From Gammaproteobacteria bacterium (GTDB taxonomy: Bacteria > Pseudomonadota > Gammaproteobacteria > Eutrophobiales > Eutrophobiaceae), in the NCBI GenBank assembly GCA_965243205.1, contig CBDEUK010000002.1:544001-608000 (forward strand): a stretch of 64,000 nucleotides of DNA, given 5' to 3'. Under the pieces are notes generated by a model. The model was not told the origin of the DNA. It saw nothing but the letters and a program-made list of their open reading frames with translations, and did not search any database. Positions 1 to 64,000 of the stretch are shown piece after piece. Numbering within the stretch: the first letter of the stretch is position 1; every line of letters starts with the position of its first letter. Position numbers and translations under genes: made by a program.

Positions 1-608
1 TTACTATCTTTACAAGATTCAGGTTGTTTTGCTAACAACGCCAATGCAGCGCCTAAAACAACTTCTTTCTCTTTATCAAAGTCGTTTGATAACGTTGTTG
101 CTTCTGGGTTAATTTGTGTATCTTTTTCATCCGTTGTAAACGATGTAGTCTTGATGCTACTAATAACAAATTCCATTAAACCTATCATCTGTTCTGGCAA
201 TTCAATTCTACTTACCGCTGCCCACCGATAAAATTCAGATGGAATCACTTCCCAATCATTTATATTTTGATCTGTATCACGAACACTTAACGATAAATTA
301 TGCTCTATACAATGTATAGCATGTTCAAACACCTCATTGATACGAACTATAATATCTTCATTGCCTTTCCAATCATTAATTTCAGGATCTAACCCTAAGC
401 TCAAAGGTATGGCTTGTCCTTTTAAATTCCAATATTCTTTTACACACCAGGATTCATACATTTGTTGAGCTGCTAAATTATCTTCTCCATGAAATGATTT
501 AAGTTTTTCATGGAGAACTGACGATTCTGTTTCTTGATATTTGGGAACAGTATGATTATCGATTGTTTTTTTTATAAAAATAGATTTAATTTTATCAACA
601 ACACTCAT
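1..608 (-). CDS. Hypothetical protein, 3'-truncated by the window edge (MSVVDKIKSIF...)
   Basis: Not in the ORF track; read by hand. ATG at 608 overlaps the TGA of the upstream gene (ATGA) and the frame stays open to position 1 (~202 codons). Confidence 0.75.
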   Translation of the reverse strand, partial: MSVVDKIKSIFIKKTIDNHTVPKYQETESSVLHEKLKSFHGEDNLAAQQMYESWCVKEYWNLKGQAIPLSLGLDPEINDWKGNEDIIVRINEVFEHAIHCIEHNLSLSVRDTDQNINDWEVIPSEFYRWAAVSRIELPEQMIGLMEFVISSIKTTSFTTDEKDTQINPEATTLSNDFDKEKEVVLGAALALLAKQPESCKDS

Positions 609-1435
609 AGTACTTTATTTGTTTTATTATTTGGATTGAATTGATTATTACCAAGCCAATCAATTTCAGCTTGAGTAAATCCTGCTTGTGTTCTAGCTTT
701 TAGATTAAACGGCCCTCTTAAACCTTCTGAGAAATAATCATTTAACAAAGATTTAAACGTTTCATAAGAATTCAGTTGCCTTTTTTCACAGAGGTAATGA
801 AACCAATAAGAACCTGTCTCAACATGACCTATTTCTTCTTGATAAATAACTTTTAAAATTTCAGCTGCTTCATTTTCATTGGCAGATTCGAAACGTTTAA
901 TCATATCAGGCGTTACATCTAAGCCACGTGCTTCTAACACTCTAGGCACTAAAGCCATCCTAATTAGAACATCATCCGCTGTTCTTTCAGCCATTTGCCA
1001 TAAACCATCATGCGCTGAAAAATCACCATAATCATATGTTCGAGATTGTAAATGATTACGCAACAACAAAAAATGTTGTGTTTCTTCATAAGCAATTTTG
1101 GCCCAATCGCTGTAATATTCGATGGGCATTTTTGAAAACCTAAATACTGCATCCCATGCAAGATTAATTGCATTAAACTCTATATGGGCGATTGCATGTA
1201 ATAATGCAGATTTGCCTTCTTTACTTCCAAAACCTCTTCTTGGAACAGATTCTGGAGAAACTAATTCTGGCTTTTCAGGTCTGCCAGGAACAATATCAGT
1301 GTCATATTCGTTTAAAGTATCAACAAATAAATCTCCAGAAATTAAACGTTTATAACAATCTAGTGACAAATCAATCTTGCGATCGATGTCTTTCTCAATA
1401 ATACATTCTTTAGCTAATAATCTTAGAGAATTCAT
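605..1435 (-). CDS. Ferritin-like DUF455 family protein
   Basis: HAIAHIEFNAINLAWD, EETQHF, LEARGLD and EEIGHV di-iron-type motifs. Confidence 0.85.
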   Translation of the reverse strand: MNSLRLLAKECIIEKDIDRKIDLSLDCYKRLISGDLFVDTLNEYDTDIVPGRPEKPELVSPESVPRRGFGSKEGKSALLHAIAHIEFNAINLAWDAVFRFSKMPIEYYSDWAKIAYEETQHFLLLRNHLQSRTYDYGDFSAHDGLWQMAERTADDVLIRMALVPRVLEARGLDVTPDMIKRFESANENEAAEILKVIYQEEIGHVETGSYWFHYLCEKRQLNSYETFKSLLNDYFSEGLRGPFNLKARTQAGFTQAEIDWLGNNQFNPNNKTNKVL

Positions 1436-1439
1436 TTTC

Positions 1440-2783
1440 TTAAGCAGTTAATCTTAATTGACTATCCCAGGAGATATCCCAACCTTTTTCTTCAGGCAAA
1501 CATGCATATTCATTTGAAACCCAAAAACCAGAAACCAGCACAAGCTCATTATTAATATAGATCAACGGAATCTTATCTCGAACCCAAGGTAATACTTCTG
1601 CTTCTTGTAATAATTTCTTAAGCTCATGTTTATTATTTCGTTTAAACGGGCGTATTGTTTCCCCGCCTTTTCGAAATTTAATTTGAACATTATTATTATT
1701 TATTAATTGCGTTTTAATACCTTTGCCAATTTCTAATGATGCAGTAAGAGAACCATAATCTAATTCAATAGAATTCATTATATTCCAATCTGTTTCAAAA
1801 TTATTAATCTCTCCTAATGATTCCATAATATAAAGTTTATTTTTATATCTTCTAACATCTACATTTTGCCAACGCACTAACGGCATTTTATCTTCCTCGC
1901 AATTTATAACATTTTTTAATATTTGTTCTAATATTGCTTCAGAAGGAAGAATATAATTATTATTATCAATCCAAGTACGAATTAAATGCTTTTGTTCAGA
2001 ATAAGAAAACTTTTTTAGCCCATCAATATTTATGACATCGCAATCACTGCTGATAATAGAATTTAAATCTATTTGAGTTTTTTGATTTAATTGATCAACT
2101 AGCTCGCCTATATGTACAGATGAACGGTTTAGTGTTTTTACAGCTGCTGGCCAACGTTTTTTAATCGATGGAAAAATAGAGTTTCTTAAATAATTTCTAT
2201 CAAAACGAGTATCTACATTAGAAGTATCATTTACCCATTGAATGTTATTATTTTTTGCGTAAGCTTCTAATTCATATTTTTCAAAAGCTAAAAAAGGTCG
2301 CCCCAAATAATAATTATGTTTATGCATTAATTTGGGCATTGCCGATAGGCCTTTAGGCCCAGCACCTCTTAAGAGTTGTAAAAGTATAGTTTCTGCTTGA
2401 TCATCTTGATGTTGTGCAGTTAAGACTAAATCGTCATCGCAACAAACTTCAGAAAAAGCTTGATATCGTATTGATCTTGCCCATGCTTCAATACTTTCAT
2501 TTTTTTCAGGTTTCTCTGCTACCTCATAAGCTTTAAATTCAATATCATTATCTCTGCAGATATTTTTACAGTGAGTCTGCCACTCATCAGAATCTTTGTT
2601 TAGTTTATGATTAACATGAATCGCACCAATTCTATTAGTTAATCTGGATTTAATTTTAATGAGTGCATGCAATAAAACTGATGAATCGATACCGCCACTG
2701 AATGCTACCCAAACAGTATTCGTAATTGAATATGATTGAATGGCATTAAATAATACGTCTTCTAAAGAATCTTTATTATTCAA
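1440..2783 (-). CDS. tilS: tRNA(Ile)-lysidine synthetase
   Basis: SGGIDS PP-loop, HQDDQAET, RNYLR; position after accA. Confidence 0.96.
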   Translation of the reverse strand: MNNKDSLEDVLFNAIQSYSITNTVWVAFSGGIDSSVLLHALIKIKSRLTNRIGAIHVNHKLNKDSDEWQTHCKNICRDNDIEFKAYEVAEKPEKNESIEAWARSIRYQAFSEVCCDDDLVLTAQHQDDQAETILLQLLRGAGPKGLSAMPKLMHKHNYYLGRPFLAFEKYELEAYAKNNNIQWVNDTSNVDTRFDRNYLRNSIFPSIKKRWPAAVKTLNRSSVHIGELVDQLNQKTQIDLNSIISSDCDVINIDGLKKFSYSEQKHLIRTWIDNNNYILPSEAILEQILKNVINCEEDKMPLVRWQNVDVRRYKNKLYIMESLGEINNFETDWNIMNSIELDYGSLTASLEIGKGIKTQLINNNNVQIKFRKGGETIRPFKRNNKHELKKLLQEAEVLPWVRDKIPLIYINNELVLVSGFWVSNEYACLPEEKGWDISWDSQLRLTA

Positions 2784-2812
2784 TTACGTTATAGCAAGAA
2801 TAGATAATGGAA

Positions 2813-3760
2813 TTAATCGAAAAAGCCGTATTGTCGAATACGCTGATGTCGGTCTAATAATAATTCATCGACAGACTTTGATTTTAATTCTTCAAGAGTG
2901 GTTGATAGAGTCTCTTTGAGTGAATTTGAAATTTCATCGTAATTACGATGCGCACCACCAAGTGGCTCTTGAATAATTTCATCAATCAAACCTAGTTCTT
3001 GTAAACGATCGGCAGTAATACCCATCGCTTGAGCTGCTTCAGAGGCTTTATCTGCGCTCTTCCATAAAATAGAAGCACAACCTTCTGGTGAAATCACAGA
3101 ATAAGTACTGTACTGAAGCATAAGTAATTTATCGGCAACACCGATCGCCAATGCGCCACCAGAACCGCCTTCACCTATCACTGTCGAAATAACCGGAACC
3201 GACAGTTTGGACATTTCAAATAAATTACGTGCAATAGCCTCACTTTGACCACGCTCTTCTGCACCAATACCAGGATAAGCTCCCGGTGTATCAATAAATG
3301 TTAATATAGGAATATTGAAACGTTCAGCAAGCTTCATAATTCTAAGCGCTTTACGATATCCTTCAGGCCTTGGCATACCATAATTGCGATAAATACGATC
3401 ATTAGTATCACGACCTTTTTGTTGTCCAATTACGGCAACTGGCTGACCATCTAAACGAGCCAGACCACACATGATGGCAGGATCATCAGCAAAACTTCGA
3501 TCGCCATGCAATTCATCAAAATCCGTAAATAATCTTTCGAAATAATCTTTGGTATAAGGACGTTGAGGATGCCTAGCTACTTGTGAAATTTGCCAAGGCG
3601 ATAAAGAAGAAAAGATCGATTTAATGAGTTCTTCACTCCGATCTTGTAATCGAGAAACTTCTTCATTGATATCAATATCGGAATCATTTCCAACATAACG
3701 TAATTCTTCAATTTTTGCGTCTAATTCAGCAATCGGTTGTTCAAAATCAAGAAAATTCAT
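2813..3760 (-). CDS. accA: Acetyl-CoA carboxylase carboxyltransferase alpha subunit
   Basis: [10 protein letters not shown] start (ATG 3760), [25 protein letters not shown]. Confidence 0.97.
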
Positions 3761-3798
3761 AACAGTACTATCTATTATCCCCAAAGTTTAATTCAGTA

Positions 3799-6700
3799 TT
3801 ACTGGTAGCTCACGGCTATATTGTCCTCGCCAAAATCGGTCTTTAGTTTTTCCAATAAGTCGTTACTTAATGAGACTTTCCAGTCTTGGCCTAAAGGTAA
3901 TAAACAGCGAGCTTGGCCATTATTATATGCGATAAATACAGGCGTTTGTCCCTGATTATACTTAAATAAAGTCGATTTGAGTTGTTTTATCTCATTATCC
4001 ATCGATTGGCTAGTTTTCAATGTTAATAATAATTTAGCATGCCTTGAACGGTATTCTTCTAAACTCAGTATTTCTTTCGCTTCAATTGAACGGCCTGAAC
4101 TCGCATATTCATCTTCTTTTACCTCTCCTAACACGATAATGAGCTGATCTTTTAGTAATAGATGCTGATATTTCTGATAAGGTTCTGAATAAACCGTTGC
4201 TACTTGTAAAGCAGTATTATCATCTAACCTTACTTCCGCCATTTTTCCACGACTGGTATTTCTAACTCGAATACTATGTACATAGGCCGCAACGGTTATT
4301 CCACCCAAGCCCATTGTTCTCAATTTCTGTCTGGTAAATTGCTCGATTTCTGTTCGAAATTGTTCGATTGGATGACCATAGAGATAAAATCCCAGCGATT
4401 CTTTTTCACGTTTTAAACGTTCATCATCAGACCATTCGGCAACATTGATAAAATCGCCCGATGCATCTGTATCCGTATCCACTTGTTCAAAACCGAATAC
4501 ATCAATCTGTCCTGTATTCTTATTTTGATTGTATTGCTCAGCCATTGATATAGCTTTATCCAAACTCGCCATCAAAATACTACGACTGGGACCTAATTTA
4601 TCCATTGCACCACAGTTAATCGCCGCTTCAATCACGCGTCTATTTACTTTTTGCAGATTGACCCTTTTACAAAAATCAAACAAATCTTTATATGCGCCAT
4701 GATCTTGAATATCTTCCAAGATGGTTTCAATCGCTGCTTTACCTACGCCTTTGACTGCACCTAATCCATAAAGGATCGTTTTATCATCGACGACACTAAA
4801 AACATGTTGGCTGGTATTGATATCGGGTGGTAATAACTCAATCCCCATATCTTGGATTTCAGAGCGTAACATCACAACTTTTTCAGTGTTATCCATATCT
4901 GAAGATAATACTGCTGACATAAATGCCGCCGAGTAATGTGTTTTTAACCAAGCAGTTTGATAGGCAACTAATGCATAAGCTGCTGAGTGGGATTTATTGA
5001 AACCGTAACCAGCAAACTTTTCCATTAAATCAAAAATAAAAGTAGCTTGTTTCTCATCGACACCGCGATCAACGCTACCTTTAGTAAAAATCTCTCGCTG
5101 CTTATTCATCTCTTCGGGTTTTTTCTTACCCATCGCACGACGTAATAAATCCGCACCGCCTAATGTATAACCTGCTAAGACTTGCGCAATCTGCATTACC
5201 TGTTCTTGATATAAGATCACACCATGAGTCGGTCTTAAAATATCATCCAAACTAGGATGTAATGATTCAACTCTAGCTCGACCATGTTTACGTTCTACAT
5301 AATCATCCACCATACCCGACTGCAACGGGCCAGGACGAAATAAGGCAACCAACGCTATTAAGTCATCAAATTTATCAGGCTTTAATCGCCCAATGAGTTT
5401 TTTCATGCCATCCGATTCTAATTGGAATATCGCAGTGGTATCCGTTTTTTGAATCAATCGATACGTTGTTTCATCATCCAAAGGTATATCATTTATATTG
5501 AGTAAATCTTGTTTTTGTTTATTCCTTTGTTTGTTAACCTCGATTACAGTCCAGTCAATAATGGTTAATGTTCTTAAGCCCAAAAAATCAAACTTAACTA
5601 AACCAATCGACTCAACATCATTCATATCGAACTGACTAACTTTTGCAGTAGAACCTTGTTCACAATATAAAGGCATGTATTCAATCAATGGTTTCGGTGC
5701 GATCAAGATACCACCTGCATGCTTGCCCGCATTACGACTCAAACCTTCTAGTTTTAGTGCTAAATCAAATAAGGTTTTTACTTCATCTTCAGAGTTATAC
5801 CGTTGACGCAAAGCTTCTTCAGCAGCTAAAGCTTTATCTAACGTCATACCTATTTCAAATGGAATTAATTTAGCAAGTTGATCGACGAAGCCGTAAGGGA
5901 AACCCAATACACGTCCAACATCTCGCACCACAGCTTTCGCTGCCATACTACCGTAGGTAATAATTTGAGAAACATGCCCTCTTCCATATTTTTCTGCAAC
6001 ATAGTCAATCACCTCATCACGACGTTCCATACAAAAGTCGACATCAAAATCAGGTAATGAAACTCGCTCTGGATTTAAAAAACGTTCAAACAGCAGTTCA
6101 TACTTTAAAGGATCAAGATCAGTAATACCTAAAGCATACGCGACTAAAGAACCAGCGCCCGAGCCACGTCCTGGTCCTACTGGAATTGCATTTTCTTTTG
6201 CCCATTGAATAAAATCAGCAACAATTAAAAAGTAGCCCGGGAAACCCATTTGAATAATGACATCAAGCTCGATATCGAGTCGTTTAATATATTCTTCTTT
6301 ATTAAGTGATTGGTTCGAACGTTCTAATATTGTTTTCAGACCTGAATGTGATTGTTCTCTTAACCATCCACTTTGATCATAGTTTTTAGGCACTGGAAAT
6401 TCAGGTAAATAATGTTCTCCCAGTGTTAACTCTAAATTACAACGCTTTGCTATCTCAACAGTATTCTCAATTGCCTCAGGTATATCTTTAAATAGTTCTA
6501 TCATTTCTTCAGAACTTTTTAAATATTGTTGTTGACTATAATTTTTAGGGCGCCGTTGATCGTTTAGTGTATAACCGGTTTGAATACATACTCTTGCTTC
6601 ATGCGCTTCGAAATCTTCTTGTTCTAAAAAACATACATCATTAGTAGCGACTACAGGTAATTCGTAATCAACTGCGATTTGAATAGAATGCGCAATAATT

Positions 6701-7233
6701 AATTCATCATATTCACGATCGGTTCTTTGTAATTCTAAATAGAAACGATTAGGAAAATGCTGAGTATAAAATTCTATTGATTGTTTTATATCATCTGTTT
6801 TATTAGCAATGATAGATTGAGCGATATCGCCTTTCTTTCCTCCTGAAAGACAAATCAGCCCTTCTGTTTTATTCTCTAACCATGACTTATGAACAAATGG
6901 AACGCCTTGAATTTGACCTTGGATATAGGCCTGGGAAATTAAGTAACTTAGATTTTGATAACCAATACGATTTTGGCATAACAACACAATGCTATATTGC
7001 ATGTTTGTTTTCTCATCAACAATTCTAAGATCTGAACCAATAATTGGTTTTAAGCCTTGATTATGAGATGCCCGATAAAATTTAACTGTAGAAAAAAGGT
7101 TAGAGACTTCTGTCAATGCCACTGCAGGCATATCGTGACTTGCCACAGTATTCGTTATTTCATTTACACGTAAGATGCTATCTTCTAAAGAATATTCTGA
7201 ATGGATATGTAAATGTACAAATTGATTTAGCAC
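3799..7233 (-). CDS. dnaE: DNA polymerase III alpha subunit
   Basis: PHP HLHIHSEYS, GPGRGSGAGS, PDFDVDF, FNKSH; no intein visible. Confidence 0.98.
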   Translation of the reverse strand: MLNQFVHLHIHSEYSLEDSILRVNEITNTVASHDMPAVALTEVSNLFSTVKFYRASHNQGLKPIIGSDLRIVDEKTNMQYSIVLLCQNRIGYQNLSYLISQAYIQGQIQGVPFVHKSWLENKTEGLICLSGGKKGDIAQSIIANKTDDIKQSIEFYTQHFPNRFYLELQRTDREYDELIIAHSIQIAVDYELPVVATNDVCFLEQEDFEAHEARVCIQTGYTLNDQRRPKNYSQQQYLKSSEEMIELFKDIPEAIENTVEIAKRCNLELTLGEHYLPEFPVPKNYDQSGWLREQSHSGLKTILERSNQSLNKEEYIKRLDIELDVIIQMGFPGYFLIVADFIQWAKENAIPVGPGRGSGAGSLVAYALGITDLDPLKYELLFERFLNPERVSLPDFDVDFCMERRDEVIDYVAEKYGRGHVSQIITYGSMAAKAVVRDVGRVLGFPYGFVDQLAKLIPFEIGMTLDKALAAEEALRQRYNSEDEVKTLFDLALKLEGLSRNAGKHAGGILIAPKPLIEYMPLYCEQGSTAKVSQFDMNDVESIGLVKFDFLGLRTLTIIDWTVIEVNKQRNKQKQDLLNINDIPLDDETTYRLIQKTDTTAIFQLESDGMKKLIGRLKPDKFDDLIALVALFRPGPLQSGMVDDYVERKHGRARVESLHPSLDDILRPTHGVILYQEQVMQIAQVLAGYTLGGADLLRRAMGKKKPEEMNKQREIFTKGSVDRGVDEKQATFIFDLMEKFAGYGFNKSHSAAYALVAYQTAWLKTHYSAAFMSAVLSSDMDNTEKVVMLRSEIQDMGIELLPPDINTSQHVFSVVDDKTILYGLGAVKGVGKAAIETILEDIQDHGAYKDLFDFCKRVNLQKVNRRVIEAAINCGAMDKLGPSRSILMASLDKAISMAEQYNQNKNTGQIDVFGFEQVDTDTDASGDFINVAEWSDDERLKREKESLGFYLYGHPIEQFRTEIEQFTRQKLRTMGLGGITVAAYVHSIRVRNTSRGKMAEVRLDDNTALQVATVYSEPYQKYQHLLLKDQLIIVLGEVKEDEYASSGRSIEAKEILSLEEYRSRHAKLLLTLKTSQSMDNEIKQLKSTLFKYNQGQTPVFIAYNNGQARCLLPLGQDWKVSLSNDLLEKLKTDFGEDNIAVSYQ

Positions 7234-7238
7234 AGAAA

Positions 7239-7832
7239 CTATCCTTCCATGATCGACCGTACTGGAGAGAAAGAACGTCTATGTATGTCGCATACTCCAT
7301 ACTCTTTTAAAGCTTCAATATGTTGCTTTGTTGGATAACCTTTATGTTTAGCAAAACCATATTCAGGATAGACTGAATCAAATTGACACATTTCATTGTC
7401 TCTAAAAACTTTTGCAATAATCGATGCTGCACTAATTTCAGGCTCGGTTAAATCGCCCTTGATAATTGTTTCAACTTTACAATTCACATTGGGCTTTTGG
7501 TTACCATCAACCTTCACCATGTTTGGTGTTATATCGAGTGATTCAACAGCTCTTTTCATTGCAATTAAACTAGCTTGAAGAATGTTGATTGAGTCAATTT
7601 CATCAACATCAGAAATAGCAATCGACCAGGCTATTGCTTGATTTTTGATTTTATCAGATAAAATTTCTCTACGTTTTTCAGATAACTTTTTTGAATCAGT
7701 TAACCCTTCTAATTCATAATTCAGCGGTAAGATAACTGCTGCGGCAACAACAGGGCCAGCTAAAGGACCTCGACCGACTTCATCGACACCAGCAATAAAA
7801 TAACCAGATTGTTCAGAGTTGGATTCAAGCAT
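7239..7832 (-). CDS. rnhB: Ribonuclease HII
   Basis: [30 protein letters not shown]. Confidence 0.97.
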
Positions 7833-8970
7833 TTTTTTGTTCTAATAATTTAATAATCGCGTTTTTTGCATCATCAGGATTGTTTAATATTAACGACTCA
7901 TGCAATTTAGTAAATTTAGACTTTAATAACTCGACTTCGTTAACATCGTTTAAATATCTCAATAAGGCTTGTGATAATTTTTCCGATGTACATTCAGCCT
8001 GTAAAAACTCTGGTATTAATTTTTCACCCGCCATCAAATTGGGTAAGGAAACATATGGAATTTTCAATAAAGGTTTAATCAACCAATATGTGAATGGATT
8101 GGCTTTATATGCTACGACCATCGGCCGTTTAATTAACATAGTTTCTAATGTTGCAGTACCAGAAGCCAACAAAACACAATCTGCAGCCTTCATAACCTCT
8201 TGGGTCTGTCCCGTAATCACCGTCAATCCTAAATCAGGCGCAACATCTTGACATAAAGATTCAAATAATTGCTTTGCTTGATTATCCCGTAAAGCCACTA
8301 AAAATTGCAGTTCTGGTTTCTGTTGCTTCAGTAACTTACATGTGTTTAAAAATGGTTCTGTCAATTTAGTAATTTCAGAACGTCGAGAACCAGGTAAAAT
8401 AGCAATCGTAGGAGATGATTTTTCTACATTTAATATGTCACGAGCAGTAGTAGTATCATTGTGCATAGGAATTTGATGAGCTAATGGATGACCTACGAAT
8501 TTAACGGGTATATTGTGTTTTTGATAATAACTTTCTTCAAAGGGAAATAAAGTCAGCATCAAATCCACAGCTTTTTTAATTGTTTTTAAACGCCCTTCTC
8601 TCCATGCCCAAACCGAAGGACTCACGTAATGTACCGTTTTAATATTATGTTTCTTTAAATATTTTTCTATAGAAAGATTAAAGTCAGGTGCATCAACTCC
8701 AATGAAAACATCCGGTGGATTCTCAACAAAATATTGTTTAATTTTATTTTGAATACCTAAAAGCTCGAAATAACGACCCAGTATTTCAAATAAACCCATT
8801 ACAGAGAGTCGTTCCATATCAAATAAAGAACGGCAACCTTCAGCGATTAATTTTTCTCCACCTATTCCTTCAACGATAGCGTCAGGATGTTTTTTTTTTA
8901 TTGATGTAATTAAAGCGGCGCCGAGTTCATCTCCAGAAGGTTCTCCAGCGACAATGCCTATTCGCAACAT
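7825..8970 (-). CDS. lpxB: Lipid-A-disaccharide synthase
   Basis: [28 protein letters not shown]. Confidence 0.97.
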
Positions 8971-8988
8971 GATTAAATAAAAAAACGC

Positions 8989-9762
8989 TTAGCGAGCAAG
9001 TCCTCGCGTTGAGCCTTTAACAAATTCAAGCAGCAACGCAATAGACTCTGAATTAGTTGACATGGCTTGAAGCTTTTCAATCGCCTCAAGTAAAGTATTC
9101 CCTTCTCTATACAATACTTTATACGCACGTTTGAGATGATCTAATTGTTCACTAGAAAAACCATGACGTTTTAAACCTTCTCTATTTAAACCTGAAGGTT
9201 TAGCAGTGTTACCAGAAACCATTAGGAATGGAGGAATATCTTTGGTAACAACAGAAGAGATAGCAGCAAAACTATAAGCTCCTATATGACAGAATTGATG
9301 AACACCCGTAAAGCCACCTAAGATAACATAATCGTCAATTGTCACATGGCCCGCTAAGGTTGCGTTATTGGCAAAGGTGGTATTATTTCCAACGATACAA
9401 TCATGTGCTATGTGAACATATGCCATGATCCAATTATGATCACCAACAACTGTTTTACCACCACCATCACCAGTACCACGATTTATAGAGCAATATTCTC
9501 GAATGGTGTTGTTATCACCAATCATTAATATTGAATCATCTTCACCTTCAAATTTTTTATCCTGAGGATCATCTCCAATTGAACAAAATTGAAAAATCTT
9601 ATTGTTTTTACCGATTGAGGTAGGACCTGTAATAACCGTATGTGACCCAATAATACAACCTTCATCGATTTCAACATTCTCTTCTACAACAGCATAAGGA
9701 CCGATTGTAACACTAGATGCAATCTTAGATTTTTTGCTTACAACAGCAGTAGGATGTATCAA
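8989..9762 (-). CDS. lpxA: UDP-N-acetylglucosamine acyltransferase
   Basis: MIHPTAVV, hexapeptide repeats, PQDKKF, HIAHDC. Confidence 0.97.
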   Translation of the reverse strand: MIHPTAVVSKKSKIASSVTIGPYAVVEENVEIDEGCIIGSHTVITGPTSIGKNNKIFQFCSIGDDPQDKKFEGEDDSILMIGDNNTIREYCSINRGTGDGGGKTVVGDHNWIMAYVHIAHDCIVGNNTTFANNATLAGHVTIDDYVILGGFTGVHQFCHIGAYSFAAISSVVTKDIPPFLMVSGNTAKPSGLNREGLKRHGFSSEQLDHLKRAYKVLYREGNTLLEAIEKLQAMSTNSESIALLLEFVKGSTRGLAR

Positions 9763-10208
9763 TCTTTCTTTTCCGTAATAGTGGTTAGAAGTTCACCTGA
9801 AGCGACTTCTTTGTCATCAACAATTGCAGTAGTAGCAAAACGCCAAATATCTCTTCTTAATTTAATAAACTCGACTTTAACAATTAATTGATCACCCGGA
9901 ACCACTGGTTTTTTAAAACGAACTTTATCTACACCCACTAAATAATATAAAGAGTTTTCTCTTGTCTCTTCGCCCATGGATAAAGCACCTAATAACGCAG
10001 CAGCTTGCGCCATAGTCTCAGTAATTAAGACTCCTGGGTAAATTGCTTGCTCAGGGAAATGACCTTGGAAACAAGGTTCATTAACAGATACATTTTTTAT
10101 TGCTGTTAAGCTTTCATAATCAACATAATCAACGACTTTATCTACTAATAAAAAAGGATAACGGTGTGGAAGGTATAACTTTATTTGCTCGCTAGATAGT
10201 GAAGGCAT
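9759..10208 (-). CDS. fabZ: 3-hydroxyacyl-ACP dehydratase
   Basis: LPHRYPFLLVD, GHFP, PGVL, FKKPVVPGD. Confidence 0.97.
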   Translation of the reverse strand: MPSLSSEQIKLYLPHRYPFLLVDKVVDYVDYESLTAIKNVSVNEPCFQGHFPEQAIYPGVLITETMAQAAALLGALSMGEETRENSLYYLVGVDKVRFKKPVVPGDQLIVKVEFIKLRRDIWRFATTAIVDDKEVASGELLTTITEKKD

Positions 10209-10225
10209 AGTTTTTCTCTAGAATT

Positions 10226-11245
10226 TTAATCTTTTAATTGTTTTTCTATTGAACTGATTCTTTCTACTATATTGCCTAGTTGATTAAATCTTGCAATATT
10301 TTTTCTCCAGCTCAAATTATCTTTTAAAGGCAATCCTGATGAATACACACCTGGTTCACTAATAGATTTAGTCACCATAGAAAAACCAGTAAACATAACA
10401 TCATCACATATAGTTAAGTGTCCATTAAAACCAGAGCCACCTCCTATTTTGCAACGCTTACCAATTTTAGTGCTACCAGAGATACCCGTACAAGCAGCAA
10501 TTGCCGTATCTTCATCAATATAACAGTTATGACCTATCTGGATCTGATTATCAATTTTGACACCACGTTTGATAATAGTGTCATCCATAGCACCTCGATC
10601 AATCGTCGTATTCGCTCCAATTTCAACATCATCTTCTATGATAACAGAACCAACTTGAGGAATTTTTTTCCAGACATGCTCAACTTCTACTAACCCAAAA
10701 CCATCCGCCCCTATGACAGCTCCAGGGTGAATGATCACACCTTTACCGACTTTAACACCGTCACAGATAGTAACATTCGCATGAATAAAACTATTTTCGC
10801 CAATAGTTACATCATCTCCAATACAAACATTACTTTGTATAACGACATTAGCATGCAAAGTCGAGTTAGAGCCGATAACTGAATTTGCTCCTACATGAAC
10901 ACTATTTGAAATATTAGAGGATCCTGAGCTTACAACAGATTTGTCAATACCACTTTGATATGACTTAGCAGGATGAAATAACTCTATGATCTGACAAAAT
11001 ACTAATTGAGGGTTATTTGAAACTATAACATTATCAATTATACATTCATCTTTATCTTTATCAGATAAAACAACTGCAGAAGCTTGAGTATTTGCTAAAT
11101 TCTTTTTGTAAAGGCTGTTTGCCAAAAAGCTAATATGACCTTTTTGAGCAGAGGCTAGAGTAGCAACACCATCTATTACTAAGTTGGCATCACCATGAAG
11201 TTTTGCATTACATTTTTCTGCAAGCTCACCCAAGGTGTATGACAT
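10226..11245 (-). CDS. lpxD: UDP-3-O-acylglucosamine N-acyltransferase
   Basis: Hexapeptide repeats, GADGFG, IDRGA, KIDNQIQIGHN. Confidence 0.96.
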   Translation of the reverse strand: MSYTLGELAEKCNAKLHGDANLVIDGVATLASAQKGHISFLANSLYKKNLANTQASAVVLSDKDKDECIIDNVIVSNNPQLVFCQIIELFHPAKSYQSGIDKSVVSSGSSNISNSVHVGANSVIGSNSTLHANVVIQSNVCIGDDVTIGENSFIHANVTICDGVKVGKGVIIHPGAVIGADGFGLVEVEHVWKKIPQVGSVIIEDDVEIGANTTIDRGAMDDTIIKRGVKIDNQIQIGHNCYIDEDTAIAACTGISGSTKIGKRCKIGGGSGFNGHLTICDDVMFTGFSMVTKSISEPGVYSSGLPLKDNLSWRKNIARFNQLGNIVERISSIEKQLKD

Positions 11246-11276
11246 TTCATAATAACCCTAACAATAAAACTACAAA

Positions 11277-11789
11277 TTACTTTTTAAGTTTTTCAATCAC
11301 TTTATTACTTAGATCAACACGTGGACTCGCAAAGATCACACCTTCACCTAAAATAATATCGTATTTATTCTCTTTCGCGACTTCATTAATTGCTTGCACA
11401 ATGTCTTTTTGGATTTTGGCAAATTCTTCATTACGACGAAAATTTAGATCTTCACGAAATTCATCTTGCTCACGACGTAATTCACGCTTTTCAGCAACAA
11501 TATCTCGCTCTAATTTTTTTCGCTCCGCTTCACTCATAATTGCAGCATCTTTAGCGAGTTTATCTTCCAATTCTTTTACTTTTTTCTGTTTAGCAACTAA
11601 TTTACGATCACGCGGTGCAAATTCTTTCTCAATCATTTTTTTTGCTGCTTCAGCTTGAGGAGATTGTTCAAGAATACGTAAAGCATTCACAGCACCAATT
11701 TTTAATTCACCTTCTGCAAAAACAGAGAGAGGCAATAAAGCACTAATGGTTAATAAACCAACAGATAAAATAATTATAAATTTTTTCAA
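11277..11789 (-). CDS. skp: Periplasmic chaperone Skp/OmpH
   Basis: Signal peptide, coiled-coil body, position between bamA and lpxD. Confidence 0.92.
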   Translation of the reverse strand: MKKFIIILSVGLLTISALLPLSVFAEGELKIGAVNALRILEQSPQAEAAKKMIEKEFAPRDRKLVAKQKKVKELEDKLAKDAAIMSEAERKKLERDIVAEKRELRREQDEFREDLNFRRNEEFAKIQKDIVQAINEVAKENKYDIILGEGVIFASPRVDLSNKVIEKLKK

Positions 11790-11812
11790 AGTTCTAACTC
11801 CAACTAATGAAA

Positions 11813-14116
11813 CTAAAAAGAAGTTCCAAAGGTAAATTGAAATGGTTGTAAATCGTCACCAGATTCATCGCCAAACGGTTGTGCGATACTAACACTTATT
11901 AAACCAAATGGTGATACCCAGATACCAGATAAGCCAGCAGAATAGCGAAAATTGCCTAAATCTACATCATCATTAGTCTGAAAGACATTACCAGCATCCA
12001 AAAAGCCTGAAAAACGTAAATTTTTCACATCAGTTAAGAATGGCACGGGCAAAATTACTTCAGCCCCACCAAATAATCTGAAATTTCCACCCAGCGGGCG
12101 GTTTAATGAATCTTTCGGTCCCAATGTATTTTCTTCATAACCACGTACTGAACGCGGGCCACCTGCGTAAAAATTTTCAAAGAATGGTAATCTATCAGTT
12201 GAACCATAACCATCACCATAGCCCACATCTCCACGGAATGAGAAGATAAAATCTTCGACCAGTTCAGTAAACCATTGAGTACGATAAGAAAGCTTGTAAA
12301 ATTCTAGAGAATCTCCAAAGCTTGGTACTGCTACCTCTGCACTCACGCGATGTAAAATACCTTTATCCGGTAAGATACCTTTATTTCGAGAATCATACGT
12401 AAAACTACTGTTCCATCGTAGAATATTAAACTCATCTCCATTTTCATTAATGAAATCTGTGACCTCGGTTGCAGTTAAACTATCTGGACTAATTTTTGTA
12501 TTTTCAAAACTAAATCCAGTAAAAAATCGATTAAACTCTGTCACAGGAATACCGAAATTAATATTTCCTCCTAAGGTTTCAGAATCATATCGAGTGATGT
12601 TTGCATCGGTAGCATCAACCTCACGATAAAAAGCACTAAAACCGCGGCTTATGCCATCAATTGTCCAATAAGGATTATTATATGCAAGTTGGTATTCAGT
12701 ATTTACATCACTATTATTAAACGCGAAAGAAACTCTTTTACCGCTACCTAGAAAGTTATCTTGACTAACTCTGGCTTGAAGTATCAAACCTTGCCCTTGA
12801 GAAAAACCAAGGCCAGCACTTAATTGGCCTGAAGGGTACTCCTCAACAGAATAATTCACATCAACTTGATCCGTTGTACCAGGAACTGCAGGTGTTTCTA
12901 CATTCACATCTTTAAAAAAGCCTAAACGTTGTAAACGAACTTTTCCACGTTCTACTTTAGTCGTTGATATCCAACCACCTTCCAACTGACGCATCTCACG
13001 GCGTAAAACTTCATCTCGTGTGGTATCGTTACCAGAAAAATTAATACGGCGAACATTGACTCGTTTTCCTGGATCAATGAAGAAAGATAACTTAACACTG
13101 TTATTTTCATTGTTAATTTCAGGTATAGCATTCACGTTCGCAAAAGCATAACCCTCATTACCAATCACATCAGTAATATTTTTTGTTGTAGAAGTAACAT
13201 ACTGTCTTGAAAAAAGATCGCCTTGATGTATATCGACTACTTCAAATAAACTTTCTTCAGGCACTATTAAATCGCCGGAGAGAGTCACTTCTGAAACGAT
13301 AAATTGTTCACCTTCATCAATATTGACTGTGATATAGATATCTTTTTTATCGGGGGTAATAGAAACTTGTGTCGATTCTATATTGAAATTGATGTAACCA
13401 TTATCTAAATAGAAAGAACGTAGTGACTCAAGATCAGCACCCAGTTTTTGTTTTGAATACTGATCAACATTTGTAAAAAAAGAAAGTAACGTTGGTGTAC
13501 TCAATTTAAACTGATCAAGTAAATCATCCTCATCTAAATCTTCATTGCCAACAATATTGATTTGCTTGATACGAGCAGCAACGCCTTCAGAAATATCGAT
13601 TAATACAGCAACTCTGTTGTTATCTAACTCTGTTACTGAAGACTCAATTTCGACCGCATATTTACCTAATGAAAAATACTGACGGCGTAATTCACGTTCC
13701 AAAGAGTCTAGTTGAGATTGATCAAACACTCGACCTTCTGCAAAACCAATTTGACGTAAGCTATCAATAAGCTCTTCACTATCGATATCTTCGTTACCAG
13801 TTAGAGTAATCGTTCCAATCGCTGGTCGTTCAGTAACAACAACAACCAAAACGTTGCCATCACGTTCTAAACGTACATCATCAAATAAACCTGTTTTGAA
13901 AAGGCTACGAACGGCATTTCCTGATTTAAGTTCAGTAAATTCATCACCGACCTTCATCGGCAGATAATTAAAAACTGTTCCTGGTGTGAGTCGCTCTAGT
14001 CCTTCAACGCGAATGTCGCTGATCGTGAAGTTTTCAGCGGCAATGGTGAACTGTTGAGAAGATACGAATAGAAACGAAACATAAAGCAAAACCTTAAGTA
14101 ATTTACATAGCTTCAT
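11813..14116 (-). CDS. bamA: Outer membrane protein assembly factor BamA
   Basis: POTRA repeats (IRVEGLER, DEVLRRE), VRGY motif, terminal aromatic FTFGTSF. Confidence 0.97.
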   Translation of the reverse strand: MKLCKLLKVLLYVSFLFVSSQQFTIAAENFTISDIRVEGLERLTPGTVFNYLPMKVGDEFTELKSGNAVRSLFKTGLFDDVRLERDGNVLVVVVTERPAIGTITLTGNEDIDSEELIDSLRQIGFAEGRVFDQSQLDSLERELRRQYFSLGKYAVEIESSVTELDNNRVAVLIDISEGVAARIKQINIVGNEDLDEDDLLDQFKLSTPTLLSFFTNVDQYSKQKLGADLESLRSFYLDNGYINFNIESTQVSITPDKKDIYITVNIDEGEQFIVSEVTLSGDLIVPEESLFEVVDIHQGDLFSRQYVTSTTKNITDVIGNEGYAFANVNAIPEINNENNSVKLSFFIDPGKRVNVRRINFSGNDTTRDEVLRREMRQLEGGWISTTKVERGKVRLQRLGFFKDVNVETPAVPGTTDQVDVNYSVEEYPSGQLSAGLGFSQGQGLILQARVSQDNFLGSGKRVSFAFNNSDVNTEYQLAYNNPYWTIDGISRGFSAFYREVDATDANITRYDSETLGGNINFGIPVTEFNRFFTGFSFENTKISPDSLTATEVTDFINENGDEFNILRWNSSFTYDSRNKGILPDKGILHRVSAEVAVPSFGDSLEFYKLSYRTQWFTELVEDFIFSFRGDVGYGDGYGSTDRLPFFENFYAGGPRSVRGYEENTLGPKDSLNRPLGGNFRLFGGAEVILPVPFLTDVKNLRFSGFLDAGNVFQTNDDVDLGNFRYSAGLSGIWVSPFGLISVSIAQPFGDESGDDLQPFQFTFGTSF

Positions 14117-14140
14117 AAATTTTATATATTTTTTTATACA

Positions 14141-15514
14141 TTATCCGACCAAGCGCATGATGTCGTTATAAAACACCAAACTCATTAACCCGAGTAAAAG
14201 CGCCAAACCGAGTTGCTGACCGACCAACTGAGTAGACTCAGAAACAGGTCCCCCCTTGACTAGCTCTATAAGGTAATACATTAAGTGCCCGCCATCCAGT
14301 AGTGGAATAGGAAAAAGATTTAACAATCCTAAACTCACGCTCACAATTGCCAGGAAGCTGACATAAGAAGCAATACCAGCTGCCGCAGTATAACCAGCGT
14401 ATTGAGCAATACTGATGGGTCCACTTAAATTCTTTATTGAAGCTTCGCCAGTAATCATTTTACCTAATACTCGCAAAGACATCACGGAAACATCCCAAAC
14501 TTTTACAGTCGCTTTTATAATACTTTCTATTGGACCATAAGACTCAGTAGCTTGTTTATCAGGGTTATTCAATAATTCTTCTGGATAATCTGCTTTAACA
14601 CCAATACGCGGCGTATTATCACCATCATCTGGGTGAATTTTTGATTGAACATAAAGTGTTTTATGTAAGCCATTTCGAGAAATGATAACTTCAATATTTT
14701 TTTCAGGATTAGCAACTAAGTAGTCAGCCCATTCATCCCAATAGTCAATAGCATTACTATCGACACTCAAAATAAGATCTCCTGCTAAAAAACCCGCTTG
14801 TTCTGCTGGTCGCCCAGGTATCACTTCTGCCAGTTTTGCAGGTATACGTGGTCGCTCAGGTGCTATACCTAAAACCTTCATCAACTGTCCACCCGCAATA
14901 TCATCCACAGAAATCGAACTGGTATTTAAAATAACTGAACTTTCAACATTGTTTTTATCGCGTACTGATAATTGTAAAATATCAGCCTCAATAATTTCAT
15001 TCACCGCTTTATCCATTACACTGGCCCAAGTTTTAGTCTCTACACCATCAACCTGGATAATTTGCATACCTGTTTTTAAACCAGCTTTTTCTGCAATCGA
15101 AGCAGATTCAATCTCACCTATAATCGGTTTAATACCAGCTACGCCATAGACAAAGACAAAACTAAATGCAGCAATTGCGAAAATATAATTAAATAACGGA
15201 CCTGCAAAAACTATCGCTATCCGTTGCCAAACTGTTTTACGATTAAATGCACGGTCAAGTTCATGTCTTGCAACAGCCCCTTCCCTCTCATCAAGCATTT
15301 TGACATAACCACCCAAAGGAATAGCAGCAATGACAAATTCTGTTTTATCTTCACCAAATACTTTTTTATATATAGGTTTACCAAAACCGACTGAAAAACG
15401 AAGAATTTTGACATCACAAAGCTTTGCGACCCAATAATGACCATACTCATGGAAGGTAACTAAAATGCCAATGGCAAAAATAAAAGCGATAATATGCTGT
15501 AGTAAATCGATCAT
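14141..15514 (-). CDS. rseP: RIP metalloprotease RseP
   Basis: HEYGH, two PDZ-like segments, [11 protein letters not shown]. Confidence 0.96.
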
Positions 15515-16692
15515 AGTGCTAACTTATTTACAAATGTTGTTGCAACGTTTCGCGCCTCTTTATCCGCCTCTAAAACTTTCTCTAAACCGTTTGCATCAGA
15601 ATGAGCTATCACTTCTAATGCTTTTTCGACTACGTTTGGTATATCAGTAAAACGAATTTTATTTGCTAAAAATTCGGCCACAGCAATCTCATTGGCAGCG
15701 TTAAGTACTGCTGTTGCAGTACCGCCTGCTTGCATGGCTTCACAAGCCAGCCTCAAACAAGGAAAACGTTCTAAATCAGGTGCTTCAAAGTTTAATTGTG
15801 CGACAGCTATCATGTCTAATTGTTCCACCCCAGAGTTAAACCGCTCAGGCCAAGCCATCGCATGAGCAATCGGTGTACGCATATCAGGGTTACCCAATTG
15901 AGCTAAAACGGAACCGTCTGAATATTGCACCATAGAATGAATCACACTTTCGGGGTGTAGCAATACAGTGATGTAATCAGGATTCGTATTAAATAGCCAA
16001 CATGCCTCTATTACCTCCAAACCTTTATTCATCATCGTTGCTGAATCAACAGAGATCTTCCGTCCCATGTCCCAATTAGGGTGAGCACAAGCTTGATCGG
16101 GTGTGACTTTTTCCAGTTCTTCTAAAGGTGTTTGCCTAAATGGCCCACCTGAAGCCGTTAAAAGAATTCGAGTCACGCCTGTCTCTGCCAAGCCATTAAG
16201 ATAATTCGTCGGCATACATTGGAAAATAGCATTGTGTTCACTGTCTATAGGCAACAACTCAGCATTCGCTTGATTAACTGCATCGATGAATAATTGGCCT
16301 GACATAACTAAGGCTTCTTTGTTTGCCAATAAAACTCTTTTGCCAGCTTTTGCAGCGGATAGAGTCGGTAATAAACCAGCAGCACCAACAATCGCAGCCA
16401 TGACATAATCTACTTCGTCTAGAGCAGCAACCGTTTCCAAGGCCTGAGTCCCACCAAGAACCTCGGTTTCAGAATCCAGTTGTTTTAATTCTTTGCTTAA
16501 GGTTTCAGCAGCTTGCTCATCAGCCATTACGGCATATTTTGGTGAGAAATCTAAGCACTGTTGCTTTGCATCCTTAATATTTTTATTTGCAGTAATTGCA
16601 ATTAATTGGAATTTATCGGGGTGTCTTTGAATAACATCTAAAGTACTAACACCAATACTACCTGTTGAACCTAATATGCAAACGCCTTTCAT
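15511..16692 (-). CDS. dxr: 1-deoxy-D-xylulose-5-phosphate reductoisomerase
   Basis: [26 protein letters not shown]; ATG 16692 overlaps the cdsA stop (ATGA). Confidence 0.97.
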
Positions 16693-17507
16693 GACCAATA
16701 CCCTGACCAGTAAAGCGCACAGAAAAATACTGGAGCAGCGGCCGTCATACTATCAATGCGATCTAACACACCGCCATGACCGGGCAATATTCCTCCACTG
16801 TCTTTAATTTGTGCACTTCGTTTAATTAAACTTTCGAATAAATCTCCCAAAATAGAACTCAATACTGTAAGTATGCAAATTGAAAGAAATATCGGTAAAT
16901 GATTATTATCCATTTGTTTATAAAATGAATATACAAGTCCAATGACAAAGGTTGAGATAATAGCGGCTATTGCGCCTTCCCAACTTTTTCCTGGGCTGAC
17001 ATGAGAAGCCAGACGATGCTTTCCCCATTGCTTACCAGCAAAATAAGCCACGCTGTCAGCCCCCCATATAATAGCGAATAAGAGTAGAACCCACATCATT
17101 TCAACATGTTGATGTAATAACACCAAGCCTAACCATGCTGGTATCAATACCAAAGCGCCTATCACTAACATCCAAAAAGATTGCTGAGGCAAAACGAATG
17201 GTTTGAATTCATATCGTGTTACTAATGCTAGAGCCAATAACCAACACACAGGGATTAACTGAATTATAAATAACTGATGTTGCAAAGATATAAAATACAA
17301 CAAATACCAACACAACCCAGTTAGTAATGCTGCATATGAATACATAGAAAGCTTGGAGCTAAAGCCCGATAGTCTAGACCATTCAATAGCACCCAAAGTA
17401 ACCGTAATACTAACGAATAAAGCAAAGTATTGATTCGGTAAATACAACACCGCTAAGACGAATACAGGAATTAAAATTGCCGCAGTAATTAGACGTTTTT
17501 TAAGCAC
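16689..17507 (-). CDS. cdsA: Phosphatidate cytidylyltransferase
   Basis: [27 protein letters not shown]. Confidence 0.96.
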
Positions 17508-18267
17508 CGCTCGTTCTCACAACTTGTTCACTGGTCTTGCCATAACGACGCTCTCGGCCTTGATACCATTCAATTGCTTGTTCAAATTCTTTGATATCAA
17601 AGTCAGGCCATAAACAATCGGTGAAATAAAGTTCGGTATAGGCTATCTGCCATAATAAATAATTACTGATACGTTTTTCGCCACCAGTACGAATAAACAA
17701 ATCAGGATTAGGTAAATCACTTAATTCAATAAATTCTGTAATTGAGTCCTCTGAGATATCTTCAATTGATATTTCATTGCTTTGAATTTTATGAAATAAA
17801 TTAACGACGGCCTGTTTAATATCCCAATGGCCACCATAATTGGCCGCGATATTAAAGTGCAACCCAGTATTATTGACTGTTAACTCTTCTGAATCTTTAA
17901 TGTATTTTTGTAGTTTTTCAGGAAACTCCGTTTTATTACCAATAAAACGTAAGCGAATATTATTTTGATGAAGATTATGAATTTCTTGTTTGAGGGATGA
18001 TAAAAATAATTCCATTAATAGAGTAACTTCCTGTTTAGGCCGTTGCCAATTTTCACTACTGAATGCATAGACTGTTAATGCTTGTATATTCTTATTAGAA
18101 GCGTATTCAACAATATTACGCAGTGATTTCACCCCTGAACGGTGTCCCGCAACTCTAGGCATACCTCGCTTTTTAGCCCAGCGACCATTACCATCCATGA
18201 TGATAGCGATATGTTTGGGTAAAGGTGATTGTTGCTGAATATTCTCGTTACTCTGTTTTGATGACAT
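17500..18267 (-). CDS. uppS: Undecaprenyl diphosphate synthase
   Basis: HIAIIMDGNGRWA, FSSENWQRP, RTGGEKRISNYLLWQ. Confidence 0.97.
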   Translation of the reverse strand: MSSKQSNENIQQQSPLPKHIAIIMDGNGRWAKKRGMPRVAGHRSGVKSLRNIVEYASNKNIQALTVYAFSSENWQRPKQEVTLLMELFLSSLKQEIHNLHQNNIRLRFIGNKTEFPEKLQKYIKDSEELTVNNTGLHFNIAANYGGHWDIKQAVVNLFHKIQSNEISIEDISEDSITEFIELSDLPNPDLFIRTGGEKRISNYLLWQIAYTELYFTDCLWPDFDIKEFEQAIEWYQGRERRYGKTSEQVVRTSGA

Positions 18268-18284
18268 TCAATAACAGCCAAACA

Positions 18285-18845
18285 CTAAATTTCCATTACT
18301 TCTTTTTCTTTTTCAGTAAGGACTTCTTCTACTTGCTTCACCCTGGTATCAGTCACTTTTTGAATACGTTCTTCGGCCTTTCGATCATCATCTTCAGTAA
18401 TCTCTTTTTCTTTTAGCAATTCTTTAAATGATGAAATGGCATCACGACGAATGTTTCGAATAGCGATTCGACATTTTTCACCTTCAGCTTTAACCACTTT
18501 CACTAATTCTTTTCGTCGTTCTTCTGTAAGTGGCGGTAAAGGAATTCGCATGACTTCACCTGCTGTGACTGGATTTAATCCTAAACCTGAATTGAGAATT
18601 GCTTTTTCGATATCTGGAATGGCTGATTTATCCCAAGCAGAAACTGATAAAGTTCGTGCATCCATCACGCTGATATTTGCTGTTTGGTTTAGAGGAACTT
18701 CTCCGCCGTAATAATTAACGGTAATAGATTCTAATAAGCTCGGGTGAGCACGACCGGTGCGAATCTTACTCATATCTTGTTTTAATGATTCGATACTTTT
18801 ACCCATACGGACATCTGCATCTTTTATAAGATCGTCTATCATCAT
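18285..18845 (-). CDS. frr: Ribosome recycling factor
   Basis: [22 protein letters not shown]. Confidence 0.98.
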
Positions 18846-18881
18846 ATCTCCCCTACTTTAAAAACTGATGTACTAAATAAG

Positions 18882-19604
18882 CTAACTAACTAAAGTACCT
18901 TCGTCTTCGCCTTTGGCTGCTCGAATTAATGAACCTGGTTTGGTCATATCCAATACACGTAATGGCATATTGTTTTCTTTACATAGGACTATCGCTGTTG
19001 CATCCATCACTTGCAAATTCTGCTGTAACACATCATCGTAACTCAGTACGTCATAACGTTTAGCATCTTTGACTTTCACTGGGTCAGCTGAATAAATACC
19101 ATCAACTTTAGTGGCTTTAATCATTAAATCAGCATTGATTTCAATTGCCCTTAAACTGGCGGCTGAATCAGTTGTAAAAAAAGGATTACCAGTACCTGCA
19201 GCAAACACAACAATACGACCTTTCTCAACATGTCGTACCGCACGACGTCGAATATATTCTTCACATACTTCGTTGATTTTAATCGCTGACATCACACGAG
19301 CATACATACCCGCACGTTCTAAAGCATCCTGTAAGGCAAGTGAATTAATCACCGTCGCCATCATCCCCATATGATCTGCCGTCACTCGATCGATACCCGA
19401 AGCAGCTAAACCTGCGCCGCGAAAAATATTGCCTCCACCAATCACGATGGCGACTTCGACTTCAGCGTTACGAAGTTCTAATACTTCTTGAGCTAATCGG
19501 GTAATGAGATCAGGATCAATACCATAATCCTGATCTCCCATTAGGGCTTCACCACTGAGTTTCAGTAGGATACGTTTGTATTTGATATCAGTGGTTTGTG
19601 ACAA
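18882..19604 (-). CDS. pyrH: UMP kinase
   Basis: [27 protein letters not shown]; TTG start. Confidence 0.98.
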
Positions 19605-19625
19605 TGTTTTATCCAGTATTAAGGA

Positions 19626-20504
19626 TTATTTATCTAATCCTGCTTGGCTCATCACTTCTTCAGCAAAGTTGTCTTCTTCTTTCTCAATCCCATCTCCCAC
19701 TAAGAAGCGATGAAATTGATTGACTGAAGCACCAGATGCTTTTAATAACTGAGCAATGGTTTGGTCTGGGTCTTTAACAAAGCTTTGATCCAATAAAGAA
19801 ATTTCTTTTTTGAATTTATTGATGCGACCACCAACCATTTTTTCAACAATTTCTGGTGGTTTACCACTCTCTGCGGCTTGCGCTACAAAGATATCTTTTT
19901 CTTTATCGATAAGCTCTTGTGGAATTTCATCCGAACTAACACAGATAGGGGACGGATCATGACCCGCAATATGCATAGCAACATCTTTCGCCAAGGCTTC
20001 ATCGCCACCAGAAAGATCCACTAACACACCGATACGGCTACCGTGGTTATAAGAACCAAATAAACCATCGGTCTCAGCGATAATAAAACGACGAACATTA
20101 ATATTTTCACCAATCTTTTGAACAAGACCTTGACGAGTTTCTTCAACGGTTTTGCCATCAATTGTCAATGCTTCCAATGCTTCGACATCCGTTGGACCGT
20201 TTTCTAAAACACAATCAGTGACTGATTTAACAAAGCCTTGGAAATCAGCTTCTTTTGCAACAAAGTCTGTTTCAGAGTTCACTTCAACCATCACAGCTTT
20301 ATTGCCAGATTGAGCAATGCTAACAACCCCTTCTGCTGCAACTCGACCCGATTTTTTCTCTGCTTTCGCAATACCTGATTTGCGCATTTCTTCGATGGCA
20401 AGCTCCATATCGCCGTTAGCTTCTGTTAGAGCCTTTTTACAATCCATCATGCCAGCGCCTGTGCGCTCGCGTAATTCTTTAACCATTGATGCTGTAATAG
20501 CCAT
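19626..20504 (-). CDS. tsf: Elongation factor Ts
   Basis: [27 protein letters not shown]. Confidence 0.98.
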
Positions 20505-20507
20505 TGT

Positions 20508-21587
20508 TTAACCCTCTTTTACAAATTCTTTGGCTTGTTCCACCCAATTATCTCGGGTAATACGGCCTTTGAAGTTCAATTCTTCATCTAAACGCTCGAT
20601 ATCCGCTTCAGTAAAATCGGCAACTTGTTGGAAAGTTGTGATGCCTAAACCTTCCAATTTACCGACTAATACTGGACCGACGCCACTGATGCGAGTCAAA
20701 TCGTCTTTTTCAGCAGGAGCAGCTGATTTAGCTGGGGCTGGCTCTTTTTTAGCAGCAGGTTCGGCTTTTTTCTCTGCAGCTTTCTTAGTAGTTTTTTTCT
20801 TGGTCTGAACCTTAGCGGCTTTCTTGGTTTCTTTGACGATAGGATTACCATCAGCGTCCAGTTCAACAAAGTCTTCAGATGAACCTTCATCACCAATATG
20901 CATGGTAGTTGCTTTCGCATCTAAAATCGCATCCGCTACGCCTTGAGCGTAAAGTCTGATTGAACGAATCGCATCATCATTACCAGGAATAACGTAATCA
21001 ACGTTATCTGGGCTATTGTTACTGTCAACAACAGCAATAACCGGAATACCTAATTTTTTGGCTTCGTTAACCGCAATGTATTCAAAACCGACATCGATAA
21101 TGAATAATGCATCAGGAATACCCGGCATATCTTTAATGCCCGATAAAGAACGTTCTAGCTTTTCTAATTCACGTTGCTGTTGTAGCTGTTCTTTCTTGTT
21201 GAGGTGCTCGTGCTTGCCCTCTTCTCGAATGGTTTCTAATTCTTTCATGCGGTTAATCGATTGTTTAACCGTTTTGAAATTCGTTAAGGTGCCGCCCAAC
21301 CAGCGACGGTTGATGTATGGCATACCGCAACGTTCGGCTTCTTCTCGAATAATGCCTTGAGCTGCACGCTTGGTACCGACAAACAGAATCTTGCCTTTTT
21401 TTGCAGCTAATTTACCAATAAAATTAACAGCATCTTGGTAGAGCGGAAGGGTTTTTTCGAGGTTGATAATATGGATTTTGTTGCGTTGACCGAACAAATA
21501 AGGACCCATTTTAGGGTTCCAATAACGGGTTTGGTGTCCAAAATGGACGCCAGCTTCTAACATATCACGCATAGTGACATTTGACAT
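20508..21587 (-). CDS. rpsB: 30S ribosomal protein S2 with Lys/Ala-rich linker and C-terminal helix-hairpin-helix domain
   Basis: [44 protein letters not shown] 21587 follows an AGGAG SD; extra C-terminal [11 protein letters not shown] domain. Confidence 0.97.
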
Positions 21588-21603
21588 AATAGTTCTCCTG
21601 TTA

Positions 21604-21695
21604 GGGTTTTTGCCTCTGCACCCCCCGCATAACAACCCTTAATGGGCACCCCATATACGGTTTGAGTGTGCATGTGACGTTGGTTTGTGTAAACT
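21604..21695 (-). ncRNA. t44: rpsB 5' leader (t44 / S2 autoregulatory RNA)
   Basis: Minus strand reads ...ATGGGGTGCCCATTAAGGGTTG...GTGCAGAGGCAAAAACCC, matching the GGGGUGCCC..GGG..GAGGC pattern of gammaproteobacterial rpsB leaders. Confidence 0.75.
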
Positions 21696-21714
21696 GCGGG
21701 CGCTTTATACCATA
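21696..21714 (-). promoter_or_regulatory. rpsB extended -10 promoter with GC-rich discriminator
   Basis: TATGGTATAAAGCGCCCGC resembles the E. coli rpsB promoter (TGTGGTATAAAGCGCGCC). Confidence 0.75.
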
Positions 21715-21759
21715 CCGTTCCATTAACAACAATCATCGATGTGGTCAAACTGACGAAAT

Positions 21760-22527
21760 ATGGCGATCTCTATCAAAAACGCTGAACAAATTGAAAAAAT
21801 GCGTGTTGCAGGCAAATTAGCGGCCGAGGTTCTGGGAATGATCGAATCTCATGTACAAGCTGGCGTGACTACGGATGAACTCAATACCATTTGCCATGAT
21901 TACATCGTCAATGAGCAAGATGCCATTCCTGCTCCTCTTAACTATCATGGTTTTCCAAAATCTATCTGTACCTCAGTGAATCACGTTGTTTGCCACGGCA
22001 TTCCCAATGAAAAACGTTTAAAAAATGGCGATATCATTAATATCGATATTACTGTTATTAAGGATGGTTTTCATGGCGATACCAGCAAAATGTTTTTTGT
22101 CGGCGAACCATCAATCAAGGCAAAACGATTAGTAGAAGTTACCTATGAATGCATGAAACGTGGTATCGAGTTAGTTAAGCCAGGTTGTCAGCTTGGTGAT
22201 ATCGGCTATGCCATTCAAAAATACGCAGAATCCCAAAAATATACTGTCGTAAGAGAATACTGTGGACATGGCATTGGTGAGGTATTTCACGAAGACCCAC
22301 AAGTTCTACATTACGGGCAACAAGGAACCGGGGTTGAATTACAAGCTGGCATGACATTTACCATCGAACCCATGATCAATGCTGGGAAACGCCAAGTAAA
22401 ATTATTGTCTGATAACTGGACAGTCGTCACCAAAGATCGCAATCTTTCTGCTCAATGGGAACATACTATTTTAGTTACCGAAAATGGATACGAAGTCTTG
22501 ACCATACGTCCCGAAGAAAATTATTAG
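21760..22527 (+). CDS. map: Methionine aminopeptidase type I
   Basis: CHGIP, DITVIKDGFHGD, GHGIG, FTIEPM, AQWEHT. Confidence 0.97.
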   Translation: MAISIKNAEQIEKMRVAGKLAAEVLGMIESHVQAGVTTDELNTICHDYIVNEQDAIPAPLNYHGFPKSICTSVNHVVCHGIPNEKRLKNGDIINIDITVIKDGFHGDTSKMFFVGEPSIKAKRLVEVTYECMKRGIELVKPGCQLGDIGYAIQKYAESQKYTVVREYCGHGIGEVFHEDPQVLHYGQQGTGVELQAGMTFTIEPMINAGKRQVKLLSDNWTVVTKDRNLSAQWEHTILVTENGYEVLTIRPEENY

Positions 22528-22531
22528 CCTT

Positions 22532-25201
22532 ATGTCAGCGATACCCGATTTGAATGACTTAGATGAAGAAATTTTTGATGAACAACGTTTTATTAATGAA
22601 TTAAAAACATCTAAGTCTGATATTACCGTCTATAAAAAATTCCTAAATTCTGGGTTAGAAAAACTCAAACAAGGTTTCTTTGATGGTTGGAATAGTCGTG
22701 CCCTAGTTAACAAACAAGCAAAGCTAGTCGATCGCTTACTGTCTCATGCTTGGCAAAGCAAAATCAGTATAGAACAAACTTCTCTTTTAGCTGTGGGCGG
22801 CTATGGTCGTGGAGAATTGTGCCCTAGTTCTGATGTCGACATTATGCTTCTTCATAAAAAGAGCTTATCCGATAATGAAAAATCACAAATAGAAAATTTC
22901 TTAGTCATGCTTTGGGATATTGGCTTAGAAGTCGGCCATAGTGTACGAACTGTAAAAGACTGTGTTGTTGAATCCAAACAAGATGTCACTGTCATTACCA
23001 ATATCATGGAATCACGCATGATTGCAGGCAATGCCGAACTTTATGATTCTATGCGCAAAGCTATTGGACCTGAAAAAATTTGGAAACCCCATAAGTTCTT
23101 CGAAGCTAAGCTTGAAGAACAACAAAACCGCCATGGTAAATATAATAATAGTGAATACAAATTAGAACCCAATGTAAAAGAAGGGCCCGGCGGCCTTCGT
23201 GATATTCAGATCATTGGTTGGGTAGCAAAACGCCATTTTGGTGTGGCTCGTTTACATCATCTTATTGAGCACGACTTCTTAACAGAAGAAGAGTACCAAA
23301 CTCTGTCTAATGGCAGAGAATTTTTATGGCGAGTTCGCTATGCCTTGCACTTAATTACTGGACGTCGTGAAGACCGCGTCATGTTTGATTATCAAGCACA
23401 AGTTGCTGAAGTATTTGGTTATCGTGGTAAAAATAATGCAGGCATAGAGCAATTTATGAAGTTGTATTATAAAACGGTTTTTGAAGTTGCTCGTTTAAAT
23501 GAAATGCTATTACAACATTTCGAAGAAGATATTCTGTTTATTAGAAAAAAAGAAAAAAATATTTCTCTCAATAATCGTTTTCAAATCCGTAATGATTATA
23601 TAGAAGCCAAAAGTAAAAATGTTTTTAAAAAACGTCCAGGTGCTTTATTAGAAATTTTTTTACTCATTCAACAAAATCCTAAAATAAAAGGCGTTAGGGC
23701 CAGTACTATTCGATTAATTCGACATCATCTTGAATTAATCGATGATGATTTTCGTAATGATATCCGTAATAAAAGTTTATTTATGGAAATTATGCAACAG
23801 CAACGTTCTATTGGTCATGAATTACGACGCATGCATCGTTATGGTGTTTTAGGGCGATACTTACCTGCATTCGGAAAAATTGAAGGCTTAATGCAATTTG
23901 ACTTGTTTCATATATATACCGTAGCGGAACATACACTGTTTGTCGTTCGTAATTTACGCTTAGCGACACTTGAAGAAACCAGTGAGAACTTTCCTTTATG
24001 TTATGAATTGATGCAAAAAATTCCTAAGCCTCAACTATTATATCTAGCAGGTTTATTTCATGATATCGCAAAAGGTCGTAAAGGCGATCATTCCGATCTA
24101 GGTGCAGTAGATGCTTATGATTTTTGTATTGACCATGGTTTGAGTGAATTCGATTCAAAATTGGTTTCCTGGTTAGTGCAACATCATTTAACCATGTCAC
24201 GTACATCTCAACGTGAAGATATCGATGATCCTGAAGTTATTCATCGTTTTTCTAAAATCGTTGGTAATAGAGAACGGCTAAATTATCTCTATCTTTTAAC
24301 AGTTGCCGATCTCAATGGTACTAACCCTGAATTATGGAACAGTTGGAAAGATTCATTACTGAGAAAATTACACAACAGCACGCAACGTGTATTACGACGA
24401 GGTATTGAGGAAACCGTTGATCAAGATTTACAAATCAAAGAAATCAAAACTGCTGTAAAAAGTTTATTAAGATCAAGAGTTATCGAATCGACGGACATCA
24501 ATTCTATTTGGGATAACTTTGCAGATGATTTCTTTCTTCGTCATAGTCCAGATGAAATCGCTTGGCGAACAGAAAAAATAGCCGCTCATAAAAACTTTCA
24601 AGAGCCTTTAGTCGTAGCTCGAAGTAAAACCGAGCGTGGTGGCAGTGAAATTTTCATTTATATGGCTGACCAAGATAATATCTTTGCTACTAGCGCCAGA
24701 GTTATGAAACAACTTGGTTTAACTATTCTTGATGCAAGAATTATTACATCTAAACATGGCTTTACTATTGATAGTTATATTGTTCTTGAACGTGACGGTA
24801 ATTTTATAGGTAATAAAACCAGTAAAAAAGAAATCACCGATACGTTAAAAAATGCGTTAAAAAATCTTGACGTTGTTACTGCTAAAGTTTCCAGATTAAA
24901 TGAGAGAAATTTAAAACCGTTTAAACGCTCGACAAACATTAGTTTTTCAAAAGATCAAACTCGAGACTGGACAATCATGGAAGTGACTACGATGGACTAT
25001 CCTGGCCTTTTAGCTTCAATAGGGATTGGATTACAGCATTGTGGTGTCAGCTTGCATGGAGCAAAGATTGCAACTCATGGCGAATTAGCTGAGGATATTT
25101 TTTATATTACTTATAATGGAAAACCTGTTGATAATGATCAAATAAAGCTAGATTGTTTAACAAACTCCATTACGGAAAGCATTGAAAAATATCAAGCATA
25201 A
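22532..25201 (+). CDS. glnD: [Protein-PII] uridylyltransferase / uridylyl-removing enzyme
   Basis: AVGGYGRGELCPSSDVD, EPNVKEGPGGLRD, HD domain (FHDIAKG), two ACT domains. Confidence 0.97.
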   Translation: MSAIPDLNDLDEEIFDEQRFINELKTSKSDITVYKKFLNSGLEKLKQGFFDGWNSRALVNKQAKLVDRLLSHAWQSKISIEQTSLLAVGGYGRGELCPSSDVDIMLLHKKSLSDNEKSQIENFLVMLWDIGLEVGHSVRTVKDCVVESKQDVTVITNIMESRMIAGNAELYDSMRKAIGPEKIWKPHKFFEAKLEEQQNRHGKYNNSEYKLEPNVKEGPGGLRDIQIIGWVAKRHFGVARLHHLIEHDFLTEEEYQTLSNGREFLWRVRYALHLITGRREDRVMFDYQAQVAEVFGYRGKNNAGIEQFMKLYYKTVFEVARLNEMLLQHFEEDILFIRKKEKNISLNNRFQIRNDYIEAKSKNVFKKRPGALLEIFLLIQQNPKIKGVRASTIRLIRHHLELIDDDFRNDIRNKSLFMEIMQQQRSIGHELRRMHRYGVLGRYLPAFGKIEGLMQFDLFHIYTVAEHTLFVVRNLRLATLEETSENFPLCYELMQKIPKPQLLYLAGLFHDIAKGRKGDHSDLGAVDAYDFCIDHGLSEFDSKLVSWLVQHHLTMSRTSQREDIDDPEVIHRFSKIVGNRERLNYLYLLTVADLNGTNPELWNSWKDSLLRKLHNSTQRVLRRGIEETVDQDLQIKEIKTAVKSLLRSRVIESTDINSIWDNFADDFFLRHSPDEIAWRTEKIAAHKNFQEPLVVARSKTERGGSEIFIYMADQDNIFATSARVMKQLGLTILDARIITSKHGFTIDSYIVLERDGNFIGNKTSKKEITDTLKNALKNLDVVTAKVSRLNERNLKPFKRSTNISFSKDQTRDWTIMEVTTMDYPGLLASIGIGLQHCGVSLHGAKIATHGELAEDIFYITYNGKPVDNDQIKLDCLTNSITESIEKYQA

Positions 25202-25207
25202 TTGCTC

Positions 25208-25888
25208 ATGTTAGTTTCTCATCCTCCACAAAGTGAAACTGAATTGCTAACAAGAGCAGAATCGTTAGCCGGTATAAAATTACAAGATATTGCAAAGCAA
25301 TTACAAATACCGGTACCAGATAATTTAAATCGTATCAAAGGTTGGGTTGGTGAGTTATTAGAGTCTGCACTAGGAGCAACTGCATCGACTTTACCAGAAC
25401 CAGACTTTCAATCATTAGGTATTGAACTAAAAACCATCCCAGTTAAAAATAATGGGCATCCTAAAGAATCAACTTTTGTTTGTACCGTTAATCTTCTCGA
25501 AGCTCATAAATCAGATTGGCAAAACTCAATCGTAAAAAAAAAATTACATCGTGTTTTATGGATACCTATAGAAGCTAACTCTGAAATTAAATTAAAAGAT
25601 CGTCGAATTGGCCAAGCTTTACTTTGGAGCCCAACCGAACAACAAGAATCCATTCTTAAAAGCGATTGGGAAGAGATCATGGAATTAATTAGCTTGGGTC
25701 AACTTGATACAATCAGCACTTCTATTGGACAATATTTACAAATACGACCAAAAGCGGCGAATGCAAAATCTTTATGCGATGCCTTTGATAAAGAAGGCAA
25801 TAAAATTAAAACATTACCTCGTGGTTTTTATTTACGCAGTCTATTTACACAACAAATATTACAACAACATTTTCATTCCATAGCCTAG
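25208..25888 (+). CDS. mutH: DNA mismatch repair endonuclease MutH
   Basis: KGWVGELLE, PEPDF, ELKTIP, ETFVC-like ESTFVC, LQIRPKAAN, PRGFYLR. Confidence 0.93.
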   Translation: MLVSHPPQSETELLTRAESLAGIKLQDIAKQLQIPVPDNLNRIKGWVGELLESALGATASTLPEPDFQSLGIELKTIPVKNNGHPKESTFVCTVNLLEAHKSDWQNSIVKKKLHRVLWIPIEANSEIKLKDRRIGQALLWSPTEQQESILKSDWEEIMELISLGQLDTISTSIGQYLQIRPKAANAKSLCDAFDKEGNKIKTLPRGFYLRSLFTQQILQQHFHSIA

Positions 25889-25895
25889 TCGTAAC

Positions 25896-26903
25896 ATGAA
25901 TATCGCTCAAGATTCTCATCAACTATCTTTAGCTCCTATGATGGATCGTACCGATAGACATTTTCGGTATTTCATTCGTTTAATTTCATCGAATATCCTG
26001 CTGTATACAGAAATGATAACGACAGGTGCTTTGATCCATGGCGATCGAAAGAAATATTTAAAATACGATCCAATTGAGCACCCAGTTGTTTTACAACTAG
26101 GCGGTTCAAATCCAAAAGATTTATCGAGCTGCTCAAAAATGATCGAAGATGAAGGTTATGATGAGATCAATCTAAATGTTGGCTGCCCTAGTGAACGAGT
26201 TCAAGCAAATAAGTTTGGTGCTTGTTTAATGTTTGAACCTAATTTGGTAGCAGAATGTATTCATGAAATGCAATCTTCTGTTTCCATACCCGTCACCGTT
26301 AAATGCCGCACAGGTGTTGATGATAAAGATCATTATGATGATTTATATCAGTTTATTGAAACCGTCAATAAAGCTTCATGTGATACTTTCATTATTCATG
26401 CTCGTAAAGCTTGGTTATCAGGATTAAGTCCGAAAGAAAATCGTGAAGTACCACCACTAAATTATCAAACTGTACATCAAATAAAACAGGACTTTCCAAA
26501 TCTGAATATTGAAATCAATGGTGGTTTTACAGAACTTAATGAAGTAGTAGAACAATTACAACATGTTGATGGAGTAATGATAGGCAGAGCGCTTTATCAT
26601 AACCCTTACTTATTAGCTGAAGCGGATCAATTGATTTATAAAACTGAGTCCAAACTTAAGAGTCGAAATCAAATTATGGAACAGATGTTAAGTTATATTG
26701 AAAAAGAATTAATGGTTGGAACAAAACTCAGTAATATCACTCGGCATATTTTGGGTTTGTATCATAACCAACCGCATTCAAGATTATTTAGGCGTCACTT
26801 AGCTGAAAACGCTTACCGGGATGATGCTGATACCGCCGTTCTTAAAACGGCACTAGGATTTGTCGAAACTGTAGAACCTGCTGAAGCTTTAGTCAGAATT
26901 TGA
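25896..26903 (+). CDS. dusA: tRNA-dihydrouridine synthase A
   Basis: APMMDRTDRHFRY, NLNVGCPSERV, HARKAWL.GLSPKENRE.PPL. Confidence 0.95.
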   Translation: MNIAQDSHQLSLAPMMDRTDRHFRYFIRLISSNILLYTEMITTGALIHGDRKKYLKYDPIEHPVVLQLGGSNPKDLSSCSKMIEDEGYDEINLNVGCPSERVQANKFGACLMFEPNLVAECIHEMQSSVSIPVTVKCRTGVDDKDHYDDLYQFIETVNKASCDTFIIHARKAWLSGLSPKENREVPPLNYQTVHQIKQDFPNLNIEINGGFTELNEVVEQLQHVDGVMIGRALYHNPYLLAEADQLIYKTESKLKSRNQIMEQMLSYIEKELMVGTKLSNITRHILGLYHNQPHSRLFRRHLAENAYRDDADTAVLKTALGFVETVEPAEALVRI

Positions 26904-27220
26904 GCAATTTCATTTTTCATGGTTTTTGGCGACTGAGAATAAGCCTCAAACAATCGTGTTAAATTTTTACATAAAGACGATAATTGATTTGGGTCTTCAA
27001 GAATCTCTGTCTGTCCTGACAAAATTTCAGATAACGCAAAAATAACCGCAGGTGTGGTATTTAATTGGTCGGCCAAGCGTTTAAGCTGTAATGGACCAAA
27101 TCCCGCACCGCGTTCAATTTTAGAAATATTACCGCGATTAATGCCTGTTAATCGCTCAAGTTCACGTATACCAATCCCTTTAGAATTGCGTAACTGACGA
27201 ATAATCTTACCAATAATCAT
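26813..27220 (-). CDS. XRE/Cro-CI family HTH transcriptional regulator
   Basis: IGKIIRQLRNSKGIGIRELERLTGINRGNISKIERG; ATG 27220 after a GGAG SD. Confidence 0.85.
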   Translation of the reverse strand: MIIGKIIRQLRNSKGIGIRELERLTGINRGNISKIERGAGFGPLQLKRLADQLNTTPAVIFALSEILSGQTEILEDPNQLSSLCKNLTRLFEAYSQSPKTMKNEIAQILTKASAGSTVSTNPSAVLRTAVSASSR

Positions 27221-27289
27221 ATAATTAACTCCCTTCTCTTTTCCCAAATAGCGGCTAAAACCAAGCTAATATCAATGTGATTGTTACTG

Positions 27290-27316
27290 ATATCGACATT
27301 TTTCATATTTACTTAA
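27290..27316 (-). promoter_or_regulatory. Putative sigma28 (FliA) promoter of the XRE gene
   Basis: TTAA-N15-GTCGATAT versus consensus TAAA-N15-GCCGATAA. Confidence 0.5.
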
Positions 27317-27420
27317 TATTTTTTTGACAGGATTCAATCAGATACCCCTTGGACACAACTATGAACTATGGGAAGATGCGCGACTCTCAAACAGCGACGT
27401 TATTTAACATGAGGTTTCCA

Positions 27421-28086
27421 ATGAAATATTTTTTACTTTTCTTATCAACTAGCTTCGTCATGGCAGGCGCTTCAGCTGAAGTCACTCTAGATACCGAACA
27501 AAAAAAATTCAGCTATACCGTTGGTATTCAGATTGGTAGTAATTTAAAACAAGGCGATGAAATCGACCTTGATGCACTCAATGCTGCAATCAAAGATGCT
27601 TATACAGGCAATAAATACCAGCTTACGGTTGAAGAAATGCAAGCCGTTATGGGCAAATACCAAGAAAAACAATTTGCTCAACGAATCGAACAATCTACTG
27701 ATAATAAAAAAGCAGGTGATGCATTTTTAGAAGCTAATAAAGCCAAAGAAGGCGTTTCCGTTACTGACAGTGGCTTACAATATAAAATCATTAAAGCTAG
27801 TGATGGGAAAAAGCCAACTGCGAGTGATAGTGTGAAAGTTCATTATCATGGCACCTTAATTGACGGTACTGTCTTCGATAGCTCTGTTGAACGCGGAGAA
27901 CCTATCGTATTTGGTGTTGGTCAAGTTATCAAAGGCTGGCAAGAAGCATTACAATTAATGCCTGTCGGATCAAAATGGCAGATTTATGTACCATCGGAGC
28001 TTGCTTATGGCGAACGAGGTGCTGGTGCTAAAATCGGACCTAATGCAACATTAATCTTTGATGTTGAATTACTTGGAATTGAATAA
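27421..28086 (+). CDS. FKBP-type peptidyl-prolyl isomerase (FkpA/Mip family)
   Basis: Signal peptide, SGLQYKII, VHYHGTLIDGTVFDSS, VIKGWQEAL, ELAYG; ATG 27421 after GAGG. Confidence 0.93.
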   Translation: MKYFLLFLSTSFVMAGASAEVTLDTEQKKFSYTVGIQIGSNLKQGDEIDLDALNAAIKDAYTGNKYQLTVEEMQAVMGKYQEKQFAQRIEQSTDNKKAGDAFLEANKAKEGVSVTDSGLQYKIIKASDGKKPTASDSVKVHYHGTLIDGTVFDSSVERGEPIVFGVGQVIKGWQEALQLMPVGSKWQIYVPSELAYGERGAGAKIGPNATLIFDVELLGIE

Positions 28087-28092
28087 TCAGTA

Positions 28093-29067
28093 TTAATTTT
28101 TCTGACACATAGCAACCGATAGTTCATCGGTTGCTATGTAATTAGGATAATTTAAACAAATTTTATTAATAACTCCTTCAACGGCGTTAGCAACTAATTC
28201 AGGTTGCTCCGCATAGACTAAATGTCCACTATCTTCTGCAATGACTTGGGATGAATCTGTACTCAAATCCAATAACTCTTTCTGTAACTGCTTCCATATT
28301 TTTTCTTGTTGATCTCCATAAGGTGTATCTGGCCACACACGCTTTGCACGAGTAACAATCACTAAAGGTACATCCAATTGTCTTTTCACTTGACTCACTT
28401 GTACCCCACTCTGAGTAAAATTTAAAAACTCACGTTGTTGAGTACGTATCGATTTATCAGAAGATAAGAATTGGCCCGCTTGAATGCGATAGGGCTCAGG
28501 GTAGTTTCTCAATATCCTCGGATCAAACATAGTAGTTAAACGTTGTCTGCTTTGACTTTTTGCCGCTTTTAGAGGGATATCAGGCAAACGACTAAATTGC
28601 TCTGGATGCGATGATTCAACTAACACTAATCCTGCAACCAATTTTGGATATAATTTACTAAAATATTGGACATTAAAGCCTCCGAACGAATGCCCCACCA
28701 ATACATAAGGCGGTGCTAAATCGGCCTTCATTAACAGCTCATGGAATTCGTCGACAATTTGCTCTGTCACACGAGGTGATGGTCCTTCATCACTCCAACC
28801 ATAGCCTGCTCTATCATAGGTGCAAATAGTCGACACATCCTTTAATTTATATTGGACTTTGAGCCAATCCATTGAGAAACCACCAAGACCTGAATCAAAA
28901 ATAACAACTGGCCGCCCTTTTCCTTCACAATTGATATGTAATTGATATCCATCAATATCGACCATTTTGCCAAATGGCGTAATTTCTTCAAATTCTTGTG
29001 CCAACAATCCATCTATGAAAAGAATTAAAGAAAAAATGACCAATAATTTAATACGTCTCAAATTCAT
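28093..29067 (-). CDS. Exported alpha/beta hydrolase
   Basis: YDRAGYGWS, GHSFGG nucleophile elbow, SGH. Confidence 0.88.
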   Translation of the reverse strand: MNLRRIKLLVIFSLILFIDGLLAQEFEEITPFGKMVDIDGYQLHINCEGKGRPVVIFDSGLGGFSMDWLKVQYKLKDVSTICTYDRAGYGWSDEGPSPRVTEQIVDEFHELLMKADLAPPYVLVGHSFGGFNVQYFSKLYPKLVAGLVLVESSHPEQFSRLPDIPLKAAKSQSRQRLTTMFDPRILRNYPEPYRIQAGQFLSSDKSIRTQQREFLNFTQSGVQVSQVKRQLDVPLVIVTRAKRVWPDTPYGDQQEKIWKQLQKELLDLSTDSSQVIAEDSGHLVYAEQPELVANAVEGVINKICLNYPNYIATDELSVAMCQKN

Positions 29068-29082
29068 TTTTATAAAGTATTG

Positions 29083-30399
29083 TTATTTTTCGTAAACAAC
29101 TCGCCAAATTCTGCCTTGAACTGAATCAGATATATACAAAGAACCATCTTCGCCGACAGCTAATCCCGTTGGGCGATATTCTGCATCCTGTGGCGATCCG
29201 ATAGGAGTATCTCCAATAAAACCATCTGCAAATACACTCCAATCCTTTGACAAACCTTCTTCGCCTTTCGGAACAAATACTACTTGATAGCCAACTTGTT
29301 CAGTTGCATCCATTAAGTATGAACCGTGAAAAGCAATAAATACTCCGCCTTGATAGTTTTCTGGAAATTGAGTGCCGTCATAGACTACTAAATCGTTTGG
29401 ACCATAATGGCCAGGAAATGCAATCACCGGTTTCGGGAACTCAGAACATTGTTCAACTTTTTTTCCATCCCCTTTGTATTCTGGTGCTAAAACATAAGTA
29501 TCATTAAACTGATCAAAATAACAATAAGGCCATGCATAGACCTCATTCGGATTTACTTCGATTAACTCTTCAGCCGGTAAACGTTCTTCATCTATTTCAC
29601 TAAAATGTTCTGGCCAAAGCTCATGCAAATGATCACGACCGTGTTGAGCGATGAATAGTTTATTTAATTCTTTATGCCAATCGATGGCGTAAGCATTTCG
29701 AATACCCGATGCATACCTTTCTGCATTTTCAAATGTTTGGTGGGTTTTCTTTGCATCAAACTTCCAAATACCAGCAAGTCGCTCAAGCTCATGACAAGGA
29801 TTTGGAGAAAATTCACCGGCTTTACGATCATTGACCTGACAAGCATTGCTATTTGAGCCAATATTTATATACATATTCCCAATTCCATCAAATGTGAAAG
29901 GCTTACCTGAATGCTGCTGCTGTTTAGGTAAACCACTCATGACTATTTCAGCTGGCATTATTGGCATAACCTTATTGGGGTCTAAGGAATACCGAATGAC
30001 CTCAGTATCAGACGCGAAATACAGATAATCTTCATATAAACCTATACCCATTCCAGGCGCTTCGCCCATTCTTGTTACTTCATCTAAAAAATAATCGTCA
30101 TTAGAATCGGACAAAACCAATATACCGCCTATATTTAGACTACGATTACGTAAACTGGCGTAAATTTGCCCGGCATCACGAACCGCAATATGACGCACTA
30201 TTCCAAGGTTATCCGCAATAACCTTAGCGCAAAACCCTTTCGGCAACGTCAAACCACCATTGTCATGGTCACATTGAAATTTTTTATTCAGAATATCGGT
30301 ATTTTCGTGATGGGTATCACATGAAATTAACGTTGATAAAGCAATGAACAAACCAGGAATTAATGTAATAACATTCTTCTTCATTTTTAGTATTGTCAT
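29083..30399 (-). CDS. PQQ-dependent sugar/sorbosone dehydrogenase family beta-propeller (probable lipoprotein)
   Basis: LISC lipobox-like, GIRNA, WPYCY, FIAFHGS, RPTGLAVGEDGSLYISD...GRIWRV. Confidence 0.85.
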   Translation of the reverse strand: MTILKMKKNVITLIPGLFIALSTLISCDTHHENTDILNKKFQCDHDNGGLTLPKGFCAKVIADNLGIVRHIAVRDAGQIYASLRNRSLNIGGILVLSDSNDDYFLDEVTRMGEAPGMGIGLYEDYLYFASDTEVIRYSLDPNKVMPIMPAEIVMSGLPKQQQHSGKPFTFDGIGNMYINIGSNSNACQVNDRKAGEFSPNPCHELERLAGIWKFDAKKTHQTFENAERYASGIRNAYAIDWHKELNKLFIAQHGRDHLHELWPEHFSEIDEERLPAEELIEVNPNEVYAWPYCYFDQFNDTYVLAPEYKGDGKKVEQCSEFPKPVIAFPGHYGPNDLVVYDGTQFPENYQGGVFIAFHGSYLMDATEQVGYQVVFVPKGEEGLSKDWSVFADGFIGDTPIGSPQDAEYRPTGLAVGEDGSLYISDSVQGRIWRVVYEK

Positions 30400-30455
30400 G
30401 CGGTTTATTCACACTGGCTGTAATGGTCAGTTAGACGACATTCTTGTTTATTAGT

Positions 30456-30493
30456 GAACCTATTTGAACCAAAATAGTTCAATCCTACTCAGA
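30456..30493 (+). promoter_or_regulatory. Tandem putative sigmaE/ECF promoters upstream of prc
   Basis: GAACCT-N17-TCAAT (30456-30483) and GAACCA-N17-TCAGA (30466-30493). Confidence 0.35.
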
Positions 30494-30638
30494 ATATCAA
30501 CAATAATAGTGTAATAGAACACATTTCTACGGCTAGACTTTCCTGAAAATAATCATGGAACGAGTTATACTTAGCACTGGTCTAGCAATAGATTTGATTT
30601 ATTTTGAACATAAAACAATTTTTTAGAACCATACAACA

Positions 30639-32774
30639 GTGAACATAATGCTTAAACGAATCTTTATCTTATTAGCAACCTCTATTTCTCCATTTCTTGT
30701 GAACGCTGCTATAAATTTTGTTCCAGAATCAGAATTGAACCCAACTGCATTACAAGCTGAATCCACAGAAATTATCCGACACTTATTAGAAACTTATCAT
30801 TATAAAGAACATGAGCTCAATGATGAATTATCAGCCCGAATCCTAAAAAATTATTTAGAAAGCCTGGACTCAAATCGAAGCTTTTTTCTTAAAAGTGATA
30901 TCGATACATTTACAAAAAATTATCGTTTACAGCTTGATGATTACATTGATGAACTCGACCTAACCCCCGCATATGAAATATTCAAAATTCACCGTCAACG
31001 CGTTCAGCAACGTGTAAGTTATGCTCTGGAGTTATTGAAACAAAAGCATGATTTTACTGTGGACGAAGAATTTCAATTTGACCGACGTGAAACCGAATGG
31101 CCTTCTACAATCAAGGAACTTGACGAGACTTGGCGCAAGCGTGTTAAAAACGATATTTTGAATCTACAGCTTTCTAAAAAACAAACAGAAGATATTACAG
31201 ACACCTTAGCAAAACGCTATAAGCGAATACTTGATAGTACCAATCAGTTGAACCGTAACGATATCTATCAATCATTCATAAATGCGTATACATCTGCGAT
31301 AGAGCCTCATACTGCCTATTTCTCACCACGTATTTCAGAAAATTTTGATATCAGTATGCGTTTGTCATTAGAAGGGATTGGTGCCGTGTTGCGCTCAGAA
31401 AGTGATTACACTCAAATCCAGAGAATCATCCCAGGTGGTCCTGCTGATCTAAGCGAACTACTTAAAGCTGATGACCGCATTGTTGGTGTTGGTCAAGGTA
31501 TTGATGGTGAAATTGTTGATGTCGTTGGTTGGCGTTTAGATGATGTCGTCGATCTTATCCGCGGCCCTAAAGGTACTGATTTACGTTTAGAAGTTTTACC
31601 CAATGAATCTGGATTAGAAGGTCCTGCTAAAATAATTTCTTTAAAGCGTGATGAAATTAAATTAGAGGAATCGGCCGCTAAATCGAACATTATCGATATG
31701 CCAAATAGCGATACCAAAATTGGCGTTATCGAATTAGAAAGTTTTTATGTAAATTTTGAAGCATACGCAAAAGGAGAAAAAGATTATCGCAGCACCACAC
31801 GTGATGTAAGAAAACTCCTAAAGGAATTAGAAACAGAAAATATTAGTGGGCTAGTGATTGATCTTAGGGGCAACGGTGGCGGCTCTTTAAGTGAATCGAT
31901 GAGTTTAACAGGCCTATTCATACCTGAAGGACCAGTTGTCCAAACTAAAGATTCTAATGGCCGCATTGATATCAATAAAGATCCAGATCCAGATATTGTA
32001 TATGCTGGACCACTTGCTGTATTAGTTGATCGTAATAGCGCTTCAGCCTCTGAAATATTTGCTGGAGCAATACAAGATTATAATCGAGGCATTATTATTG
32101 GCGAACCGACGTTTGGTAAAGGCACTGTACAAAATATTGTCGATCTAAATCAATATTCTAATAAAGATAAAAAGAATCATGGCAAATTAAAAACGACTAT
32201 TGCTCAATTTTTTAGAATCAGTGGTGGCAGTAATCAACATAAAGGTGTTGTTCCCGATATTATAATGCCAACAGCGATTGATTCAGACGACCATGGTGAA
32301 CGTTCATACGATAATGCTTTACCTTGGGATCAAGTAAAACCTGCAAAATTTACTGCTTCATACGCACCTACTGAACGTTTTGCTATCGCAAAACAATTAC
32401 ACGAAGAACGCGTGAAAAACGAAAAAGTATTTCAATTACTACAGCAGGAAATTGATTTAATTAAAGAGTCTTCTGAAAAGAAAACAGTAACACTAATGAA
32501 AACAAAACGTTCTGAACAACGAAGTGAATTAGAAGAAACTAAAAAAGATCTTAAAAACGAATTTCGTATAGCACAAGGCTTACCGCCGATTGATGATGAA
32601 AATGATGATGCTAAGGCAGAATCTGAAGATGAAGAAGATCCAATTGAGAGTGATGTCATACTTAAAGAAACAGCAAAAATTTTAAATGATTTAATCATTC
32701 CAATCGATCAAAATTTAAATAACATACAAACTGTTAAACAATTTGAAACCAAAGCAGCCGATCAAATAAATTAA
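30639..32774 (+). CDS. prc: Carboxy-terminal processing (tail-specific) protease
   Basis: LEGIGAVL, PDZ, DLRGNGGG, SASASEIFAGAIQDY, TFGKGTVQ. Confidence 0.95.
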   Translation: MNIMLKRIFILLATSISPFLVNAAINFVPESELNPTALQAESTEIIRHLLETYHYKEHELNDELSARILKNYLESLDSNRSFFLKSDIDTFTKNYRLQLDDYIDELDLTPAYEIFKIHRQRVQQRVSYALELLKQKHDFTVDEEFQFDRRETEWPSTIKELDETWRKRVKNDILNLQLSKKQTEDITDTLAKRYKRILDSTNQLNRNDIYQSFINAYTSAIEPHTAYFSPRISENFDISMRLSLEGIGAVLRSESDYTQIQRIIPGGPADLSELLKADDRIVGVGQGIDGEIVDVVGWRLDDVVDLIRGPKGTDLRLEVLPNESGLEGPAKIISLKRDEIKLEESAAKSNIIDMPNSDTKIGVIELESFYVNFEAYAKGEKDYRSTTRDVRKLLKELETENISGLVIDLRGNGGGSLSESMSLTGLFIPEGPVVQTKDSNGRIDINKDPDPDIVYAGPLAVLVDRNSASASEIFAGAIQDYNRGIIIGEPTFGKGTVQNIVDLNQYSNKDKKNHGKLKTTIAQFFRISGGSNQHKGVVPDIIMPTAIDSDDHGERSYDNALPWDQVKPAKFTASYAPTERFAIAKQLHEERVKNEKVFQLLQQEIDLIKESSEKKTVTLMKTKRSEQRSELEETKKDLKNEFRIAQGLPPIDDENDDAKAESEDEEDPIESDVILKETAKILNDLIIPIDQNLNNIQTVKQFETKAADQIN

Positions 32775-32855
32775 TATATCTTAATTTTTTTAATTAAATT
32801 GTTATTATTTCATATCATAATAAAACAAACTCTTATCTAATTTGGGAGAAGCACA

Positions 32856-33878
32856 ATTAGTAAAATACCTGCGACCTTGATCGAAGGTGATGGCATTGGG
32901 CCAGAAATTCTTGAAGCTACTGTCAATGTTCTTGATGCATTAGGTTCACCCTTTCAATGGGAACGTCACAAAGCTGGAATGGCAGCAATGGATTCTGACG
33001 GTGACCCTTTACCGCAATCGATGTTAGACAACATTCATAAAACACGTTTAGCATTAAAAGCACCATTAACCACTCCCGTAGGCAAAGGCTTTCGTTCTGC
33101 TAATGTACGTCTTCGTGAAGAATTCGGACTTTATGCTAATGTACGTCCTGCTCGTACTTATGTTCCAGGCCGATTTGAAGATATAGATTTAGTCTTATTA
33201 CGAGAAAACATGGGTGGTTTTTATGTCGGTGTAGAACATTTTATCCCTATTGATGATGACCCACATGCTGTTGCAGAAGCCACTGGTATTATTACACGCA
33301 GTGGCGTTAAACGTATTGCAGAATTTGCATTCGATTACGCGGTTAAACACAAACGCAAAAAAGTAACCATCGTTCACAAAGCGAATATCTTAAAATCATT
33401 AACAGGCCTGTTTCTAGAAACAGCTATGGATATTGGTAAGAAATACGAAGAACAAATTGAAATTGAAGAACGCATCGTTGATAACACTGCAATGCAACTA
33501 GTCATTAACCCTTCTCAATTTGATGTCTTACTAACTACTAATATGTTTGGTGATATTTTATCGGACGAAATCGCGGGATTAGTCGGTGGCCTTGGCTTAG
33601 CACCAGGTGGAAATATTGGTAAAGATGCTGCTATTTTCGAAGCCGTTCATGGTTCAGCCCCAGATATCGCAGGCAAAGGAATCGCTAACCCTACTGCATT
33701 AATGCTTGCTGCAGCAATGATGTTAGAACACAATGATTTGCATCAAGAAGGCGAGACATTGAGAACAGCTATCCGACAAACTTTAAACGAAGATAATATA
33801 AAAACCGGTGATTTAGGTGGTAATACTTCTACTAAAGACTATACAGCTGCAATAATAAAACGCATCGAACAATCATAG
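32856..33878 (+). CDS. Isocitrate/isopropylmalate dehydrogenase family, probably NAD-dependent isocitrate dehydrogenase; likely ATT start
   Basis: GDGIGPEI, SANVRLR, HKANILK, NMFGDILSD, FEAVHGSAPDIAGK. GGAG SD 7 nt before an in-frame ATT at 32856; the ORF track uses TTG 32877. Confidence 0.88.
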   Translation: MSKIPATLIEGDGIGPEILEATVNVLDALGSPFQWERHKAGMAAMDSDGDPLPQSMLDNIHKTRLALKAPLTTPVGKGFRSANVRLREEFGLYANVRPARTYVPGRFEDIDLVLLRENMGGFYVGVEHFIPIDDDPHAVAEATGIITRSGVKRIAEFAFDYAVKHKRKKVTIVHKANILKSLTGLFLETAMDIGKKYEEQIEIEERIVDNTAMQLVINPSQFDVLLTTNMFGDILSDEIAGLVGGLGLAPGGNIGKDAAIFEAVHGSAPDIAGKGIANPTALMLAAAMMLEHNDLHQEGETLRTAIRQTLNEDNIKTGDLGGNTSTKDYTAAIIKRIEQS

Positions 33879-34730
33879 AGAGCTTAATAACTCTAAATCT
33901 TGCTCAGAAAAATCTATTTCATGTGCCAGCATACTCGATTGAACTGTTCTTGTTTTGCTGGCGCCTGGAATAGCGATTAAAGGGTAATCTCTTTGAATCA
34001 ACCAAGCCAATGCGATTACATAAGCACTGGTTCCATGGGTTTCAGCAACTTGCTGTAACTTCTTATCAGCCATTAAATCCTTGTGACGATAATGTCCACC
34101 CACTGGACTATGGCATATATAACTAATGTTATTATCACGACAAAATTCTGCTGTCCCGTTCTCAAGATCTTGAGCTTGAAAAATATTGCATCGATTTTGA
34201 ACTGTTAAAATTTCTGTTTGTTTTAATGCTTCAGCAATCTGTTTTCTACCAACATTACATAAACCTATATGTTTAATATGGCCTTCATTTTTTAAAGCAA
34301 CTAATTCTCCTATAGATTCATCAAATGGAATATCAGGATCAGGAGCATGTAATTGATATAAAAAAATTGAACGCAATTTTAATTCAGTTAAACTATTTTC
34401 ACAGCTAATTCGTAACCACATAGGACTAGCATCCACTGCCCAATCATTATTTAATCGCCTTAGCCCACCTTTTGTAGCAACTTTAATATCATCAGGTGCA
34501 TTTAATTCTTTTAAAGCGCGAGCTATCAATCGTTCATTATGTCCAACATCACTTTTATCTGAACAATAAACATTTGCCGTATCGATAAAATTACCACCTG
34601 ATTCAATAAAGGCATTAATAACATCAAACGCTATTTGTTCGTCAGGATGACCTGGTAAAGATAACGGCATCGCACCAAGCCCAATTGTATTGACTTCTAT
34701 GTCAGTATTTCCAAGTTTACATGTATGCAT
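33873..34730 (-). CDS. Aldo/keto reductase
   Basis: IGLGAM, IDTANVY, ATKGG, LYQLH, IPGA. Confidence 0.9.
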   Translation of the reverse strand: MHTCKLGNTDIEVNTIGLGAMPLSLPGHPDEQIAFDVINAFIESGGNFIDTANVYCSDKSDVGHNERLIARALKELNAPDDIKVATKGGLRRLNNDWAVDASPMWLRISCENSLTELKLRSIFLYQLHAPDPDIPFDESIGELVALKNEGHIKHIGLCNVGRKQIAEALKQTEILTVQNRCNIFQAQDLENGTAEFCRDNNISYICHSPVGGHYRHKDLMADKKLQQVAETHGTSAYVIALAWLIQRDYPLIAIPGASKTRTVQSSMLAHEIDFSEQDLELLSSL

Positions 34731-34747
34731 AATGTAGTTTTTTATAA

Positions 34748-35446
34748 TTATTTTTTTGGATAGTCTATAGCTTCAATAAGCTTTGCAGAATTATAAGTTT
34801 TATTATTTAAATCTTCCTTAATTTTATTTTCAACGGCAGTTCTTCCTAAAGAAATAACTTCATCATCTATAACTGTTAAAAGTGTACCGATTTTAGCAAA
34901 TAGTTCTTTATCCAATTGCTCATTTAAATGATTATAAGTTGTTGGATTTAAATATATTGCTAATAAGTTCTCAGTTTTTAAGCCCTGTGTCAAAAAAGGA
35001 TAATTAAATACGAACCCTGGCTCTGAAAAAGCCATAACAGCTGCATTTTTATTCTCATGTTCTTCTCTGAAATAACTCGTTGAGAAACATATTAATCCTG
35101 AGTCATTACTTTCTTCCCATATTCGAGCAACCGTTAATGCATCAGATAACTCGTGTGAGACAAAATAGATATCCAATTCTTTTTCTAAAGCTGAATGTGG
35201 ATTAGAGCTCGAAAAATTTATAAAGTGATCGGAAAGAAGAGATTGAAGAATAGATGACTGCATACCTCGGAATAGTATTCCACCTTCATCATATATTAAT
35301 GGTAAAAAACTATAACCCTTGCTTAATAGTTCATTAATTTTATGATGCCAATCAGTCAATATTAGCTTTTCATCAGTAGAGCCAGCTCTAGAATTTGATT
35401 CATATGCTGTGACTAATCCGTTAGAATTATTTTTATGGTTTGCCAT
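34748..35446 (-). CDS. Hypothetical protein (possible ADP-ribosyltransferase-like fold, see findings)
   Basis: 232-aa ORF co-oriented with and 17 bp upstream of the aldo/keto reductase; no firm family. Confidence 0.65.
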   Translation of the reverse strand: MANHKNNSNGLVTAYESNSRAGSTDEKLILTDWHHKINELLSKGYSFLPLIYDEGGILFRGMQSSILQSLLSDHFINFSSSNPHSALEKELDIYFVSHELSDALTVARIWEESNDSGLICFSTSYFREEHENKNAAVMAFSEPGFVFNYPFLTQGLKTENLLAIYLNPTTYNHLNEQLDKELFAKIGTLLTVIDDEVISLGRTAVENKIKEDLNNKTYNSAKLIEAIDYPKK

Positions 35447-35531
35447 TTATTTTTAATTTAGCCAAAAAAATTTGTTCGCAGTGTAACCTATGTTTTGCAA
35501 ATAAAAAACTTAACAAGCTGATTAGCAATTT

Positions 35532-36494
35532 ATGAAAACAGGTCTTATTTACGATGAATTATTTTTAAGACATGATACTGGTCAAGGTCATCCTGAATGC
35601 GCTGAACGTTTATCCTATACGATAAATACTTTGGTTCAACAAAGTTGGTTTGCATCGTTAAATATATACACATCGACTACTACTGATATTTCACATATAG
35701 CCTTAATTCATAATCTACAACAAATAGAAAAAATTAAAAAAGCCTGTATAGAAAAACAAGCTTATATAGACTCTATGGATGTCAGTATCTGCGAACAATC
35801 TTATAACATTGCCTTACATGCTGTTGGTTCCGTCTTGTCTTTAGCAGATAATATTATGAATCAGAACTTAGATAATGCATTTGCATTGATCAGGCCACCT
35901 GGCCATCATGCTGAAAAGGAACAAGCACTAGGTTTTTGTTTATTTAATAATGTCGCCATTCTTGCTCGATATCTGCAAACACAATTTCAATTGGATAAAA
36001 TTCTGATAATCGATTGGGATGTCCATCATGGCAATGGAACACAACATATTTTCGAAGAAGACCCTTCTATACTTTACATTAGTACTCACCAATACCCTTA
36101 TTATCCAGGTACAGGTGCTTATAGCGAAGAAGGTATTGGTCGAGGCAAAGGAGCAACTTTAAACTGTCCAATGAATGCTGGTGACGGGGATTTGCAATAC
36201 GAATCCGCTTTTATAGAAAAGATTCTACCTAAAATAGATTCATTCAAACCTGAATTTATTATTATTTCTGCTGGTTTTGATGCTCATACGCAAGATCCTC
36301 TCGGACAGATAAATTTAAGCACTGAGTTTTATGCTTGGATGACTGAAAGAATTATTGAAAAAGCAGAAAAATATTGCGAAGGTCGTATCCTTTCAGTATT
36401 AGAAGGTGGTTATCATTTAGAAATGCTGGCACGATGTGTTACTAAACATCTAGAAGTATTATCAAATAATCAGAATTGGAGTAATTACCCTTAA
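35532..36494 (+). CDS. Histone deacetylase family Zn-dependent amidohydrolase
   Basis: HPECAERL, RPPGHHA, GFCLFNN, DWDVHHGNGTQ, SAGFDAH, LEGGY. Confidence 0.94.
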   Translation: MKTGLIYDELFLRHDTGQGHPECAERLSYTINTLVQQSWFASLNIYTSTTTDISHIALIHNLQQIEKIKKACIEKQAYIDSMDVSICEQSYNIALHAVGSVLSLADNIMNQNLDNAFALIRPPGHHAEKEQALGFCLFNNVAILARYLQTQFQLDKILIIDWDVHHGNGTQHIFEEDPSILYISTHQYPYYPGTGAYSEEGIGRGKGATLNCPMNAGDGDLQYESAFIEKILPKIDSFKPEFIIISAGFDAHTQDPLGQINLSTEFYAWMTERIIEKAEKYCEGRILSVLEGGYHLEMLARCVTKHLEVLSNNQNWSNYP

Positions 36495-36503
36495 TTTTTT
36501 ATT

Positions 36504-36851
36504 ATGGAAACTTGGCAATTATTATTTTTAGGGCCTTTTGCAACGGCTTTTTTAGTGTGGTTAATTTCACCAATTTTATTGATCACAATTCCAGCATTTA
36601 CCATTATCGCGATAAAAAAATATTACCGAAAAGAAGATATTGGCTTTTATAAATTAACTAAAGCCTTTGTCATAACCGTTTTATTTCAGTTATTCGTTTT
36701 TACCGCTCTTGATTACTGTTTACCCATGATTTGGCAGCCGAATCCAAGCTACTTAACCACAGGTGCTAGTTTTTTCTCATCACAGGTATTAGGTTTTATT
36801 TTAATGATCTATTTGCTCAGTCATTATGATGCCACTAAATCACCAAACTAG
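36504..36851 (+). CDS. Small hypothetical membrane protein
   Basis: Three hydrophobic segments; 9 bp downstream of the deacetylase. Confidence 0.6.
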   Translation: METWQLLFLGPFATAFLVWLISPILLITIPAFTIIAIKKYYRKEDIGFYKLTKAFVITVLFQLFVFTALDYCLPMIWQPNPSYLTTGASFFSSQVLGFILMIYLLSHYDATKSPN

Positions 36852-36858
36852 CTGAGTA

Positions 36859-37302
36859 CTACTTACACCATTTATCGACATTACCTTGCAATTGCTCTTT
36901 GCGGGCTTGAATCTCCTCTTCTGCAGCCCACTTTATATTTCCATCATCGCCTTTAATTTTAACTCTTCCGGCTGAATTTAATTCAGCTAGAAGTTTTTTA
37001 GAATTTTTACAATTTTGTTTTTTTATCTCCGCATTTTCTGCATCCACCTTTTCCTTTTCTTCTGGGCTTAATTCCGATTTTTGATCAGAGTCTGCATTGG
37101 GTTTTGCTTCAGTACTAATTTTAGTAGGTGCTGGCGGCACAGGAGGTGCTTTAGGGGTTTTGATCGTCTCGATATTATCTGCATCAGCAGGTTTGGTCTG
37201 CGAATAGGTTACATTGCCATCTGCATCAATGATTTTATAGACTTTTGCTTGAACTAAGAAAGAAGCTAATAACAACAAAAGTATGACTAATAACCTATTC
37301 AT
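36859..37302 (-). CDS. DUF4124-type exported protein
   Basis: Signal peptide, VYKIIDADGNVTYSQTKP, Pro-rich linker, C..C pair; ATG 37302 after GGAGAG. Confidence 0.8.
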   Translation of the reverse strand: MNRLLVILLLLLASFLVQAKVYKIIDADGNVTYSQTKPADADNIETIKTPKAPPVPPAPTKISTEAKPNADSDQKSELSPEEKEKVDAENAEIKKQNCKNSKKLLAELNSAGRVKIKGDDGNIKWAAEEEIQARKEQLQGNVDKWCK

Positions 37303-37421
37303 AACAGCTCTCCATATCGAGAAATTATTGAAAAATGAATGCATTAGGTAATTATAGTAAGATTTCTCTGAAAAAGGCATAATTACTTATCTCTGACTCA
37401 TTAACATGTGAACCGATTATC

Positions 37422-37865
37422 ATGGAAAAATTCATTTACTTAATTGTTTTATGTCTCAGTTGTCTACTTTCTACTCAATCCCACGCTGTGAAAATCATGC
37501 TTTGTCAGGATGAAAGCGGTGAAACCATATATATGGAGACCTGCCCGCCTGGTACTGAAATTTTGCAAGAACGCAAATATTATGTTGAGAAAAAACCAGA
37601 ACCGGAAGTACCTACGGTAACCATGTATTTTGTTCCAGATTCACCTTGGTTACAGGAATTAAGAAATTATTTTTCTCGATATGAAATTCCTATCCTCGAA
37701 AAAAATGTCTCTGATAGTGTTGAGTTACAGCAAGAATTAATAGATACCTCCGGCGAACTCATTGTTCCTACCGTTAAACTCAATGAGGAAATTTATAAAG
37801 GCTATTTTCCAAATAAAATGGATAAACAAATAGAAGAAGCGGGCTATACACTCGAAAAAGAGTAG
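37422..37865 (+). CDS. Exported protein: DUF4124-like N-terminus plus glutaredoxin-like domain lacking CxxC
   Basis: Signal peptide, CQDESGETIYMETCP, then VTMY..DSPWL...EKNV...VPT...GY thioredoxin-fold pattern. Confidence 0.7.
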   Translation: MEKFIYLIVLCLSCLLSTQSHAVKIMLCQDESGETIYMETCPPGTEILQERKYYVEKKPEPEVPTVTMYFVPDSPWLQELRNYFSRYEIPILEKNVSDSVELQQELIDTSGELIVPTVKLNEEIYKGYFPNKMDKQIEEAGYTLEKE

Positions 37866-37871
37866 TTAAAG

Positions 37872-39194
37872 TCAATTATCTAGATATTCGCCAAATAAAT
37901 CATATTCATCACTAGCTGTAATACTGACTTTTAATACATCACCAGGCTGAACAGATGTATTAGCCGGCAAGATTACATTGCCATCAATTTCTGGAGCATC
38001 TGCATAACTACGTGCCACAACATTCTCAGCATTAACTTCATCCACCAAGACTTCGATTTCTTGGCCAATTTTATGAGTTAATTTTTCTTGGCTAATTTTC
38101 GCCTGAACTTGCATGAAGTGATCCCAACGATCGGCTTTTAATTCATTTGGTACTGGTTCAGCAATCTCATTCGCTGCTGCGCCTTCAACATCAGAATATT
38201 GAAAGCAGCCTACTCTGTCTAATTTCGCTTCTTCCAAAAAATCCAATAAATGCTCAAAATCCTCTTCTGTTTCACCAGGAAAACCCACAATAAAAGTAGA
38301 GCGTAGAGTAATATCAGGGCAGATCTCACGCCAAGCTTGTATGCGTTTTAAGGTATTTTCTGTCGCCGCTGGTCGCCGCATCGACTTCAAAACTGTAGGA
38401 CTACTGTGTTGGAATGGAATATCTAAATAAGGCAAAATCTTGCCTTCAGTCATTAAAGGAATGATCTCATCGACATGAGGGTACGGATACACATAATGCA
38501 AACGTATCCAAACCCCTAAACTACTTAAAGCTTCGCATAAACCTTTCATAGAGGCTTTTACTGGTCTACCCTGCCAAAAGCCAGTCTGATATTTGATATC
38601 TGAACCATAAGCACTGGTATCTTGGGAAATCACTAATAATTCCTTCACGCCCGCGTTTACTAAACGCTCAGCTTCATTCATCACATCCCCAATATCTCGA
38701 CTGGTTAAACGACCACGCATTGAGGGAATAATGCAAAAGCTGCATTTATGATTGCAACCCTCAGAAATCTTCAAATAAGCATAATGACGTGGCGTCAGCT
38801 TAATGCCTTGTGGTGGGACTAAATCAGTAAACGGATCATGTTCTTTGCTAATAGGTGCATGCTCATGCACCGCTCCTACTACGGATTCATACTGTTGGGG
38901 GCCAGTCACGCTCAATACATTTGGATGCTGCTCACGAATTTCATCTTCATGTACACCCAAACACCCGGTCACAATCACCTTACCGTTTTCTTCCAAAGCC
39001 TCGCCAATTGCTTCTAAGGACTCCGCTTTAGCACTATCAATAAAACCACAAGTATTCACGACGACCACATTCGCATCTTGGTAATCTGAGCCAATTTCAT
39101 AACCGTCTGTACGCAATTGAGTCAAAATACGCTCAGAATCGACTAAAGCCTTGGGACAGCCCAAGCTAATAAAACCTACTTTTGGTGTTGCCAT
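37872..39194 (-). CDS. rimO: Ribosomal protein S12 methylthiotransferase
   Basis: [41 protein letters not shown]. Confidence 0.97.
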
Positions 39195-39290
39195 GAATAC
39201 CCAGTTTGATTGAAAAGGCGGGCTATTCTATCCGAAACCCTTGCTGGAAACGAGATAGAAAATATTATTAAAAAACTTATGCCTAGTGCC

Positions 39291-39326
39291 TTGCAAAGCC
39301 AAGCCAGACTCGGTATAAATGCGCGC
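39291..39326 (+). promoter_or_regulatory. Sigma70 stable-RNA promoter for tRNA-Thr
   Basis: TTGCAA-17bp-TATAAA followed by a GCGCGC discriminator. Confidence 0.75.
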
Positions 39327-39358
39327 TCTCAAATGAGAAGCACACGTCTACACCCAGT

Positions 39359-39434
39359 GCCGACTTAGCTCAGTTGGTAGAGCACCCGCCTTGTAAGCGG
39401 ACGGTCGAGAGTTCGAGTCCCTCAGTCGGCACCA
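39359..39434 (+). tRNA. tRNA-Thr (anticodon TGT)
   Basis: 76 nt; acceptor stem GCCGACT/AGTCGGC, D arm, loop CTTGTAA, TTCGA, encoded CCA; close to E. coli thrU. Confidence 0.96.
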
Positions 39435-39613
39435 TTTTCTTTTTAAAGTTATTTATTAAATTCCAAATATTTTTCATTAATAAACAATATTTTATAATTA
39501 TTTATTAAAACCTTTCTTACTTAATAATATTTAAATTCTTCCCTTCATGTAAACAGCTTGTCATTATTATATTTCATACTGGTTCACTTAATTTTTTGCA
39601 TTACAATAACAAC

Positions 39614-40276
39614 ATGACAACAAAAAATACTCTGGTCGTTTTGGACTTCGACGGCTTTTTAATCAATTCTTATGAGCTCTTAAAACACACCTTCTCTCAA
39701 TTTGGCCTTGATGTGGGAGATGAAGAACGCTTCAAACATCGTCGCAAGTTTTTGAAATATATTGGTGGCGGTAAAGAATTTCTCGGTAACTTAGTTTCAT
39801 ACACTCTGCCGAAAAAGAAAAAGGTACGCCAAGCCTTAACCGAGTTATATATGGAGCAAGGAGTTATTTATCGAGAATTTAATGAACTGATCAATGAGAT
39901 GATTGCTGATCCAAAAATACACATTGGTATTGTCAGTCGAAATTTCACAATAAACCCTGGTACGACCATACGCCAAGTTCTGATCAACAGTGGCATTGAT
40001 GAAGCAAACCTAGATTTTGTAATCCCTATTCCAGTTGGTGTAAAAAAACATGCCATTCTTGAAAGCATGAAAGCTTCGCGCTATGAAAATACCTTATTCG
40101 GCGGCGATGAAATTGGCGATTACAAAGCCGCTATTGCAACAAGCTACGATAAAATCATGATTGGTAGCTATGGTTTTGATAACAGACAGCGTTTAATTGA
40201 AACCGGTAATATTCCACAAGCGCTTGTTTATGACACTCAAAGCGAGATAGTGGAAGCCTTTGAAAAAAGTTTATAA
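39614..40276 (+). CDS. HAD-superfamily hydrolase
   Basis: VVLDFDG motif I, IVS motif II, GDEIGD motif IV. Confidence 0.8.
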   Translation: MTTKNTLVVLDFDGFLINSYELLKHTFSQFGLDVGDEERFKHRRKFLKYIGGGKEFLGNLVSYTLPKKKKVRQALTELYMEQGVIYREFNELINEMIADPKIHIGIVSRNFTINPGTTIRQVLINSGIDEANLDFVIPIPVGVKKHAILESMKASRYENTLFGGDEIGDYKAAIATSYDKIMIGSYGFDNRQRLIETGNIPQALVYDTQSEIVEAFEKSL

Positions 40277-40433
40277 ATACATTTATTTTTTGAATACTTT
40301 AACTTAAAAAAATATTATTAAAAATACTATAAATTATTGATTTATAATATATTATTATTTTTTCTCATGTAATTTCTAACTAGATCAAATGTTAACTGGT
40401 TCACAGTTCAACTGATTGATCCATTCTTAAGAA

Positions 40434-40470
40434 TCGCCTAATCTGAAATAAAACACCCTCAGTTAGGCGA
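40434..40470 (+). promoter_or_regulatory. Hairpin masking the dinB ribosome-binding region
   Basis: TCGCCTAA(T)CTGA pairs with TCAGTTAGGCGA (12 bp, one bulge), ending 5 nt before the ATG. Confidence 0.55.
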
Positions 40471-40475
40471 ATCCA

Positions 40476-41747
40476 ATGTCATCAAAAACCAGCTGGCAAA
40501 AAATGATTGCATTTATTGATATGGATGCGTTTTTTGCTGCTATCGAAAAGATGGACAACCCCAAGTTAAAGCATACCCCTATAGGCGTAACCAATGGCGC
40601 ACAAGGTACTTGCTTAATTACCTGTTCTTATGAAGCTCGAGCATACGGTATACATACAGGTATGCGGCTTAAAGCTGCCCGAGAATTATGTCCGGAGCTC
40701 GTTCAATGTCCAGCTCGACCAACTCGTTATGCAGAAATCTCCACGGCGATTATGCGTAGCCTGCATAACATCAGCCCAGATATTGAAGTGTTCTCAGTCG
40801 ATGAAGCCTTTATTGATATCACTCATTGCCAACGTTATTGGAATCTAACACCTCGACAAATTGCACTTAAAATTCAACAAACTGTGTTTGAAGCTAGTGG
40901 CGTCACCTGTACTGTCGGTATTAGTGGCGATAAGACCACGGCTAAATATGCTGCGAAACAAGTCAAACCAAATCGAACTAATTATGTGGAACCCTGGCGC
41001 GCTCGAGAATTTTTAGAAGAAGTGCCCGTTACAAAACTGTGTGGTATTGGCAAAGGCATAGGACGTTTTCTTGAAGCCTATAAAGTAAAGACATGTGGTG
41101 ATATGGCAAAGCTTCCTATTAGTGTTCTTGGTAAACGCTTTGGTAATCCAGGAAAACGTATTTGGCATATGTGCCAAGGCACTGATCCTGCGAATCTCGA
41201 CACACGTATCTCTGCTCCCAAATCGATGGGGCATGGCAAGGTCATGCCACCAAACACTCGTGATCATAATATCGTCTTAACGTATTTAATCCACATGAGC
41301 GAAAAGCTTGCTGCGCGTTTACGTAAGCATCACTTACAAGCTCAATCTTTTTGGATTGCGTTACGCACAAATAAACAATGGTTTGGCGATAAATTTATAT
41401 GCGTATTTCCAACTGACCATAGTCAAGATATTATTCATCTCTGTGAAAGTTTGCTTAACTCATTACCAAACCAAGCAGGCGTTAGTGGCGTGCAAGTCAC
41501 TGCGATCGATCCAAGACCTACGGGACAACAAAGCGACCTATTTATTGAAATAGATGAAAAACAACAACAGGTCGATCATGTCATGGATTCTATTAATAAT
41601 CGTTATGGCGAATTTGCCTTAGCCCCAGCACAATTATTAAACCGTTCTAAAATGCCAAATGTTATCGCGCCAGCTTGGAAACCATATGGTCATAGGCAGT
41701 TTATTCCTAACGAAACCAATAAAGAATCGCATAGTCATATTTATTAG
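40476..41747 (+). CDS. dinB: Y-family DNA polymerase IV
   Basis: FIDMDAFFAAIE, SYEARAYG, SVDEAFID, KSMGH little-finger region. Confidence 0.93.
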   Translation: MSSKTSWQKMIAFIDMDAFFAAIEKMDNPKLKHTPIGVTNGAQGTCLITCSYEARAYGIHTGMRLKAARELCPELVQCPARPTRYAEISTAIMRSLHNISPDIEVFSVDEAFIDITHCQRYWNLTPRQIALKIQQTVFEASGVTCTVGISGDKTTAKYAAKQVKPNRTNYVEPWRAREFLEEVPVTKLCGIGKGIGRFLEAYKVKTCGDMAKLPISVLGKRFGNPGKRIWHMCQGTDPANLDTRISAPKSMGHGKVMPPNTRDHNIVLTYLIHMSEKLAARLRKHHLQAQSFWIALRTNKQWFGDKFICVFPTDHSQDIIHLCESLLNSLPNQAGVSGVQVTAIDPRPTGQQSDLFIEIDEKQQQVDHVMDSINNRYGEFALAPAQLLNRSKMPNVIAPAWKPYGHRQFIPNETNKESHSHIY

Positions 41748-41766
41748 TTTTTTCCATAATTTATAT

Positions 41767-42096
41767 ATGCAGCTAAATAACCTCACAACATATTGTTTGA
41801 TGATTTGTTTATTGCTTACAGGGTTTAATTACTCCATAAGTCAATTCTCAAACAATGAACGGGAACCTATTGGAATATCAGATACTGTATCTGAAAACAC
41901 AATAGCGCATGATTGTTGTGAGGATGACCAAAATAATATGAACTGTGCGGATCATTGTTTAAGTATTTTTTCAGCTTGTATACTTTTTAACCAACCAATC
42001 ATTACTAATTTTTATAAAAGACAATTATACGAATCTATTCAGATAGTTTTTCCAATCAATAAAAGTACTTCATTATATCGCCCTCCTATCGCCTAA
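41767..42096 (+). CDS. CopL/CutF/DUF2946-like Cys-rich leader protein with C-terminal RPP motif
   Basis: Hydrophobic N-terminus, HDCCED, CADHC, ends LYRPPIA; directly upstream of a multicopper oxidase. Confidence 0.75.
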   Translation: MQLNNLTTYCLMICLLLTGFNYSISQFSNNEREPIGISDTVSENTIAHDCCEDDQNNMNCADHCLSIFSACILFNQPIITNFYKRQLYESIQIVFPINKSTSLYRPPIA

Positions 42097-42127
42097 ACGT
42101 TTAGTTTTTTCTTTTAACGTTTAGGAG
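42083..42127 (+). promoter_or_regulatory. SD-sequestering hairpin between leader ORF and multicopper oxidase
   Basis: CCTAAACGTT (42092-42101) and AACGTTTAGG (42116-42125) form a perfect inverted repeat overlapping the AGGAG SD; CTCCTA (42083-42088) is also complementary to TAGGAG. Confidence 0.75.
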
Positions 42128-42134
42128 ATTAAAA

Positions 42135-44156
42135 ATGAGATTTTTAACTTACAGCATACTGCTGTTTATGTTTTGTATTAGCTATAAAAGCTATAGCAAA
42201 GAACAGTTTTATGAATTAGATATCAATTACAAAACTACCAATATTACTGGTGAATCTATAGAAGCTATGTTGATTAACAATCAATTACCAGGACCAGTTT
42301 TAGAATTTACTGAAGGTGATGTCGCGATTATAAAAGTCAACAACCATTTAAGATCTGATGCCTCTATTCATTGGCACGGTTTATTATTACCACAAGATCA
42401 AGACGGTGTACCTTATATCACCTATTACCCAATCAAACCTGGAGAAAGCTTTACTTATCGATTTCCAATAACTCATACAGGAACTTATTGGTATCATTCA
42501 CATACCTTAATTGATGAACAACGTGGACAATATGGTTCTATCATTATTCATCCAAAACAAAAACGTAATTTAAAATACGATCATGATGTGGTAGTCCAAT
42601 TATCAGACTGGACTAATGAGAGCCCTGTTCAAGCATTACGCAATTTGAAAAAAAATGGCGACTGGTATTCTTTAAAAAAGAACTCTGTCATCAGTTTATA
42701 TGGTTATTTGGAACACAATGCCTTTTCTAATTGGCTTAGTAACCGTTGGATGCGTATGGATGGAATGGATGTTAGCGATGTTGGATATGACGCATTTTTA
42801 GCTAATGGGGTTGCGCAACTAAAACTATTAGCTAACGCTAAAGCAGGAGACGTTATAAGACTTCGTTTTATTAATTCTGCAGCTTCTAGTTATTTTCGTT
42901 TAGAACAAAGTAATACACCGTTTACAGTAATTAACGCAGACGGTATTGATGTCCAACCTATTACTGTCGATAAAATTTTAATGGGTATGGCAGAAACCTA
43001 TGATGTTTTAGTCACAGTTCCAGAATCAGGAGGATTAGAAATCAATGCCAATAATATCGATGGCACGGGAAAAGCTTCGATTAGAATCGGTTCTGGAAAG
43101 TTTATAGCAGCCCCATTACCGATAAAACCTAATCTATATGCTAAGATGAATCATGGCTCGCATACAATGATACATAATAAAAATAATAATAAGGAACATC
43201 ATCATAAGCATCATAACAAACATAATAAAAAACAACTGAGTTATAAGATGCTAAAAACTGTTACTCCAATAAAATATGAAGGCAAAGTAAGAACCATAAA
43301 ACTTGATTTAACAGGTGATATGGAAAGCTATAATTGGAATTTTAATAACACACCATTAACCGATGCTGATGTCATAAAAATCAAGCGGGGAGATGTTGTT
43401 CGTTTCGAACTTAATAATAAAACCATGATGCGACATCCTCTTCATTTACATGGTCATTTCTTTAAGGTGATTTCTGGAAATGAAGAATATGATGTATTAA
43501 AACATACCGTTGATATTGGACCAATGGAAAAAGTAACCATCGAGTTTACTGCTAACGAAGAGAAAGATTGGTTTTTTCATTGCCATAATCTTTATCATGC
43601 TAAAACAGGCATGGCTAGAGTTATCCGTTATCATGATTATCCAGGTAACTCTGACTTTATAAAAGCAAAGAAAACCAGTAATGAAATCATGGATGACGAT
43701 TGGTATTCACGATTAGATTTAAGCTTATATAATAATTTTATCGCTGGTAAATTACGTCTTAGTAATTTTCATTATAGTATCGAAATAGATTCAGAACGAG
43801 CAGATTGGCAAGAAAACCAAATTCATTTATCTATTAACCGAAGGGTAAATCGTTGGACTCGTGTTTTTATTGGAAGTGAATACGAAACTGACAAAGGCAC
43901 AGAATATCAATTAGGTATCCGCTATCACACGCCTTTTTCTTTTGAAACAGCTGTATGGCTGAACGATGAGCTAGAACCCAATGGCCGTTTAGGAACTGAA
44001 TTGCAACTAACGAAACATATTGTAACAGAATTTAGTATCGATACAGAGGATGATTGGTTTTTTGATATAGAATATCGTTTCTCGCCTAATATAAGTTTAA
44101 ATACAGGAGTCAGAGATAATTCCGATTGGGGAGTAGGTATTAAATTGATATTTTAA
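42135..44156 (+). CDS. Multicopper oxidase (CopA-like) with His-rich insert and C-terminal CopB-like beta-barrel
   Basis: HWHG, WYHSH, HPLHLHGH, HCHNLYH..GM copper motifs; amphipathic C-terminal strands ending in Phe. Confidence 0.92.
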   Translation: MRFLTYSILLFMFCISYKSYSKEQFYELDINYKTTNITGESIEAMLINNQLPGPVLEFTEGDVAIIKVNNHLRSDASIHWHGLLLPQDQDGVPYITYYPIKPGESFTYRFPITHTGTYWYHSHTLIDEQRGQYGSIIIHPKQKRNLKYDHDVVVQLSDWTNESPVQALRNLKKNGDWYSLKKNSVISLYGYLEHNAFSNWLSNRWMRMDGMDVSDVGYDAFLANGVAQLKLLANAKAGDVIRLRFINSAASSYFRLEQSNTPFTVINADGIDVQPITVDKILMGMAETYDVLVTVPESGGLEINANNIDGTGKASIRIGSGKFIAAPLPIKPNLYAKMNHGSHTMIHNKNNNKEHHHKHHNKHNKKQLSYKMLKTVTPIKYEGKVRTIKLDLTGDMESYNWNFNNTPLTDADVIKIKRGDVVRFELNNKTMMRHPLHLHGHFFKVISGNEEYDVLKHTVDIGPMEKVTIEFTANEEKDWFFHCHNLYHAKTGMARVIRYHDYPGNSDFIKAKKTSNEIMDDDWYSRLDLSLYNNFIAGKLRLSNFHYSIEIDSERADWQENQIHLSINRRVNRWTRVFIGSEYETDKGTEYQLGIRYHTPFSFETAVWLNDELEPNGRLGTELQLTKHIVTEFSIDTEDDWFFDIEYRFSPNISLNTGVRDNSDWGVGIKLIF

Positions 44157-44162
44157 AACTTA

Positions 44163-46049
44163 TCAATACAACTCAATTTCTGTAGCGACTTCCAGTGCTT
44201 TTTTTGCTAGCTTTTTATGTTCACCTTTATTACCGATTACAAAAAAAGCACCTGGTCCTTCAATCGTATCTGCAATTTTATGAATCAAATTATCCATTGA
44301 TTTATGCCACTTTGCCTTACAAATAAAAACATAAACAGGTTCATCTTCAAATATCTTAACTTTTTTACGGCAAACCCAAATTCGATCAAGTCCATCCATT
44401 TCAACTAACTGTTTGCGTAAATAATCAATCCACTCTTCATTTAATTCATCAGTAATAAATTCATCTTTATCATACAAATCTGCTCGTTCTAGTTGCGCTT
44501 TATTTTGTAAATCAATATGCGACTCAGCGCGTAATCGATATTCTTCCGCGCGATGTTTATCATCCTTTTGTAAGAAATAATCATAAGCCAATTCACAAGC
44601 AGGAATCACAGCCCTATGATAGTTCATACTTTTATCTAGAAACTCTAGACCAGAAAGGTCATCCTTAGCTAATAATAGGCGACCTATTGCATAATTCGCT
44701 CCTGCATCATCTGGATATTGTTGTAAAAATGTTTGATACAAAGGTAATGCATCGATATTGGGTTTTAATTCTTCCGTCCATGCAGCCAAATTCCATAATT
44801 CATCTGCATTTAATTCTTCGTTTTTTTGTTTTTCTTCTAACTTATCAAGTTCTTCTTTACTCTTTTGTAAGTAATCATAGCGATCTCGCCACCATTGTTC
44901 ATTGTTACTAGCCCAATCATGATCAAAATCTTGTAAGATTTCCGATAATTTATTTCCGAACACTACTTCAGCGGCGCTTTTATCAGGGAGTGTTGGTAGT
45001 GTGAAATTTTGTGTATATGGACTAACTCGATCTTTTAAACAAGGATGTGTATTGGTATGTTCTGTGGTTTCTTTAAGAGCTTTGTTTAATAAATCACGTT
45101 TCTCTTCTTGTTTAAATGGTTTCGATTTTAAACGCTGAAATAAACCTGTATAAATCTTATTATTAATTTCATCTGTTTTACCAACTTCTTTTTCTACTTC
45201 TGACCAATAATATTTATCGATTAAATCAGGGGCAACATGCGCTTGACTCAAAGCTGTTGCAAACGCTTCTTTTGAAGTTAATCGAACCGCCACTGAATCC
45301 GCTTCGTATTCATTGTTTCTCGCTAATGCAAACGAATAGGCATTAAAATAAGGCGCATACCAATCAAAAAAACGACCGAAAATAATATGCCCTGCTCCAC
45401 CAACTTGATCAAATGCATCCATAATACGCATCCATGTCATTCTGACACGATAGATCCAACCAGCAAAAACACTATGATTACCAGAGAGATGCCCATATTC
45501 ATGAGCCACAACAGAAACAAACTCGTCTTTATTCATAGACATCATCAACGATAAACCCAGTATTAACGTATTTTTATTCCAGCCAAAAATACCAAGCCTG
45601 GGAGTTTGTACAATCGCAGCATTAAATTCAGAAGTTAATATCACTTCATGAATTTTAGGTGCCTTAAGTTTTTTACTGATCTTGTCTAATAACTTAAACA
45701 ATTTTGGATATTCAGAACGACTTAGAATGTAACCTGTTGGCGCTTCTAGTTTAACCCATAATGCTTTAATCAATACATAAAACACCATGAGAAGAACGAT
45801 AATTAATTTTTTCTTAATTAATAATAATAAAAATACCGAGCTGTGAATTGCACCTAAAACACAAAGTCCAATTAATAATAGAGTAAAAATTAACACACCA
45901 AAAATATAGGCATAACCAAGCCCTGCCAACATGCCTAGTTTTCGTTTATAGGCTGATGGGTTATTTTTAAAATTCTCTTCGGCTTGTTCTATGAGTTGAT
46001 GAAAATCTTTGCGTCTTTCGGTGGTTGTTTTGCCAGACATTGGTGCCAC
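44163..46049 (-). CDS. M48 family membrane metallopeptidase with helical (TPR-like) C-terminus
   Basis: N-terminal TM helices, HEYGH, EYEAD, THP. Confidence 0.88.
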   Translation of the reverse strand: MAPMSGKTTTERRKDFHQLIEQAEENFKNNPSAYKRKLGMLAGLGYAYIFGVLIFTLLLIGLCVLGAIHSSVFLLLLIKKKLIIVLLMVFYVLIKALWVKLEAPTGYILSRSEYPKLFKLLDKISKKLKAPKIHEVILTSEFNAAIVQTPRLGIFGWNKNTLILGLSLMMSMNKDEFVSVVAHEYGHLSGNHSVFAGWIYRVRMTWMRIMDAFDQVGGAGHIIFGRFFDWYAPYFNAYSFALARNNEYEADSVAVRLTSKEAFATALSQAHVAPDLIDKYYWSEVEKEVGKTDEINNKIYTGLFQRLKSKPFKQEEKRDLLNKALKETTEHTNTHPCLKDRVSPYTQNFTLPTLPDKSAAEVVFGNKLSEILQDFDHDWASNNEQWWRDRYDYLQKSKEELDKLEEKQKNEELNADELWNLAAWTEELKPNIDALPLYQTFLQQYPDDAGANYAIGRLLLAKDDLSGLEFLDKSMNYHRAVIPACELAYDYFLQKDDKHRAEEYRLRAESHIDLQNKAQLERADLYDKDEFITDELNEEWIDYLRKQLVEMDGLDRIWVCRKKVKIFEDEPVYVFICKAKWHKSMDNLIHKIADTIEGPGAFFVIGNKGEHKKLAKKALEVATEIELY

Positions 46050-46124
46050 TTTCCTTATTATTTATTTTCTGTTTTACGATTTATCTAAATTATGTTTTTA
46101 GTTTTTAATCAATACACTAGACAA

Positions 46125-46152
46125 TAATCGGCATGTTGGCTCTATTTTTTTA
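46125..46152 (-). promoter_or_regulatory. Putative sigma28 promoter of the M48 peptidase
   Basis: TAAA-N16-GCCGATTA (spacer 1 nt longer than consensus). Confidence 0.4.
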
Positions 46153-46201
46153 ATTTTTTGAGATATAATCCCGAAATATTTCAGTAATATAACGTTAGTT
46201 C

Positions 46202-47479
46202 ATGAACATAGCATTAAAAACTCTGGGTTGCCGTTTGAATGAGGCCGAATTACAAACATGGGCCCGAGACTTTCAACAGCGCGGACATGTCATTTCTAAA
46301 AATACAGAAGACGCCGATCTGATTATTTTAAATACCTGTGCTGTCACTCAAGAATCTGTAAAAAAGTCTCGGCAGCTGATCCGTAAAACTCATCGTAATA
46401 ATCCAAAGGCTAAGTTAGTGGTCAGCGGTTGTTACGCCAGCCTGGATGAGAAAATACAAAATGATATCGAAGGCATTGATCTAGTTATTAATAACAAAGA
46501 TAAAGATAAACTCGTCGATATTGCTAGCGAGATACTCGAAGTACCTTCCATGCCGAGCGAGGCAACCACGCCAGGTGAATTCAGTTTGTTTTCTCCGAAT
46601 CGTTCCAGAGCATTTGTTAAAGTTCAAGATGGTTGTCGCTATCGTTGCACCTTTTGTATTGTCACAGTAGCTCGTGGTGAAGAACGCAGTCGAACTATTC
46701 ATGATGTTATTAATGAAATAAATGCATTGGCTGAATCAGGCGTTAAAGAAGTTGTTCTGACAGGTGTTCATATCGGGGGATATGGTAGCGATATCGAACA
46801 AGATTTATATACTTTAATTAAAACAGTCTTAGAACAAACCGATATACCTCGTTTACGTTTAGGTTCTGTTGAACCTTGGGACTTGCCTGAAAATTTTTTT
46901 GAATTATTCGATAATCCACGTTTCATGCCACATCTACACCTGCCATTACAAAGCGGTTGTGATTCTGTTTTAAAAAGAATGGCCCGTAGATGTAAAACCG
47001 ACGATTATCGCACTCTTATCGAACATGCTCGAAATTCGGTTAAAGACTTTCTGGTAACAACAGATATCATTGTCGGCTTTCCAGGAGAAACCGATGAGGA
47101 ATGGCAAACGACAATGCAATATATTGAATCCATAGGATTTTCTCATATTCATATTTTCACTTACTCACCTCGCGAAGGTACTAAAGCAGCAGGACTCTCC
47201 CAACAAGTACCTCATGAAATAAAAAAACAGCGTAGCCAGCAACTACATGATTTAGCATCTGAAATGAAACAGCAGTTTTTACAACAGGCCTTAAATCAGA
47301 GTTATGAAATTCTTTGGGAAAATAGAACCGATAAAATACAAGAAAACAAAATCCAATATTTCGGTTATACACCTAATTTTTTACGTATAAGCAAAATTTG
47401 TACAGACAACTCTAATTTGCAAAACATCATTACAACTGAAATACCTTCTTCTACATCTCGAGAGGAATTATTCATATAA
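46202..47479 (+). CDS. mtaB: tRNA t6A37 methylthiotransferase (MtaB type)
   Basis: TLGCRLN, NTCAVT, KVQDGCRYRCTFC, HLHLPLQSG, FTYSPREGTKAA. Confidence 0.88.
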   Translation: MNIALKTLGCRLNEAELQTWARDFQQRGHVISKNTEDADLIILNTCAVTQESVKKSRQLIRKTHRNNPKAKLVVSGCYASLDEKIQNDIEGIDLVINNKDKDKLVDIASEILEVPSMPSEATTPGEFSLFSPNRSRAFVKVQDGCRYRCTFCIVTVARGEERSRTIHDVINEINALAESGVKEVVLTGVHIGGYGSDIEQDLYTLIKTVLEQTDIPRLRLGSVEPWDLPENFFELFDNPRFMPHLHLPLQSGCDSVLKRMARRCKTDDYRTLIEHARNSVKDFLVTTDIIVGFPGETDEEWQTTMQYIESIGFSHIHIFTYSPREGTKAAGLSQQVPHEIKKQRSQQLHDLASEMKQQFLQQALNQSYEILWENRTDKIQENKIQYFGYTPNFLRISKICTDNSNLQNIITTEIPSSTSREELFI

Positions 47480-47560
47480 TTGATTATTTCCCTTTATATT
47501 TACGAAACATGAATTAAAATTATTAATAACTCTATATAAATAAGATAGCGCATAGGAATC

Positions 47561-49345
47561 ATGCTCAACACTATTAATTCAGTTTCAGGACAGCAACAAT
47601 TAACGTTAGATTATGTCTTAAATCAGCTAATCAATGATAAATTAATTACTCAACAACAACGCAATCAATTTCTCAGTATTTCAAGAGAACATGATGCTTC
47701 CAAACATCCATTAATCATTTTAGCCAATCAAAATTGGCAAGCAGCAGTTAATCCTCCTTACCCATTAAATTTGGAAGAATTAACTCGCTGGTTAGCAAAA
47801 AAAGTTTCCCAAGAATATATAAAAATAGATCCTTTAAAAATAGATGTTGCCAAAATCACAGGCGTTGTTTCCCAAGCTTATGCATCAAAATTAAAAATCT
47901 TACCTATCGATGTAAGCGATACTCAAATAACCGTTGCCACGTGTGAACCGTTTATTGATCACTGGGAAAATGAATTATCAAAAATTGCAAACCTTTCTAT
48001 TAAACGTGTTTTAATTAATCCGAAAGATCTTGAACGGTATTTGGTCGAGTTTTTTGGAGTAAGTCGTTCAATTCTTGGAGCAGTTTCTGATAAGTCTGGA
48101 GAAACATTATCTAAAATAACTAACTTCGAACAATTAATTGAAGTTGGCAAGATGGGTGAGCCTGATGCTAATGATAGACATGTCGTTAGCATTGTGGATT
48201 GGTTATTACAATTTGCATTTGAACAACGTGCTAGTGATATCCATTTAGAACCACGCCGTCAGCAAGGTAAAGTTCGATTTAGAATTGATGGCGTCATGCA
48301 TAATGTTCATGAGTTTCCTGAAATTATCTTGAATGCCATTACTAGCAGATTAAAATCTTTAGGTCGCATGGATGTAACTGATAGAAGACGACCTCAAGAT
48401 GGTCGTATAAAAACCAAATCTCCTGCTGGCAAAGAAATCGAAATGCGTTTGTCTACCATGCCAACGGCTTTTGGCGAAAAAATGGTGTTACGTATTTTTG
48501 ATCCTGATATGTTATATAAAAACTTTCAGCAATTGGGTTTCACCAAACATGACCAACAGTTATGGCATAACATGACTGAAAAACCACATGGAATTATATT
48601 AGTTACTGGCCCAACCGGTTCTGGTAAAACTACAACACTTTATTCTTCTTTACGGATTCTCGCTAAACCTGAATTAAATGTATGCACCATAGAAGATCCA
48701 ATCGAGATGGTCGATCCCACATTAAATCAAATGCAAGTGCAACAAAATATAAATGTAGATTTTGCAACTGGCGTTAAGACTTTATTACGACAAGATCCAG
48801 ATATCATAATGATTGGCGAGATACGCGATAAAGAAACCGCTGATATGGCAATACAAGCTGCTCTAACTGGACATTTAGTCTTATCTACACTACATACAAA
48901 TGATGCGCCATCAGCAATCACCCGTTTAATTGATATTGGTGTACAACCTTTTTTAATCAGTGCAACTTTGTTAGGCGTCCTTGCGCAACGATTAGTACGT
49001 ACACTATGCCCACATTGTAAACAACCAACTAAACTTGATGAAAATGCTTGGCATCAATTTTGTCATCCGTTAAAAATTAAAGTACCTAATAATGCATGTA
49101 AACCTGTTGGTTGTGATGAATGTCGCCATACAGGGTATAAAGGACGAACGGGTATTTATGAAGCCTTTACTTTAAACAAAACAATGAAAAAATTAGTATC
49201 GGATAAAACCGAATTAATTCCTTTGCGCAATGCTGCACTTAAAGATGGAATGCGCAGTTTACGTTATTCAGGAGCTCATAAAGTAGCAGAAGGGTTAACA
49301 ACATTGGAAGAGTTGTATACTGTCTTGCCTATCCATGAAGAATAA
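47561..49345 (+). CDS. GspE/PulE/PilB family secretion ATPase
   Basis: ASDIHLEP, GPTGSGKTTT, TIEDPIE, LRQDPD, GHLVLSTLH, CxxC..CxxC. Confidence 0.93.
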   Translation: MLNTINSVSGQQQLTLDYVLNQLINDKLITQQQRNQFLSISREHDASKHPLIILANQNWQAAVNPPYPLNLEELTRWLAKKVSQEYIKIDPLKIDVAKITGVVSQAYASKLKILPIDVSDTQITVATCEPFIDHWENELSKIANLSIKRVLINPKDLERYLVEFFGVSRSILGAVSDKSGETLSKITNFEQLIEVGKMGEPDANDRHVVSIVDWLLQFAFEQRASDIHLEPRRQQGKVRFRIDGVMHNVHEFPEIILNAITSRLKSLGRMDVTDRRRPQDGRIKTKSPAGKEIEMRLSTMPTAFGEKMVLRIFDPDMLYKNFQQLGFTKHDQQLWHNMTEKPHGIILVTGPTGSGKTTTLYSSLRILAKPELNVCTIEDPIEMVDPTLNQMQVQQNINVDFATGVKTLLRQDPDIIMIGEIRDKETADMAIQAALTGHLVLSTLHTNDAPSAITRLIDIGVQPFLISATLLGVLAQRLVRTLCPHCKQPTKLDENAWHQFCHPLKIKVPNNACKPVGCDECRHTGYKGRTGIYEAFTLNKTMKKLVSDKTELIPLRNAALKDGMRSLRYSGAHKVAEGLTTLEELYTVLPIHEE

Positions 49346-49358
49346 ATTAGTTTAATCA

Positions 49359-49694
49359 TTAATGTACTTTCATACCGGAAAAACCAGTAATAGCAACGAC
49401 CCCAATCACAATAAATATCATTCCTAATATTGCCGCCAAATCTGGCTTTTGATCAAAAATAATCATTCCGAATATAGCAACTAAAACAATACCAGCACCA
49501 GCCCAGATAGAATAAGCGATGGCAACAGGAATCTTATCTAGTGTTAACGATAGAAAATAAAAAGAAACAGCATAACCTCCTGCAGCGAGCAAACATGGTA
49601 TTAATTGTGTAAAACCTTCTGTAGCTCTTAATGAAATTGTACCAACTACTTCACAAACAATTGCAATTGATAAATATAAATAATACATAATCAT
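49359..49694 (-). CDS. SMR family (EmrE/QacE-like) transporter
   Basis: AIVCEVVGT with membrane Glu, AYSIWAG; four TM helices. Confidence 0.92.
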   Translation of the reverse strand: MIMYYLYLSIAIVCEVVGTISLRATEGFTQLIPCLLAAGGYAVSFYFLSLTLDKIPVAIAYSIWAGAGIVLVAIFGMIIFDQKPDLAAILGMIFIVIGVVAITGFSGMKVH

Positions 49695-51184
49695 TCATTC
49701 CTATTTTTCAAACAATACGTTCCTAAAAGAACAATCGTTAGGTTAATTGTTAAGCCATATAATCCAGGATGAAAGCCATATAGCTTACCTGATTTTACTT
49801 GCTCAAAACCACCAAAGGCAATTATCAATGATATAAAAATACCGACTAATAACCCTAATATAATGTAATAAGCTTTTATTGATTTAAAATGCATGCTCAA
49901 TATAAACGCTGGCACCAACTGTATAAGCAAATCAAATTTCCTATCTAATAAGCTCAATAAAGAGGCTTTATCTTGTAAATAAATTGCAAAAAATATTAAT
50001 AGTACTACTAATGTCCATGAACATAGTTTCGCAATAAAGGTTAACTCTGATTCTTTCGCTTGAGGATTGATAAACCCTGCATAGATATCCTTACTTAACA
50101 TTGAAGAAATACTTAGCAAGGCAGAATCAGCAGTTGACATCATAGCCGCCAAAGCCGCAGAAAATAATACAACGACTAACCAATACCCCAGCAATGAACC
50201 TTGTTGAATTTCGAGTAACAATCGTGCAAAAATTTGATCGCTACCAACACCTTCTAAACCTGGAATATATGCAATTGCATAAATCCCCGCAACAACAGCA
50301 ACTAAAGTAGTTGTTAATGGTATAAATGCCATAATAGCCATGCTATGACGTAACACTCTTGCTGAACTTGCAGAATAAATTCTTTGAATAGCTTGAGGAT
50401 AAAGCGAGCCAGCTAATCCAACGAGTAAAATGTAACTTATCCATTCACGTATGCGATTAGCATCTGGTAATTGAGATTTTTCTTGTATCGATTTGTCGAA
50501 TGATGATTGTATTGTTTCGCTAGCTAATTGAATACTTCCGTAATGTTGATGTAATACAAATAGCAGAATAGCAAATCCAGCCATTAATACGATACCTTGT
50601 ATAGCATCAGTCCATGCTATCGCTCTCATACCACCTAATGTTCCATAAATAACCATGATAATCGTAAGTAAAATCACTCCAAATAAATACGCCTGGAATG
50701 GATCGCCACTTGATAAGCCTTGAATCGCTCTTCCCATTGCCATTAATTGAGCTAAAAAATAATTACTTAAAACAATAATCATTATTAAAGCCGCTAATAA
50801 ATTTAACGCCTTAGACTGGAAGCGATAGTTTAAATAGTCAACGGGAGTGATAAACGAATGTTGTTTGGCAAGATGATAAAGTTTTGGCGCATAGAATTGA
50901 TAACAAATTATTATTGCTGTCATAAATTGTACGCACATTATCCAAACAAAACCTACTCGATAGGTTTTTCCTGTATATCCAAAAAAGGTATTACCACTAT
51001 ATTGTGTTGCATATAATGTTAAAAATAATATCAAAACTCCAAAACTAGAACCCGCTAAATAGAAATCCGATAGTGTATTTTCTTTTCTTGAACGATAGCC
51101 CAACCAACCTATGAGTAAGAAACTTGCTAAATAAACAATAATAAAAACCCAAGCTGAAAAATTAAACGGTGTTAATGACTGCAT
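49691..51184 (-). CDS. Sodium:solute symporter family protein
   Basis: DFYLAG, ATQYSG, GGMRAIAWTD, AAMMSTADS; many TM helices. Confidence 0.92.
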   Translation of the reverse strand: MQSLTPFNFSAWVFIIVYLASFLLIGWLGYRSRKENTLSDFYLAGSSFGVLILFLTLYATQYSGNTFFGYTGKTYRVGFVWIMCVQFMTAIIICYQFYAPKLYHLAKQHSFITPVDYLNYRFQSKALNLLAALIMIIVLSNYFLAQLMAMGRAIQGLSSGDPFQAYLFGVILLTIIMVIYGTLGGMRAIAWTDAIQGIVLMAGFAILLFVLHQHYGSIQLASETIQSSFDKSIQEKSQLPDANRIREWISYILLVGLAGSLYPQAIQRIYSASSARVLRHSMAIMAFIPLTTTLVAVVAGIYAIAYIPGLEGVGSDQIFARLLLEIQQGSLLGYWLVVVLFSAALAAMMSTADSALLSISSMLSKDIYAGFINPQAKESELTFIAKLCSWTLVVLLIFFAIYLQDKASLLSLLDRKFDLLIQLVPAFILSMHFKSIKAYYIILGLLVGIFISLIIAFGGFEQVKSGKLYGFHPGLYGLTINLTIVLLGTYCLKNRNE

Positions 51185-51204
51185 ATTCTGAAGAGATATT
51201 TAAT

Positions 51205-51393
51205 CTATTCTTCCCCAGGCCAAGAAGTGGTTAGTAAAAGAAAAGCCGTATAACAACTGATAAGAAAAGAAACAAAAATAGAAGCTACTACCCATAGAGG
51301 TAAACCTAAAAATAATTTCTTACCAAATTCTCCCCAATACCAAGGAATCGCAAATAAAAATAAAATTAAATAAATAAGAACGTTCTTTATCAT
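51205..51393 (-). CDS. Small two-TM symporter partner (DUF3311/DUF997-like)
   Basis: IPWYW...FLGLPLW pattern immediately upstream of the symporter gene. Confidence 0.7.
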   Translation of the reverse strand: MIKNVLIYLILFLFAIPWYWGEFGKKLFLGLPLWVVASIFVSFLISCYTAFLLLTTSWPGEE

Positions 51394-51403
51394 ATAAATA
51401 TTT

Positions 51404-52279
51404 TTATGACTCGAAGTAATCACGTAAACCTAAATATTCCTGAACTCCAAGAATGTCTTTAATGTCGTCAAACTTCACCATTCTTTCTTCTAACGATTTA
51501 GTATGACCATCTCGTTTAAATACTTCTGCCATTTCACGCATTGCTTTTGCTGTTAATAAAACAGAATCAATAGGAGCAACAACAATTTTAAATCCTAGCT
51601 CTTCAAGTTCCTTAGTTGAAAGAATAGGTGTCTTACCAAAAGCAAGCATATTCACGAGCTTTGGGTACTCTACTCGTTGGCATATTTGCTCCATTTCATC
51701 GATAGTCAAAGGTGCCTCGATAAACGCAACATCTGCGCCAGCATCACAATATCGATTCACTCTATCAATGGCTTCATCTAAATTATGAGTTCCTCTAGCA
51801 TCCGTTCTGGCAATAAAAATAAAATCATCATTCTGTCTTGCCGAAACAGCTGCTTTAAATTTTGTAACCATTTCTGCAGCTTCAATCACTTGATTACCAC
51901 CAAAATGACCACAACGTTTAGGAAACGCTTGATCTTCTAAAATAATACCTGCTGCCCCTGCTCCTTCAAATTCTTGTACGCAGCGCATCACATTATGAAT
52001 ATCGCCATGGCCTGTATCTGCATCCGCTATTAATGGAATGGATAGTCGATGAGCCATCCTTCGAGTCGCATCAACCATTTCCATTAACCCTAGAAAATTC
52101 AAATCAGGATAGCCATTTAAACTCGCACTAGTACCAAAACCACCCATAAAAACCGATTCAAAACCAGCTTGCTCAATTAAAACAGCTGATAACACATCAT
52201 GAGCACCTAATGAGCAAATAATGCCTGGATTTTCTAATAAATCCCGAATCTGTTTAGTTGTTTTTTTTGAACTGGTCAT
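51404..52279 (-). CDS. Isocitrate lyase/PEP mutase family C-C lyase (PrpB / dimethylmalate lyase / oxaloacetate hydrolase-like)
   Basis: DADTGHG, IILEDQ, KRCGH, IARTD, AFIEA. Confidence 0.9.
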   Translation of the reverse strand: MTSSKKTTKQIRDLLENPGIICSLGAHDVLSAVLIEQAGFESVFMGGFGTSASLNGYPDLNFLGLMEMVDATRRMAHRLSIPLIADADTGHGDIHNVMRCVQEFEGAGAAGIILEDQAFPKRCGHFGGNQVIEAAEMVTKFKAAVSARQNDDFIFIARTDARGTHNLDEAIDRVNRYCDAGADVAFIEAPLTIDEMEQICQRVEYPKLVNMLAFGKTPILSTKELEELGFKIVVAPIDSVLLTAKAMREMAEVFKRDGHTKSLEERMVKFDDIKDILGVQEYLGLRDYFES

Positions 52280-52396
52280 CTTCTCCTCCTTATATCGTAG
52301 CGGATGTATAACTATCTATTATCAAGATTAAGCCAGTATTTTTCCAGTTAGAATATCGATATAATGAGCAACAATAAAACTCACCATTAAAATAAA

Positions 52397-53452
52397 ATGC
52401 GTAATAGCTCCATAAGTCTAAATTTCTTACTAATATTAAATTTACTAACTCTATCAAATTTATCATACTCTGAAATATCATCTGATCATTTAATGTCATT
52501 AGAAACAGCGGCTATTGACGGTAATATAAATGCTCAGTCGCAGCTTGCTTCAATGTATTATTTGGGTGAAGGTGTCGAACAAAATTTCAATCAAGCATTT
52601 GCTTGGTACCAATTAGCTGCCGAACAAGGTGATGCAAAAGCCCAGTACAGTTTAGGAAATTTGTATTTACTCGGAGAAGGCACTCAAATTGATAAAAAAC
52701 AAGCTATGTATTGGTATCAGAAATCTTCTGAACAAGGATTTACAAGAGCTCAATCACGTTTAAACACATTAAGCGCTAGTCTAAAACTTGGTAGTAATTT
52801 AGATTTATCCACTGAGACAAATCATTATGCAGGCGCACCTCTAGAAGAAGAAAAAGATATAGTTATTCTTAAAAGCCAAGATGAAATAGAAATAAAACGT
52901 AAAACTCCTTCAAACAATAATAATTCAGACAATTTGTTTGACCAATTATTCAACTCAAATCCTGAAAATAACGAGAAAGTTGATATTAAAGAAGTTAGTG
53001 AAGATAAAGACAATCTTATCAATACTGATTCAGCAACATCCGATCTGCAGCCTGGACCTATTATAAATCATGAAGTGATAAAAGAAAAAACTAAAGAAAA
53101 AATATTTGAACCTATCACTCAAGAACATACATATTTATATCAACTCTATAATAAAGCAAAAGAAAATGATGCTGATGCTCAATACCTTATTGGCAATGCA
53201 TATTACACTGGTAATGAAATTGAACAAAACTTACAACAAGCTTTTTTATGGTATCAACGTGCAGCAGAAAATGGGCATATCGACGCACAATTTCAATTAG
53301 CAAATATCTATTTAATGGGTGAAGGAATCCATCAAAATGATGAAAAAGCACTTTTCTGGTATAAAAAAGCTGCAGAACAAAATCATCCAGATGCAAAGAA
53401 AAACTACGAAAGTTTAAAACAATTTTCAATTACAAAAGATACTTCAAAATAA
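52397..53452 (+). CDS. Exported Sel1-repeat protein
   Basis: Two clusters of AQ..LG..Y..GEG...A..WY..AA.QG repeats separated by an acidic/Asn-rich linker. Confidence 0.88.
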   Translation: MRNSSISLNFLLILNLLTLSNLSYSEISSDHLMSLETAAIDGNINAQSQLASMYYLGEGVEQNFNQAFAWYQLAAEQGDAKAQYSLGNLYLLGEGTQIDKKQAMYWYQKSSEQGFTRAQSRLNTLSASLKLGSNLDLSTETNHYAGAPLEEEKDIVILKSQDEIEIKRKTPSNNNNSDNLFDQLFNSNPENNEKVDIKEVSEDKDNLINTDSATSDLQPGPIINHEVIKEKTKEKIFEPITQEHTYLYQLYNKAKENDADAQYLIGNAYYTGNEIEQNLQQAFLWYQRAAENGHIDAQFQLANIYLMGEGIHQNDEKALFWYKKAAEQNHPDAKKNYESLKQFSITKDTSK

Positions 53453-53464
53453 GAAATATATATT

Positions 53465-54220
53465 TTGATGAAAAATCACCAAACGTTATCTGACTTAAAA
53501 GAATATGAAATAATTATTAATACAATTATTAATAAAGGTTATAAATGTATCAACATGGATGAATTTGATTCAGATAAAGCTCATTTACTTTTACGCCATG
53601 ATGTCGATATAAACTTTGATGCTGCTGTTGATATGGCAGAAATTGAAGCAAAAAATAATTGGCAATCAATCTATTTTATAATGTTATCTACTGAATTTTA
53701 TAATATATTTTCTCGAGCTGGCCGAAAAAATTTAAACTCAATTCTAAACTTAGATCATGAAATTGGTTTGCATTATGATCTCTCTGTTTATAACAAAAAA
53801 ATAAATATTGAGAAAAAACTTAAAGAAGAATGTCAAATTTTAGAGACATTAATTGACAGACCTGTAAGGTACGTAGCACCGCATAGACCATCAAGCTACT
53901 GTAAAGAAATATTGAACAGTGAATCATTTATTGCCAACAGAGCACATCCATATCAACCAAAATATTTTTCTGATAATAAATACATAACTGAAAGTCCTGG
54001 TTATTGGTCTCATGGACATCCATTAGATAATACTAATTTCAAAACAGGCAAAGCTATTCAATTACTAACTCATCCACATTTATGGGTTAAGGAAGAAAAA
54101 GATCGAGATATAAAAATACAATTTTCTATTGAGCAACAAAAAAAATTATTACTAAAAGAAGCTGAACTTAATTTTAATGGATTTAAAGTAGTTTCTAACC
54201 ACCACCTCGACGATAAGTGA
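53465..54220 (+). CDS. Polysaccharide deacetylase-like protein
   Basis: LLRHDVD, HEIGLH, H-R-P, QLLTHPHLW. Confidence 0.7.
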   Translation: MMKNHQTLSDLKEYEIIINTIINKGYKCINMDEFDSDKAHLLLRHDVDINFDAAVDMAEIEAKNNWQSIYFIMLSTEFYNIFSRAGRKNLNSILNLDHEIGLHYDLSVYNKKINIEKKLKEECQILETLIDRPVRYVAPHRPSSYCKEILNSESFIANRAHPYQPKYFSDNKYITESPGYWSHGHPLDNTNFKTGKAIQLLTHPHLWVKEEKDRDIKIQFSIEQQKKLLLKEAELNFNGFKVVSNHHLDDK

Positions 54221-54482
54221 TTTCAAATTCTTTAAAAAAATTATCTATATCGTTTTCTTCAACATTAATAAATTCAAAATCTACTTTTGTAGAAGGTAAT
54301 TCAAGCGACGCAATTTTATGGGTAGTTTGCTCATTCAGTTGAATGATTAATTTTCCATTCTTAATATTTACATTAATGACTGGTGATTTAATAGAATACT
54401 TATAAGTTTCTAAAACCTTAGGCAATAAACGATAAAAGTCTGCATGAGAAATACTCATTGTACGAGAACTCTTTTGATTCAA
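54195..54482 (-). CDS. AorE-like small protein ending in RRGGG
   Basis: GGAG SD 7 nt before TTG 54482; last gene of the AOR operon. Confidence 0.7.
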   Translation of the reverse strand: MNQKSSRTMSISHADFYRLLPKVLETYKYSIKSPVINVNIKNGKLIIQLNEQTTHKIASLELPSTKVDFEFINVEENDIDNFFKEFEITYRRGGG

Positions 54483-54498
54483 AAAATAACTCCAAAGT

Positions 54499-54750
54499 TC
54501 AACCACCAGCAACGGGTGGCCAAATCGCTAAAGTATCACCCTCTTTAAAGATCGCTTGGTTACGTTCATCAGGCTGGACATAGGTTCCATTTAATAAAAT
54601 AAGATGTGCAGATTCTAAAGGCACACTATAACGTTCTAAAATAGAAATGGGGGTATCTGATTCTGTGACATCAATTTCGATGCTGTGTTTATTTGAATCC
54701 TCAGGTAAGTATGCGGTTAAATTTGCATACAACTTAAATGTTAACCGCAT
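54499..54750 (-). CDS. MoaD/ThiS family sulfur carrier (AorD-like)
   Basis: KLYANL, LNG, EGDTLAIWPPVAGG C-terminus. Confidence 0.92.
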   Translation of the reverse strand: MRLTFKLYANLTAYLPEDSNKHSIEIDVTESDTPISILERYSVPLESAHLILLNGTYVQPDERNQAIFKEGDTLAIWPPVAGG

Positions 54751-54755
54751 TAAAA

Positions 54756-56018
54756 TTACATTACCCGTGCGTTATGACCAATAGGTTGAGTCGACGCTAA
54801 ATAGGCTTCCATAATTCGAGTCGGGTCTTCTAAAAGTTTATCTTTCCATTTACCCAACTTTAATTCAGTTTGTATTAATCCTCTTAACACACCAACATGT
54901 TCAGTCAGTCCTAAAGACTGTGCTCCAACTAATACATCATCTTTAAATTGTAAGCTTAGGTATTTATATCGTTCTTCATCACATAACTCAACGCTTTCAC
55001 CACCTTCAACACCCATCCAAGAACCATATGACGATGAAATAAGCCCCATTGTATCAAGCACATTCATGTTAACACTACCTTGATGTAGAGTATCTTTACC
55101 AGCCATGTTCATCGCCGCAATGCGTCCATGATCCGCTGCGGTTGGTTGAATGGCTTGCACGGTATATTCACCCGTTGAAAAGTCTTTGCCCTGACAAACA
55201 TCACCAGCAGCATAGATATAATCAATATTGGATTGCAGTCGGTCATTTACTAACACGCCAAAGTCAGTCTCTATTCCACTCTCTTCTAGAAAATTAATGT
55301 TCGCTCTAACACCTGTGGCGGATATAACGGCGTCCGCAGGTATAGTGTTTCCATTATCAAGTTGTACAGAGAGTTCATTTCCATTTTCTTCGATAGAGTT
55401 GATCTTTGTTGAAGTTAAAACCGTTACACCTTTTTCTTCACACCATTTTTTAATCAAGCCACCTGATGTTTCATTCATCATACGTGGCACCATACGGTCT
55501 TCCATTTCAACCACGGTTAGGTTCACACCGCGTAATGCCAAGGCCTCTAAAATAATACAGCCAATAAAACCAGCACCCATTAACACAACGTTAGAACCGG
55601 GTTTTGCATTAGCTGCTATCTTGCGACCATCATCTAAGGTCCAACATGAAATAACTTTATCTAGATCCATACCGGGTATAGGGGGACGAACAGGGTGAGA
55701 ACCTGTGGCAATTAATAAACGATCAAAATTTTGAGTCGATCCGTTATCCAATTCTAGTTTTTTATTACTAGCATCAACCTTTGTTACACGAGCCCTTACT
55801 ATCTCAATCCCTTGAGAACGAAAGTGATCATCAGTCTTACGCAAATACGTTCCGTCTTCTTTGATCTTTTCAATTAAATAGTAAGGTAAAGCCATTCTCG
55901 AATAAGGAGGCTCATGTTCATCACCAATAATCATAACGGATGATGTTGGATCGACCTTGCGTAAAGTTTCCGCAGCAATAACACCTGCTGGACCGGCACC
56001 TATGATGACATGTTGCAT
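54756..56018 (-). CDS. FAD/NAD-dependent oxidoreductase subunit (AorC-like)
   Basis: IIGAGPAG, PPYSR, LLIATGS, GAGFIG, IYAAGD. Confidence 0.9.
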   Translation of the reverse strand: MQHVIIGAGPAGVIAAETLRKVDPTSSVMIIGDEHEPPYSRMALPYYLIEKIKEDGTYLRKTDDHFRSQGIEIVRARVTKVDASNKKLELDNGSTQNFDRLLIATGSHPVRPPIPGMDLDKVISCWTLDDGRKIAANAKPGSNVVLMGAGFIGCIILEALALRGVNLTVVEMEDRMVPRMMNETSGGLIKKWCEEKGVTVLTSTKINSIEENGNELSVQLDNGNTIPADAVISATGVRANINFLEESGIETDFGVLVNDRLQSNIDYIYAAGDVCQGKDFSTGEYTVQAIQPTAADHGRIAAMNMAGKDTLHQGSVNMNVLDTMGLISSSYGSWMGVEGGESVELCDEERYKYLSLQFKDDVLVGAQSLGLTEHVGVLRGLIQTELKLGKWKDKLLEDPTRIMEAYLASTQPIGHNARVM

Positions 56019-56042
56019 AGTTACTCTCCTGTCACAGCAAAA

Positions 56043-57902
56043 TTAAGTTAAGCCTAAACGTTGTCGAGTTTCATCGGTTGGAACACCTTCAGGAGTCCAG
56101 CCTCTTAGCTCATAATATTTAGGTAACATTTCATGTAAGTTATTGACTTTACCTTTAGCAGGACCAGTCTTTCCTGCATCCTTCAATAAACGTTTTGGTA
56201 AGGTATCATCTTTACCCGTTAAGCCCGCTGCCAAATTGAAATCACGTTCCATATTCCAAATACGCTCACCAACTTCCATCATTTTTTCAGGTGTCCAATT
56301 ACCTTCACAAGCAGCATCCACTTGTGGTGCGATATCTTCTAATGTCCAAGCAAAGGTTGTAAACACACAGATACCTGCAGAATCAACCGCAGCCGTAGCA
56401 TCTTGAAATGCTTTAACTAATTCTGGCTTACCTTCAGTTTCTAATGGATCCGTTTTTTCTGGAATACCTAATATTTCAGAGGAGACAGTATAGCCACGTA
56501 AATGACAAGCACCACGATTTGATGTGGCATAGGTTAGTCCCATACCTTGAATACCACGTGGGTCATAAGCTGGGAATTCTTGGCCCTTAACAGACATTGA
56601 TAATTCAGGACGGCCATATTTTTCACACAAACGTTTTGAACCAAGCCCAAGTTCTTTACCAAAGCCTTCACCTTTAGCAGTTACTTCTGCTGCCCAAGCC
56701 AGAGCTTCGGCTGAACCAAATTTAAGTTCCATACCGCCAGTATGCTCAGTGGTTAAAATACCTTCTTCAAATAATTCCATTGCCGCAGATACTGTAGCAC
56801 CAAAGGAAATAGGATCCATTCCATCTTCGTTACAAACGAAGTTTGCGAAAGTAAGGACATCTAAATCGTCAACCCCAGTATTGGAACCTAGTGCCCAAGC
56901 CGCTTCATACTCTAAACCACCGGAATTAACTTTATATCGATCTCTACCCTCGCCTTGTACAGTAAAGTGAGTTGGGTCAATGGTCGATATACGACCACAA
57001 GCGATTGTACAACCAAAACAAGCACCGTTTGTTGTGAGGTTAGGGTTGCCATCACTCTCACGTTCTTCAAGCATCGCCTCACCTGAAATTTCACCAGCGC
57101 CCTCAAATTGAACTTCACGCATATTACGTGTTGGCATTGCTCCTACTTCATTAATGACATTCATAAGTACTTGAGTACCTAATGCTGGTAAACCTTCACC
57201 GGTTACTGCATTTCCAGCTAGAACTTCTTTACCTGCATTAGTTGCATTCATAAATGCTTTAGGGTCACGAATATTACTAACACCTTTGGTTCCTCTCACC
57301 GCAACAGCTTTTAAGTTTTTTGATGCCATGACAGTGCCTACGCCGGAACGGCCTGCCGCTCGATGTAAATCATTAACAATTGCAGAATACAAACAACCTT
57401 GTTCTGCAGAACGTCCAACTGCAGCTATGCGAACCAATGGGTCTTGATGTTTCTTATGAATTTCTTCATCCGCTTCCCAAACCGATTTACCCCATAGGTC
57501 ATCGGCTGGTAACAATTCGGCTTTTTCATTCTCCAGGTAAAGATAGACTGGTGTTGGAGATTTACCTTCAAAGATGATCATATCCCAGCCGGCGTTCTTG
57601 ATTTCATTACCGATGAAACCACCAGAATTTGAACAAGCAATAGCCCCGGTCAGTGGGCTTTTAGTCACCACTGAATAACGTCCTGCTGTTGAAGCCATGG
57701 TCCCAGTTAATGGGCCAGTCGTCATGATCATTTTATTTTCAGGACTCAGCGCATCGCATTTCGGGTCAATTTCTTCAAATAGATATTTAGTCGCCAAACC
57801 ACGCTGACCGAGATATTCATCGGCCCATTGCATATTCAAAGGTTCATTGACAATGCTGCCAGTGGTTAAATTAATTCGTAGTACATTATTTGCCCAAGCC
57901 AT
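56043..57902 (-). CDS. Tungsten-type aldehyde:ferredoxin oxidoreductase catalytic subunit (AorB-like)
   Basis: KSPLTG, AAGRSGVG.VM.SKNLKA, C..C...C, EYE, D..GMD, NRGACH. Confidence 0.94.
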   Translation of the reverse strand: MAWANNVLRINLTTGSIVNEPLNMQWADEYLGQRGLATKYLFEEIDPKCDALSPENKMIMTTGPLTGTMASTAGRYSVVTKSPLTGAIACSNSGGFIGNEIKNAGWDMIIFEGKSPTPVYLYLENEKAELLPADDLWGKSVWEADEEIHKKHQDPLVRIAAVGRSAEQGCLYSAIVNDLHRAAGRSGVGTVMASKNLKAVAVRGTKGVSNIRDPKAFMNATNAGKEVLAGNAVTGEGLPALGTQVLMNVINEVGAMPTRNMREVQFEGAGEISGEAMLEERESDGNPNLTTNGACFGCTIACGRISTIDPTHFTVQGEGRDRYKVNSGGLEYEAAWALGSNTGVDDLDVLTFANFVCNEDGMDPISFGATVSAAMELFEEGILTTEHTGGMELKFGSAEALAWAAEVTAKGEGFGKELGLGSKRLCEKYGRPELSMSVKGQEFPAYDPRGIQGMGLTYATSNRGACHLRGYTVSSEILGIPEKTDPLETEGKPELVKAFQDATAAVDSAGICVFTTFAWTLEDIAPQVDAACEGNWTPEKMMEVGERIWNMERDFNLAAGLTGKDDTLPKRLLKDAGKTGPAKGKVNNLHEMLPKYYELRGWTPEGVPTDETRQRLGLT

Positions 57903-57913
57903 ATCAAACCTCC

Positions 57914-58384
57914 TTACGATTTAACATCAGCTGATGCAGCTGCATGAGCACGCATTCTTTCGAGACCAGTGTGTCCTGCATCAACATAAGTAATTGCATC
58001 GGTAGGACATGCTGAAGCGCATTGAGGATCACCACCACATAAGTCACATTTATGGACGACTTTTGTTTCAGTGTCGTAATTTACTGTACCGAAAGGACAA
58101 GCAATGGTGCAGACTTTACACCCTACACATAAATCAGCGTGGACTTCTTTGGCACCCGTCGCTTCATTAATGGTAATCGCCTCAACAGGGCAAGCATGCA
58201 TACACCACGCTTCGGTACATTGGGTACATGTATATGGAACGAATCGGCCTTCTTCATGGAAACTAAAAACCTTAATTCGTGATTTGGATGGGTTAAATAC
58301 ACCTTCAGCTTCATAAGAACAGGCCATTTCACATTGTAAACAACCGGTGCATTTCTCAGGTTCAATCTGTAGTGCTCTGAGCAT
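57914..58384 (-). CDS. 4Fe-4S polyferredoxin subunit (AorA-like)
   Basis: Four CxxCxxCxxxC-type clusters; ATG 58384 after GGGGAG. Confidence 0.92.
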   Translation of the reverse strand: MLRALQIEPEKCTGCLQCEMACSYEAEGVFNPSKSRIKVFSFHEEGRFVPYTCTQCTEAWCMHACPVEAITINEATGAKEVHADLCVGCKVCTIACPFGTVNYDTETKVVHKCDLCGGDPQCASACPTDAITYVDAGHTGLERMRAHAAASADVKS

Positions 58385-58421
58385 GGCTTCTCCCCTCGAC
58401 TCAGCAATATTATTATTAAAA

Positions 58422-58490
58422 AGCAACTCATTATTGTTGCAATAAGCAACAAATTAATATCAAATTCAAATACTTACGAAATTTGAATTT
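58422..58490. promoter_or_regulatory. Inverted-repeat operator candidates upstream of the AOR operon
   Basis: AAATTCAAAT-N9-ATTTGAATTT (58462-58490) and TGTTGC-N5-GCAACA (58435-58451). Confidence 0.45.
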
Positions 58491-58548
58491 ATTTATCTAT
58501 TTAACGATTAAGTGATAAGTTTTTCAAGTTAATTATAGTAAAAATTTC

Positions 58549-58575
58549 TGAATTTCTATCGCTAAGAGCCGATAG
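58549..58575 (+). promoter_or_regulatory. Putative sigma28 promoter of grxC
   Basis: TGAA-N15-GCCGATAG. Confidence 0.45.
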
Positions 58576-58670
58576 TCATAGTTAATCAAGATAATTGAAA
58601 TATACAAATATCTTCTAAGAACGAATTTCATTAGAATTTTTACTTATTTATAGACATAAGACATAAACCA

Positions 58671-58922
58671 ATGATTAAGATTTATACAAAGCAAACTTGT
58701 GGCTATTGCCATATGGCAAAAAAACTACTCAACTCAAAAGGTATCGCATTTGATGAAACGGATGTGACTTTTGACCGTGATAAGTTTTCAGAAATGGTCC
58801 AACGTGCAGATGGTAGACGTACTGTGCCACAAATCTTCATACACGATGAGCCTATTGGAGGGTTTACTGAATTAGCGGGGCTTGCAAGATCTGGAACGCT
58901 TGAAAATCTTCTCAACAAATAA
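58671..58922 (+). CDS. grxC: Glutaredoxin 3
   Basis: CGYC, RTVPQIFI, IGGF. Confidence 0.93.
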   Translation: MIKIYTKQTCGYCHMAKKLLNSKGIAFDETDVTFDRDKFSEMVQRADGRRTVPQIFIHDEPIGGFTELAGLARSGTLENLLNK

Positions 58923-58936
58923 TTCTTAAAACGGTT

Positions 58937-59590
58937 TTACCAATTACGAATTTCAAAGCCTGTCTGTTCTGCAATAACTCGCAACTTATCAGTTGGATTC
59001 ACTGCGATTCCTAAATCAGCCCACTCAAGCAAATATTTATCCGAATGATGATCGCTGTAAGCAACCGTTTTATAATTATCTAAGATATTCGATAATTCTT
59101 TTTTTATTTGAGCAAGTTTATTCGGACCATAACAATTCTCACCATCGATATCTCCGATAAGTCGACCATTACTCCATACAGATTTAGTACAAATAATTTG
59201 ATCAAAACCTAATTCCTTACCAATTTTCTCAACATAAAAATCATAGCTCGCACTGGCTAGTACTAAATAGTCAGATTGTTCTTTATGATATTGAATTTGT
59301 CCTAATGCCTGAGAATAATATTGATCTTTAATATCTGACAAAAAATCATCCACTAAACTATTAACATCATCTCGTTGTGTGCCGCCAATGATTGCTCCAA
59401 GAAATGTTTTTTTTAACCATGAATTATCTTTTAGTTTTAATTTAAATATTAAAACTGCGAAAGGTAAAAAGTAACATCGAAAAAGTCTTAACGGATTTTG
59501 TTTTAAACAGAAAATAAGAAAGGCAAGATAAGTATCTTTTTTAGTAATAGTATTATCTAAATCAAACACTACAATTTTATTTAGACTCAT
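58937..59590 (-). CDS. HAD-IB family phosphatase
   Basis: FDLDNTIT, ASAS, NCYG..K, AYSDHHSD, AVNP. Confidence 0.9.
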   Translation of the reverse strand: MSLNKIVVFDLDNTITKKDTYLAFLIFCLKQNPLRLFRCYFLPFAVLIFKLKLKDNSWLKKTFLGAIIGGTQRDDVNSLVDDFLSDIKDQYYSQALGQIQYHKEQSDYLVLASASYDFYVEKIGKELGFDQIICTKSVWSNGRLIGDIDGENCYGPNKLAQIKKELSNILDNYKTVAYSDHHSDKYLLEWADLGIAVNPTDKLRVIAEQTGFEIRNW

Positions 59591-59976
59591 GCTTTACAAA
59601 TATCGCTATTAGATTTGAAAGTATAATGTTTGTTTATAATAAAATTGATAAGTGTTACTACACCCGTTGATATAAATTGGGAAATTAAATAAAGAACATT
59701 TAATTTCTCATATAAAAACCAAAATATCAGTAAATTCACAACAAATGTTATCAACGTTACCATTGTATATCGAGTTAACATCACTTTATGAGATCCATTG
59801 GCCTTAAAAGTCCAGTGGTATTGCAATGTATAATTTACAGCACATGCTATAACAAATCCGATAGCGCTGGCCATAGGTGGATATATCGCCAGTAACTCAA
59901 CCAAAGCAATAAGTACTAAGAAATGTACGCCAGCAGCAGTACCACCGGCGATTAAATACCGAATAAATGTTTTCAT
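59587..59976 (-). CDS. GtrA family flippase-like protein
   Basis: FIRYLIAG, NY...WTF, NF...YTF; four TM helices. Confidence 0.9.
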   Translation of the reverse strand: MKTFIRYLIAGGTAAGVHFLVLIALVELLAIYPPMASAIGFVIACAVNYTLQYHWTFKANGSHKVMLTRYTMVTLITFVVNLLIFWFLYEKLNVLYLISQFISTGVVTLINFIINKHYTFKSNSDICKA

Positions 59977-60006
59977 TAGTGAATGAAATTTACTGAATAT
60001 TATTGA

Positions 60007-60984
60007 TTAGTAATCAACTCTTTCAACGAGAACTTGTAACCATGGAATATCAATAAAGAATAGTCCAGTACAGACAATACACAAGAAAACTATAAAACCT
60101 ATAAATTTCTTTTCTTTATATAATTTTTCTGGTGTTTGAGTTGGAGAATGCTCTTGACGACCGATAGATAGATACCAAGCAAACAATAGCGCAAACAATG
60201 GAAAACTTAATAGAAATTCAATGCGATATTTAATTAAGAAAATTCCTAAGAAAAAAGCGGATGAAATCGCATAGAAGAATGAAGAAACCAATAAAGTTTC
60301 CTCTGTATAATATTTAAAAGAACGACGATATGAACCAGCACGTTCAGGATCATTAATAAAACGATATTCTGCATAACGTTTCATCGCCATTAAAAATGCA
60401 CCGCCCATCCAGTACGCTAACAAGGAGCTTGAGGGAGGTAATGCGCCTGTTACTAAAGCAGCCCAACCTAATAACAGCCTTAATGGATTATTAACTGATT
60501 CAGATAAAACATCTAAATACATTCTATCTTTGGTACGAAATGGGCGCACATTGTACATAACACCCATAAATAATAAGACAAATAAAAATACGTTGAACTC
60601 CCAAGACAACATAGAGGAAAGTCCAAACCCTAAACCTATGAGTATTAAATATTCTAAATAAACGTATCTAGCCTGCAGGTTACCGCCAACTGAAGGACGA
60701 TTTTTCTTAAGTGGGTGGTGTTGATCAAATTCCCTGTCTAACCATTCATTGATCACATAATTGGCCGAAGCAATGAAACAAACGGCTAAAATCCCTATAA
60801 CGGTTGGGATTATCGCTTCTTGAAAAGGAATATTAGTGAAAATTAGCGCTAAAGCTACGCCAGGTAACATAAATATATTTTTAAACCAATGATCTATCCT
60901 GGCTATTTTGATATACCCTTTCAATGGTGATTCAACTTTAGTCGATAAGTCACTGTCTATATTCATTGAGCTACTTGTATCCAT
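60007..60984 (-). CDS. UbiA family, polyprenyl-phosphate phosphoribosyltransferase (DPPR synthase) type
   Basis: R.DHWFKN, NEWLDREFD, HPLKKNRP, KRYAE, YRRSFKYY. Confidence 0.82.
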   Translation of the reverse strand: MDTSSSMNIDSDLSTKVESPLKGYIKIARIDHWFKNIFMLPGVALALIFTNIPFQEAIIPTVIGILAVCFIASANYVINEWLDREFDQHHPLKKNRPSVGGNLQARYVYLEYLILIGLGFGLSSMLSWEFNVFLFVLLFMGVMYNVRPFRTKDRMYLDVLSESVNNPLRLLLGWAALVTGALPPSSSLLAYWMGGAFLMAMKRYAEYRFINDPERAGSYRRSFKYYTEETLLVSSFFYAISSAFFLGIFLIKYRIEFLLSFPLFALLFAWYLSIGRQEHSPTQTPEKLYKEKKFIGFIVFLCIVCTGLFFIDIPWLQVLVERVDY

Positions 60985-61720
60985 AGTTGTATGTGATCTC
61001 TTATATGATTCTAAAAATAAAGAAGAACCATCCCTAAAATATCGGATTAGTTCATATCTAACTTTAAATAGTGAATGTTATTAATTCACGCCAATGAAAG
61101 ATCTATGCCAAGCTAAATAGAACCAAGATAAATTTTATTGCTGATTATATTACGTTTTTATACCTAACTCTCTGTTACTGAGATAGAAGCCAAATTTGGT
61201 TTAATTCTGTTTAAATTCTATTAGATAAAATTACATTAAGACAGAAAATATTTATTATATTCAACAACTTACATTGTAATTTTGTTTATCCTATAGAACC
61301 ATCCACTCTCACCGACAATATAAAATATTAATGTTAGAAATCTTCTATGACGTGATTTTATCAATAAATGGTTAGAAATTGAGAATGAGCGTAAGATTGC
61401 TAGATTAAGAATCATTTTCACAATATGTTGCCTGTTTGAGACATTGATTGTTTTATATAAAACAGAAACCTTTATCAATAACATCATTAGACGAGACTTC
61501 AATCCACTAATTTAGAAGGTAAATTCTCCATATAAATTCGTTTTTTTATATTTTCTCTAAATCAATATCACAATAAAAACTTTTTTAATGGTTTGTGAGT
61601 CATACACCTCAATAATTTAAATCTACATAAAATAATCAAAAACCAATGTATTTTGACATTATTCAAATATGAATTTTTATAAAATATCTGAGTATTTGTG
61701 ATGTTAAATTGAGAATAAAA

Positions 61721-62392
61721 ATGTATAAAAAAGTAATCGTTATCGTAGTTCTATGTCTATTATTGTTGGCCGTTGTATTTGATATAACTCAATATTTAAA
61801 CCTTGAACAATTAAAAGAACATCATTCAAATATAATAACTCTATACCAAGAAAATCCTGGCTTATTTATTTCAGTTTTTTTCATATCGTATGTTCTTATG
61901 TCTGCTTTATCTATTCCAGGCGCAGCTGTAATGACTTTAGTAGCAGGTTCAATATTCGGTTTAATACTAGGCAGCATTATTGTTTCATTTGCTTCTAGCA
62001 TTGGAGCTACAATCGCTTTCTTAATTGCACGCTATTTATTCAAAGATAGCATAGAGTCTAAATATCAAAAATTATTTAAAACAATAGATGAAAAAATAAA
62101 AGAAGAAGGCGCTTTTTATTTATTTACTTTACGACTAATTCCTCAAGTGCCTTTCTTTTTGATCAATCTACTAATGGGTCTAACTAACTTACCAACAAGA
62201 GTTTTTTATCTAATTAGTCAAATTGGGATGCTTCCGGCGACTATTATTTATGTAAATGCAGGCAAACAATTAGCATCTATTAATTCATTATCGGATATAT
62301 TATCACCGAATATTATTATAGCTTTTATATTATTAGGTACATTTCCTCTTATCATCAAAAAAACTGTTGATTATTTTTCAACAAAAAAATAG
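61721..62392 (+). CDS. TVP38/TMEM64 (DedA/VTT) membrane protein
   Basis: IPGA...TLVAG..FG, GATIAFL.ARY, LRLIP..PFFLIN. Confidence 0.9.
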   Translation: MYKKVIVIVVLCLLLLAVVFDITQYLNLEQLKEHHSNIITLYQENPGLFISVFFISYVLMSALSIPGAAVMTLVAGSIFGLILGSIIVSFASSIGATIAFLIARYLFKDSIESKYQKLFKTIDEKIKEEGAFYLFTLRLIPQVPFFLINLLMGLTNLPTRVFYLISQIGMLPATIIYVNAGKQLASINSLSDILSPNIIIAFILLGTFPLIIKKTVDYFSTKK

Positions 62393-62413
62393 CGAAGTAA
62401 AATTTAGACACTT

Positions 62414-63868
62414 ATGAGTAATTATAAAAAACCAACAAAATTCGATCAAAATTTAATCGTCATCGGCGCAGGTTCTGCAGGTCTAGTGAGTGCATATATC
62501 GCTGCCGCCTTAAACGCTAAAGTTACATTAATTGAAAAACATAAAATGGGTGGTGATTGTTTAAATTTTGGTTGTGTCCCATCCAAAGCTTTAATTCGCT
62601 CTGCAAAATTTTTATCTCATATCAAACGCTCAAAAGAATTTGGTGTTCATACTGCACATGCTGAGTTTAACTTTTCAGACATTATGGAACGTGTGCAAAA
62701 TATTATTAAAACCATAGAGCCACATGATTCCATTGAACGTTATACTGAACTCGGGGTAAATGTTATTCAAGGCGAAGCCAAATTATTATCGCCTTGGATA
62801 GTAGAAGTGAATGATAGAATTATATCGAGTAAAAACATCATTATTGCAACAGGAGCAAGGCCACTCATTCCACCAATAGGTGGTTTAGAGAAAATTAACT
62901 ATCTAACCTCTGATAATTTATGGGAACTGCGTGAATTACCTAAACGTTTATTGGTATTAGGTGGAGGGCCAATAGGTTGCGAATTAAGTCAATGTTTCGC
63001 TCGTTTAGGCAGTCAAGTTACTCAAGTTGAAATGCAATCACGTTTACTAATCCGTGAAGATGAAGAAGTTTCTGCTGAAATACTTAAGAAATTTACTCAA
63101 GAAGGTATTGATGTACGATTAAATCATAAAGCGTTAGAAATTAAACAGAAAGACGGCCATAACGTATTACATTGCGAACATAGCACCGGACGGGTAGAAA
63201 TACCATTCGATCAGATACTGATCGCAGTAGGACGTAAACCCAATACTCAGAACTTTGGTTTAGAAGATATCGATATTGAATTAAATAAAAATGGTACTAT
63301 AAAAACAGACGATTACTTAAGAACCAATCATAAAAATATTTTTGCTTGTGGTGATGTCGCGGGACCATATCAATTCACTCATACAGCATCGCATCAAGCT
63401 TGGTATTGTGCTGTCAATTCATTATTTGGGAATTTAAAAAAATTCAAAGTAGATTACTCCGTTATTCCATGGGCCACGTTCACAGAACCGGAAGTTGCCC
63501 GTGTCGGTTTAAACCAATTAGAAGCGAATGAAAAAAATATTCCTTATGAAATTTCACGTTATGATATTAATGACCTTGACCGTGCTATTTCAGATAGTGA
63601 AGCTCATGGTTATATTGAAGTATTAACAAAACCTGGTAAGGATAAAATACTTGGTGTTACTATCATGGGCGAACATGCAGGTGATTTAATAGCAGAATAC
63701 GTTGCAGCTATGAAACATAATTTTGGTATGAATAAAATATTGAGCACCATTCATATCTACCCTACTCTCGCTGAAGCGAATAAATTTGTCGCTGGTAACT
63801 GGAAACGTAATCATGCCCCACAAACAATTTTAAAATGGTTAGAAACCTTTCATAAATGGATGAGATAA
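62414..63868 (+). CDS. Class-I pyridine nucleotide-disulfide oxidoreductase (LpdA/MerA-like, not a true MerA)
   Basis: GAGSAG, GGDCLNFGCVPSK, GGGPIG, HIYPTLAE; no C-terminal Cys-Cys. Confidence 0.9.
   Translation: MSNYKKPTKFDQNLIVIGAGSAGLVSAYIAAALNAKVTLIEKHKMGGDCLNFGCVPSKALIRSAKFLSHIKRSKEFGVHTAHAEFNFSDIMERVQNIIKTIEPHDSIERYTELGVNVIQGEAKLLSPWIVEVNDRIISSKNIIIATGARPLIPPIGGLEKINYLTSDNLWELRELPKRLLVLGGGPIGCELSQCFARLGSQVTQVEMQSRLLIREDEEVSAEILKKFTQEGIDVRLNHKALEIKQKDGHNVLHCEHSTGRVEIPFDQILIAVGRKPNTQNFGLEDIDIELNKNGTIKTDDYLRTNHKNIFACGDVAGPYQFTHTASHQAWYCAVNSLFGNLKKFKVDYSVIPWATFTEPEVARVGLNQLEANEKNIPYEISRYDINDLDRAISDSEAHGYIEVLTKPGKDKILGVTIMGEHAGDLIAEYVAAMKHNFGMNKILSTIHIYPTLAEANKFVAGNWKRNHAPQTILKWLETFHKWMR

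Positions 63869-64000
<132 letters not shown>

Follow-up and report, generated by a model that had tools for sequence, protein, structure and literature searches.

Judged by its sequence, the 109-aa ORF that precedes a multicopper oxidase gene in the window (the whole 64-kb stretch of DNA analysed here) is a divergent CopL/CutF-like leader. On balance we favour the reading that this leader is translated and acts in cis, in the manner of CopL and CutF, as a gate on translation of the downstream copA-pcoB fusion. We infer that the leader would be translated and exported, that ribosomes would pause at its Pro-Pro codons and that its action would depend on copper. The locus would then be a compact copper switch without a transcription factor, consisting of the leader, a 38-nt spacer and one fused CopA-PcoB gene, and because the geometry of its clamp is easy to read it would lend itself to use as a minimal model of how CutF and CopL work.

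The leader ORF and its relatives

The leader ORF (41767..42096, + strand; 109 codons plus a TAA stop at 42094-42096) was delimited from the ORF list, its translation and profile searches, and it carries every element that a first-pass annotation had described: a hydrophobic N-terminus (YCLMICLLLTGF), the HDCC and CADHC motifs and the C-terminus LYRPPIA. The signal-peptide-like N-terminus (MQLNNLTTYCLMICLLLTGFNYSIS; 41767..41841, + strand), whose features were read by eye from the translation, has a 12-residue hydrophobic core and an S-I-S site, with no Lys or Arg in its first eight residues. By alignment, the HDCC codons (H47-C50; 41905..41916, + strand) correspond to the (P)CH motif of the relatives, the CADHC codons (C60-C64; 41944..41958, + strand) form a CxxxC metal-ligand cluster, and the Arg-Pro-Pro codons (R105 P106 P107 of 109; 42079..42087, + strand) are the proposed pause site. 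The start is ambiguous: no SD-like sequence lies upstream of the ATG at 41767, longer in-frame starts occur at 41659 and 41686 (lengths of 145 and 136 aa), and a gene caller picked the 136-aa version (P0004). Measured against the filters that Ozturk et al. (2023) used for CutF-like proteins, the 109-aa leader is shorter than 150 aa, has its PP within the last 15 residues and lies 38 nt from the oxidase ATG; CADHC (residues 60-64) also supplies the CxxxC in the mature part that belongs to the CutF mechanism.

Profile searches place this ORF at the edge of a known family. The NCBIfam model CopL_fam (NF033807) matches leader residues 44-109 over profile positions 67-129 of 129, with an E value of 1.7e-5 and 25.4 bits, which does not reach the curated cut-off of 40 bits, whereas X. 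citri CopL scores 112 bits. Pfam, including PF11162 (DUF2946), gave no match to the leader at E≤1, and X. citri CopL has no Pfam match either. Searching with a profile of the leader and seven neighbours returned 60 proteins at E≤1e-3, and 56 of the profile matches were aligned with the window's leader to give a set of 57 small proteins, among which 31 match CopL_fam, six CzcI and nine DUF2946 (the last at E≤0.01). When nine relatives were scored against CopL_fam, six reached 17.6-36.7 bits and three had no match; the curated models thus miss a whole divergent CopL-like clade, all tested relatives falling below the cut-off. A word-index homology search with the leader recovered only the window's own 136-aa version, and the same index searched with the 57-sequence profile gave 12 matches for which the sole name given was 'hypothetical protein'. 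A tblastn search of plasmids with one relative (P0038) found no match. The CutF/CopL-type kinship that had been suggested for the leader is nonetheless borne out by the CopL_fam match together with profile relatives in which PP is invariant.

The alignment defines both a motif and a spacing. PP is present near the C-terminus in all 57 proteins and is followed by one to five residues before the stop in 56; Arg precedes it in 37, Tyr, Phe or Leu stands at -2 in 48, and Ile follows in 42, giving a consensus end of [YFL]-R-P-P-I. The analogy drawn earlier with the Bordetella RAPP motif does not hold at this level of detail, as Arg is followed directly by PP and not by A-P-P. The Cys and His columns of the HDCC region are at least 90% conserved among the 57 sequences, as are those of C60 and C64, which are invariant in an eight-sequence set (8/8). 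From the last cluster Cys to the first Pro the 57-sequence set has a median distance of 39 residues (IQR 38-41, sd 2.4), a constancy that is to some extent inflated because a profile search favours matches without indels, and the other spacings vary more (sd 4.5 from CH to the Cys cluster and 12.2 from the N-terminus to CH). Column identity in the rest of the leader averages 16%, so that between the Cys cluster and PP length is kept and sequence is not. A hydrophobic stretch (at least 9 of 12 residues) lies near the N-terminus in 54/57, and 51/57 have Lys or Arg in the first eight residues, the window's protein being among the six that do not. The leader peptide is probably exported.

These features can be weighed against the view that the product of the ORF is a stable metal-binding protein, periplasmic or anchored in the membrane, that works in trans, either as a CopL regulator or as a copper chaperone for the oxidase, with the hairpin described below incidental or mRNA-stabilizing. 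We give this view little credence. It accords with the NCBI family name, 'metal-binding regulatory protein', with the Xanthomonas literature, which terms copL an activator, and with the lack of a twin-arginine signal on the oxidase, which must therefore acquire its copper outside the cytoplasm. Conservation of length alone between the Cys cluster and PP would be unusual for a folded domain; furthermore, CutF is degraded after export and acts only in cis, copL is reported to have no action in trans, and the C-terminal motif is conserved up to a stop codon that lies inside the clamp in three lineages.

A predicted hairpin pairing the leader's end with the oxidase SD

Repeat search and folding delimit a hairpin on the + strand whose 5' arm (42088..42101) comprises the Ile-Ala codons, the TAA stop and 5 nt of the spacer, and therefore spans +3 to +16 counted from the first base of the Pro107 codon. 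A U-rich loop of 14 nt (42102..42115), placed by folding, separates it from the 3' arm (42116..42129), which contains the oxidase SD, AGGAG, at 42123-42127. As the first-pass annotation had stated, the leader stop lies inside the 5' arm of a perfect 10-bp inverted repeat (42092-42101 with 42116-42125). Its further statement that the 3' arm holds the start of the SD is right for these 10 bp and too narrow for the hairpin as a whole; the repeat extends to 13 of 14 bp (42088-42101 with 42116-42129), so that the whole SD is paired. The anti-SD CTCCTA that had been pointed out in the Pro-Pro-Ile codons is real (42083-42088, complementary to TAGGAG), arises because the Pro codons are CCT, and is used by no predicted fold of the region.

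The isolated hairpin folds at -13.9 kcal/mol, and the surrounding 91-nt region at -17.2 kcal/mol (z = -2.9), a value equalled by two of 200 shuffles. The 64-kb window has two repeats that match at 13/14 and enclose a loop of 3-20 nt, the second at 28106-28140, whereas 100 dinucleotide shuffles hold a mean of 0.32 and three of the 100 reach two; the inverted repeat exceeds chance. The predicted cost of opening the oxidase ribosome-binding site, 13.5-13.9 kcal/mol, ranks 6 of 54 against a window median of 6.5, and the stem-loop shielding the oxidase SD that belongs to the CutF mechanism is thus present here as a prediction. Mean SD pairing probability was dropped in favour of this opening energy: shuffles average 0.5-0.7 on that metric, because random U-rich sequence also pairs with the SD and because a weak local hairpin takes over when the 5' arm is blocked. 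This alternative anti-SD hairpin (42110-42117 with 42121-42128, -2.7 kcal/mol) can cover the SD after opening.

Comparable pairing is found in other loci that carry a leader-oxidase pair. For seven Paraglaciecola loci, the SD is paired in the consensus structure to the final codons and stop of the leader (92.5% of cells paired), in a clamp unrelated in sequence to that of the window. Covariation across leader-oxidase pairs, which had been put forward as a check, is seen in this set, with compensatory changes on both sides in 6 of 23 pairs compared with 1.8 in shuffles, none of 500 of which reach six; slid controls gave zero or one such pair. In the X. citri copL-copA locus, obtained with copLAB via the accession in PMC5364209, C-UAA-GCGUC pairs with GACGCUUGG of the SD region, and in all three lineages, the window, Paraglaciecola and X. 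citri, the 5' strand ends at +15 or +16 from the second Pro codon. Locus by locus, SD occlusion exceeds that of shuffles weakly: 2 of 100 shuffles do as well for the window and for L006, 12 for L012, and 26-37 for the other six. The MFE folds of L002 and L003, taken individually, lack pairing of the SD with the leader tail, and of four more distant CopL-like pairs, L053 and L068 show no clamp. The neighbours of the leader-oxidase pair vary among the Paraglaciecola loci.

The repeat could in principle serve as a DNA operator for a repressor, or as an RNA processing or stability element, unrelated to any ribosome on the leader, an explanation to which we assign a very low probability. Its 5' arm does contain an exact 12-bp palindrome, CTAAACGTTTAG (42093-42104), whose half-site AACGTTTAG recurs 20 nt downstream, and the window holds 15 matches to the palindrome with at most two mismatches where 3.5 are expected. 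All 13 matches outside the hairpin are imperfect, with one or two mismatches, and are located elsewhere in the window; the vicinity contains no recognized regulator gene, and Rfam returned only chance-level matches, far below the gathering scores, and thus no family. The relatives keep the pairing and not the sequence, and pairing kept by compensatory changes points to an RNA structure.

The fused oxidase-barrel gene and its transcription context

The gene that begins at the ATG at 42135 is a CopA-PcoB fusion. Its first 500 residues (42135..43634, + strand) are a multicopper oxidase, with matches to Pfam Cu-oxidase_3, Cu-oxidase and Cu-oxidase_2, preceded by a Sec-like N-terminus that has no twin arginine; TIGR01480 (copper_res_A) scores 387 bits, below its cut-off of 479, and the AF2 model of this part (pLDDT 87) finds laccases and ascorbate oxidase as fold matches. 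The remainder (43635..44156, + strand) is predicted by AF2, Foldseek and profile comparison to form a C-terminal 12-stranded outer-membrane barrel like that of PcoB/CopB (pLDDT 91). The best Foldseek match of the barrel is PcoB, 7pge (E 6.6e-6, TM 0.61/0.55), with a profile match to 7pge_B at E 0.0045, while Pfam found nothing in it, CopB included. It ends ...GVGIKLIF before the stop, and a terminal Phe is shared by 59 of 62 complete relatives; the predicted structure thus combines a PcoB-like fold with a C-terminal aromatic beta-signal. Oxidase residues 26-493 are 41.5% identical to plasmid PcoA, and in a tblastn search of plasmids with the oxidase Klebsiella pcoA dominates, with no Xanthomonas among the matches listed. 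The window's fusion differs from PcoA/PcoB and CopA/CopB in that both functions reside in one 673-aa polypeptide with no copRS/pcoRS genes near it, and its barrel, of about 150 aa and 12 strands, is shorter than PcoB.

A separate promoter for the oxidase in the spacer, which the first-pass annotation had named as evidence against leader control, did not appear: in a crude scan for promoters and terminators, neither the spacer nor the leader yielded a + strand promoter-like site, and the hairpin did not score as a terminator. Between dinB and the oxidase the + strand has a single candidate, a weak sigma-70-like match, TAGTCA-17-CATAAT (41732..41760; 9/12 positions), which overlaps the 3' end of dinB and ends 7 nt before the leader ATG; it is not significant, because the region has three such sites where 4.6 are expected by chance. 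The statement that no CueR or CopRS gene is adjacent extends to the whole 64-kb window, in which Pfam and NCBIfam detected no MerR, two-component, CsoR or CopY domain in 62 ORFs of at least 100 aa, several of which gave no family match. In Bdellovibrio-type loci with the same oxidase-barrel gene, all five tested have a MerR gene and no leader; among lineages sharing this gene, some thus rely on a leader and others on a MerR regulator.

GC content is 33-40%. The gene order in the window includes rpsB-tsf-pyrH-frr...bamA-lpxD-fabZ-lpxA-lpxB-rnhB-dnaE, an arrangement that suggests a gammaproteobacterium, and MutH is also encoded there.

A putative gate and its comparison with known systems

In the free mRNA, the 13-bp hairpin would pair the leader's last two codons, its stop and 5 nt of the spacer with the oxidase SD, which would make initiation on the oxidase costly. 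A ribosome on the Pro-Pro codons would draw the 5' arm, at +3 to +16 relative to the Pro codon in the P site, into its mRNA channel, so leaving the SD, 38 nt downstream, accessible, and a ribosome a few codons further on, at the stop, would free it likewise. Oxidase output would then be set by how long ribosomes dwell at the end of the leader, and copper on the nascent Cys/His cluster may, by homology with CutF, prolong the slow Pro-Pro step; about 40 residues behind the Pro codons, that cluster would be expected to have just left the exit tunnel and to be at the translocon or within it.

The predicted opening costs are consistent with this gate. For the window the cost is 13.9 kcal/mol on free mRNA and 5.2, 6.6 and 6.4 kcal/mol with a ribosome at the first Pro, the second Pro and the last codon, and it falls similarly from 11.2 to 4.3-6.1 kcal/mol in locus L001, from 13.3 to 6.0 in L005 and from 16.6 to 5.3-7.4 in L012; in L006 there is almost no effect of the ribosome (10.4 to 9.2-9.6). 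The idea that a ribosome paused at RPP melts the hairpin is therefore upheld as far as the predicted drop from 13.9 to 5.2-6.6 kcal/mol goes, although a terminating ribosome opens it equally well. Since the predicted opening is the same whether the ribosome stands at the stop or at PP, coupling does not require a pause.

It follows that the hairpin might simply tie the oxidase to translation of the leader by plain translational coupling, with no copper sensing by the leader and a transcriptional copper response run by a regulator elsewhere in the genome. The ribosome with the last sense codon in its P site, which opens the site to 6.4 kcal/mol compared with 5.2-6.6 on the Pro codons, fits this explanation, as does the reported failure of RPP by itself to cause stalling in an E. 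coli CadC reporter, in which RPPP is the strongest staller, and the regulator search covered 64 kb of a 2.33-Mb contig. We nevertheless think this explanation unlikely. Coupling alone leaves unexplained why PP is present in 57/57 proteins, why the Cys/His clusters are conserved and why the Cys-to-PP spacing has an sd of 2.4 when the mean column identity elsewhere is 16%; in CutF, moreover, induction is lost when either the Cys motif or the Pro motif is mutated.

Beyond the CopL/CutF-like gate, it is possible, and we suggest it tentatively, that the CopL branch has its own arrest module, [Y/F/L]-R-P-P-I, with copper read by the nascent chain at the junction of ribosome and translocon. The motif, which follows the Cys cluster at a distance of 39 ± 2.4 residues and is one to five codons from the stop, would place that cluster at the mouth of SecY, and not in the periplasm, at the moment when the Pro-Pro bond must form, and the anti-SD strand would end exactly at the leading edge of the ribosome (+15/+16). 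Such a module would explain the cis requirement for copL in Xanthomonas copper resistance and would extend to CopL-like ORFs before TonB receptors and RND pumps.

One close parallel is CutF of Rhodobacter capsulatus cutFOG (Ozturk et al. 2021; 2023, mBio, PMC9973294; 2025 preprint, 10.1101/2025.02.05.636593). Experiments show that CutF function depends on translation in cis, the CxxxC, the PPP, a Sec signal, the stem-loop and EF-P (PMC9973294; 10.1101/2025.02.05.636593), and its Pro motif alone gave no stall in LepB fusions. Like CutF (118 aa), the 109-aa leader is a small ORF directly upstream of a multicopper oxidase. It has a CxxxC, prolines close to its C-terminal end and a putative Sec-type N-terminus, and a predicted stem-loop shields the oxidase SD; the Cys-to-Pro distance is 45 residues in CutF and fixed at about 40-45 in both. 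It differs in ending YRPPIA where CutF has PEPEGPPPRL, with two prolines and not three, in having no Pfam DUF2946 match, in the absence of cutG, and in an oxidase that is Sec-like, not Tat, and fused to a PcoB-like barrel. In the window the leader's stop codon itself lies inside the predicted stem.

The leader is also close to CopL of the Xanthomonas/Stenotrophomonas copLAB loci, which also lies upstream of copA. The X. citri protein ends LIRPPIG-stop where the window's ends LYRPPIA-stop, a Cys cluster precedes PP by 37-41 residues, the stop codon is paired with the copA SD region in both, and the content of the two loci matches because the window's fusion gene combines copA and copB. Apart from its lower CopL_fam score, the leader is shorter (109 vs 139 aa), as is its spacer (38 vs 115 nt); hhalign aligns the last 15 columns only, and the gene just upstream is dinB, whereas an HTH_3-type gene precedes X. 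citri copL. The published CutF-like set includes both CopL and CruR, and CopL has been proposed to be isofunctional with CutF (Ozturk et al. 2023, PMC9973294), so that the first-pass description of a transcription-factor-free switch in a new lineage fails as regards the novelty of the lineage.

CruR of Bordetella pertussis (DUF2946; PMC9426467) is likewise an upstream ORF with a Cys motif at a conserved distance from a C-terminal Arg/Pro-Pro motif, which lies three residues before the stop, and it too mediates copper regulation without a dedicated transcription factor, as predicted here. CruR itself has CXXC and RAPP, dispenses with its signal peptide and EF-P, targets a TonB-dependent transporter and works through Rho-dependent termination over a 162-nt spacer, its stall being relieved by copper (Roy et al. 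2022, PMC9426467). That the window's leader might follow this logic, stalling without copper and exerting its effect through Rho-dependent termination or mRNA decay, with SD access not the target, seems to us highly improbable. CruR does work in this way within the same superfamily and with a 45-residue ruler, and Ozturk et al. caution against regarding all CutF-like proteins as isofunctional; against this, the downstream gene is a detoxifying oxidase, expected to be induced and not repressed by copper, the spacer is 38 nt and not the 162 nt of cruR-bfrG, and an SD-sequestering clamp suits the CutF logic.

SecM, ApdA and ApdP, and with them the RAPP-like peptides known as the RQH family (Fujiwara et al. 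2024, PMC10987492), are exported chains with a C-terminal Arg/Pro arrest motif whose arrest opens a downstream SD-masking structure, as the leader is predicted to do. They monitor the export machinery and not a metal, and the four-position RQH motif, (R/Q/H)-(A/G/D)-(P/G/S)-(P/G), is not matched by Y-R-P-P-I. Taken with the CutF and CopL comparisons, the locus leaves the known CutF/CopL principle unchanged, and it links the poorly understood Xanthomonas CopL to an RPPI-x-stop motif, a ruler and a clamp between stop codon and SD.

The leader ORF and its relatives

The leader is a 109-residue ORF (41767-42096, plus strand) that begins 19 nt past the stop codon of dinB (40476-41747), the gene directly upstream, and is separated by a 38-nt spacer from the start of a multicopper oxidase gene. 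Its hydrophobic N-terminus, its HDCC (residues 47-50) and CADHC (residues 60-64) motifs, its C-terminus LYRPPIA and an inverted repeat at its end all agree exactly with the sequence description in the first-pass annotation. Pfam gave no match for this ORF, and a word-index homology search returned the window's own protein as the sole match. The NCBIfam profile CopL_fam matched residues 44-109, reaching the final profile position, with an E-value of 1.7e-5 and 25.4 bits, short of the 40-bit curated cut-off. Against the same profile the CopL annotated on Xanthomonas citri plasmid pLH201.1 reaches 112 bits; this protein has 37 residues from its Cys cluster to the PP and ends in LIRPPIG-stop where the window protein ends in LYRPPIA-stop. 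All members tested of the leader's own clade fall below the curated cut-off and, where the sources name them, are called "hypothetical protein." Given the CopL_fam match, the family motifs and the likeness to X. citri CopL, the ORF is, as judged from sequence, a divergent CopL-like leader.

Related loci were fetched with the oxidase as query. In all of the eight closest (seven from Paraglaciecola and one from Cellvibrionaceae; 52-56% identity) a small ORF with a putative signal peptide and Cys/His motifs lies directly 5' of the oxidase, ending in [Y/F]RPP[I/T]xxxx-stop in seven cases and in LLRPPAYS-stop in the other. In one of the eight, that of Paraglaciecola algarum (locus L004), the leader is split over two overlapping frames (5664-5795 and 5716-5943), through either a sequencing error or a true frameshift, and has a MarR-family gene immediately 5' of it. 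A profile made from the window leader and seven of these eight neighbors (A1) was searched against 1.84 billion representatives and picked out 60 proteins with E<=1e-3. After exclusion of two long repetitive matches, one 43-residue fragment and a longer form of the window protein, we aligned 57 small proteins, the window ORF and 56 matches (A2), of which 31 match CopL_fam, 9 DUF2946 and 6 CzcI. Every sequence has the PP, and conservation reaches at least 90% in the Cys and His ligand columns; mean column identity is 16%. The C-terminal consensus is [Y25/F14/L9]-[R37/K5]-P-P-[I42/K7/R6], followed in 56/57 by a tail that leaves one to five residues after the PP. The distance from the last Cys of the cluster to the first Pro has a median of 39 (IQR 38-41, sd 2.4) and the other two spacings are far looser (sd 4.5 and 12.2), a constancy that is partly selection because the HMM search itself disfavors indels.

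Further CopL-like ORFs occur before other genes (L002, 4212-4601; L003, 8213-8602; L031, 8151-8615; L011, 3223-3687; and, on the minus strand, L053, 490-870, and L068, 4378-4728), with the C-termini SLYRPPIFTS, SIFRPPIA, FQPPKSNA or QKPPPRA. That of L003 precedes a TonB-dependent receptor and a CusB-like gene, and those of L031 and L053 precede RND pumps.

The fused oxidase gene and its neighborhood

The oxidase gene (42135-44156, plus strand) encodes 673 residues, which the full-length AF2 model (pLDDT 87) folds into a three-domain oxidase, with fold matches to laccases and ascorbate oxidase, followed by 12 β-strands. The last 173 residues (43635-44156), modelled separately with a pLDDT of 91, have PcoB (7pge) as their best match (Foldseek E 6.6e-6, TM 0.61/0.55; profile E 0.0045), and the models predict that this C-terminal part is a PcoB/CopB-like 12-stranded outer-membrane barrel. 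The final residue is Phe, as in 59/62 complete relatives; the N-terminus is Sec-like and has no twin arginine, and a His-rich loop (residues 341-364) has low model confidence. All 62 related loci whose ORF is complete, at 640-740 residues, share this architecture, and the gene occurs in Paraglaciecola, Bdellovibrionota, Verrucomicrobiota, Planctomycetota and other taxa. Since the oxidase and the PcoB-like barrel share one polypeptide, the locus reads as a compact counterpart of Xanthomonas copLAB, made up of copL and a fused copA-copB. A limited literature search found no published account of such a fusion, though one may exist.

None of the window ORFs of at least 100 residues was found to carry a MerR, two-component, CsoR or CopY domain, in keeping with the earlier remark that no CueR or CopRS gene is adjacent, and the genes flanking the pair vary among the Paraglaciecola loci. 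Bdellovibrio-type loci carry, with no leader, a MerR-family gene directly before the oxidase-barrel gene (Pfam MerR in 5/5 tested), an arrangement seen in at least 11 of the loci listed (L011, L031, L033, L042, L053, L064, L070, L072, L076, L078 and L079), and in some other loci a P-type ATPase gene has its 3' end there instead. Together, the varying neighbors, the absence of such a regulator from the window ORFs scanned and the MerR genes elsewhere fit a self-contained cis module substituting for a transcription factor. In Verrucomicrobiota and Planctomycetota the oxidase-barrel gene is preceded by a different Cys-rich small ORF without PP. This second class (L007, L008, L009, L010, L014, L016, L020, L022, L027, L029 and L080) has a putative signal peptide, the pattern CCC...CC...CxC and a conserved C-terminus F-x-R-x-x-x-[F/Y/W]-[L/I/R]-[I/L]-stop; it has no Pfam match and could represent another type of regulatory leader. 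On the X. citri plasmid (L083) a 116-residue HTH_3/HTH_31 regulator gene (28422-28772, minus strand) lies directly upstream of copL, and copper control there may also have a transcriptional layer.

A predicted hairpin over the oxidase ribosome-binding site

The inverted repeat proved longer than first described, with arms at 42088-42101 and 42116-42129 that are complementary at 13/14 positions, so that the stem takes in the last two sense codons (Ile and Ala), the stop and all of the SD AGGAG. This clamp has a folding energy of -13.9 kcal/mol in isolation and -17.2 kcal/mol within 91 nt (z = -2.9). The 64 kb hold two repeats of such quality with loops of 3-20 nt, where 100 dinucleotide shuffles give an expectation of 0.32. 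The other 13/14 repeat (28106-28140, loop of 7 nt; there is no third) lies between two genes that converge, 27349-28086 (FKBP-type isomerase) and 28093-29067, and is for that reason probably a bidirectional terminator. Rfam matched no family in the hairpin region. An oxidase promoter in the spacer had been named beforehand as evidence against leader control; a crude scan of the spacer found neither promoter-like nor terminator-like sites. A palindrome, CTAAACGTTTAG, at 42093-42104 recurs at 14 other sites with up to two mismatches (15 matches in the window against 3.5 expected; 0/100 shuffles reach 15), an excess that may reflect oligonucleotide bias.

The consensus structure of seven Paraglaciecola loci has three helices: helix 1 joins the last leader codons to the SD region, helix 2 joins the region of the stop codon to a U-run, and helix 3 is an apical hairpin; 92.5% of cells are paired. 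Both sides change in 6/23 pairs, against 1.8 in shuffles (0/500 reach 6) and 0-1 in slid controls, in a small sample of seven related sequences whose structure was taken from the same alignment. Covariation, which the first-pass annotation named as a check, is seen in this Paraglaciecola set. Of four CopL-like pairs at greater distance, two (L053 and L068) show no clamp. In the X. citri MFE fold, the segment C-UAA-GCGUC, with the stop codon of copL in it, pairs with GACGCUUGG at the copA SD across 115 nt of structured spacer. Counted from the first base of the second Pro codon, the 5' strand stops at +15 or +16 nt in the window, Paraglaciecola and X. citri alike, roughly at the leading edge of a ribosome whose P site holds that codon.

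SD pairing probability was dropped as a poor measure, and we used instead the cost of opening positions -18 to +10 around the start codon, with a ribosome footprint of -12 to +15. The predicted cost for the window oxidase is 13.9 kcal/mol in free mRNA, the sixth highest of 54 ORF starts (median 6.5, sd 3.5), and falls to 5.2 with a ribosome on Pro106 and 6.6 on Pro107. On the last sense codon it is 6.4 kcal/mol, and a terminating ribosome is therefore predicted to open the clamp equally well. At start codons as predicted, the highest costs in the window are those of rpsB (20508-21635; 16.6 kcal/mol) and dinB (start 40476; 16.4 kcal/mol), above that of the oxidase. The modelled relatives agree in part: the cost (kcal/mol) falls from 11.2 to 4.3-6.1 in L001, from 13.3 to 6.0 in L005 and from 16.6 to 5.3-7.4 in L012, more weakly in L004 (11.4 to 7.4-9.2), L024 (9.1 to 5.6-7.0) and L002 and L003 (7.3-7.7 to 3.8-5.6), and hardly at all in L006 (10.4 to 9.2-9.6); in X. 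citri it goes from 13.9 to 9.3-10.5.

Comparison with known copper leaders

Published work on Rhodobacter capsulatus CutF (PMC9973294; 10.1101/2025.02.05.636593) describes a leader that is exported through Sec, quickly degraded and encoded ahead of the oxidase CutO. Copper induction requires translation of cutF in cis, a CxxxC motif, a C-terminal PPP, the Sec signal and an SD-shielding stem-loop, and is mimicked by loss of EF-P. The best reading of the window locus is, on our analysis, the same logic: the dwell time of the ribosome at the leader end would open the clamp, and copper on the nascent Cys/His cluster would prolong the dwell at the Pro-Pro step. We count as its weak points that no stalling was reported for RPP in an E. 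coli reporter, that CutF's own motif was reported not to stall without copper, and that a terminating ribosome may serve as well; further ones are the signal-peptide-like N-terminus, which has no basic n-region, and the uncertain start codon. A spacing of roughly 39 residues places the Cys cluster where the tunnel ends or at the SecY mouth, not in the periplasm, and periplasmic sensing, as first proposed, is for this reason the least secure step. For the 45 residues in CutF, Ozturk et al. argue along related lines.

The account of Bordetella CruR (PMC9426467) gives CXXC, a 45-residue spacing and RAPP, with action via Rho and a stall relieved by copper. The published list of 5,334 CutF-like proteins (PMC9973294) includes CruR and CopL (SSN cluster 29), and Ozturk et al. 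proposed there that CopL functions as CutF does; the principle has thus been published, as has its application to CopL. The first-pass annotation was right in kind in proposing a CopL/CutF-like leader, and its claim to novelty falls away; within these known systems the window leader adds a new, divergent member to the CopL/CutF-like group.
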